A DNA stretch of 64,000 nucleotides from Anolis carolinensis. Its lineage: Eukaryota. Location: the NCBI RefSeq assembly GCF_035594765.1, contig NW_026943818.1, positions 35,719,129 through 35,783,128 on the forward strand, given 5' to 3'. Under the pieces are notes generated by a model. The model was not told the origin of the DNA, searched no databases, and saw only the letters and a list, made by a program, of their open reading frames with translations. Shown one piece after another: positions 1-64,000 of the stretch. The translations under genes and the position numbers were made by a program. Each line of letters begins with the position of its first letter. Positions within the stretch are counted from its first letter, which is position 1.

Positions 1-273
1 GCCGTGATGCCATCACTCTTTTATATATATAGATAAATTGTATGTAACTATAACTTGTAAGCCGCCCTGAGTCCCCTTCAGGGTGAGAAGGGCGGGATAT
101 AAATGTCGCTAATAAATAATAGCAAATAAATAATTAAGCAGAGGCTGGATGACTATCTATTGGGAGGGCTTGTATGGTAGTTTTCCTGCATCAAGACAGA
201 TGGCCTTTGGGGGTCCCTTCCGAGTCTAGGATTCTAGGATTCATGCTCTCCCGCCTCCTCTCCTTCCCATCAG

Positions 274-427
274 AACCGGATGCAAGAAAGTCTGGATCTT
301 TTCCGAACCATCCTGGACCTGCCTTGGTTCTCGAAGGCCTCCATCATCCTCTTCCTCAACAAAGTAGACATTCTGGAGGAGAAGATCCTGAGCTCGGACT
401 TGGCGGCCTATTTCCCGGGATTCACAG
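274..427 (+). CDS. GNA15: G-alpha q family (GNA15-like), penultimate coding exon
   Basis: CAG acceptor at 271-273 and GT donor at 428. The 154-bp exon encodes [51 protein letters not shown], including the G4 NKxD motif. Confidence 0.85.
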
Positions 428-829
428 GTAATTCTTCCCCGGTTCCCATTCAAAATATTTCTCTACGTGCCATAGAAAAGCATAGGAAAGGGTTATAGGA
501 GAGGCAGTGGGCGGAGTTATGCAAATCCCACACCAATGCAGAGAGTCAGGAACACTGGGGTGTATGTGGTGGAGGAAAAACAGACAATCTAGGATTGAAA
601 TGAAAGCCTTCATGTGGATGGTGGGCAGTGTGGTGTTTGTGGAGGTTATTGGACATGTTCACGGCACTCGCCATAACCTGCAATGTCATTGGAGGGAGGG
701 CCATTGGTGTCTCCTGAGAAGTGGGAGATATAACTATTTGTAGAAGTGGGAGCTTGTCTGTGTGAGTGGACACCCCAGCCACACATATACACACATATTT
801 TCACTTTTATTATGTGTATAGATTATTAT

Positions 830-1126
830 TACTGCTTTGATTGAAGTCAAAAATCAGAAACTCTTCAAAGCACAGCAGACAAAGAATCAGTACAAGAAAA
901 CCGCACTACAAACTAGAGCAGAATCAGTACAAGAAAACCGCACTACAAACTAGAGCTGGCAGCTGGCACAACAAAACATTGCATGGAAAGTTCCTTGACA
1001 AAATTGAAGGAAAAGCTGACAAGGAGAAGACCTGGCTTTGGCTCAGTCCTAAACGTTTGGGAAGTGTTCAGCTTGTGATTTTGTGATACGAAATCCGGAA
1101 TATCTATCTTGTTTGCTGTGTCATAA

Positions 1127-1183
<57 letters not shown>
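830..1183 (+). mobile_element. R4/Dong-like LINE 3' fragment with an internal deletion and (TAA)n tail
   Basis: Matches 8775-8950 and the 3' UTR near 9625-9700. Confidence 0.85.
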
Positions 1184-1336
1184 TATTATTATTTGAACTT
1201 TATTTTCCAGTTTTTTTGTATGTAAGACATAGATTGGATGACGATGTCTTTTGTGGCCAAATTTGGTGCGATTGGGTTCAGTGGTTTTGTTGTTTACTCA
1301 GTCCTACAACGTACATTACATTTTTATATATCTAGA

Positions 1337-1938
1337 CTAGCTGTGCCCAGCCACGCGTTGCTGTGGCAAAGTCTGGTGGTATGGGAAATAAAGTATTGAG
1401 GAATTGGTGGTAGTTAAGGTAAAGGGTAAACGTTTTCCCTGACATTAAGTCTAGTCATGTCTGACTCTGGGGGTTGGTGCTCATCTCCATTTCTAAGCAG
1501 AAGAGCCGGCATTGTCCGTAGACTCCTCCAAGGTCATGGATTATATGGCAGTGTGGAGTCAAGATAATCCAGTTCAAAGCAGATAATATAAGATTATAAA
1601 TGGGTTATATAGCTGTGTGGAAGGGCCTTGAGTCTACACTGCCATATAATCCAGTGCTAATTTGATAATCTGTGGAAGAGGCCTGAGGCCTAAGTCTGCC
1701 TGTCCCCTGGGCTGAGTTGGTTGCTAGGAGACCAAGTGGGCAGAGATTAGTCCTCTAACTGGCAGCAATTGGATAAAAACAATTATTCCTTTCCCTCTAA
1801 TTAGGACTTTATTTTTCTTTTCTTTTTGTTGTGTCAACCTAGAGGCATGGATGATAGGTTGTGTTGTCAAATTTCGATGTTGGGGGGCCTGTAGTTTTGT
1901 TGGTCACCGTGATGCCATCACTCATTTATATATATAGA
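1337..1938 (-). mobile_element. Non-autonomous Helitron
   Basis: Same TC/CTAG termini and hairpin as the other copies. Confidence 0.8.
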
Positions 1939-2138
1939 TTATTATTATTATTTTCCCTTCTTTTCAGCCTCGTTTTGTTATTATTTATAAACTGGAGAGG
2001 TGTGTTCTTTCTTTGTCTAGTTTCCCTTCTTTTCAACCTTGTTTTATTAATTCAATTAATATTTTATTAGCACTATCGATTCCATGACTCCTGCCTTATT
2101 GACGTGTTATCCGTGTCTCAACCCGCAATCTCTCTCAG

Positions 2139-2383
2139 GTCCGAAACGTGACGCGGCCGCCGCCAAGCGCTTCATCCTCGACATGTACACCGAGGTCTTC
2201 GGCCAATCTTCGGCGGCTTCGGATGACGCCTACGGCGCGGGGCCGTCCAACGAGAGCTCCTGGCCCCGGATCCTCTACCCGCACTACACATGTGCCACGG
2301 ACACGCGGAACATCAGCACCGTGTTCGAGGACATCAAGGACGCTGTCCTGGCCAGCTATTTGGATGAGTTCAACCTCGTCTAA
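2139..2383 (+). CDS. GNA15: G-alpha q family (GNA15-like), final coding exon
   Basis: Acceptor tctctcAG at 2137-2138. Encodes GPKRDAAAAKRFILDMY...LYPHYTCATDTRNISTVFEDIKDAVLASYLDEFNLV*. It has the G5 TCATDT motif, the GNA15-type insertion after FILDMY and a DExNL C-terminus. Confidence 0.85.
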
Positions 2384-2888
2384 TCCCATCAAGGCGGACA
2401 AACAAGGACCTTTTCAATCCTCGAACTTGGCGTGACATGTTTCTGGAGCTTCACATGGGACATATATTAGACATGTTCACGGCGCTCGCGATAACCTGTG
2501 TCATTGGAGGGAGGGCCAATGGTGTCTCCTGAGCTGTGGGCGCTATAACTATTTGTGGAAATATATTATCTGATACCTGTTGGTTTCGCCGTCCTGGCAA
2601 AAGCACCGGTGAGATGTGTTTCTGAGCAACGTTGAGTTGCAGTGAAGAATCCTCGCTCAAGATGCTTGGTATGGAATGAGACATCAAGTGACATTAGCTT
2701 TGCAAAAGACTCCTCTGGGTGGAGAACTCAACCGACAGGCTTCTCTGCTTCCGGATTTATTTCGTATTAGTGACATTTATATCTCGCCCTTTTCACCCCG
2801 AAGGGGACTCAGGGCGGCTTACAAGTTATATGTACATACAATAAATTATATTATTAGCATAGCACAATATAAGCATTATATATGACTA

Positions 2889-3128
2889 ATAGCTTTGCCC
2901 GGTCACGCGTTGCTGTGGCTTATGGGAATCCTTTGTTGGCCAGGTGGAATAGCAGTGAATAGCCTTGCAGTCTCAAAGCCTGGCCGTTTTCTGGAGTAGC
3001 TGGAGCTTTTTGCTGTATGAACGTAGAGGCATGGATGAGGGGTTGTGCTGCCAAGTTTAGTGTTTCTGAGATGTGGTTTTGTTGATTTGTCCTAGGCCGA
3101 AATGTCAGTACCCTTTTATATATATAGA
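2889..3128 (-). mobile_element. Short Helitron copy
   Basis: Degenerate 3' hairpin end and TCTATATATATAAAAG 5' end. Confidence 0.65.
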
Positions 3129-3347
3129 TATTGTACTGTACCACTATATGCAATGGTATGATAATGATGGGGAAATATTATTATTATTATTAGGGAAGAA
3201 TTCTCTAAAGGGATCTCTAAGTTCTCCAAGGCCACCTTATGGTCACCTTCTAGCAGAAATTGACCATAGAATTGCACTACAGGACCTAGTATTAGTATTA
3301 TTATCATTACTGAATTATTATTGTTTTTATGGCATGACGATGATGGA

Positions 3348-3392
<45 letters not shown>

Positions 3393-3514
3393 TCACATCT
3401 GATGTACATGGATGACCTAAAGCTGTATGGGAAAACTGAAACTGAAATCCAGTCTCTAACACAGTCCGAATTTTTAGCACTGATATCAGCATGGAGTTTG
3501 GATTTGTATTATTA

Positions 3515-3834
3515 CAGTAGAGTCTCACTTATCCAATGTAAAAAGGCCGGCAGAACGTTGGATAAGCGAATAAGGATAATAAAGAGAGATTAAGGAAAAG
3601 CCTATTAAACATCAAATTAGGTTATGATTTTACAAATTAAGCACCAAAACATCATGTTATACAACAAATTTGACAGAAAAAGTAGTTCAATACACATTAA
3701 TGCTATGTAGTAATTACTGTATTTATGAATTTAGCACCAAAATATCATGATATATTGAAAACATTGACTACAAAAATGGCTTGGATAATCCAGAACATTG
3801 GATAAGTGAGTGTTGGATAAGTGAGACTCTACTG
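3515..3834. mobile_element. TA-targeting MITE (Tc1/mariner-pogo-like, about 320 bp). Further copies at 12249-12571, 41523-41830, 50908-51215, 54679-60324 (split by the Gypsy element) and 63811-end.
   Basis: TIR CAGTAGAGTCTCACTTATCCAA flanked by TA. Confidence 0.85.
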
Positions 3835-4006
3835 TATTATTATTAGGGAAGAATTCTCTAAAGGGATCTCTAGGTCCTCCAAGGCCACCTTATGGTCACC
3901 TTCTAGCAGAAATTGACCATAGAATTGCACTACAGGACCTAGTATTAGTATTATTATCATTATTGAATTATTATTGTTATTGTTTTTACGGTATGACGAT
4001 GATGGA

Positions 4007-4049
<43 letters not shown>

Positions 4050-4162
4050 TCGCATCTGAGGTACATGGATGACCTGAAGCTGTATGGGAAAACTGAAACT
4101 GAAATCCAGTCTCTGACTAACACTGTCCGAATTTTTAGCACCGATATCAGCATGGAGTTTGG

Positions 4163-4216
<54 letters not shown>

Positions 4217-4824
4217 GGTAGTATTAGGGAAGAATTCTCTAAAGGAATCTCTAGGCCCTCCAATGCCACCATATGGTCACATTTCAGCAGAATTGACCAG
4301 GACCTATTATTAGTAGAATTATTATTGTTATTATTGTTATGACAAGGAGGGATGTCTTTTCTCATACCAAGGTTCCAAAGGCTGCAGAGACCACAGTTGG
4401 GTTTTATTTGCTGCAGAAGACATTTATTTCTAATATGGTGCGAAACAGAAACACGAGGAGTTTGTTAAAGGGACAGAATTGGGGGTCCGGTGGAGTCCCC
4501 TTCTCTGATGGTTTTGAAGCAGAAGTTGGATGGACATCTGTCAGGAGGGATCGGATGGTGTCTTTCTATGTCACAGAATGGATTTGGACTAGACGGCCCT
4601 TGGAACCCATTCCAACTCTAGGACACTATGATTCTATATCCCTATTTCCCATAAATTTGCTAATGACTATGAGGTTGGATGGACATCTGTCGGGAGGGAT
4701 CGGATGTGGACTCCAACTCTAGGACTCCGATATGATTTCATCAAAAGGAAGGCTCAGTGGGAGACGGGGAGGCACTGAAATAGGTCTGAACAAGCGGGAG
4801 ACGGAACATGGAGTCGGGACCTTC

Positions 4825-4965
4825 TCAAGGATTCGATTCCATGACCTTCTGGATCCACGGCAGGAAATGCGCAATGCGAGAGTAAACCCCGGGCGGGGAA
4901 CTGTAGCCGAAGGACACGATCCCATGCACCACACCATTGCAGACCATCGGACCCCCGGAGTCCCC
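4825..4965 (-). CDS. Protease A exon 5
   Basis: [46 protein letters not shown]. The acceptor is AAG. Minus-strand AATAAA signals lie near 4404-4428. Confidence 0.9.
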
Positions 4966-7900
4966 CTTCAAAGGGAAATAATAATAATAGCAATAGCAAT
5001 AACGTAAATAATATGAATAATAAAAATAAATAAACTCGGTTGAATTGGTTGAAACGATGAGAAACCTATTTGAATAGTCAGATATTCCTGTGCTCTCTCT
5101 TTACCTGTACTGTGCTGCATTTCCTCTGCAAGACAATTTTTGTTCCTGGGTTATAAAATGTCATTTCCTAATTGGGTCTATCACAAAGACATGGGAGAAA
5201 AAGGATTCGACTCAATGGGATCTCAGCAGAGCACAAGCTGAACATGAGCCAAATCTTTTAGACACTTTTAGGCGGTAGCCCCGGCCACTCTCCCCATGGG
5301 CCTGACGCGGCCCTCCAAGCTCATTGACCTAGCCCCTGTCCTAAACTTTAGACTTGGGGTTGACCTAAGTCTACCTGATCTTGGGAGGTCTCTTTGCTTA
5401 CATATGGTCTTATGAGATTGTCTAGATGGTCTTTGAAGGTCTCTTTGCTTAGCTATGGCCTTATGAGACCATCTAGATGGCTTTTAGAGGTTACTTTCCT
5501 TACCTATAGTCCTATGAGATCATCTAGATGCCTTTTGAGGGCTCCTTTCCTTACCAATGGCCTTATGAAACCATCTAGATGGTTTTTGAGGATCGCTTTC
5601 CTTATCTATGGTCTTCTGATGGCAAGATGAGATCATCTAGATAACCTTTGAGGGTCCCTTTCCTTACTGATGGTCTTATGAGACCATCTATATGGTCTTT
5701 GAAGGTCCCTTTGCTTAGCTACGGCCTTATGAGACCATCTAGATGGCTTTTGGAGGCCACTTTCCTTACCTATGGTCCTATGAAACCATCGAGATGGTCT
5801 TTGAGGGTCCCTTTCCTTACCAATGGTTTTATGAGACCATCTAGATGGTCTTTGAAGGTCTCTTTGCTTAGCTACGGCCTTATGAGACCATCTAGATGGC
5901 TTTTGGAGGCCATTTTCCTTACCTATGGTCCTATGAAACCATCAAGATGATCTTTGAGGGTCTTTTTCTTTATCTATGGTCTTCTGATGGCCTGATGAGA
6001 TCATCTAGATGGTTTTTGAGGGTCCCTTTCCTTATCTACGGTCTTCTGATGTCCTGATGAAATCATCTAGATAGCCTTTGAGGGTCCCTTTCCTTACCGA
6101 TGGTCTTATGAGATTGTCTAGATGGTCTTTGAAGGTCTCTTTGCTTAGCTATGGCCTTATGAGACCATCTAGATGGCTTTTGGAGATCCCTTTCCTTATC
6201 TATGGTCTTCTGATGGCCTGATGAGATCATCTAGATGGCCTTTGAGGGTCCCTTTCCTTAAATATGTTCTGTTGAAGTGAGACCATCTAGATGGTCTTTG
6301 GAGGTCTCTTTGCTTACCTATGGTCTTATGAGATCGTCTAGATGAGGGGTCCCCAAACTAAGACCCTCCAAGGTCATTGACCTGGCCTCTGTCCTAAACT
6401 TTAGACTTAGGGTTGACCTAAGACTTGAAGGCACACAACAACAATCCTAATTTTGGACTATTTCATCCTAGTCTGGCCCCCCCAACAGTCTGAGGGACTG
6501 TGAAAAACTTAAAAAGTTTGAGGACCCCTGCCATAGGGTATACAGCCAGTGTGATGCGGCAGCAAAAAGAGCCAATGCAGTTCAGGTCTCCCGTGTCTGG
6601 ATCCCCCTCGCTGCTTACCTGGCTTGTGTCCAGGAGCTGCTTGCGGCTCCCCGCACAGATCATCCCGTCGTCCAGCCAGGGGTAGACCATGCGGCACTTC
6701 CTGCGACTGTAGATGTTGACGTCGGTCTCAAAGAGCCTGGGAGTGGCTCTGCCTTCGTCAATCAGGCCCCAGCCGGCGATGTTGCAGGAGGTGCCGGCGG
6801 GGAGGTCGCTGCCAGACTTTGGCAAAGGCACAATTTGGACGTATTTGTTTAGGACGGGTTTGAACTCCAGCTGGGAAAAAGGGAAAGACAGGCAGCAGTT
6901 AGGCAGGTGCTTTTAAGCAGGGTCCCTGAGGCTGTTGGGAGATGTCCCTGTTTGGGCGCCAAGATGGGGAGCCACTGCAATGTCCTTCTTCTCATAGTCT
7001 CTTTTTCCTCAGCTCTTCTCCGTAAGTTGCATATTTTTATGAGGGTGAGCTTCTCTGCTAGTTTGTTTCCCTCAAATTGTTCTTCTTCTTCTTCTTGTTC
7101 TTCTTGTATATCTTCTAGTCGTTTCAGACTCAGGGCTGAGGATAGTTTAAGGTTCTTCCCATTTCGTCAGTACCTGTGAAAACCATGACTCCTGTCTTAC
7201 AGCCAGGGATATATAGTTCTCCTTACCTTCAGCAGGAGGATGTCATTCGAAATGCTCTCGGGGTTGTACTCGGGGTGTTCGTGGTATGACTGGACCCCGA
7301 TCACTTGCTGGGACTCCTCGAAGACATCAAGGTTGTGGGCCCCCAAAACGACCGTGATATCGCTGCAAACGGAGAGGATCGGGTTAAAAGCCTGGCATAA
7401 AAAACCCATAGGGATTTTTTTTATAAATATATATATATTATTTTAATTGGACTTGGACAGTTTTATCATACTTTGGAGTACTTGACTACTCTTCTCTCTG
7501 GCATAATCTGGTAATTTATTCTATGACAATTCTCAAGCGGCGGTGAATTCTCAGTTCTCAAAAACCTCTCACTGGCTATATACTCTATGGGGAGAGTGGG
7601 CGGGGCTACCGGCTAAAAGTGTCTAAAAGATTTCTAGAAGATTCCGAACTGTCTGTGCAGGCACAGGAAATACTATATGTACGTATTTCACAGTTGACCA
7701 GTATTGTGACTCAGGTGGAATCTCAGATTGACTCTGATGAGGATGATGGGATTCAGGTTCAAAATCAGGTTCAAAATGTCCCTGTTGTAGAAGAGGAGGA
7801 ACAGAGAGTGCAAGTTCATTTTCCCACAGCAAGGAATGATGTTGATGATACTGAAACTAGCCAGGTGCAAATGGACTTGGAAAAGGAGGACAGTTCTCAG

Positions 7901-9702
7901 TCTTGATAATGAGGCTCAGCAAATGAACGAGCAGGCTGACCTTGACGAGACAGGTTCCTTAGATCGAGCTGACCGTTTGGAATTCAGGGTTCGGAGGAGT
8001 GTGAGAATCGCAAACAAGAGGGAGGTTAGAGGCCAGAGAAATGCTTTCATTTCATTTCACTTTGTTTATTCCTAGTGATTTCTTGAATTACTCTCTAAGG
8101 CTTTATTTTGTAATGATTTCTTGGAACTTTACTTTAGCTTTTAAAGAGCTCTTTATCTTCTATTTTCTAATAAACTAAAAAAGACTTCAACCTGTGTGCA
8201 GTTTGGTGTATACAGCAAGGTGAAGCTAACCTGAGGTGCGATAACCACGATGGAGAAACCCATAAGGTTTATGAGTGGGTCCTAGAATTGGAAGAGACCC
8301 CAAGGACTATCCGGTTGAACTTTCATTCTGCCACGGCACTATCCGATCCCTCCCAACAGATGGCCACACTGCCTCTGCTTCTAAACCCCCAGAGAAGGAG
8401 ACTCCATCACACCTTATGAGATGCTGAATCTTTAGGATAGGGTTCTGCTCTTTCTTTGAAATTCAGGGTGAAACAGAGAGAAGGAAGCCAAACCAATTTA
8501 ATGCTACTCACTCCCTGCAATGTGCCGCAGTCATGACCCATTGGGGCGCCACCAGGAATCCACCGCAACCATAATCACCCCCTACTTTCAAGGCGGCGAT
8601 GTATGGTCGGGAGTGGGGCTTGGCTTCTTGGCCTCCAATGATCTGGCTCCGCAAAGGATCTGCAAATAATAATAATAATAATAAGATCAGGGGGCAGAGG
8701 ACTCTTACAAGTAAAACAAGCAGTCAAAGAAGAAGAACATGCCCTGGCAGAATATGTAAAATAAAATGAAGAACTGCTTTGATTGAAGTCAAAAATCAGA
8801 AACTTCTCAAAGCACAGCAGACAAAAAAAAAATACAAGAAAACCGCACTACAAACTAGAGCTGACAGCTGGCGCAACAAAACATTGCATGGAATGTTCCT
8901 TGACAAAATCGAAGGAAAAGCTGATAAGGAGAAGACCTGGCTCTGGCTCACGAATGGGACCCTGAAGAAGGAGACAGAAGGCCTGATCCTTGCAGCCCAG
9001 GAGCAAGACATCAGGACAAAGGCAATTCAGGCCAAGATTGAAAAATCAGCAGATGACCCAAAATGCAGACTGTGCAAGGAAACCGATGAAACCATTGATC
9101 ATATCCTCAGCTGCTGTAAGAAAATCGCACAGACAGACTACAAACAGAGGCACAACTATGTGGCCCAAATGATTCATTGGAACTTATGCCTCAAGTACCA
9201 CCTCCCAGCAGCAAAGAACTGGTGGGATCACAAACCTGCAAAAGTCTTGGAAAATGAGCACGCAAAGATACTGTGGGACTTCCGAATCCAGACTGACAAA
9301 GTTCTGGAACACAACACACCAGACATCACAGTTGTGGAAAAGAAAAAGGTTTGGATCATTGATGTCGCCATCCCAGGTGACAGTCGCATTGAAGAAAAAC
9401 AACAGGAAAGACTCAGCCGCTATCAGGACCTCAAGATTGAACTTCAAAGACTCTGGCAGAAACCAGTGCAGGTGGTCCCAGTGGTGATCGGCATATTGGG
9501 TGCCGTGCCAAAAGATCTCAGCCGGCATTTGGAAACAATAGGCATTGACAAAATCACGATATGCCAACTGCAAAAGGCCACCCGACTGGGATCTGCGCAT
9601 CATCCGAAAATACATCACACAGTCCTAGACACTTGGGAAGTGTTTGACTTGTGATTTTGTGAAACGAAATCCAGCATGTCTGTCTTGTTTGCTGTGTCAT
9701 AC

Positions 9703-9743
<41 letters not shown>

Positions 9744-9820
9744 ATCACACAGTCCTCGACACTTGTGATTTTGTGATATGAAATCCAGCATATCTATCTT
9801 GTTTGCTGTGTCATACAATA

Positions 9821-9861
<41 letters not shown>

Positions 9862-9930
9862 ATCAGTCCTATATACTTGTGATTTTGTGATACGAAATCC
9901 AGCATATCTATCTTGTTTGCTGTGTCATAC

Positions 9931-9985
<55 letters not shown>

Positions 9986-10291
9986 TTAATAAATCACACA
10001 GTCCTAAACACTTGAGAAGCGTTCAACTTGTGATTTTCTGATACGAAAATAGACCTCATTTGCTGTGTCATACTATGTCTTTGTGTCAATAATAATAATA
10101 ATGATGACGCAAACGAACCACTAATTTTGCACAGGATAATCCCCACATACGGGCAACGAAGTGAATGTTGGATGCAACAATTTGAAGGAAACAAACTAGA
10201 AGTTCATCCTGATAAAAATATGAAACTTACGGAGAAGAGCCGAGGAGAAAGCGACCGTCAGGAGAAGAAGGATATTGTGGAGTCTCCCCAT
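4825..10291 (-). CDS. Serine protease A, granzyme/mast-cell-protease/duodenase-like (S1A), 5 exons, about 245 aa
   Basis: Exons (minus strand) 10291-10231, 8659-8512, 7362-7227, 6870-6619, 4965-4825. All introns are GT-AG with phases 1,2,0,0. Signal peptide [20 protein letters not shown], then [17 protein letters not shown] (His57), NDILLLK (Asp102) and GDSGGP (Ser195). Confidence 0.92.
5385..6345. repeat. About 50-60-bp CATCTAGATG-core tandem array (intron 4 of protease A)
   Basis: Units ...atgagaccATCTAGATggcctttgagggtccctttccttacctatggtct... Confidence 0.85.
6619..6870 (-). CDS. Protease A exon 4
   Basis: [35 protein letters not shown]...[15 protein letters not shown], 252 bp. Confidence 0.92.
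6964..7021 (+). pseudogene. Orphan inverted copy of protease exon 1 (signal peptide) inside intron 3 of protease A
   Basis: ggcgccaagATG context, [19 protein letters not shown] and a CGTAAG donor, followed by about 60 bp homologous to intron 1 of genes A and C. No matching exon 2 is nearby on the + strand. Confidence 0.75.
7227..7362 (-). CDS. Protease A exon 3
   Basis: [45 protein letters not shown], 136 bp. Confidence 0.92.
7702..8243 (+). mobile_element. Solo LTR-like element in intron 2 of protease A
   Basis: Near-TSD ACCAG/ACCAC, AATAAA and a 3' end ctgaggtgcgata related to the element ending at 63119. Confidence 0.6.
8512..8659 (-). CDS. Protease A exon 2
   Basis: [49 protein letters not shown], 148 bp. 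Confidence 0.92.
8684..10100 (+). mobile_element. 5'-truncated R4/Dong-clade non-LTR retrotransposon (RLE type) followed by tandem extra 3' ends and (TAA)n
   Basis: ORF 8779-9654 has a CCHC finger ([18 protein letters not shown]), RHN and a PD..D..K restriction-like endonuclease motif (TPDITVV..IIDVAIP). It is flanked by (TAA)n. Confidence 0.9.
10231..10291 (-). CDS. Protease A exon 1 (signal peptide)
   Basis: ATG in GCCAAGATGG context, GTAAG donor, encodes [20 protein letters not shown]. Confidence 0.85.
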
Positions 10292-10325
10292 CTTGGCGCC
10301 CAAACTGGGGCGTCTCTAGCGTGTC

Positions 10326-10390
10326 TTTTATAGCCTGTCAGTCACTCCACTTCCACAATTCTGAGAAACTTAGTTGTTTGTACTTTATCA
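10326..10390 (-). promoter_or_regulatory. Proximal promoter of protease A
   Basis: TATAAAA (10332-10326), ETS GGAAGT (10354-10349), GAS/STAT TTCN3GAA (10359-10367) and GATA TGATAA (10390-10385). Confidence 0.55.
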
Positions 10391-10903
10391 AGATTGGAAC
10401 GCGAGATCTCAGCAGATCTTAACTGGTCCGCGCTGGGAGATAATGGCAACGTCTCAGAACGGCGAAAAAGTGGGGAGATCTAGGAAATAATGCCCGATCC
10501 ACTCCTCAATATGAGCTTTCAAAGTATTTCAACAAGGCTCTCGTGTCTCTTTCTCTCGACCGACTTTTCTCCAAATTGAGTCTCCTTCTCTCCTTAGACG
10601 CTTTGGGGACACTCCCAACAGATTGCCCTCAACAGATGGCCATCCAGTCTTTTTTTTTATAAGTTGTTTTTATTGTGCAATTTGTAAGCAACTTGTATCT
10701 TTCTTGTTACAAACAGTGATCGAAAGTCTTTTCTCATTAGAATAAAAAAACACATCTTAGATAACCACAACCCAAATGCCAACATAAAGTGTGGGAGAAC
10801 GAAAGAAAAGAAAAAAAAAAGAGAAGAGAAAAATAAAAAGAAGAATAAAATAAAATAAAAACAGAAAAGGATAAGACAAGAAAAAAATAACTTTATAAAT
10901 ATA

Positions 10904-11817
10904 CTAGCTGTGCCCGGCCACGCGTTGCTGTGGCGAAGTCTGGTGGTATGGGAAATAAAGTATTGAGGAATTGGTGGTAGTTAAGGTCAAGGGTAAACGT
11001 TTTCCCCTGACGTTAAGTCCAGTCATGTCTGATTCTGGGTGTTGGTGCTCATCTCCATTTCTAAGCCGAAGAGCCGTTGTTGTCCGTAGACTCCTCCAAG
11101 GTCATGTGGGATGACTGCATGGAGCAGCGTTACCTTCCCACCGGAGCAGTACCTATTGATGCACTCACATTTACATGTTTTTGAACTTCTGGGTTGGCAG
11201 AAGCTGGGGCTAACAGTGGGGGCTCTGTCAGTTCCCCCAATTCAAACCTGCGGCCTTTCGGTCCAGAAGTTCAGCAGCTCAGCACTTTAACATGCTGTGC
11301 CATCAGGGGACATTATTTCCTAAAGGTTGTGAATATACAATATTTCTGATTGTTTTTTTTTTGTCTGTTGGAGGCAAGTATGAATGCTGCAATTAGGAAA
11401 AATGATTAGGATGTAATGGCCTTGCAGATTTAAAGCCTGGCTGTTTCCTCCCTGAGTGATTTTTTTGTTGGGAGGTGTTAGCTGGCCCTGATTGTTTCCT
11501 GTCTGGAATTCCCTTGTTTTCAGAGTGGTGTTGTTTGCGATATTTTATATGCTTCTACTGTCTGTGGCCCTGAGAAAACAGAGGATTGGCCAGACTTTGA
11601 TGATGGGAATCCTTTGTTGGGAGGTGTTAGCTGGCCCTGATTGTTTTCTGTGTGGAATTCCCCTATTTTCAGAGTGTTGTTCTTTATTTAGTGTTCTGAT
11701 TTTAGAGATTGTATTGTTCTGTTTTATTATACCACATTAATTTTTATATATTCTGATTTTAGTGTTTTTGAATACTTGGAGCCAGATTGTATTCATTTTC
11801 ACAGTTGACTGCAACAC

Positions 11818-11860
<43 letters not shown>

Positions 11861-25129: not shown

Positions 25130-28100
25130 ATAATAATAAACACATATATATCCTCCACCCAATGGCAGCTGGTTTGATTTGGCCCAGTGGTTTTGTTGTC
25201 AACTTGCTCCTAATTATATTATATTATAATTATACTAGCTGTGCCCGGCCACGCGTTGCTGTGGCAAAGTGGTGGTGGTATTGGTTAAAAATTGTTGTGT
25301 AATTTTTATTTGACATTATTTGCATTTTTTAATTAATCTTATTGTAAGTTATATTTTTATTTATTATATTGTATTATTTTCTTGTATTATTTTTAGTTAT
25401 TTTCTGTTATTATAGTATTTTATTGTATTAATTTTTTTAGTGTTTTTTATTATTTTTATTGGGTTGCTAGCAGACCAAGTTGGAGGAGCTTAGCCTTCTA
25501 ACTGGCAGCAATTGGATAAAAGCAATTATTCCTCTCTCTCAAATTAGGACTTTATTTTTCTTTTCTTTTTTGTTGTATCAACCTAGAGGCGTGGATGATG
25601 GGTTGTGTTGTCAAATTTCGAGGTTGGGGGACCTGTAATTTTGTTGCTTTGTGGGTCGCCGTGATGCCATCACTCTTTTATATATATAGATAATAATAAA
25701 CACATATATATCCCCTACCCAATGGCAGCTGGTATGATTTGGCCCAGTGGTTTTGTTGTCAGCTTGCTCCTAATTATATTATATTATAATTATATAATAA
25801 ATACATGTGTATATTATATTATTATTATATAATAAACTAGCTGTGCCCGGCCACGCGTTGCTGTGGCAAAGTGGTGGTGGTATTGGTTAAAAATTGTTGT
25901 GTAATTTTTATTTGACTTTATTTGCATTTTTATTAATTTTATTGTAAGTTATATTTTTATTTATTATATTTTATTATTTTCTTGTATTATTTTTAGTTAT
26001 TTTCTGTTATTATAGTATTTTATTGTATTAATTTTTTAGTGTTTTTAATTATTTTTTATTGGGTTGCTAGGAGACCAAGTTGGAGGAGCTTAGCCTTCTA
26101 ACTGGCAGCAATTGGATAAAAACAATTATTCCTCTCCCTGTAATTAGGACTTTATTTTTCTTTTCTTTTTGTTGTATCAAACTAGAGGCGTGGATGATGG
26201 GTTGTGTTGTCAAATTTCGAGGTTGGGGGGCCTGTAGTTTTGTTGTTTTGTGTGTTGCCGTGATGCCATCACTCTTTTTTATATATATAGATACATATCC
26301 TCAACCCAATAGCAGCTTCCTCTCTGCCACCTAGTGACTGTTGGCGGTACTGCAAGCGAGCAACAGATTCAAAGGAAGCCTAGCTTTGGATCCTAGTTGA
26401 GGATCCCCTATGTAAACACATTGTTTTGCAGGCACCCTGCGCCACCAGATCGTGGGTGGGCACGAAGCCCGGCCCCATTCGCGGCCCTATGCGGTGGCGC
26501 TGAAGGTCTATGGTAACTTCGCCTGCGGAGGGTTCCTCATCGCGCCCCAATGGGTCATGACGGCGGCCCATTGTAATGGGTGAGTCCCTCCTACGGGATT
26601 GGGGCGATCCACAACGTGGAAATGTCCCGGCCTAGATTGACATGTGGATGCTCTTCTCCTTTCATTAAGTGACATCCAGGTCATCCTCGGGGCCCACGAT
26701 CTGAACGCCATCGAAGAGACTGCCCAAGTCTTGGCTGTGGAAAGCTACCACATGCACCCCGGTTTCAACTTTATGAGAGGCCTTCCGTACGATGACATCC
26801 TTCTGCTCAAGGTGAGAAGGGGAGATCTTTTCCCATATACCTCACATCCCTATAAACTTATTTGGAGGCGGGGCTTAGAGCGGTGGGCGTGGCTCCTGCT
26901 CAAGAGGGTGGAGCTGAGCCTATCCCCTAGTCCAAGATGCAGGGCTGCGAGGGGATGTGGGCGGGCCCACAAATGGGTGGCCAGGACTGGGATGTGCAGA
27001 CTTACGAGCTCTGAGGTAGGGCTGAGCATCTATCCCTATCCTGCAGTGCCTGTCAACACACAGGAGGCGGGACTAGAGGAGGGGCTTCTTCACAAGTGCC
27101 TGATGGGGCCGAACCTCTATACCCCGCCCCCGTGTTCTAACAAATGCTTCAGGGGAAGTATATAGAGGCTCAGCCCTGTGTCGGGCTCTTGGCAAGAGAC
27201 CCCGCCCCTAGCCCCGCCCTTTAGTCCTAAAAGTCCTCTCAGGAGAGGTATAGAAGCTCAGCCCTGTCTCGGACTCTTGGCAAGAGACCCCGCCCCTAGC
27301 CCCGCCCTTTAGTCCTAAAAGTCCTCTCAGGAGAGGTATAGAGGCTCAGCCCTGTCTCATGCTTTTCGGAAGAGGCCCCGCCCCTGTCCCTAGCCCCACC
27401 GTTTAGTCCTAAAAGGCCTCTCAGGAGAAATATAGAAGCTCAGCCCTGTCTCGGGCTCTTGAGAAGAGGCCCCGCCCCCAACCCTAGCCCCGCCCTTTAG
27501 TCCTAAAAGGCCTCTCAGGAGAGATATAGAAGCTCAGCCCTGTCTCATGCTCTTGGGAAGAAGGGCCCGCCTCTTTCCCTAGCTCCTCCCTCTGTGTCCC
27601 AACAAGCGCCTCAGGAGAGGTATAGATCCTCAGTCCTGTATCGGGCTCTTGGGACGAAGCCACGCCCACTCCTCTAGCTCCACCCATGTCCTAACAGGTG
27701 CTTCTGGTGCTCACTTGGGAAGAGGCCCCACCCATCCCCTGGCCCCGCCCCCATCTCCTAATATCGCTGCAGCGCCCACCAGGGGATGGTAGTGCCCACT
27801 TTGGGAATCACTGCGATATATGATGGATCTGGAGAGAGAGATGGAGCCTCCTCCCGGGCTCTGCTTCCTTCTTTCTTTTCTTCCGCCCAGCTGGAGCGCG
27901 AGGCCAAGCTCAACCGCTTCGTCCAGCCCATCCTTCTGCCGAAGACCGACAGCGACCTGCCCAAGAACACGCGGTGCTTCGTGGCCGGATGGGGGCGCAT
28001 CGACGAGAGGGGACCAGTCACCTCCAAGCTCTTTGAGACCAACGTCACCATCCCTGGGCGCAGGCAGTGCCTCCTCTTCCGCCCCGAAATTACCGACCAG

Positions 28101-31100
28101 ATGCTGTGCGCCGGCAGCCGTTCTTCGATCTGCGATGTCAGCAATGTGAGTGGCACCCTCATTGTTATGATTTCCAGCTGCTGTCCCAACGATTGATGCT
28201 CTCTAGCTGATGTCCCAATGAGCATAACTTCTATCAAAGCACACTGATGCTCTCTAGCTGATGTCCCAATGAGCATAACTTCTATCAATACACACTGATG
28301 CTCTCTAGCTGATGTCCCAATGAACATAACTTCTATCAATGCACACTGATGCTCTCTAGCTGATGTCCCAATGAGCATAACTTCTATCAAAGCACACTGA
28401 TGCTCTCTAGCTGATGTCCCAATGAGCATAACTTCTATCAATACACACTGATGCTCTCTAGCTGATGTCCCAATGAGCATAACTTCTATCAATGCACACT
28501 GATGCTCTCTAGCTGATGTCCCAATGAGCATAACTTCTATCAATACACACTGATGCTCTCTAGCTGATGTCCCAATGAACATAACTTCTATCAATGCACA
28601 CTAATGCTCTCTAGCTGATGTCCCAATGAGCATAACTTCTATCAAAGCACACTGATGCTCTCTAGCTGATGTCCCAATGAGCATAACTTCTATCAATACA
28701 CACTGATGCTCTCTAGCTGATGTCCCAATGAGCATAACTTCTATCAATGCACACTGATGCTCTCTAGCTGATGTCCCAATGAGCATAACTTCTATCAATG
28801 CACACTGATACTCTCTAGCTGATGTCCCAATGAGCATAACTTCTATCAATGCACACTGATGCTCTCTAGCTGATGTCCCAATGAGCATAACTTCTATCAA
28901 TACACACTGATGCTCTCTAGCTGATGTCCCAATGAGCATAACTTCTATCAATGCACACTGATGCTCTCTGGCTGATGTCCCAATGAGCATAACTTCTATC
29001 AATACACACTGATGCTCTCTAGCTGATGTCCCAATGAGCATAACTTCTATCAATGCACACTGATGCTCTCTGGCTGATGTCCCAATGAGCATAACTTCTA
29101 TCAATGCACACTGATGCTCTCTAGCTGATGTCCCAATGAGCATAACTTCTATCAATGCACACTGATGCTCTCTGGCTGATGTCCCAATGAGCATAACTTC
29201 TATCAATGCACACTGATGCTCTCTGGCTGATGTCCCAATGAGCATAACTTCTATCAATGCACACTGATGCTCTCTAGCTGATGTCCCAATGAGCATAACT
29301 TCTACCAATGCACACTGATGCTCTCTAGCTGATGTCCCAATGAGCATAACTTCTATCAATACACACTGATGCTCTCTAGCTGATGTCCCAATGAGCATAA
29401 CTTCTATCAATGCACACTGATGCTCTCTAGCTGATGTCCCAATGAGCATAACTTCTATCAATGCACACTGATGCTCTCTGGCTGATGTCCCAATGAGCAT
29501 AACTTCTATCAATGCACACTGATGCTCTCTAGCTGATGTCCCAATGAGCATAACTTCTATCAATGCACACTGATGCTCTCTAGCTGATGTCCCAATGAGC
29601 ATAACTTCTATCAATGCACACTGATGCTCTCTAGCTGATGTCCCAATGAGCATAACTTCTATCAATGCACACTGATGCTCTCTAGCTGATGTCCCAATGA
29701 GCATAACTTCTATCAATACACACTGATGCTCTCTAGCTGATGTCCCAATGAGCATAACTTCTATCAATGCACACTGATGCTCTCTAGCTGATGTCCCAAT
29801 GAGCATAACTTCTATCAATACACACTGATGCTCTCTGGCTGATGTCCCAATGAGCATAACTTCTATCAATACACACTGATGCTCTCTAGCTGATGTCCCA
29901 ATGAGCATAACTTCTATCAATGCACACTGATGCTCTCTGGCTGATGTCCCAATGAGCATAACTTCTATCAATGCACACTGATGCTCTCTAGCTGATGTCC
30001 CAATGAGCATAACTTCTATCAATACACACTGATGCTCTCTAGCTGATGTCCCAATGAGCATAACTTCTATCAATACACACTGATGCTCTCTAGCTGATGT
30101 CCCAATGAGCATAACTTCTATCAATGCACACTGATGCTCTCTAGCTGATGTCCCAATGAGCATAACTTCTATCAATACACACTGATGCTCTCTAGCTGAT
30201 GTCCCAATGAGCATAACTTCTATCAATACACACTGATGCTCTCTAGCTGATGTCCCAATGAGCATAACTTCTATCAATGCACACTGATGCTCTCTAGCTG
30301 ATGTCCCAATGAGCATAACTTCTATCAATACACACTGATGCTCTCTAGCTGATGTCCCAATGAGCATAACTTCTATCAATGCACACTGATGCTCTCTAGC
30401 TGATGTCCCAATGAGCATAACTTCTATCAATACACACTGATGCTCTCTAGCTGATGTCCCAATGAGCATAACTTCTATCAATACACACTGATGCTCTCTA
30501 GCTGATGTCCCAATGAGCATAACTTCTATCAATGCACACTGATGCTCTCTAGCTGATGTCCCAATGAGCATAACTTCTATCAATACACACTGATGCTCTC
30601 TAGCTGATGTCCCAATGAGCATAACTTCTATCAATGCACACTGATGCTCTCTAGCTGATGTCCCAATGAGCATAACTTCTATCAATGCACACTGATGCTC
30701 TCTGGCTGATGTCCCAATGAGCATAACTTCTATCAATGCACACTGATGCTCTCTGGCTGATGTCCCAATGAGCATAACTTCTATCAATGCACACTGATGC
30801 TCTCTGGCTGATGTCCCAATGAGCATAACTTCTATCAATACACACCGATGCTCTCTGGCTGATGTCCCAATGAGCATAACTTCTATCAATGCACACTGAT
30901 GCTCTCTGGCTGATGTCCCAATGAGCATAACTTCTATCAATACACACTGATGCTCTCTGGCTGATGTCCCAATGAGCATAACTTCTATCAATACACACTG
31001 ATGCTCTCTGGCTGATGTCCCAATGAGCATAACTTCTATCAATGCACACTGATGCTCTCTGGCTGATGTCCCAATGAGCATAACTTCTATCAATGCACAC

Positions 31101-34100
31101 TGATGCTCTCTGGCTGATGTCCCAATGAGCATAACTTCTATCAATACACACTGATGCTCTCTAGCTGATGTCCCAATGAGCATAACTTCTATCAATACAC
31201 ACGGATGCTCTCTAGCTGATGTCCCAATGAGCATAACTTCTATCAATGCACACTGATGCTCTCTAGCTGATGTCCCAATGAGCATAACTTCTATCAATGC
31301 ACACTGATGCTCTCTAGCTGATGTCCCAATGAGCATAACTTCTATCAATGCACACTGATGCTCTCTAGCTGATGTCCCAATGAGCATAACTTCTATCAAT
31401 GCACACTGATGCTCTCTGGCTGATGTCCCAATGAGCATAACTTCTATCAATGCACACTGATGCTCTCTGGCTGATGTCCCAATGAGCATAACTTCTATCA
31501 ATGCACACTGATGCTCTCCGGCTGATGTCCCAATGAGCATAACTTCTATCAATGCACACTGATGCTCTCTGGCTGATGTCCCAATGAGCATAACTTCTAT
31601 CAATGCACACTGATGCTCTCTGGCTGATGTCCCAATGAGCATAACTTCTATCAATGCACATTGATGCTCTCTAGCTGATGTCCCAATGAGCATAACTTCT
31701 ATCAATGCACACTGATGCTCTCTGGCTGATGTCCCAATGAGCATAACTTCTATCAATGCACACTGATGCTCTCTGGCTGATGTCCCAATGAGCATAACTT
31801 CTATCAATGCACACTGATGCTCTCTAGCTGATGTCCCAATGAGCATAACTTCTATCAATGCACACTGATGCTCTCTGGCTGATGTCCCAATGAGCATAAC
31901 TTCTATCAATGCACACTGATGCTCTCTAGCTGATGTCCCAATGAGCATAACTTCTATCAATGCACACTGATGCTCTCTGGCTGATGTCCCAATGAGCATA
32001 ACTTCTATCAATGCACACTGATGCTCTCTAGCTGATGTCCCAATGAGCATAACTTCTATCAATGCACACTGATGCTCTCTGGCTGATGTCCCAATGAGCA
32101 TAACTTCTATCAATGCACACTGATGCTCTCTGGCTGATGTCCCAATGAGCATAACTTCTATCAATGCACACTGATGCTCTCTAGCTGATGTCCCAATGAG
32201 CATAACTTCTATCAATGCACACTGATGCTCTCTAGCTGATGTCCCAATGAGCATAACTTCTATCAATGCACACTGATGCTCTCTGGCTGATGTCCCAATG
32301 AGCATAACTTCTATCAATGCACACTGATGCTCTCTGGCTGATGTCCCAATGAGCATAACTTCTATCAATGCACACTGATGCTCTCTGGCTGATGTCCCAA
32401 TGAGCATAACTTCTATCAATGCACACTGATGCTCTCTAGCTGATGTCCCAATGAGCATAACTTCTATCAATGCACACTGATGCTCTCTGGCTGATGTCCC
32501 AATGAGCATAACTTCTATCAATGCACACTGATGCTCTCTAGCTGATGTCCCAATGAGCATAACTTCTATCAATGCACACTGATGCTCTCTAGCTGATGTC
32601 CCAATGAGCATAACTTCTATCAATGCACACTGATGCTCTCTGGCTGATGTCCCAATGAGCATAACTTCTATCAATGCACACTGATGCTCTCTAGCTGATG
32701 TCCCAATGAGCATAACTTCTATCAATGCACACTGATGCTCTCTGGCTGATGTCCCAATGAGCATAACTTCTATCAATGCACACTGATGCTCTCTGGCTGA
32801 TGTCCCAATGAGCATAACTTCTATCAATGCACACTGATGCTCTCTAGCTGATGTCCCAATGAGCATAACTTCTATCAATGCACACTGATGCTCTCTGGCT
32901 GATGTCCCAATGAGCATCTGTTCTATCAATGCGCGTTGATGCTCTCTAGCTGATGTCCCAATGAGCATCTGTTCTATCAATGCGCGTTGATGCTCTCTAG
33001 CTGAGGTCCCAATGGGCATAACTTCTATCAATACACATTGATGCTCTCTAGCTGAGGTCCCAATGAACATAACTTCTATCAATACACATTTATGCTCTCT
33101 AGCTGATGTCCCAATGGGCATAACTTCTATCAATGCACACTGATGCTCTCTAGCTGATGTCCCAATGAACATAACTTCTATCAATACACATTGATGCTCT
33201 CTAGCTGAGGCCCCAATGGGCATAACTTCTATCAATGCACACTGATGCTCTCTAGCTGATGTCCCAATGAGCATAACTTCTATCAATGCACACTGATGCT
33301 CTCTAGCTGATGTCCCAATGAGCATAACTTCTATCAATGCACACTGATGCTCTCTAGCTGATGTCCCAATGAACATAACTTCTATCAGTGCACACTGATG
33401 CTCTCTAGCTGATGTCCCAATGAGCATAACTTCTATCAATACACACTGATGCTCTCTGGCTGATGTCCCAATGAGCATAACTTCTATCAATGCGCGTTGA
33501 TGCTCTCTAGCTGTGGTCCCAATGAGCATAACTTCTATCAATACACACTGATGCTCTCTAGCTGATGTCCCAATGAGCATAACTTCTATCAGTGCACACT
33601 GATGCTCTCTAGCTGAGGTCCCAATGAACATAACTTCTATCAATGCACACTGATGCTCTCTAGCTGAGGTCCCAATGAACATAACTTCTATCAATGCACA
33701 CTGATGCTCTCTAGCTGAGGTCCCAATGAACATAACTTCTATCAATGCACACAGATGCTCTCTAGCTACTGTCCCAATGAGCATCAGTTCTATCAATGCG
33801 CGTTGATGCTCTCTAGCTGTGGTCCCAATGAACGTAACTTCTATCAATGCACACTGATGCTCTCTAGCTGAGGTCCCAATGAACATCAGTTCTCTCAATG
33901 CGCACTGATGCTCCTTGGCTGCGGTCCAAATGAAATGTTCATTGATGCTCTCTTGCTGATGCCTCAATGGGCCTCCGTTCCTCAATGCGCACTGGTGACG
34001 TTCCCTCTCGCTCCTCCTTCCTTTGCAGGGCGATTCCGGGAGTGCCATGGTGTGCAACGGAGCGGCACATGGCATCGTCTCCTACGGCTTCCAGGTCCCC

Positions 34101-34160
34101 CCTTCCATTTACACCCGGGTCGCTGCCTACCTTCCGTGGATCAAGGAGATCATGGGCTGA
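23516..34160 (+). CDS. Serine protease B, divergent granzyme/mast-cell-protease-like (S1A), 5 exons, about 243 aa
   Basis: Exons 23516-23570, 26432-26579, 26670-26811, 27891-28145, 34029-34160. Motifs [48 protein letters not shown] and GDSGSA. AATAAA at 34206-34211. Confidence 0.9.
23900..24600 (-). repeat. Second array (about 5 units) of R4/Dong 3' ends plus (TAA)n, in intron 1 of protease B
   Basis: Reverse complement of the same unit. Confidence 0.88.
25235..25690 (-). mobile_element. Non-autonomous Helitron
   Basis: TC/CTAG termini and hairpin. Confidence 0.8.
25837..26291 (-). mobile_element. Non-autonomous Helitron, near duplicate of 25235-25690
   Basis: TC/CTAG termini and hairpin. 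Confidence 0.8.
26432..26579 (+). CDS. Protease B exon 2
   Basis: [48 protein letters not shown], 148 bp. Confidence 0.92.
26670..26811 (+). CDS. Protease B exon 3
   Basis: [47 protein letters not shown], 142 bp. Confidence 0.9.
27891..28145 (+). CDS. Protease B exon 4
   Basis: [17 protein letters not shown]...RCFVAGWG...[15 protein letters not shown], 255 bp. Confidence 0.92.
28192..33960. repeat. 51-bp minisatellite (about 113 copies) filling intron 4 of protease B
   Basis: Unit ctgatgctctctagctgatgtcccaatgagcataacttctatcaatgcaca, degenerating toward the 3' end. Confidence 0.97.
34029..34160 (+). CDS. Protease B exon 5
   Basis: [43 protein letters not shown]. Confidence 0.92.
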   Translation, partial: GDSGSAMVCNGAAHGIVSYGFQVPPSIYTRVAAYLPWIKEIMG

Positions 34161-34356
34161 AGGGTCGGCGAGGCCCGGAGATCCCGGTGGCACGTTTGCT
34201 CGTGAAATAAACCAATCCTAGCATCCAAATGCGGTGGCGTCTTCATTTGGGGACTCACACCCCTGCTCTGCTGTTGCGATGCGCCGTTATTGGGTTTCCT
34301 CTGAGGCTGAGATAGTGCGACATACCCAGAGGCCTAGCAAAAGCAAACCTGTAAAG

Positions 34357-35342
34357 CAGTGATTCCCAAGGTGGGCACTACTGCCCCCTGGTGGGCGCTG
34401 CAGCGATGGCACCTATTAGGACACAGGGGGGGCCAGGGGAGGGGCGGGGCCTCTTCCCAAGTGCCAGAGACAGGGCTGAGCACCTGAGGCGCCTGTTAGG
34501 ACACGGGGCGGAGCTAGAGTAGTGGGTGTGGCTTCTTCTCAACAGCCCGAGATAGGGCTGAGCCTCTATACCTCTCCTGAGTAGTCTTTTAGGACTAAAG
34601 GGCAGGATTAGGGGCGGGGCCTCTTCCCAAGGGCCTGAGACAGGGCTGAGCCTCTATATCTCTCCTGAGAGGCCTTTTAGGACTAAAGGGTGGGGTTAGG
34701 GGCAGAGGCGGGGCCTTTTCCCAAGAGCGCAAGACAGGGCTGAGCCTCTATATCTCTCCTGAGAGGTCTTTTAGGACTAAAGGGTGGGGCTAGGGGTGGG
34801 GGCGGGGCCTCTTCTCAAGAGCGCAAGACAGGGCTGAGCCTCTATACCTCTCCTGAGAGGTCTTTTAGGACTAAAGGGCGGTACTAGGGGCGGGGCCTCT
34901 TCCCAAGAGCCTGAGATAGGGCTGAGCATCTATATTTCTTCTGAAAGGTCTTTTAGGACTAAAGGGCAGGGCTAGGGGCGGGGCCTCTTCCCAAGAGCGC
35001 GAGACAGGGCTGAGCCTCTATACTTCTCCTGAGGCGCTTGTTAGAACACGGGGTCGGGGTATAGAGGTTCAGCCCCGTCAGGCACTTGGGAAGAGGCCCC
35101 GCCCCCTCCTCTAGCCCTGCCCTCTGTGTCCTGGAAGGCGCTGCAGGACAGAGATAGAAGCTCAGCCCTGCCTCAGAGCTCGTAACTCCGCCCATCCCAG
35201 TCCTAGCTGCCCATTTGTGGCCCGCCCTCTTAAGCAGGAGCCACACCCTCTCCTCTAAGCCACACCCCCATTTCCAGGGGGCATTGAGTAATATTTTTTT
35301 CTGGAAAGCGGGCGGTTGGCCAAATAAGTTCGGGAACCAGTG
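34357..35342. mobile_element. hAT (Charlie-like) non-autonomous element with an internal 90-bp GC-rich VNTR. Other copies at 14049-15416, about 26850-27813 and 49529-50240.
   Basis: TIR CAGTGRTTCCC, perfect 8-bp TSD CTGTAAAG, internal units gagcccgagacagggctgagcctctatacctctcctgagagg. Confidence 0.82.
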
Positions 35343-35859
35343 CTGTAAAGTAATACAATTACAGTTTATGATCTCCTAAATCCAGAATATACAACATACA
35401 CAAACATTACAGCCTTGCCGATATACTATTACTGACTTCATTCCCTGGCTTATTTGAAAAAGTCATTTTTTGAAATGGCCCAACATGCGTAAGGTTGTGG
35501 GCGAACTACAAATCACATCATGCCAGATGAACCCCAAGAAACCGAGAGTGGGATTTGTGTGCAGGTTGGTCCGGAGCACAGCACCGAGTTGGAAACACTA
35601 TATGACCATAAAGGTCACTCATTTCGCCCAAACTGACAGTTTTTCGAGACTAAAGATCAAAAGGAAGGAAGGGTTTTTTCAAGCAGATTCTGGGGCAAAG
35701 AGATAGTAGGCTGCCTTTCCCTTTCTCTGACAAAGATCTGTCTGTGAAACTCTTCCCATCACGGGTCCCATGACTTGTAAACCGCCAACAGTCATCATGT
35801 GTTCTGCTATGGCTGATGTCTCTGGTTGTCTCTGGTTGAGTTGACCTATATCTGCCTGG

Positions 35860-37955
35860 TCTTTGGAGGTCTCTTTGCTTAGCTATGGCCTTGTGAGACC
35901 ATTAGATGGCTTTTGGAGGTCCCTTTCCTTACTTATGGTCCCATGAGACTGTCTAGATGGCCTTTGAGGGTCCCTTTCCCAATCTAAGGTCTTATGAAAC
36001 CATCTAGATGGCCTTTGAGAGTCCCTTTCCTTACCGATGGTCTTATGAGAACATCTAGATGGTCTTTGGAGGTCTCTTTCCTTACCTATGGACTTATGAA
36101 ACCATCTAGATCAGGGGTCCTCAAACTTTTAAAGCAGAGGGCTGGTCCACAATCCTTCAGACTGTGCAGGGGCCGAATTATCATTTGGAAAAAAAAAACC
36201 AGACAAATTCCTATGCACACTGCACATGTCTTATTTGCAGTGCAAAACAACAACAATGAAAGAACAATACAATATTTAAAAATGAAAACAATTGTAACCA
36301 GCATAAACCTATCAGGATTTCAATGGGAAGTGTGGGCCTACTTCTGGCCAATGAGATAGTCAGGTTAATTAGGAATGTTGCTGTTGTGTGCCTTCAAGTC
36401 ATTTAAGACTTTGGGCGAGCCTAACTCTAAAATTATTTATTTATTCATTTACTACATTTATTTATTACATTTATATCCCGCCCTTCTCACCCTGAAGGGG
36501 ACTCAGAGCAGCTGTATGTACATACAATATATTATATTATTAGCATACCACAATATTAGCATTTTATATTACTATATTGAATGATATCACTATACTGTAA
36601 TATTATATGTAATATATAACATATAATTAATATTATTATATGGTATTATCAATATTATATCGTATAACATTATAATATTATTATCAATATTATATGTAAA
36701 TACAATATATTATTAAAATGATATAAAATATTATATTATAAAACTGAGGGTGGGGGCCAGGTAAATGACCTTGGAGGGCCGCATCCGGCCCCCGGGCCTT
36801 AGTCTGGGGACCCCTGGTCTAGACAGTCTTTGAGGGTCCCTTTCCTTATCTATGGTTTTCTGATGGCCTGATGAGATAATCTAGATGGCCTTTGAGGGTC
36901 CCTTTCCTTACCTATGGTCTTACGAGACCATTTAGATGGCCTTTGAGGGTCCCTTTCCTTACCTATGGTCTTCTGATGGTCTTATGAGATCATCTAGATG
37001 GCCTTTGAGGGTCCCTTTCCTTACCTATGGTCTTCTGATAACCTTACGAGACCATCTAGATGGCCTTTGAGGGTCCCTTTCCTTATCTATGGTCTTCTGA
37101 TGGCCTTATAAGATCATCTAGATGGACTTTGAGGGTCCCTTTTCTTAACTATGGTCTTATGAAACCATCTAGATGGTCTTTGAGGGTCCCTTTCCTTATC
37201 TATGGTCTTCTGATGGCCTGATGAGATCATTTAGATGGCCTTTGAGGGTCCCTTTCCTTATCTATGGTCTTCTGATGGCCTGATGAGATCATCTAGATGG
37301 CCTTTGAGGGTCCCTTTCCTCATCTATGGTCTTCTGATGGCCTTATAAGATCATCTAGATGGACTTTGAGGGTCCCTTTCCTTACCGATGATCTTATGAA
37401 ACCATCTAGATGGTCTTTGGAGGTCTCTTTCTATGGTCTTCTGATGGCCTGATGAGATCATCTAGATGGCCTTTGAGGGTCCCTTTCCTTATCTATGGTC
37501 TTCTGATGGCCTTATGAGATCATCTAGATGCCCTTTGAAGGTCCCTCTCCTTACCTATGGTCTTATGAAATCCTCTAGATGGTCTTTGAGGGTCAATTCC
37601 TTACCTATGGTCTTCTGATGGCCTGATGAGATCATCTAGATGGCCTTTGAGGGTCCCTTTCCTTACCTATGGTCTTATGAAACCATCCAGATAGTCTTTG
37701 AGGGTCCCTTTCCTTATCTATGGTCTTCTGATGGCCTTATGAGATCATCTAGATGCCCTTTGAAGGTCCCTCTCCTTACCTATGGTCTTATGAAATCCTC
37801 TAGATGGTCTTTGAGGGTCAATTCCTTACCTATGGTCTTCTGATGGCCTGATGAGATCATCTAGATGGCCTTTGAGGGCCCCTTTCCTTACCTATGGTCT
37901 TATGAAACCATCTAGATGGTCTTTGGAGGTCTCTTTGCTTATCTATGGTCTTATG
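35860..37955. repeat. CATCTAGATG-core array interrupted by an hAT MITE (36112-36816)
   Basis: Same unit family. The MITE has TIR CAGGGGTCC and is flanked by ATCTAGAT/GTCTAGAC. Confidence 0.85.
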
Positions 37956-38499
37956 TTAGGGTTGACCTAAGTCTGAAACGAAGGCACACAACAACAACAA
38001 TCCTAATTTTTTTTAACTATTTCATCATAGTCCGGCTCCCCAACAGTCCGAGGGCCTGTGAATCTGTGAAACTTAAAAAGTTTGAGGACCCCTGCTCTTG
38101 TCCTTGTATGATTCTCTCAAAGGGTCGGGAGATAGTTTGTAGGTTGTGTTTCTTCATCAGCTTCCCTCTGCGGTCAGTGGTTCCCTTGACCCACCCGGAG
38201 GAGAAGTGTTCTTACATCAAGCAAACCACTGACCACAGAGGGAAGCTGACTTATTCAGAGAAGTCATCCATAGCCAGCATGTGATGAACCAATCTGGACA
38301 CAGTAATATGCAATATTACTAATAATATTACAGTATAGTGGTATAGTGCAATATAGTAATAAATAATGCTAATATTGTGCTATGCTAATAATACAATATA
38401 TAGTATGTACATAAAATTTGTAAGCCACATAGAGTCCCCTTCGGGGTGAGAAGGGCGGGATATAAATGCAGTAAATAAATAAAACAAATAATAAATATT

Positions 38500-38940
38500 A
38501 TTGGAGAACACAGAAATGCTGGACCACTCTCACAACCACCATGTCGGACGACACAGAGAAGCTATCGAAATACACAAGCATGTGGACAATGTCAACAGAA
38601 AGGAGGAAATCAGGAAAATGAACCAAATTTGGATAACAATATTTTTAAAAATCTCTAAAATCAGGACAGCAAATAAAGAGCAACACTCAGAAAATAGGGA
38701 AATTCCAGACAAGAAGCAATCAGGGCCAGCTAACACCTCCCAAGAAAGGATTCCCCTAGCAGGAAGCAGCCAGGCTTTGAAGCTACAAGGGTATTCACTT
38801 CTAACGGTGGACAATGGCAACATTCACACTTGTCTCCAATAGACAAGAGTTCTTTCTCCTAACCTGGACATTCCACAGAAATATTAACCCCACTTGCCCA
38901 GGCAGGATGCAGGCAGTCTTTGAAGCTGCAAGGCCATTCT
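38500..38940 (+). mobile_element. Penelope-like element fragment (GIY-YIG C-terminus). Related pieces at about 39310-39515 and 50600-50770.
   Basis: ENTEMLDH..REAIEIHKHVDNVNRKEE motif. Confidence 0.65.
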
Positions 38941-39592
38941 GTGGGGACCATAAGCCAGAAAAATAGGAAACTATTGCCTCTACATATGCCCCTCCCTTCC
39001 TGGGAGCTGGTGCCTTTCTCCAGAAAGTTCCAAGACCAAACGTTAGCTTGAAATCAACAAGTGAGGTCACAGGTATCATTTATGCCAAGTAGGTGTGGAA
39101 GGTGAGGAAGATCCTCAGCCATTGGTCAATTTTAGATAAGCCGAGATATAAATTCTTTGTTTGCTACGTACATGTGGCAACAGCCATTCGCATGGTATGG
39201 ACCCATTGAAGTGGGTACCTACGGCTGTTTTGCCTTATCATCAGCTGTGATAACAATAAAATTCCTGGAATTTTCTTCTTTACTTCCCCATCGGGCTAGT
39301 CTCCAATAATTCAATGCTAATCAAGGTGGCCAATTGCAACATTCACACTTGCCTCAAACAGACAAGACATCATTCCACAGACATATAAACCCCACTTGTC
39401 CAATTTCCAACAGACCTCACAACCTCTGAGGATGCCTGCCATAGATGTGGGCGAAACGTCAGGAGGGAATGCTTCTGGAATATAACCATACAGCCCAGAA
39501 AACTCATAGCAACCCAAAGATCAGCATGTCTCCTTCCCGACAAGGTGGCCCAATGAGATTAATGAAATATTAATTACTCAAAATATAAAAGA

Positions 39593-40119
39593 CTAGCTAT
39601 GCCCGGCCACGTGTTGCTGTGGCGAAGTATGGTGGTATGGGAAATAAAGTACTGAGGAATTGGTGGTAGTTAAGGTAAAGGGTAAAGGTTTTCCCCTGAC
39701 ATTAAGTTAAGTCGTGTCTGACTTTGGGGGTTGGTGGTCATCTCAGATTATAAATGGGTTATATAGCTGTGTTGAAGGGTCTTGAGTCTACACTGCCATA
39801 TAATCCAGTTCAAATCAGATAATCTGTATTTTATAGGCAGTGTGGATGAGGCCTAAGTGAGGCCTAACTCTGTCTGTCCCCTGGGCTGAGTGGGTTGCTA
39901 GGAGATCAAGTGGGCGGAGCTTAGCCTTCTAACTGGCAGCAATTGGATAAAAACAATTATTCCTCTCCCTCTAATTAGGACTTTATTTTTCTTTTCTTTT
40001 TGTTGTATCAACCTAGAGGTGTGGATGAGGGGTTGTACTGTCAATTTTCAAGGTTGTGGGGTGTTTAGTTTTGTTGTTTTGCCCGCTGCCGTGATTCCAT
40101 CACTCTTTTATATATATAG
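39593..40119 (-). mobile_element. Non-autonomous Helitron
   Basis: CTAG and hairpin end; internal sequence matches 1337-1938. Confidence 0.78.
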
Positions 40120-40489
40120 TTAAATATGTCCCTCTGAGACGTCTCTTCTTTCCTTCAAGAAACATATGGACAAAGGTGGAAGGTGTCCAGAGAAGGGCCA
40201 CCAAAACGGGCCGTTTCAAGAGCGTTTTAAGAGAGAGCGTGGCTCAACTTGGAGAAAAGATGGTTGACAAGAAGGGACGTGAGAGCCGTGTCGAAATACG
40301 TTGAGAGACCACAGCCTTATCTTCTAGGAAAAAGATGCGGTCCAGTTAAGATCTGAAGATCTCAGACTCCGATCTTGCGAAAGCTCCAACGGCCGAGTTT
40401 CCTGAAATTGCAGAAGTGGAAGAAGGGCCCCCGGAGTGGACAATGGGCTAAAAAAGCCACCCTCGAGCCGTCCCCATTCGGGCGCCAAG

Positions 40490-40550
40490 ATGGGCAACCT
40501 CAGCAACGTCCTTCTTCTCCTGACAGTCTCTTTCTCCTTGACTCGTCTCC
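40490..40550 (+). CDS. Protease C exon 1 (signal peptide)
   Basis: [20 protein letters not shown] plus a GTAAG donor. Confidence 0.85.
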
Positions 40551-43500
40551 GTAAGTTCTTGAATATCTTTACGAGGATGGGCTTCTCCACTTTGCCTCGT
40601 GGTCGTGTGCTTGTAGACATTTTCCTGCACAAAATATGACTATTTGTTTGCAATTTTTTTTGGGCAGATCCCTTGCGGAGCCAGATCATCGGAGGCCACG
40701 AAGCCAAGCCGCACTCCCGACCGTACATCGCCGCCTTGAAAATAGGGAGCGGTTACGGTTGCGGCGGATTCCTAGTGGCGCCCCAATGGGTCATGACCGC
40801 GGCACATTGCATGAGGTGAGTAGCCCCAGATTGAAGAAGGGACAGAATCATATCCCACTGAAAACCAGAAAATAGTAAACTTTTGCCTATGTGGCTTTGC
40901 CTTTGCATATGTCCTTCCCTTCATGTGAGCAGGTGCCTTCCTCCAGAAAGTTCCAAGGAGAGAAGAAAGCTCAGAGTAAACAAGTTAGGTCATTGGTATC
41001 ACTTGTGCCAAAGTAGGTGTGGAAGGTGAGGAAGACCCTCAGCCATTGGTCAATTTTAGATAAGCCAAGATATATATTCTTTGTTTTTTTAATTATTGTT
41101 TTTTTTAAAAAAAAATTATAGTGAAACATAATACATTGAAAGTGGTAGAACAATGTATCAATAGAAATATTCTTTGTTTTTTAAAAAATTTTAAATTTTT
41201 TTTATAGTGAAGCATAATACATTGAAAGTGGTGGAACAATATATCGATAGGAAAGTGAGGAAATATCAAGAGGAGGAATAATCATAGAAATAGATAGAGA
41301 CAAAAAGAGAAGAAGAAAAAACAACGGTTGAACTTCCCATCTTGGCTTCGGAGTTGTCCCTTTTGTTGTCTGTTTATTTGTATGTTTCCTTTGTCTTGTT
41401 CCGTTTAGACAGATATATCGTGAAATCCGTTCTTCTTTTTGTTCAAAATTTTGTAAAATTTGTCCAATCTGTTTTATTTTTTCCTTCTCTTATTTTTTGT
41501 GTTAGTTTGTCCATTTGTACTACAGCAGAGTCTCACTTATCCAACATAAACGGGCCGGCAGAATATTGGATAAGCGAATATGTTGGATAATAAGGACGGA
41601 TTAAGGAAAAGCCTATTAAACATCAAATTGGGTTATGATTTTACAAAGTAAGCACCAAAACAACATGTTATACAACAAATTTAACAGAAAAAGTAGTTCA
41701 ATATGCAGTAATGCTAAGTAGTAATTACTGTATTTTTGAATTTAGCACCAAAATATCACGATGTATTGAAAACATTGACTACAAAAATGCGTTGGATAAT
41801 CCAGAACGTTGGAAAAGTGAGACTCTACTGTATATCCAAGATTCTTATTATCCATTCCTCGGGGGTTGGTAGTCTTTTTCCTTTCCAGATCTTTGCTATT
41901 GTTAATCTTCCCACTGTGCTTATGTAAAAAAAAGATTCTATCTTCGTTTTTTAAAAAATTTTGAATTTGTAAAACTTAGTAAAAACATTTCCGGTTCTAA
42001 TTTAAATTTGATTCCTACAGTTTCTTGTGTCATTTCATGTACGATCTTCCAGAATTTTTTAATTTTCTCACAGGTCCACCACTGATGAAAAAATGTCCCA
42101 ATTTTCCCCCCACATTTCCAGCACATGTTGGATTTCTTTTTATTAAATTGTGATAGTTTTTTCTGGCATATAATACCACCTATATTGCACCTTCTACCAG
42201 TTTTCTCTGATATCAGTTGCGGCCGTGTATTTTAATTTTTCTTTCCAGATTTTTCCCAATGTTCCAGATTCAGACTGTGGCCAATATCTTTTTGTCCATT
42301 TTATCATGCGTCCTTTTATGCATTCCTCTTCTGTTGCCCATTTTAGTAGTTGTTGATATATATTTTTTGTTAACTGCACACATGTTGCAGCAGCCATTTG
42401 CAAGTGCAAACCTTTTGGTGTGTGTATGGCTGTCCCGCTTTCTCATAGCTATGGTGACGCAGGTAAAAACTTCAAGGAGGGTGACTTGTCGTAAGGAATA
42501 GCCAGACACTGTCCGGGGAAAAGTGGAATCTCAGGGAGATCAAGAGTAGCTGATCCCCTTGTTGCCTCTTCTACCTTCTGGACCATAAAACTGTCTGCAA
42601 GGGAAGCGAGGAATTTGTTGGACTTTGTACTACTGGCCGAATTGATTGCAAATATATAGAAATGTTTATTATGGTTGAAACAATCCAAATATTCAATGTC
42701 TTTTAAAGTACAATAGGGTCTCATTATATCATGAAAAATGGCTGGGATTAGATGCTGCCGGAGCAGAACGAAGGTTCAACCGGATGGTCCTTGGGGTCTC
42801 TTCTAACTCTAGGAGTTTTTCGTGCCAGCCTCTTAACTCCACCTTCTTTTTGCAGACATATCACGGTTGTTTTGGGGGCCCACGACCTTGATGCCATCGA
42901 GGAGTCCCAGCAAGTGATCGGGGTCCAGTCATACCACAAACACCCCGAGTACAACCCCGACAGCTTTGCGAACGACATCCTCCTGCTGAAGGTAAGGAGA
43001 ACTGTAATGTATGGACACTTGTGCGGGCATGAAGGGAAGGCAGAAGGAGTTGTTGTTTCCACGGGTCCCAAAGACGTATTTATTGAGAATACAATTATAA
43101 TGTATAGAAAAACCACAAAAAAATTTGGCGTTATTGTCAGGTCCCTGGCTGCTGGGCACCAATAACCTTACACAGGGGCCAGTCTCTATCTAATATCTTT
43201 ATTAAAGAAATATATAAAATCAATAAAAACAAGTGAAGAATATAGTTCAGAAGCAGACCTTTCAAATGAGGTCAAATATAGTCCAAAAATGTATTGTCCA
43301 ATAAATGATATTAGAGTTCAAAGTTTTAATCCACTTGACCGAAACACACACTTTGCCAAGCAATAGTGTGGGGAAATAACAGAGTCTTAGAGTCCAATGA
43401 AGCTTGACAACAAGGCTGGAAATAAACTTGATTCTTGACTAGGTCCGTGACTGGAGACAAGGCAAAACATGAAGCATGAAGCAGGGTCCGTGGTAAAACC

Positions 43501-46323
43501 GCGAGGCAGGGCAAGGCTTGAAGCTTGATCTGGGAAGCAAGGAACTGGGGTACGAAGTCCACACACGATCTCTCTCCTGAAGGTGATCAATTGACTCCCT
43601 CGCGCCAAACACCTATATTGGGTCTCGTTTTCCCGCCAACAGAACTCTTTCCCTAGAGAACGAGAAGCGAAACCCAACTCTGTCCAGATGTGTGACTCCT
43701 TAGAATTTCCCAAGGGAAGCAGGCCTAATCAGCTTGATGTTTGGCAGCTATGCGTAAACTCCTCCGTTGGGCTTCTCTGACTCCCCTTTCTCTAGAATAA
43801 GATTCCTTCCTGGGAAACGGAGGGGAGTTCTGCCCAAGGCCTGTTTGGCTGAATTCTTGAGGGCAAACATCAACATCCTGCAGGTGAAGGGACTCCGGCT
43901 CTTGCTGAACCGGCGAAAACCCCATGTTTTCCTCTTCGTCTGCCACAATAGTACTAGGAACAGGACTACAAGGCCCATGAGTCATCACAGTTATACTAAA
44001 TTTCTTTTGACCAGAAGCTGGCCACTTGGAATGCCTCTGGTGTTGTGCATGCGGCAGGGCTCAGACCGCATGATAGTCAGTGGTCTGTGGTTTGCTCTTC
44101 TCTACACTTGTATTTCATAAGACTCCACTTTGTAGTTACATTTCGTAAGGGTTAGTTCTGCATCTCGTGGTGCCAGAGCGCACTATGTTCAGCACCTTCC
44201 GAGTCGCCCCGTCTCAGTCACTGATTGAGGTTTCGGGTTTTAGCCTGCCACTTTTGGAATCCCGCTTGCTGAGGTGTTCCTGCGAGTATCTCTGTAGATC
44301 GTAGGAAGATGTTTCTTGATTTGGTGTTATGGTTTGAACTTCGCGCTGTTGCTCTGAACCAGGGGTCCTCAAACTTTTTAAGTGGAGGGCCGATTCACAG
44401 TCCCTCGGACTGCTGGGGGGGCGGACTATGATGAAATAGTCCAAAATTAGGATTGTTGTTGTTGTCTTCAAGCCAGGGAAATGACCTTGGAGGGCCTTAG
44501 TTTGGAGACCCCTGATTTGGATGATCTCATAACAGCATAGGTAAGCAAAGAGACCTCCAAAGACCATCTAGATGGTCTCATAAGACCATAGGTAAGGAAA
44601 GGGACCCTCAAAGGCCATCTAGATGATCTCATAAGGCCATCAGAAGACCATAGGTAAGGAAGGGGGCCCTCAAAGGCCATCTAGATGGTCTCGTAAGGTT
44701 ATCAGAAGACCATCGGTAAGGAAAGGGACCCTCAAAGGCCATCTAGATGGTCTCATAAGACCATCAGTAAGGAAAGGGACCCTCAAAGGCCATCTGGATG
44801 GTCTCATAAGACCATTGGTAAGGAAAGAGACCCTCAAAGGCCATCTAGATGGTCTTATAGGACCATCGGTAAGGAAAGGGACCCTCAAAGCCCATCTAGA
44901 CGGTCTCATAGGACCATAGGTAAGGAAAGTGACCTCCAAAAGCCATTTAGATGGTCTCATAAGGCCATCAGAAGACCATAGATAAGAAAAGGGACCCTCA
45001 AAGGCCATCTGGATGGTTTCATAAGACCATAGATAAGGAAAGGGATCTCAAAGGCCATCTAGACGGTCTCATAGGACCATAGGTAAGGAAAGGGACCTCC
45101 AAAAGCCATCTAGATGGTCTCATAAGGCCATCGTTAAGCAAGGAGACCTTCAAAGACCATGTATATGATCTCATAAGGCCATCAGAAGACCATAGATAAG
45201 GAAAGGGACCCTCAAAGGCCATTTGGATGGTTTCATAAGACCATAGATAAGGAAAGGAACCTCAAAGGCCATCTGGACGGTCTCATAGGACCATAGGTAA
45301 GGAAAGTGACCTCCAAAAGCCATCTAGATGGTCTTATATGAACTCACTGGGTGTCTTTAGGCAAGTTCCACTATCTCATCCTCAGAGGAAGACAAAGGCA
45401 AACCTGTTTTGAATGCATCTTGAAAAGAAAACTGTGTGGGAGGGTTGCCTGAGTCTGAAAAGACTTGAAGGCAACACAACAACATCAAACTGTGGTTCGG
45501 TCTCCCAAAAGTCCAAGGGACCCTGCCTTAAACGCTGTCCTCTTTCCCTTTTTCCCAGCTGGAGTTCAAACCCGTCCTAAACAAATACGTCCAAATTGTG
45601 CCTTTGCCAAAGTCTGGCAGCGATCTCCCTGCCGGCACCTCCTGCAACATCGCCGGCTGGGGCCTGATTGACGAAGGCAGAACCACTCCCAGGCTCTTTG
45701 AGACCGACGTCAACATCTACAGTCGCAGGAAGTGCCGCATGGTCTACCCCTGGCTGGACGACGGGATGATCTGTGCGGGGAGCCACAAGCAGCTCCTGGA
45801 CACAAGCCAGGTAAGCAGCGAGGGGGATCCAGACACGGGAGACCTGAACTGAATTGGCTCTTTTCGCTGCCACATGGCACTGGTGGGACTTGCCTAAAGC
45901 CACCCAGTGAGTTCAGAGCAGGGGTCCCCAAACTATGGCCCGTGGGCCGGATGTGGCCCTCCAAGGTCATTGACCTGGCCCCTGTCCTAAACTTTAGACT
46001 TCGGGTTCACCTAATTCTACCTGGTCTTTGAAGGCCTCTTTGCTTAGCTACGGCCTTATGAGATTGTCTAGATCAGGGGTCCCCAAACTAAGGCCCGGGC
46101 ATCGAAGCCATTTATCTGGCCCCCACGGCACAAGGGCAGAAGGGGGTTGGGCTAAATGACCCAAGGGGTCTCTTCTTCTCTTACAACCATTATTATTATT
46201 ATTATTATTATTATTAACATTGAGGCTGGGTGGACATCTGTCAGGGGCAATACTAATGGCTTTTGGTGCACAAAGGCAGAAGGGGATTGGACTCAATGGC
46301 CCAAGGGGTCTCTTCCAACCATC

Positions 46324-46380
<57 letters not shown>

Positions 46381-46486
46381 ATTGAGGCTGGATGGCCATC
46401 TGTCAGGGATGCTTTGCTTGTGCTTTCAGTGCACAAAGGCAGAAAGGGATTGGACTCAATGGCCCAAGGGGTCTCTTCCAACCCTC

Positions 46487-46534
<48 letters not shown>

Positions 46535-46640
46535 ATTGAGGCTGGGTGGACATCTGTCAGGGATGCTTTGCTTGTGCTTTCAGTGCACAAAGGCAGAAAG
46601 GGATTGGACTCAATGGCCCAAGGGGTCTCTTCCAACCCTC

Positions 46641-46688
<48 letters not shown>

Positions 46689-46794
46689 ATTGAGGCTGGG
46701 TGGACATCTGTCAGGGATGCTTTGCTTGTGCTTTCAGTGCACAAAGGCAGAAAGGGATTGGACTCAATGGCCCAAGGGGTCTCTTCCAACCCTC

Positions 46795-46834
<40 letters not shown>

Positions 46835-46942
46835 ACATTGAGGCTGGGTGGCCATCTGTCAGGGATGCTTTGCTTGTGCTTTCAGTGCACAAAGGCAGAA
46901 AGGGATTGGACTCAATGGCCCAAAGGGTCTCTTCCAACCCTC

Positions 46943-46986
<44 letters not shown>

Positions 46987-47760
46987 AATAATAATTGCTC
47001 GGTGGCCAACTATAGTCCGGCCCTCCAACGGTCCGAAGGATCATGAACTGGCCCCCTGTTTTAAAAGTTTGGGGACCCCTGGTCTAGATGGTCTTTGAAG
47101 GCCTATTTGCTTAGCTACGGCCTTATGAGACCATCTAGATGGCTTTTGGAGGTCACTTTCCTAACCTATGGTACTATGAGATCATCTAGATGGGCTTTTG
47201 AGGGTCCCTTTCCTTATCTAATGTTTTATGAAACCATCCAGATGGCGTTTGAGGGTTCCTTTCCTTACCTATGGTCTTCTGATGGCCTTATGAGATCATC
47301 TAGATGGTCTTTGAGGGTCCCTTTCCTTATCTGTGGTCTTCTGATGGCCTTATGAGACCATCGAGATGGCCTTTGAGGGTCCCTTTCCTTACCAATGGTC
47401 TTATGAAACCATCCCCAAACTTACCTATGGTCTTAATATCTATGGGGAGAGTGGGCTGGGCTACCTCCTAAAGGTGTCTAAAAAGATTTGGCTCATGTTC
47501 AGCTTGTGCTCTACTGAGATCCCATTGAGTTGAAAACTTTCTCCTATGTTTTTGTGATAGACCCAATTAGGAAATGACCTTTCTAGGAACGAAAATCACG
47601 TTTGAATTTAACTTTGCAGGGAGACTCCGGAGGCCCAATGGTCTGCAACGGCGTGGTACATGGCGTCGTGTCCTTTGGCTACGACGCCCCGCCCGGGGTT
47701 TACGCTCGCATTGCGCATTTCCTGCCTTGGATCCAGAAGGTCATGGAGTCGAATCCTTGA
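40490..47760 (+). CDS. Serine protease C, close paralog of A (S1A), 5 exons, about 245 aa
   Basis: Exons 40490-40550, 40668-40815, 42856-42991, 45559-45810, 47620-47760. The catalytic triad is intact ([18 protein letters not shown]). AATAAA signals near 48249 and 48269. Confidence 0.92.
40668..40815 (+). CDS. Protease C exon 2
   Basis: [49 protein letters not shown]. Confidence 0.92.
41086..42356 (-). mobile_element. 5'-truncated L1 fragment (ORF2 C-terminal Cys-rich domain) in intron 2 of protease C
   Basis: [18 protein letters not shown] zinc knuckle, T-rich tail, and an imperfect TSD tatatattytttgtt at about 41071 and 42357. Confidence 0.75.
42540..42650 (-). mobile_element. CR1 LINE endonuclease fragment
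   Basis: [29 protein letters not shown]. Confidence 0.6.
42856..42991 (+). CDS. Protease C exon 3
   Basis: [45 protein letters not shown]. Confidence 0.92.
43135..43989 (-). mobile_element. Solo LTR (855 bp) in intron 3 of protease C
   Basis: TG...CA termini, 5-bp TSD GTTAT and a minus-strand AATAAA near 43200. Confidence 0.8.
43995..44358 (-). mobile_element. Decayed Vingi/RTE-like LINE 3' fragment
   Basis: Frameshifted minus-strand translation [17 protein letters not shown]...EEQTTDH. Confidence 0.5.
44515..45340. repeat. CATCTAGATG-core array, reverse orientation (intron 3 of protease C)
   Basis: Reverse complement of the same unit family. Confidence 0.85.
45559..45810 (+). CDS. Protease C exon 4
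   Basis: [17 protein letters not shown]...[15 protein letters not shown]. Confidence 0.92.
46190..46995 (+). repeat. About 154-bp tandem (5 copies) of a CR1-like 3' end plus (TTA)n, inside an hAT MITE in intron 4 of protease C
   Basis: Unit aacattgaggctgggtggacatctgtcagggatg...tcttccaaccctct(tta)n. Confidence 0.75.
47081..47430. repeat. CATCTAGATG-core array (intron 4 of protease C)
   Basis: Same unit family. Confidence 0.8.
47620..47760 (+). CDS. Protease C exon 5
   Basis: [46 protein letters not shown]. Confidence 0.92.
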
Positions 47761-48294
47761 GAAGGTCCCAACCCTTGGGCTCTTCGTCCCAATGTTCTGC
47801 TTGCTCAGGTCTTATTTCAATGCCTCTCCTTCTTCCACTGAGCCTGCCTTTTGAAGAAATCATCTAGGAACAAGTAGCCCAAAGAATGTTCCATTATAGA
47901 ATCCTAGTGTTGGAAGGGATCCCCAAAAGGCCATCCAGTCCAACTCACAGGAGGACACCATCCGATCTCTACAGATGGCCATCCAACTTATAGACATTAG
48001 CAGGTTCATGGGGAAATAAAGATACAGAATCCTAGAATCCTAGAGTTGGAAGTCCAATCCTATTCTGCGACATAGGACACCATCCGATCCTTCCCGACAG
48101 ATGGCCATCCAACCTCTGCTTCAAAACCTCCAGAGAAGGAGACTCCACCGGACTCCCAGGCAGTATATTTCACAGTTTTGTGTTTCCCAAGCGTCTCCCG
48201 ATTCTGTCCCCTTCTTAACAAACTCCTTCTGTTTTGCACTGTATTGGAAATAAATGTCTTTTGCAGCAAATAAAACTCAGTTGTGGTCAGTTGT

Positions 48295-49272
48295 GGGTTG
48301 AGGGGGATACTCATCATTAGGTTGGGAAAAAGAAAAGTAATCCTGTTGGGGAAAACTGCCAACAACAACAACAGCAGGTCCCGTAGTACAATTCTATGGT
48401 GGCCATGAGGAGGCCTTGGAGGATTCCTTAGCTGATGTCCTGTGTGACGTTATTCGAGAGGGCCAGGGTTTTATGAGTGAGGGGGTGGGATGAGGGAGAT
48501 GCTCATTACTAGGATGGGAAAAAGGAAAGTAATCCTGTTGGGGAAAACTGCCAACAACAACAACAGCAGCAGGTCCTGTAGTATACTTCTATGATGGCCA
48601 TGAGGTGGCCTTGGAGGATTCCTTAGCTGATGTCCTGTGTGACGTCATTCGAGAGGGCCAGGGTTTTACAAGTGAGGGGGTGGGATGAGGGGGATGCTCA
48701 TCATTAGGATGGGAAAAAGAAAAGTAATCCCGTTGGGGAAAACTGCCAACAACAATAACAACAGGTCCTGTAGTACAATTCTATAGTTGCCAACTTGCCA
48801 TGATGTGGCCTTGGAGGATTCCTTAGCTGATGTCCTGTGTGACGTCATTCGAGAGGGCCAGGGTTTTACAAGTGAGGGGGTGGGATGAGGGGGATGCTCA
48901 TAACTAGGATGGGAAAAAGAAAAGTAATCCTGTTGGGGAAAACTGCCAACAACAACAACAACAACAACAGGTCCCGTAGTACAATTCTATAGTGGTCATG
49001 AGGAGGCCTTGGAGGATTCCTTAGCTGATGTCCTGTGTGACGTTATTCGAGAGGGCCAGGGTTGTGCAAGTGAGGGGATGGGATGAGGGGGATGCTCATC
49101 ATTAGGTTGGGAAAAAGAAAAGTAATCCCGTTGGGGAAAACTGCCAACAACAACAACAACAACATTAGGTCCCGTAGTACAATTCTATGGTGGCCATGAG
49201 GAGGCCTTGGAGGATTCCTTAGGCAATGTCCTGTGTGACGTCATTCGAGAGGGCCAGGGTTGTGCAAGTGAA
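48295..49272. repeat. About 190-200-bp tandem repeat (5 copies) just downstream of the protease C polyA signal
   Basis: Unit contains gggaaaactgcc(aac)n...gccttggaggattccttagctgatgtcctgtgtgacgtcattcgagaggg. Confidence 0.88.
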
Positions 49273-51297
49273 GCCGCCCTATCCTTTCAGGTCTTCATCT
49301 GCAGGGAAGATGATGTCACAAAAAGTCAGGTGAGCAAAGAGGACTGACTCGCAGCTAGAACCCATCAGTCTGGATCCTTGAGAGGACCAGAGAGGAGTAA
49401 GCATCCCTTTTCTCCTGTGTTTTCAGGTTCTTCCGAGTGTCTTCTTTGCTCTCCTTGACTTTTCCTGTCTCTACTATTCATATTGAGTGGTACCAGCAAA
49501 ATGTTGAATGTCCATGCCATCTTTAGGGCAGTGGCTCCCAAACTTATTTAGCCTACTGCCCCCTTTCCAGAAAAAATATTACTCAGTGCCCCCTGGAAAG
49601 GGGCGTGGCTTAGAGGGGTGGGTGTGGCACCTGCTCAAGAGGGCGGGGCTGAGCCTCTCCCCTAGTCCAAGATGCAGGGCTGGGAGGGGGAGGTGGGCTG
49701 GGAGGGGGAGGTGGGCGGGGCCACAAATGGGAGGCCGGGACTGGGATGGGCGGAGTTACAAGCTTTGAGGCAGGGCTGAGCTTCTATCCCTGTCCTGCGG
49801 CGCCTGCCAGGACACAGGGGGCGGGGCCTCTTCCCAAGTGCCTGACGGGGCTGAACCTCTATACCCCGCCCCCATGTTCTAACAAGCGCCTCAGGGGAGG
49901 TATAGAGGCTCAGCCCTGTCTCGGGCTCTTGGAAGGAGGCCCCACCCCCTTCCCTAGCTCCGCCCTCTGTGTCCTAACAGGCACCTCAGGAGAGGTATAG
50001 ATTCTCAGCCCTGTCTCCGACACTTGGGAAGAGGCCACGCCCCTCCCTGGCCCCGCCCCCATCTCCTAATAGGTACCATCACCACATTTCTTGGCATTAA
50101 ATGTTGCCAACTGTTGTAAGCCGCCTTGAGTCCCCCAGGTGAGAAGGGCGGGGTATAAATGCTGGAAATAAATAAATAATAAAATTACTAATAAAATTAA
50201 AACTACCCCCCCCTCCGGATTCCCACTTTGGGAATCCCTGTTTTAGGGCATGGCCAATAATCCATGAAGATTAGGTCACTACTGATTTACCCAGTTCCCC
50301 TTGATTCAATGGGTCTAAGTCAGCAATAGGATTGGGAGCAAAAGGCAAATCAGGGGTAAGGACGTTCCTCCAGATGTTGTTGGACTACAACTCCCAGTAT
50401 GACTCACCATTGGTGATGCTGGTTGGGGCTGCTGGGAGCTGAAGTTAGAGTTGCCTCGTGTGCTATATTCCAGGTTAGCTGGGTATCCGTAACCAGAATT
50501 CCAAAATCTGAAATAATAATTATTAAGAATAATATTTTTAGTATTTTATTTTGGGTCTCCTTTGGTAGGGGAAATCAGGATATTATTAATATTATGTTGT
50601 TGAAGGCTTTCATGACCAGAATCACTGCGTTGCTGTGAGTCTTCCGGGCTGTCTGGCCATATTCCAGAGGCATTCTCTCCTGACGTTTTGCCAGCATCTA
50701 TGGCAGGCATGCTCAGAGGTTGTGAGGTCTATTGGAAACTAGGCAAGTGGGGTTTATAGATCTGTGGAATGATGTCCGGGGTGATTCAGACCATGAAAGC
50801 CTTCGACAACACAAAGTAGACTTGGGTAGAATAACATATTTGGTTTACTCACGACCTTCATGTGTTCAGCATACACAGGTACATAACTTATCCGTTAGTT
50901 ACAGATACAGTAGAGTCTCACTTATCCAACATAAATGGGCTGGCAGAATGTTGGATTAGTGAATATGTTGGATAATAAGGAGAGATTAAGAAAAAGCCTA
51001 TTAAACATCAAAATAGGTTATGATTTTACAAATTAAGCACCAAAACATCATGTTATACAACAAATTTGACAGAAAAAGTAGTTCATTACACATTAATGCT
51101 ATGTAGTAATTACTGTATTTATGAATTTAGCACTAAAATACCATGATATATTGAAAACATTGACTACAAAAATGTGTTGGATAATCCAGAACGTTGGATA
51201 AGTGAGACTCTACTGTATGTTTGAGATATGTTTCTGTGCCATCTGGACATACAGGCCCGAAGACTAACAGCAACACAATGATTCTGGCAATCAAAGC

Positions 51298-51354
<57 letters not shown>

Positions 51355-51728
51355 GAACAACAACGACGTTTGACTTGTGATTTTGTGATATGAAATCCAG
51401 CATATTCATCTCGTTTGCTGTGTCATATTCTGTCTTTGTGTCAATAACAATAATAATAATAATAATATATTTATATCCCGCCACTATCTCCCAGAAGGAC
51501 TCAGAGCAACTCACAAAACACTCGAGGTGTGACCCAAAATACAAAATACAAATCCAAAACAATACATAGGTAATAAACAGTCAACACAGTTGGCTGTTTG
51601 ACGACAACACACAGACACACACACACATATACAGAGCAAGTATTCCCAAATTTATGTTTTGTGTCCCTCTCTTTGGGTGGCCCCTGTATCCTCTCTGGAA
51701 AGGAAACGGCTTTCTAATTGCAAATATA

Positions 51729-51905
51729 CTAGCTGTGCCCGGCCACGCGTTGCTGTGGCTAGGACTTAATTTTTTCTTTTCTTTTTGTAGTATGAACATA
51801 GAGGCGTGGATGAGAGGTTGTGCGGTCAATTTTTGAGGTTGTGGGGCGTTTACTTTAGTTGTTTTGTCCGGTGCCGTGATTCCATTACCCTTTTATATAT
51901 ATAGA
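51729..51905 (-). mobile_element. Mini-Helitron (about 177 bp)
   Basis: TC/CTAG termini; inverted relative of 52897-53072. Confidence 0.78.
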
Positions 51906-52386
51906 TTTCGTCTTTCTCCCACTGGTCCATCTGAAGGAGCAGAAGGAAGGCCCAGTCGTTGCGGAAGAGGCAGAAATAGGATTAAGAGGATCAGCTATTG
52001 TAGAAGTGTTAGAGACTAGCCTGGAGGGGAGGTAAAGGAGAGAATTCCAGGAGAGCAATAAAACAAGACTTTTATTATTATCACAGCTGATGATAAGGCA
52101 AAACAGCCACAGGTGTTTTGTGGGTCTGTACCATGCAAATGGCCGTTGCAACATGTGCGTAGCAAACAAAGAATTTATATCTCGGCTTATCTAAAATTGA
52201 CCAATGGCTGAGGATCTTCCCCACCTTCCACACCTACTTTGGCATAAGTGATACCTGTGACCTCACTTGTTGATTTCAAGCTAACTTTTGGTCTTGGAAC
52301 GTTCTGGAAAAAGGCACCAGCTCCCAGGAAGGGAGGGGCACAGGTCTTGTGTTGTACATACTACTTTGGTTCATACAAAGTGCTTA

Positions 52387-53072
52387 TCTATATATATAAA
52401 AGAGTGATGGAATTCTGGCGACTGCCAAAACAACAAAACTAAACACCCCACAACCTCGAAAATTGACAACACAACCCATCATCCACGCCTCTAGGTAGAT
52501 ACAACAAAAAGAAAAGAAAAATAAAGTCCTCATTAGAGGGAGAGGAATAATTGTTTTTATCCAATTGCAGCCAGTTAAAAGGCTAAGCTCCGCCCACTTG
52601 GTCTCCTAGCAACCCACTCAGCCCAGGGGACAGGCAGAGTTAGGCCTCACTTAGACCTCTTCCACACTGCCTATAAAATACAGATTATCAGATTTTAACT
52701 GGATTATATGGCAGTGTAGACTCAAGGCCCTTCCACACAGCTATATAACCCATATAATCTTATATTATCTGCTTTAACTGGATTATCTGGACTCCACACC
52801 TTTACTCTTTACCTTAATTACCACCAATTCCTCAATACTTTATTTGCCATACCACCATACTTCGCCACAGCAACGCGTGGCTGGGCACAGCTAGTATCTA
52901 TATATATAAAAGGGTAATGGAATCACGGCACCGGACAAAACAATTAAACTAAATGCCCCACAACCTCAAAAATTGACAGCACAACCTCTCATCCACGCCT
53001 CTACGTTCATACAACAAAAAGAAAAGAAAAATTAAGTCCTAGCCACAGCAACGCGTGGCCGGGCACAGCTAG
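52387..53072 (+). mobile_element. Two head-to-tail Helitrons (52387-52894 and 52897-53072)
   Basis: Each starts TCTATATATATAAAAG and ends gccacagcaacgcgtggc..gggcacagCTAG. Confidence 0.8.
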
Positions 53073-53841
53073 TTGTCTATATAAAGGTTATATGATATAT
53101 GCAGAGGCACAGCTATGTTAGGCAAAAATTTACTATTTTTCTGGCTTATGGTCCCTACAGAAAGAAGAGGCGAAAAGGGAAGGGATGCCGCTGAGGATGA
53201 GCGGAAGGAAGGAGTAGCGGTTGTGGAAGACATACCCATCAGTATGAGCGGCAGGGTCGGATAGCTTTTGGGGTCGGAAGAAAACCCAACTATTGCGGAC
53301 AAGGAAGAAAGGAGCCACTGTTGTGGATGTATACTTGGGACACTGGTGCCAAGGTGGAAGACACACCGATCGATACAAGAACAGAGTAAAAAAACAACGC
53401 AAGAAGGTGTAGCAAAAGAGATAAGAGAGGAAGGATAGAGAACGAGATAAGTAGAAGAAAGAGAGAGAGAGAGAGACCGGTAAGGATTGGTCAGCCTTTA
53501 CGTCGGAAGGATCAAGTAGTTCAAGAAGAGACGAGACAAGTGTGCAACGGAGGAGTAACCATTGCAGAAGACACATAAAGCCAAAGGAAGAAGTAGCTGT
53601 TACCAAGAAGGAGATCTCAAAGGACCAGCTTTGACAGACTAGACGAAACAGAAGGACAGTGTAGTTGTCATCGTGGTCAACTCCCAGGATCTCCTATCCG
53701 GCAGGAGTTGCAGTCCCAAAGATAAAGTTTCCGACCATGAAAACACTCTACCTTTGAGACAACTCCTCCTAGGATCTCTCATTCAGCACAGTGTAAGGAA
53801 CGAGCAGAAGGCAAGAGCAACCGTTCCAGGTGACATGAGCC

Positions 53842-54120
53842 ATGAACCCCAACTATCCTCCGCCGCCGTACCCAGGTCCAATGGCTCCCTACCCGGCACC
53901 CATGGCAGCCCCGCTGTATAGAGCCCCCTACCCGGGGGTCTACCAACAGCCTGTGTACCAGCAATATCCAGGCCCTGCATACGGCTACGGGCCCGGGCAG
54001 ACAGTGTATGTTGTGGAGGAGCGGCGGACGCAGGACTCCGCTCTGACCGGCTGTCTGCAAGGCTGCCTGGCCGCCCTTTGCTGCTGCTGTATGTGCGACA
54101 TGTTGACCGCTTGCAACTGA
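53842..54120 (+). CDS. CYSTM1: CYSTM1-like cysteine-rich tail-anchored membrane protein, CDS in a single exon
   Basis: 92 aa with a Pro/Tyr/Gln-rich N-terminus (MNPNYPPPPYPGP), TVYVVEE and the CYSTM module CLQGCLAALCCCCMCDMLT. GCCATG Kozak context and AATAAA at about 54177. Ortholog versus paralog is not resolved. Confidence 0.8.
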   Translation: MNPNYPPPPYPGPMAPYPAPMAAPLYRAPYPGVYQQPVYQQYPGPAYGYGPGQTVYVVEERRTQDSALTGCLQGCLAALCCCCMCDMLTACN

Positions 54121-54645
54121 GCGACTCCCCGTTCCCGGGAGGTTCAACTCTGTTTTTGCCCCCCCCCCCCCCACGTAATAAACATATTGCTTTGCATGCG
54201 TCGCAAGCCATGTTGTGTCTGCCATCTTGGTCGAGTCCCAGGATCCCCCTATCCCAGGGGTCCTCAAACGTTTTAAGTCCCTCAGACTCTGGGGGTCCGG
54301 ACTATGATGAAATAGTCCAAAATTAGGCCTTAGTTTGGTGACCCTGATCTAGATGATCTCATAAGACCATAGGCAAGCAAAAAGAACTCGAAAGACCATC
54401 TAGATCAGGGGTCCCCAAACTTTTTAAACAGGGGGCCAGTTCACGATCCTTCGGACCGTTGGAGGGCCGGACTATAGTTGGCCACCGAGCAATAATAAAT
54501 AAATAAATAAATAACAACAATAATAAAAAGAGGGTTGGAAGAGACCTTTTGGGCCATTGAGTCCAATCCCCTTCTGCCTTTGTGCACCGAAAGTACAAGC
54601 AAAACACCCCTGACAGATGGCCACCCAGCCTCAATGTTAATAATA

Positions 54646-54676
<31 letters not shown>

Positions 54677-54686
54677 TACAGTAGAG

Positions 54687-54989
54687 TGTCAGAACCCTGC
54701 TACTAGAGCCTGGATGTGGCTCTGAGTTTCAGGGTCACTGACATTGATAAGACACCTGCGTCCCAGGACTCGGAGGAGAAACGGCTGATGGACTTGGCGG
54801 GGAATTTGCGCGGGGTTTTACTGAGCGGGAAGAGACTGTTCAAATGAGGGGGAGGGTATATAAAGGAGGGTTGGCCGGAGCCTCCCATTCTTGGCTTTTC
54901 TGATGTTCATGTTTCCTACAGTAAAAGTTCCTGGTGATACCACAGAGAGTCTCGTGTGTTCATTCAGGAGCGGCTGTGGTGAGCTGACA
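54687..54989 (+). repeat. 5' LTR (TATA at 54857-54864; AGTAAA polyA-like signal)
   Basis: Direct repeat of 59701-60003 with TG...CA termini. Confidence 0.97.
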
Positions 54990-55037
54990 CTAAGCCAAGA
55001 ATACGGACACCATCCCGCTGTAGCGGTGAGGTGTAAC

Positions 55038-58000
55038 ATGCAAGTGGAGGATGAAGAGCTCTTGGGCGCCGGAGGAGGAAGGTCGGAAAGGGCCACTCCC
55101 GAGACGGACGCTGAGTTCCACCAGCTGGCGGCCCTGGCGTCATCCACCGCTTATGCCCAGCCAAATGGGGTAACCCAGAGGCGCGGAGTGGTGCGGGGAG
55201 ATAGCACCGGAGGAGAGGAAGGTTCACCTTCCCCAGGCCCGCAAAAGATGGTGTTTCTGGAGGAGAGGATGTCGGCGATGGAGACCACCCTGGCAGTGAT
55301 GTCGAGGGCGATGGAGCGCCTGGCGGTTTTGGCGGAGCCGGAGCGAGGAAGGGAACTCCGGGCTAGCTCAATGTGGGACGTGAGCATGGGAAGCAGCCAG
55401 GGCTTTGCAGACCTCCCAGCACCGAAGGGAAGGGAAATGCGAAAGGAGCCCGGTGCCCGGCCCAAGATCCAAACGAGCCTGACGCGGGTGGAGGAGAGTG
55501 ACGACGAAGGGGAAAAGCCTCCGAGAATCCCGGCTACGCTCCCAACTGAGACCCTGGTGCCCCTGGCGAATGCCGGGCGTGGCACAGGACAAAGGGAAGC
55601 AGCAGCGGGGCCCACTGGCCCGCAAGGGGGCTTGCGACGGGCGGAGAATTGGGGATTGCCACCACAGGGACCCCTACCGAGACGAGAGGAACTAAGGATC
55701 GAGTTTGGGGGAGAGTCCTCTGAACTGGATTTTTTCCTGACCACGGTGAGGGGCTATATGGAGGACAATGCCCACACTTTTAGAACGGAATCCAGCCGGG
55801 TACGGGCCATTGGTGCAGTGTTGAAGAGGGGAGCGGCCAGCTGGTACGTTCAACTACACGCGCGGCGCGACCCATGTCTGGGGTCACTCCGACGCTTTAT
55901 GGGGGCCCTGGAGACCCGTTTCCGAGATCCACTGGAGCAGATCCGGGCGAGGGAGGAGTTGAAGACCGTCTCCCAGGGGCAGAGGTCGGTATCTGAGTAT
56001 GCGGAGGAGTTCCAATGCCTCGCTGAAAAGGTGCCGGAATGGTCTGCAGTGACAAAGATAGAACTCTTCAAAGAGGGGCTCAGGCGGGAGATCCTCTCCT
56101 GGGCGGTGCATCGTGATGAGCCTGACACACTGCGCGGATGGATTCAGCTGGCGGGGCGCATCGAGACATCGCTGGCCCAGGCGAGGAGGCACCGAGGAGG
56201 GCTACAGCAGCGGCCGCAGATGAAAGAGGGGAGCCGGAAGGAGGGATCAACCCCAGCCGGGAGGAGAACGGAGCCGACAGGGAACGTGAGCACCAGCAGG
56301 AGGGGCTGCTTCGTGTGCGGCCGTTTGGGCCACAGGGCTGCCGAGTGCTGGCAGAGAAAAGGGGAAGGCGGAGGCCCGCCCAAACCAAGAGCCGTGGCAG
56401 GGAAACGCGCCGAGGAAGAACCACCGATGAGGCACCACTCGGGGGGGTTGGTAAGTCAGGACAAAGCCATGATAGTGGTCCCCATTCAGCTGGAAAGTGG
56501 CAGCAAACAAGCAACCTGCAAAGCATTTGTGGATTGTGGATGTTCCAGGAACATCATCTCCCCTGAATTAGCCGAGGGATTGGGATGCGAAAGAACGAAC
56601 CTAGAATCCCCAATAGCTTTTTCGCAGTTGGACGGATCCACAGCATCGGGATCATTAGCTAAGTACAGTGCCGAAGATGTAAAGTGCAAGATAGGGAGTT
56701 GGGAAGGAAAGGTGTCATTTGTGATATCACAAATAGCCAGCTATAATGTTATACTAGGCATGCCATGGCTGGGGCAGGCCAACCCGCAAATCAACTGGGA
56801 GGATAAGAGCATGATCTTCAGGATGAAGTTGGAAGGAGGGAGCCAGGAAGTGGAAAGGGAGCCGGGGAAAAGGGGGGAGGAAGACTCTATCAGGATAGCA
56901 GAACTGGCAGATAAATTACCCCCAGAGTATCGGGATTTTGTGGACGTATTTGATGAGAAGGAAGCAGACAGTTTCCCACCGAAGCGGAGAGTTGAAGTGA
57001 AGATAGAGCTAGTCCCAGGAGCAGAGCTTCCTAAGGCAAAAATATACCCAATGTCGGCTAGGGAAAAGGAGGAACTGAGAAAATACATTGATAAAAACCT
57101 AGCGAGGGGTTTCATAGAGCCTTCAAATTCCCCTCTAGGGGCGCCTGTGTTGTTCAGGCGCAAAAAGGACCAAACGCTGAGGCTCTGCATTGACTACAGG
57201 GGCCTGAATGCAATCAGTTCTGGAAATAAATACCCCCTACCTTTAGTGAAGGACTTGATCGCCCAGTTATCGGAGGGACAGATATTCACTAAATTGGACT
57301 TAATTGAAGCGTACCATAAATTGCAGATTAAACCAGAGGACAGGTGGAAGACGGCCTTCTCCTGTGCATTCGGATTATTCAATTATCGTGTGCTCCCTTT
57401 CGGTTTGTGCGGCGGAGGCGCCGCGTTCATGCAATTAATCAACGAAGTGTTGCATCCATTGTTGTACAAGGGAGTCTTTGTTTTTTTAGATGACATATTG
57501 TTAGTATCTCGGACTAAGGAGCAACACATAGAACTAGTCAGGGAAGTCCTGCAAAAGTTGAGAGAAGCAAAACTGTATGCGAAGCTTGCCAAGTGCGAGT
57601 TCAATAAAGACCAGATAGACTTTCTGGGGTATAGGATTTCCTCCCAGGGAGTGGCGATGGACCCTGCGAAGGTAGAAGACGTGAGGGGGTGGGAAGCCCC
57701 CAAAACACGGAAGCAGCTGCAATCCTTCCTAGGGTTCGCAAACTTCTATAGAACATTTATCAAGGACTTTGCGCGCCTCACTTTGCCATTAACGGATTTG
57801 TTAAAGACTAAAGGTAGGGGAGAAACAGCCAAAGTGAAGGCCCCAGGGGCCAAACTGACCTGGACAATAGAATGCCAGGAAGCTTTCGAAGCCCTTAAAA
57901 AGCGTTTTACTGAGGAGCCTGTCCTACAGCACCCTGATATGTCTAAAGCCTTTGTATTACATTGCGATGCGTCAGACCGGGCATATGGGGCAGTTCTGCT

Positions 58001-59654
58001 ACAGAAAGACGAGGGGGGGAACCTGAAGCCATGTGGCTATCTGTCAAAAAAGTTTAGCGATACAGAAAAAAACTGGCCGATTTGGGAGAGAGAAGCCTTA
58101 GCGATTCTAAAAGCACTAGAGTGCTGGAGACACTTTCTGGAAGGAAGTGGAACACCGTTTGAGGTGTGGACTGACCATAGAAATTTACAGTATCTAAGAT
58201 CCCCTCGTAAACTATCAGCGAAGCAAATTAGATGGGCCCAATATTTCAGCCGTTTTGATTTCAGACTCAGATTCTTCCAGGGGAAACATAATATACTCGC
58301 TGACGCTCTCTCTCGGATGCCTCAGCACGGGGGAGGAATTCAGGAATCTGAAGGGAGTATTTTTCTTGATAAGCAATGGGGCCTGGCAGTACTAACTCGA
58401 GCACAAGCGGCCAAAGAAAACAAACGTACTGCCATTTCCACGGGGGGAGGAGAAATATGGGAGGAAGAGTTGAAGCGAGCGTATGGAATGGACAAATGGT
58501 TACAAACAAACAAAGAAAAGGGAGAATTGTGTGGGGATTTGGTGTTTGTAAATAAGAAATTGTATATTCCTGAATGTTTAAGACGAGAAATGTTAAGGAA
58601 GTACCATGATAACAAGGGTGCGGGTCATCTAGGCCCCACCAGGACTATTAAACTGTTGGCCAAACAATGCTGGTGGCCCGGAATGAGGAAAGACGCCAGG
58701 GGATACGTCACGCAGTGTGAATTATGTGCAGAGGGAAAAACACCACCGGGGAAGCCCCAGGGGCTATTGCAGAAGGTGGTGGAGCCCATGAGGCCATGGG
58801 AATGCGTAGCCATGGATTTTGTAGGCGAACTACCCCCCAGCAGAGGCCACAGATACATTTGGACAATATTGGACCTATTCTCAAAACAGGCACACTTTGT
58901 GGCCCTGCCAAAACTCCCTTCAGCTGAAAAACTTGCTGATTTGTATGTGAAGCATGTATATCGCCTACATGGGTGTCCCGACAAGATAATTAGTGACCGG
59001 GGAGTCCAATTTACTGCAAAATTTTGGGGAAAATTCTTACAGCTGTTAGGAGCAGAAAGGAACCTGAGCTCGGCCTTTCATCCCGCGACCAACGGGGGGG
59101 TCGAACGTACCCAACAGACACTGTGCCAATTCTTAAGGATGTACACCAATTATAGACAGGATGATTGGGCGGACCTTCTTCCGTTTGCTGAGATGGCTTT
59201 TAACGGGGCCGTACATTCGGCCACAGGTCGTGCCCCATTCGAAATAGTATACGGACAGGAGGTGGCACCTTTCCCCAGGCTACCCGAGTGGAAGGAAGGG
59301 GAGGGCCAGACCGACGAGGAATGGCCGGCCAAAATCAAGCAAGGGTGGCAAACCGTGGTAGAGGCATTGCGGGAAACACAAAAGAAGTACAAGCTCTTTG
59401 CGGATCGTAGGCGCCGAGAGGGGGACAAATTGGGCGAAGGAGATCTGGTTTGGCTGAGCACAAAAAACCTGAAATTGGGGTTCCCATCCAAGAAATTGGC
59501 TCCACGCTATATAGGGCCATTCAGGGTAGCAAAAAGAATAAACGAAGTGACCTATGAGCTGAGGCTACCAAAGGACCTAGGAAAGGTACACCCGGTATTC
59601 CATTGCAGCCTGTTAAAAAAGTATAAAGGAACTCTGGACAGCGGAGAACAATAG
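55038..59654 (+). CDS. Gag-Pol polyprotein (Gag, CCHC knuckle, aspartic protease, RT, RNase H, integrase) in a single ORF
   Basis: CFVCGRLGHRAAEC; FVDCGCS; LPFGL and FLDD; CDAS RNase H; HHCC zinc finger; MDFV/SDRG/NGGVE (DDE); GPF module. The start codon is taken as the first ATG after the PBS. Confidence 0.95.
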   Translation: MQVEDEELLGAGGGRSERATPETDAEFHQLAALASSTAYAQPNGVTQRRGVVRGDSTGGEEGSPSPGPQKMVFLEERMSAMETTLAVMSRAMERLAVLAEPERGRELRASSMWDVSMGSSQGFADLPAPKGREMRKEPGARPKIQTSLTRVEESDDEGEKPPRIPATLPTETLVPLANAGRGTGQREAAAGPTGPQGGLRRAENWGLPPQGPLPRREELRIEFGGESSELDFFLTTVRGYMEDNAHTFRTESSRVRAIGAVLKRGAASWYVQLHARRDPCLGSLRRFMGALETRFRDPLEQIRAREELKTVSQGQRSVSEYAEEFQCLAEKVPEWSAVTKIELFKEGLRREILSWAVHRDEPDTLRGWIQLAGRIETSLAQARRHRGGLQQRPQMKEGSRKEGSTPAGRRTEPTGNVSTSRRGCFVCGRLGHRAAECWQRKGEGGGPPKPRAVAGKRAEEEPPMRHHSGGLVSQDKAMIVVPIQLESGSKQATCKAFVDCGCSRNIISPELAEGLGCERTNLESPIAFSQLDGSTASGSLAKYSAEDVKCKIGSWEGKVSFVISQIASYNVILGMPWLGQANPQINWEDKSMIFRMKLEGGSQEVEREPGKRGEEDSIRIAELADKLPPEYRDFVDVFDEKEADSFPPKRRVEVKIELVPGAELPKAKIYPMSAREKEELRKYIDKNLARGFIEPSNSPLGAPVLFRRKKDQTLRLCIDYRGLNAISSGNKYPLPLVKDLIAQLSEGQIFTKLDLIEAYHKLQIKPEDRWKTAFSCAFGLFNYRVLPFGLCGGGAAFMQLINEVLHPLLYKGVFVFLDDILLVSRTKEQHIELVREVLQKLREAKLYAKLAKCEFNKDQIDFLGYRISSQGVAMDPAKVEDVRGWEAPKTRKQLQSFLGFANFYRTFIKDFARLTLPLTDLLKTKGRGETAKVKAPGAKLTWTIECQEAFEALKKRFTEEPVLQHPDMSKAFVLHCDASDRAYGAVLLQKDEGGNLKPCGYLSKKFSDTEKNWPIWEREALAILKALECWRHFLEGSGTPFEVWTDHRNLQYLRSPRKLSAKQIRWAQYFSRFDFRLRFFQGKHNILADALSRMPQHGGGIQESEGSIFLDKQWGLAVLTRAQAAKENKRTAISTGGGEIWEEELKRAYGMDKWLQTNKEKGELCGDLVFVNKKLYIPECLRREMLRKYHDNKGAGHLGPTRTIKLLAKQCWWPGMRKDARGYVTQCELCAEGKTPPGKPQGLLQKVVEPMRPWECVAMDFVGELPPSRGHRYIWTILDLFSKQAHFVALPKLPSAEKLADLYVKHVYRLHGCPDKIISDRGVQFTAKFWGKFLQLLGAERNLSSAFHPATNGGVERTQQTLCQFLRMYTNYRQDDWADLLPFAEMAFNGAVHSATGRAPFEIVYGQEVAPFPRLPEWKEGEGQTDEEWPAKIKQGWQTVVEALRETQKKYKLFADRRRREGDKLGEGDLVWLSTKNLKLGFPSKKLAPRYIGPFRVAKRINEVTYELRLPKDLGKVHPVFHCSLLKKYKGTLDSGEQ

Positions 59655-59700
59655 TTGTGTTTAATCTTTTCCTTCCAGGACGAAGGGGAGGAGGACGCCA

Positions 59701-60003
59701 TGTCAGAACCCTGCTACTAGAGCCTGGATGTGGCTCTGAGTTTCAGGGTCACTGACATTGATAAGACACCTGCGTCCCAGGACTCGGAGGAGAAACGGCT
59801 GATGGACTTGGCGGGGAATTTGCGCGGGGTTTTACTGAGCGGGAAGAGACTGTTCAAATGAGGGGGAGGGTATATAAAGGAGGGTTGGCCGGAGCCTCCC
59901 ATTCTTGGCTTTTCTGATGTTCATGTTTCCTACAGTAAAAGTTCCTGGTGATACCACAGAGAGTCTCGTGTGTTCATTCAGGAGCGGCTGTGGTGAGCTG
60001 ACA
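59701..60003 (+). repeat. 3' LTR
   Basis: Direct repeat of 54687-54989. Confidence 0.97.
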
Positions 60004-60462
60004 GTAGAGTCTCACTTATCCAACATAAACGGGCCGGCAGAAGCTTGGATAAGCGAATATCTTGGATAATAAGGAGGGAGTAAGGAAAAGCCTATTAAAC
60101 ATCAAATTAGGTTATGATTTTACAAATGAAGCACCAAAACATCATGTTATACAACAAATTTGACAGAAAAATCAGTTCAATACGCAGTAATGTTATGTTG
60201 TAATTACTGTATTTACGAATTTAGCACCAAAATATCATGATATATTGAAAACATTGACTAGAAAAATGGCTTGGATTATCCAGAGGCTTGGATAAGCGAG
60301 GCTTGGATAAGTGAGACTCTACTGTAATAAAGAGGGTTGGAAGAAACCCCATGGGCCATTTAGTCAAACCCTCTTCTGCCTTTGTGCACCAAACGCACAA
60401 GCAAAGCACCCCTGACAGATGGCCACCCACTCTCAATGTTAATAATAATAATAATAATAATG

Positions 60463-60496
<34 letters not shown>

Positions 60497-60626
60497 GGGT
60501 TGGAAGAGAAGAAGAGACCCTTTGGGTCATTTAGCCCAGCCCCCTTTTGCCCTTGTGCCGTGGGGGCCAGATAAATGGCTTCGATGGGCCGCATCCGGCC
60601 CCCGGGCCTTAGTTTGGGGACCCCTG

Positions 60627-62080
60627 ATCTAGATGGTCTCATAAAACCATGGGTAAGGATAGGGACGCTCAAAAGCCATCGGGATCATCTCATAAGACCA
60701 TCAGAAGACCACAGATAAGGAAAGGGACCCTCAAAGACCATCTGGATGGCTTCATAATACTATTGGTAAGGAAAGGGACTCTCAAAGGCCATCTAGATGA
60801 TCTCATCAGGCCATCAGAAGACCATAGATAAGGAAAGGGACCCTCAAAGACCATCTGGATGGTTTCATAAGACCATCAGTAAGGAAAGGGACTCTCAAAG
60901 GCCATCGAGATGATCTCATCAGGCCATCAGAAGACCATAGGTAAGGAAAGGGACCCTCAAAGGACATCTAGATGATCTCATAAAACCATCTGTAAGGAAA
61001 GGGACTTTTCAGACCATCTGGATGGTTTCATAAGACCATCAGTAAGGAAAGGGACTCTCAAAGACCATCGAGATGATCTCATCAGGCCATCAGAAGACCA
61101 TAGGTAAGGAAAGGGACCCTCAAAGGACATCTAGATGATCTCATAAAACCATCTGTAAGGAAAGGGACTTTTCAGACCATCTGGATGGTTTCATAAGACC
61201 ATCAGTAAGGAAAGGGACCCTCAAAGGCTATCTAGATGATCTCATAAGGCCATCAGAAGACCATAGGTAAGGAAAGGGACCCTCAAAGGACATCTAGATG
61301 ATCTCATAAAACCATCTGTAAGGAAAGGGACTTTTCAGACCATCTGGATGGTTTCATAAGACCATCAGTAAGGAAAGGGACTCTCAAAGGCCATCGAGAT
61401 GATCTCATCAGGCCATCAGAAGACCATAGGTAAGGAAAGGGACCCTCAAAGGACATCTAGATGATCTCATAAAACCATCTGTAAGGAAAGGGACTTTTCA
61501 GACCATCTGGATGGTTTCATAAGACCATCAGTAAGGAAAGGGACCCTCAAAGGCTATCTAGATGATCTCATAAGGCCATCAGAAGACCATAGGTAAGGAA
61601 AGGGACCCTCAAAGGACATCTAGATGATCTCATAAAACCATCTGTAAGGAAAGGGACTTTTCAGACCATCTGGATGGTTTCATAAGACCATCAGTAAGGA
61701 AAGGGACTCTCAAAGGCCATCGAGATGATCTCATCAGGCCATCAGAAGACCATAGGTAAGGAAAGGGACCCTCAAAGGACATCTAGATGATCTCATAAAA
61801 CCATCTGTAAGGAAAGGGACTTTTCAGACCATCTGGATGGTTTCATAAGACCATCAGTAAGGAAAGGGACTCTCAAAGGCCATCGAGATGATCTCATCAG
61901 GCCATCAGAAGACCATAGGTAAGGAAAGGGACCCTCAAAGACCATCTTGATGGTTTCATAAGACCATTGGTAAGGAAAGGGACTCTCAAAGGCCATCTAG
62001 ATAATCTCATCAGGCCATCAGAAGATCATAAATAAGGAAAGGGACCCTCAAAGGCCATCTAGATGGTTCATAAAACCATC
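60627..62080. repeat. CATCTAGATG-core array with higher-order periodicity, reverse orientation
   Basis: Same unit family, with recurring three-unit blocks of about 160 bp. Confidence 0.85.
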
Positions 62081-62399
62081 ACTCACAAACAGGTAAACTG
62101 TGACCTCCACCGATGATGGGCCCGGACCAAACTTGGCACCCAGAACCCCCATGACTAACTCAACCTACTGGAGAGGTTCAAGGAGACTGACTCACCATAG
62201 TGGGAGTTGTAGTTTACCCTGCAGCCGGAGAGCACACTAAACCCCACCAATGATGCATCCAGAGCAAACTTGCTCAACATCACAACAGAGCTATGGATTC
62301 CACCTAAACGTTAGACACTTGGGGTACGAACTGTGGGAGATGTGTGATAGAGTCTCATACTGTAAGAGGTTGGATGGCCATCTGTCGGGAAGGTTTGGA

Positions 62400-63119
62400 T
62401 GTTGTCTTTCTGTGTGACCGAACACAGAACCAAGTCACTGTTGTGGTTCAGTCTGATGATGAAGGGGGATTTGAGTTTATGCAGGTTGACCAAGGAAATG
62501 TTGAAGGCTCTGGATTGTCAGAGAGGTCGCAGGCTAGCAGGGAAGCTGAAGTTAGTGATAAGGGTGACCTTTCACAAGATATTGAACATCAACAAAGTCC
62601 AGGTGGCTCTGGCAGCGAGTCAGAGGAGTCTTCCTTAGATAGAGACGCAAGGTTAAGGTTAAGGGTTCGTCCCAAGTATTCTGTGAGAATTGCTAGTAAA
62701 TGTGTGGAAACCCAAGTTCAGAGGAATGCTTTCTTAGCTTGTAAGCATGGTTAAATAGGGAGAAACTGAAAGATTTCAGACGAAGCAAAGTTGATTTTTG
62801 GGAAGCTTAATTCCTGCCTTGTCTCTGCTCATGGAAACAGATTCTTGTTTTGTTCATGCCTAGATTCTGTGTTTGGATTGTATTTTGGAGTTCACGCTGC
62901 CTTGTCTTTCAGGATTGATTTGCTATATTAGAGACTTTGAACTATTTTCTACAGAGACTTTGAACTATATTCTGCAGATTGCCTTTGCAATTGGATTACT
63001 GCTTCCTTTACTGCTTTTTTATTAAGACTTTGCTCTTTTATCAATAAACAGTAAAAAAACAAGTCTGTTGTGGTGGAGTGTGTGTTAAGAACGTGGTGAA
63101 CCAGCGCTGAGGTGCAACA
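62400..63119 (+). mobile_element. Solo LTR-like element (left boundary approximate)
   Basis: Ends ctgaggtgcaaca and has AATAAA near 63043. Its ORF is homologous to the one in 7702-8243. Confidence 0.6.
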
Positions 63120-64000
63120 GTCACCTTCTACTGGGTTCACAGTTACCCAAATGTGACTGATTCTCAAGGCGTTGAAGCTGATGGGGATGCTGAGGTTGTT
63201 TTGCTAAAGGGCTACGGGAACTGTGTTTGGGTGGGTCCATCCTGCCCAAATTGTGGTTTTGTATTTTGCTTCAGTTTGGGGTGTGGCGCAATATCCCCTT
63301 CCTCTTGTTTTGCTTTTCTCGTTTTCATTTCTGCAAGGTAGGGCCACAAAAGTGCGCCGCAGGCAAACAACGTCGCATTTGCTGCCCGTCGAGGCAGGTG
63401 CGACACCGTTTCGTCCTTTCCTATGCTGCAGAGATTCGAGGAAGAACCTGGACTGTGTAAGTGAGTTCAGGTGGGACGGCCGGGAGCGGCTACACTGCAG
63501 ACTTAATGCAGTTTGACACCACTTTAACCTCCACGGCTCAATGCTATGAGATCCTGGGAGTTGTCTAGAGAAGAAAAGGCGGAAGACCTTTTTAAACTTT
63601 TCAAACTACCAGGATCCCATTGCATTGAAAGTGGTGTCAAACTTTTTGTATTTATATGGGAATTATTCTAATTTGAATTAGAATTTCCTTTGAATTTTCT
63701 CAGGAAATTCAGATTTACGTAATTATGGTGATATGATATGGAATTATTTTGCTTTGCTTTCTTTCTCTTCCAATTTCTATCTTTTCTGGTCTTGGACTGT
63801 AAGACAATTACAGTAGAGTCTCACTTATCCAACATAAACGGGCCGGCAGAATGTTGGATAAGTGAATATGTTGGACAATAAGGAGAGATTAAGGAAAAGC
63901 CTATTAAACATCAAATTAGGTTATGATTTTGCAAATTAAGCACCAAAACATCACGTTATACAACAAATTTGACAGAAAAAGTAGTTCATTACACAGTAAT

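What the first reader, a model, noticed from the sequence alone, without database searches (positions are those of the whole stretch)
54857..55002. tRNA-independent self-priming PBS (Tf1-type) in a young lizard Gypsy element
Seen: there is no TGG tRNA-type PBS after the 5' LTR. Instead AAGCCAAGAAT (54992-55002) is the exact reverse complement of ATTCTTGGCTT (54887-54897). That sequence starts 30 nt after the first T of the LTR TATATAAA (54857), the expected transcription start. Established: fission-yeast Tf1 primes reverse transcription with the first 11 nt of its own transcript, and the mechanism is proposed for the Tf1/sushi group. Inference: this is an intact, possibly active vertebrate model for self-priming.
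Basis: partly seen in the sequence, partly recalled or inferred. Interest (0 to 1): 0.7.

Follow-up and report, generated by a model that had tools for sequence, protein, structure and literature searches.

The report
Self-priming Gypsy retrotransposon in anole lizard
A young jumping gene with hundreds of copies in an anole lizard genome has no tRNA docking site; the 11 bases where DNA copying would start pair exactly with the predicted first 11 bases of its own RNA, seven related families keep such a pairing with different letters, so the group likely primes itself as yeast Tf1 does, a trick already predicted for this class of elements.

Summary
The element (54687-60003) has identical 303-bp LTRs and one unbroken gag-pol frame. 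Its relatives point to Anolis carolinensis, and 767 places carry the same LTR end plus PBS.

Self-priming is strongly supported. Eight families (RT 46-100% identical) each have a different 10-11-nt PBS two bases after the LTR, exactly complementary to their own LTR about 30 nt after a TATA-like box: 46 of 48 copies, against 0 of 6 TGG-PBS controls. Where the letters change, both partners change.

Two further footprints fit a capped 11-nt primer. Insertions and rearrangement junctions fall exactly after PBS base 11 (about 31 of 767, against 1 of 856 at a control site). The next base is C in 42 of 42 copies of the other seven families.

On an RT tree the element falls among vertebrate and fungal chromoviruses (Tf1/sushi-type), where self-priming is already inferred in print. 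The start site, cleavage and activity are not shown, and the flanking 'pretzel' duplexes did not beat shuffles. This scan noted the same trick in other genomes. Verdict: new member of a known kind.

The parts
54681..54686 (.). Target-site duplication GTAGAG, left copy (6 bp)
   Evidence: same six bases at 60004-60009
54687..54989 (+). 5' LTR, 303 bp, TGTCAG...CTGACA
   Evidence: identical to 59701-60003
54857..54864 (+). TATA box TATATAAA, first base 30 nt before the predicted start
   Evidence: top-ranked TATA-like octamer in the LTR
54884..54890 (+). Initiator-like context CCC-A(+1)-TTC; predicted transcription start 54887 (not mapped)
   Evidence: sequence; pyrimidine at -1 and purine at +1 in 11 of 11 representatives; Inr consensus recalled
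54887..54897 (+). Predicted 11-nt self-primer ATTCTTGGCTT (first bases of R)
   Evidence: exact complement of the PBS; covaries with the PBS across families
54898..54989 (+). Rest of R-U5, predicted long hairpin that brings primer and PBS together; holds the poly(A)-signal variant AGTAAA at 54920-54925
   Evidence: MFE -31.2 kcal/mol, z -3.29 against 100 shuffles
54990..54991 (+). 2-nt spacer between LTR end and PBS
   Evidence: same +2 register in all eight families
54992..55002 (+). Primer-binding site AAGCCAAGAAT, not tRNA-CCA type
   Evidence: 767 exact LTR-end+PBS places in the genome; variants and junctions gather at its 3' edge
55038..59654 (+). Single gag-pol frame (1538 aa): capsid, CCHC knuckle, protease, RT (FLDD), RNase H, integrase, Tf2-type SH3; no chromodomain, no env
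59682..59695 (+). Polypurine tract GAAGGGGAGGAGGA
59701..60003 (+). 3' LTR, identical to the 5' LTR
60004..60009 (.). Target-site duplication, right copy

Best explanation
This is a young Ty3/Gypsy retrotransposon of the chromovirus branch that has an 11-base primer site complementary to its own LTR instead of a tRNA site, and it likely starts reverse transcription with the first 11 bases of its own RNA, as Tf1 does. Steps: (1) Transcription is predicted to start at 54887, 30 nt after the TATA box (inferred from TATA spacing and initiator context in eight families). (2) The 116-nt leader is predicted to fold so that bases 1-11 pair with the PBS. (3) The element's RNase H would cut after base 11 (carried over from Tf1, not tested). 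(4) The released capped 11-mer would prime minus-strand DNA two bases from the LTR end. (5) Plus-strand strong-stop DNA would copy the 11-mer and stop there. That would rewrite the PBS from the primer, which explains the strict covariation, and would leave errors and mis-jumps at the PBS 3' edge, where they are seen. Shown: the complementarity, its covariation, the edge variants and the phylogenetic position. Inferred: start site, cleavage, priming and the cap.
For: (a) Exact 11-nt match, 1 of 5,000 shuffles at fixed register. (b) 46 of 48 refined copies with RT over 40% identical to the window have a complement of at least 10 nt in their own LTR at offset +2; 0 of 6 copies of the distant TGG-PBS families do. 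(c) Eight different primer/PBS pairs. Swapping PBS and LTR between families gives only 3-7 nt. A and B differ at primer positions 6 and 8, G and H at 5 and 6, A and C at five positions, A and D at six, always matched in the PBS. (d) A one-base variant inside family C occurs at 3 places, and 3 of 3 carry the matching change in the LTR. (e) The best TATA-like octamer of the whole LTR lies at -30 to -32 in 8 of 11 representatives (7 of 8 families). (f) PBS 3' edge: 31 of 767 copies have G at +5 or +6, the mark of a short insertion. Among 40 loci read there were inserted T or A, changes of the first base, a deletion running from PBS base 11 to element base 624 (L160), and an inversion junction starting right after base 11 (L166). 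A test for a change at the third base after the anchor gave 146 of 767 at the PBS edge (mostly one subfamily) and 1 of 856 at a control boundary 41 nt downstream. (g) The base after the PBS is C in 42 of 42 copies of the seven other families, as expected if RT copies or pairs with the cap G (recalled behaviour). (h) RT tree: inside a clade with chromodomain-bearing fish, amphibian and fungal elements (100/100), TGG families outside it. (i) Tf1 mechanism and its extension to the group: passages.
Against: The start site is not mapped, and no cleavage product or cDNA end was seen. The two duplexes flanking the PBS, part of the Tf1 'pretzel', do not beat shuffles in this family (fractions 0.14 and 0.40; U5-leader z -0.23, all eight families together z -1.55); only family E shows a clear U5-leader stem. 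The inner R-U5 hairpin is significant in A, B and C but not in D, E, F, G or H. Family E pairs over 10 nt, not 11, and one E representative has pair probabilities of only about 0.24. The TATA-like site is weak in family C (rank 8 and 11). In this family the base after the PBS is A, not C (4 of 4). Edge variants are partly inherited: 79 of the first 100 listed are one subfamily, and most T insertions share another change, so events are fewer than copies. Only one control boundary was tested. Two of 48 copies failed (L062, L066: rearranged or partial LTR calls).
Confidence: 0.92

Rival explanations
1. The primer is the same 11-mer but is not the capped 5' end cut in cis: it is cut from a transcript that starts further upstream, from the 3' R copy, or from the partner RNA in the particle.
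For: The same 11 bases stand in the 3' LTR, so sequence alone cannot tell which copy primes. The start site is unmapped. The flanking duplexes that position the cut in Tf1 are not demonstrable here.
Against: Complementarity ends exactly at a pyrimidine-purine step about 30 nt after the TATA-like box in the families tested. The constant C after the PBS in 42 of 42 copies of other families fits a capped end. The cis fold is the predicted minimum-energy structure.
Confidence: 0.05
2. The duplex has another job (closing the leader for packaging, translation or poly(A) control), and priming uses something else.
For: The leader folds into a long hairpin in families A-C, with the poly(A) signal inside it.
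Against: The duplex always starts two bases from the LTR end and is 10-11 nt long in LTRs of 240 to 1236 bp. Junctions and insertions sit at its 3' edge. No other primer site is present.
Confidence: 0.02
3. A tRNA 3' end or an internal tRNA fragment is the primer, and the LTR match is incidental.
For: Half-tRNA priming exists in some Ty1/copia lineages. The lizard's tRNA set was not scanned here.
Against: No TGG start. Eight unrelated PBS sequences each match their own LTR and not the others'. The within-family variant is compensated in 3 of 3 copies. The TGG families show no LTR match.
Confidence: 0.01

Closest known systems
Tf1 and Tf2 of Schizosaccharomyces pombe (self-priming shown by experiment); Tj1 and Tosmo1-3 (proposed)
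   Same: 11-nt PBS complementary to the first bases of R; single gag-pol frame; TGTCA...TGACA ends as given for Tosmo, Tj1 and Tcry1; similar size (passages).
   Different: No chromodomain. Target duplication mostly 6 bp and variable (11 of 18 six, 5 five, 2 four), against 5 bp reported for Tosmo and Tcry1. Flanking 'pretzel' duplexes not above chance here. Vertebrate host.
[quoted passage not shown] 2001 and Piskurek et al. on Anolis, both seen as titles only)
   Same: RT groups with chromodomain-bearing fish and amphibian elements; LTR ends fit the Sushi motifs TGTYANR...CNTNACA loosely; self-priming is already inferred for the group.
   Different: Families A and B form a derived squamate lineage with one frame instead of two overlapping frames, FLDD in place of YLDD, no chromodomain and a mostly 6-bp duplication. 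No named V-clade sequence was in the tree.
tRNA-type Gypsy families in the same genome (RT about 33% identical)
   Same: Same host and general LTR-gag-pol layout.
   Different: TGG 3-5 nt after the LTR, no LTR complement (0 of 6), outside the chromovirus clade. The tRNA was not identified.

Membership tests
Ty3/Gypsy LTR retrotransposon (Metaviridae) | TG...CA LTRs, target duplication, PPT, order gag-PR-RT-RH-IN | tested here: met
   best solved relative is Ty3 RT
Tf1/sushi group (fungal/vertebrate chromoviruses) | RT-RH phylogeny within the fungal/vertebrate chromovirus clade | tested here: met
   100/100 clade with fungal and chromodomain-bearing vertebrate rows. Tf1 and sushi-ichi themselves were not available as rows, so the group name rests on composition.
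Tf1/sushi group (fungal/vertebrate chromoviruses) | Chromodomain at the integrase C-terminus (usual, not universal) | tested here: not met
   absent in A, B, B2 (frame ends after the SH3 domain) and not found in G, H; present in D, E, F, weak in C. Loss inside the clade is the simplest reading; one search reports chromovirus-clade elements without one.
Tf1-type self-priming elements | No tRNA-type PBS; PBS complementary to an LTR stretch of about 11 nt | tested here: met
Tf1-type self-priming elements | The complementary stretch is the 5' end of the transcript | tested here: inconclusive
   TATA at -30 and initiator context agree; no mapped start was available
Tf1-type self-priming elements | Three-duplex 'pretzel': two further duplexes flanking the PBS | tested here: inconclusive
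   duplexes can be drawn but do not beat shuffles in family A; clear only in family E
Tf1-type self-priming elements | [quoted passage not shown] | not testable with these tools
   RNase H motifs present; edge footprints fit an 11-nt primer but are indirect
tRNA-primed LTR elements | PBS begins with TGG and matches a tRNA 3' end | tested here: not met
   a scan of tRNA fragments was not run

The most novel reading that the evidence does not exclude
The lizard genome records the self-priming reaction itself. Hundreds of recent copies show that plus-strand synthesis stops after exactly 11 primer bases, leaving insertions and mis-jumps there; the PBS is rewritten from the primer each cycle; and a C opposite the cap is fixed in seven families. 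This would be sequence-level proof of cis self-priming in a vertebrate. It sits in a derived squamate lineage that lost the chromodomain, fused gag and pol, changed YLDD to FLDD and cuts targets with a loose 4-6-bp stagger.
Probability: 0.6. Interest if true: 0.55.

Novelty: new member of a known kind. Interest (0 to 1): 0.4.

Why it matters
Self-priming has been shown by experiment in fission-yeast Tf1. The papers I could read describe it for vertebrates only as implicated or predicted. Here eight coexisting families give a natural covariation series, and one family is young and abundant enough (767 places) that primer length and cDNA ends can be read from native RNA and DNA. An element that needs no tRNA also lacks the site that tRNA fragments use to silence retroelements (abstract start; the consequence for these elements is my inference). 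The mechanism itself is not new.

Tried and rejected
Expression and start site: no RNA holder is on record. Eight runs guessed to be RNA were laid; all are contigs, which cannot show a start, strand or level, so nothing is drawn from them.

Retained primer at 3' ends: two pairs of PBS matches 5014 bp apart looked like a primer copy left behind a 3' LTR. Both are tandem elements sharing a middle LTR. Rejected.

One search's pattern was badly designed (it matched the common form); it served only as a count by subtraction and as a sample of 30 copies.

Flanking 'pretzel' duplexes: not above shuffles in family A.

Rows dropped: of 81 stretches (80 fetched, chosen by me for diversity, plus the window), 16 had no LTR pair and 11 more could not be refined to TG...CA ends, leaving 54. 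Two of 20 copies in the duplication tally had no 3' LTR at the expected place.

The 1826-codon frame at 28601-34081 is a 51-bp tandem array, not a second element.

Papers not held: Levin 1995, Lin and Levin 1997 and 1998, Esnault and Levin 2015, and the id tried for Atwood-Moore 2006. Repbase and Dfam were not available, so the family may already be named and annotated.

Full report
1. Observation. The 5' LTR is 54687-54989 and the 3' LTR 59701-60003. Both are 303 bp and identical, flanked by a 6-bp duplication GTAGAG. After the LTR come two bases (CT) and then AAGCCAAGAAT (54992-55002), the exact reverse complement of ATTCTTGGCTT (54887-54897), which starts 30 nt after TATATAAA. Shuffled LTRs reach 11 nt in 12 of 20,000 trials at free register and 1 of 5,000 at the fixed register. 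Folding the predicted leader pairs these two stretches with probabilities of 0.7-1.0.

2. The element. One frame from ATG 55038 to the stop at 59654 encodes capsid, CCHC knuckle, protease, RT, RNase H, integrase and a Tf2-type SH3 domain. It has no chromodomain and no env, and the catalytic motifs are in place. The nearest proteins are Anolis carolinensis UniRef entries at 96-98%. All 40 scored genomic matches are identical over 514 nt. In 18 of 20 copies checked the 3' LTR was where expected, and all 18 are identical to the window's LTR. The LTR end plus PBS occurs exactly at 767 places. The family is very young. Present activity is not shown.

3. Covariation. I fetched 80 stretches of 10 kb around diverse Gypsy hits. 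With the window that makes 81; 65 had an LTR pair and 54 could be refined to TG...CA ends. Of the 48 with RT over 40% identical to the window, 46 have a complement of at least 10 nt in their own LTR, starting two bases after the LTR end. The two failures have rearranged or partial LTR calls. The 46 fall into eight families with different primers: A ATTCTTGGCTT, B ATTCTCGACTT, C AGTAAAAGCTT, D ATTCAGTACAA, F AGTAGTGTTAT, E GCGGAGTCAA, G GCGTGTGGCAA, H GCGTTGGGCAA. A PBS tested against another family's LTR gives 3-7 nt. A one-base variant of C occurs at three places, and all three have the matching change in the LTR. Six copies of distant families with TGG after the LTR show no such match. The best TATA-like octamer of the whole LTR lies 30-32 nt before the primer in 8 of 11 representatives, and all 11 have a pyrimidine-purine step at the predicted start (weights and initiator rule recalled). 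Family C has only a weak TATA-like site.

4. Footprints of primer length. If plus-strand strong-stop DNA ends on the primer, errors should gather at the PBS 3' edge. Of 767 copies, 146 differ at the third base after the PBS; 79 of the first 100 listed are one subfamily. By subtraction, 31 of 767 have G at +5 or +6, the mark of a short insertion. Forty such loci were read. They include T inserted in at least three backgrounds, an extra A, an AT form, two first-base changes, one deletion from PBS base 11 to element base 624 (L160) and one inversion junction beginning right after base 11 (L166). The one search test at a boundary 41 nt downstream found 1 of 856. Limits: one control site, inherited events, and a CpG at the edge that explains the commonest substitutions. 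Separately, the base after the PBS is C in 42 of 42 copies of families B-H but A in family A. A cap-directed C would explain this; that RT behaviour is recalled, not tested.

5. Results against. Tf1 needs a three-duplex 'pretzel' (passage). In family A the two flanking duplexes can be drawn but do not beat shuffles (0.14 and 0.40), and across eight families the U5-leader stem gives a combined z of -1.55, clear only in E. The inner R-U5 hairpin is significant in A, B and C (z -2.4 to -3.3) but not in D-H. The start site could not be mapped.

6. Relationships. In a 42-row RT-RNase H tree (quick version), A and B form a 100/100 pair inside a 100/100 squamate clade. That clade lies in a 99/97 clade with families E, G, H and chromodomain-bearing fish and amphibian elements, and in a 100/100 clade with fungal elements. 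The TGG families group with arachnid elements outside. The root is a midpoint for drawing only, and Tf1 and sushi-ichi were not available as rows. Families A and B share four derived traits: one frame where C, D, E and H have two overlapping frames (the B2 copy has a stop inside the frame), FLDD, no chromodomain and a mostly 6-bp, variable duplication.

7. What is known. I read passages only of PMC7175516 (Tf1: first 11 bases pair with the PBS, RNase H cuts between bases 11 and 12), PMC4600332 (self-priming 'implicated' from fungi to vertebrates), PMC6317226 (described in the Tf1/Sushi group from yeast and vertebrates), bioRxiv 10.1101/2022.12.06.519325 (common feature of the group, pretzel structure), PMC3601003 and PMC2774666 (V-clade; cites a paper on a chromodomain Gypsy element of Anolis). 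PMC4340606 and PMC7472051 gave reference lines only. Butler 2001, Piskurek's Anolis paper and the Levin papers were seen as titles only and may already cover Anolis. Eight searches listed no paper that reports or tests self-priming in a lizard element; the library lacks most subscription journals, and no supplements were read. Earlier notes of this scan report the same signature in shark, ray, moss and other genomes; they are unchecked and were not used as evidence. None of the 8 notes shown for this genome (of 19 that fit) concerns it.

8. Verdict. Real and well supported: self-priming at about 0.92. It is the expected mechanism for the clade, so this is a new member of a known kind. The added value is the eight-family covariation series, the edge footprints that fit an 11-nt capped primer, and a derived lineage with an unusual integrase signature. 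Interest 0.4.

Noticed in passing
family A copies L001-L020 with L114-L133; family B copies: Target duplications are variable and mostly 6 bp (11 six, 5 five, 2 four of 18 scored; B mostly 6), while every duplication found in the other six families is 5 bp. This goes with loss of the chromodomain, a single gag-pol frame and FLDD in RT.
   Followed up: partly
base after the PBS in families B-H (L037-L107): Always C (42 of 42) although the PBS itself differs completely; possibly opposite the cap G. Family A has A there; one listed copy lacks that A and L168 has C.
   Followed up: partly
window 54903 and 54909: Two ATGs in R are in frame with gag-pol and no stop intervenes (frame open from 54864), so an N-terminal extension read through the PBS is possible.
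   Followed up: no
L164 and L165: Tandem elements sharing a middle LTR.
   Followed up: yes
L049, L065 against L091 and other family E copies: A U5-leader stem with a change on both sides (A-U to C-G) between subfamilies.
   Followed up: partly
L045, around the PBS: In family B the six bases shortly after the PBS can pair back on the PBS, and R holds a PBS-like stretch: possible alternative folds of the leader.
   Followed up: no
window 28192-33997: About 5.8 kb of a 51-bp tandem repeat that gives a 1826-codon open frame on the minus strand with no Pfam match.
   Followed up: partly
window 54677-54686 and 60004-60300: The element inserted near the end of another high-copy repeat, related to 50901-51206 and 63804-64000.
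   Followed up: no
window 45000-45350, 46000-47420, 60620-62125: Arrays of 51/62/163-bp units and of 154-bp units with ATT tracts.
   Followed up: no
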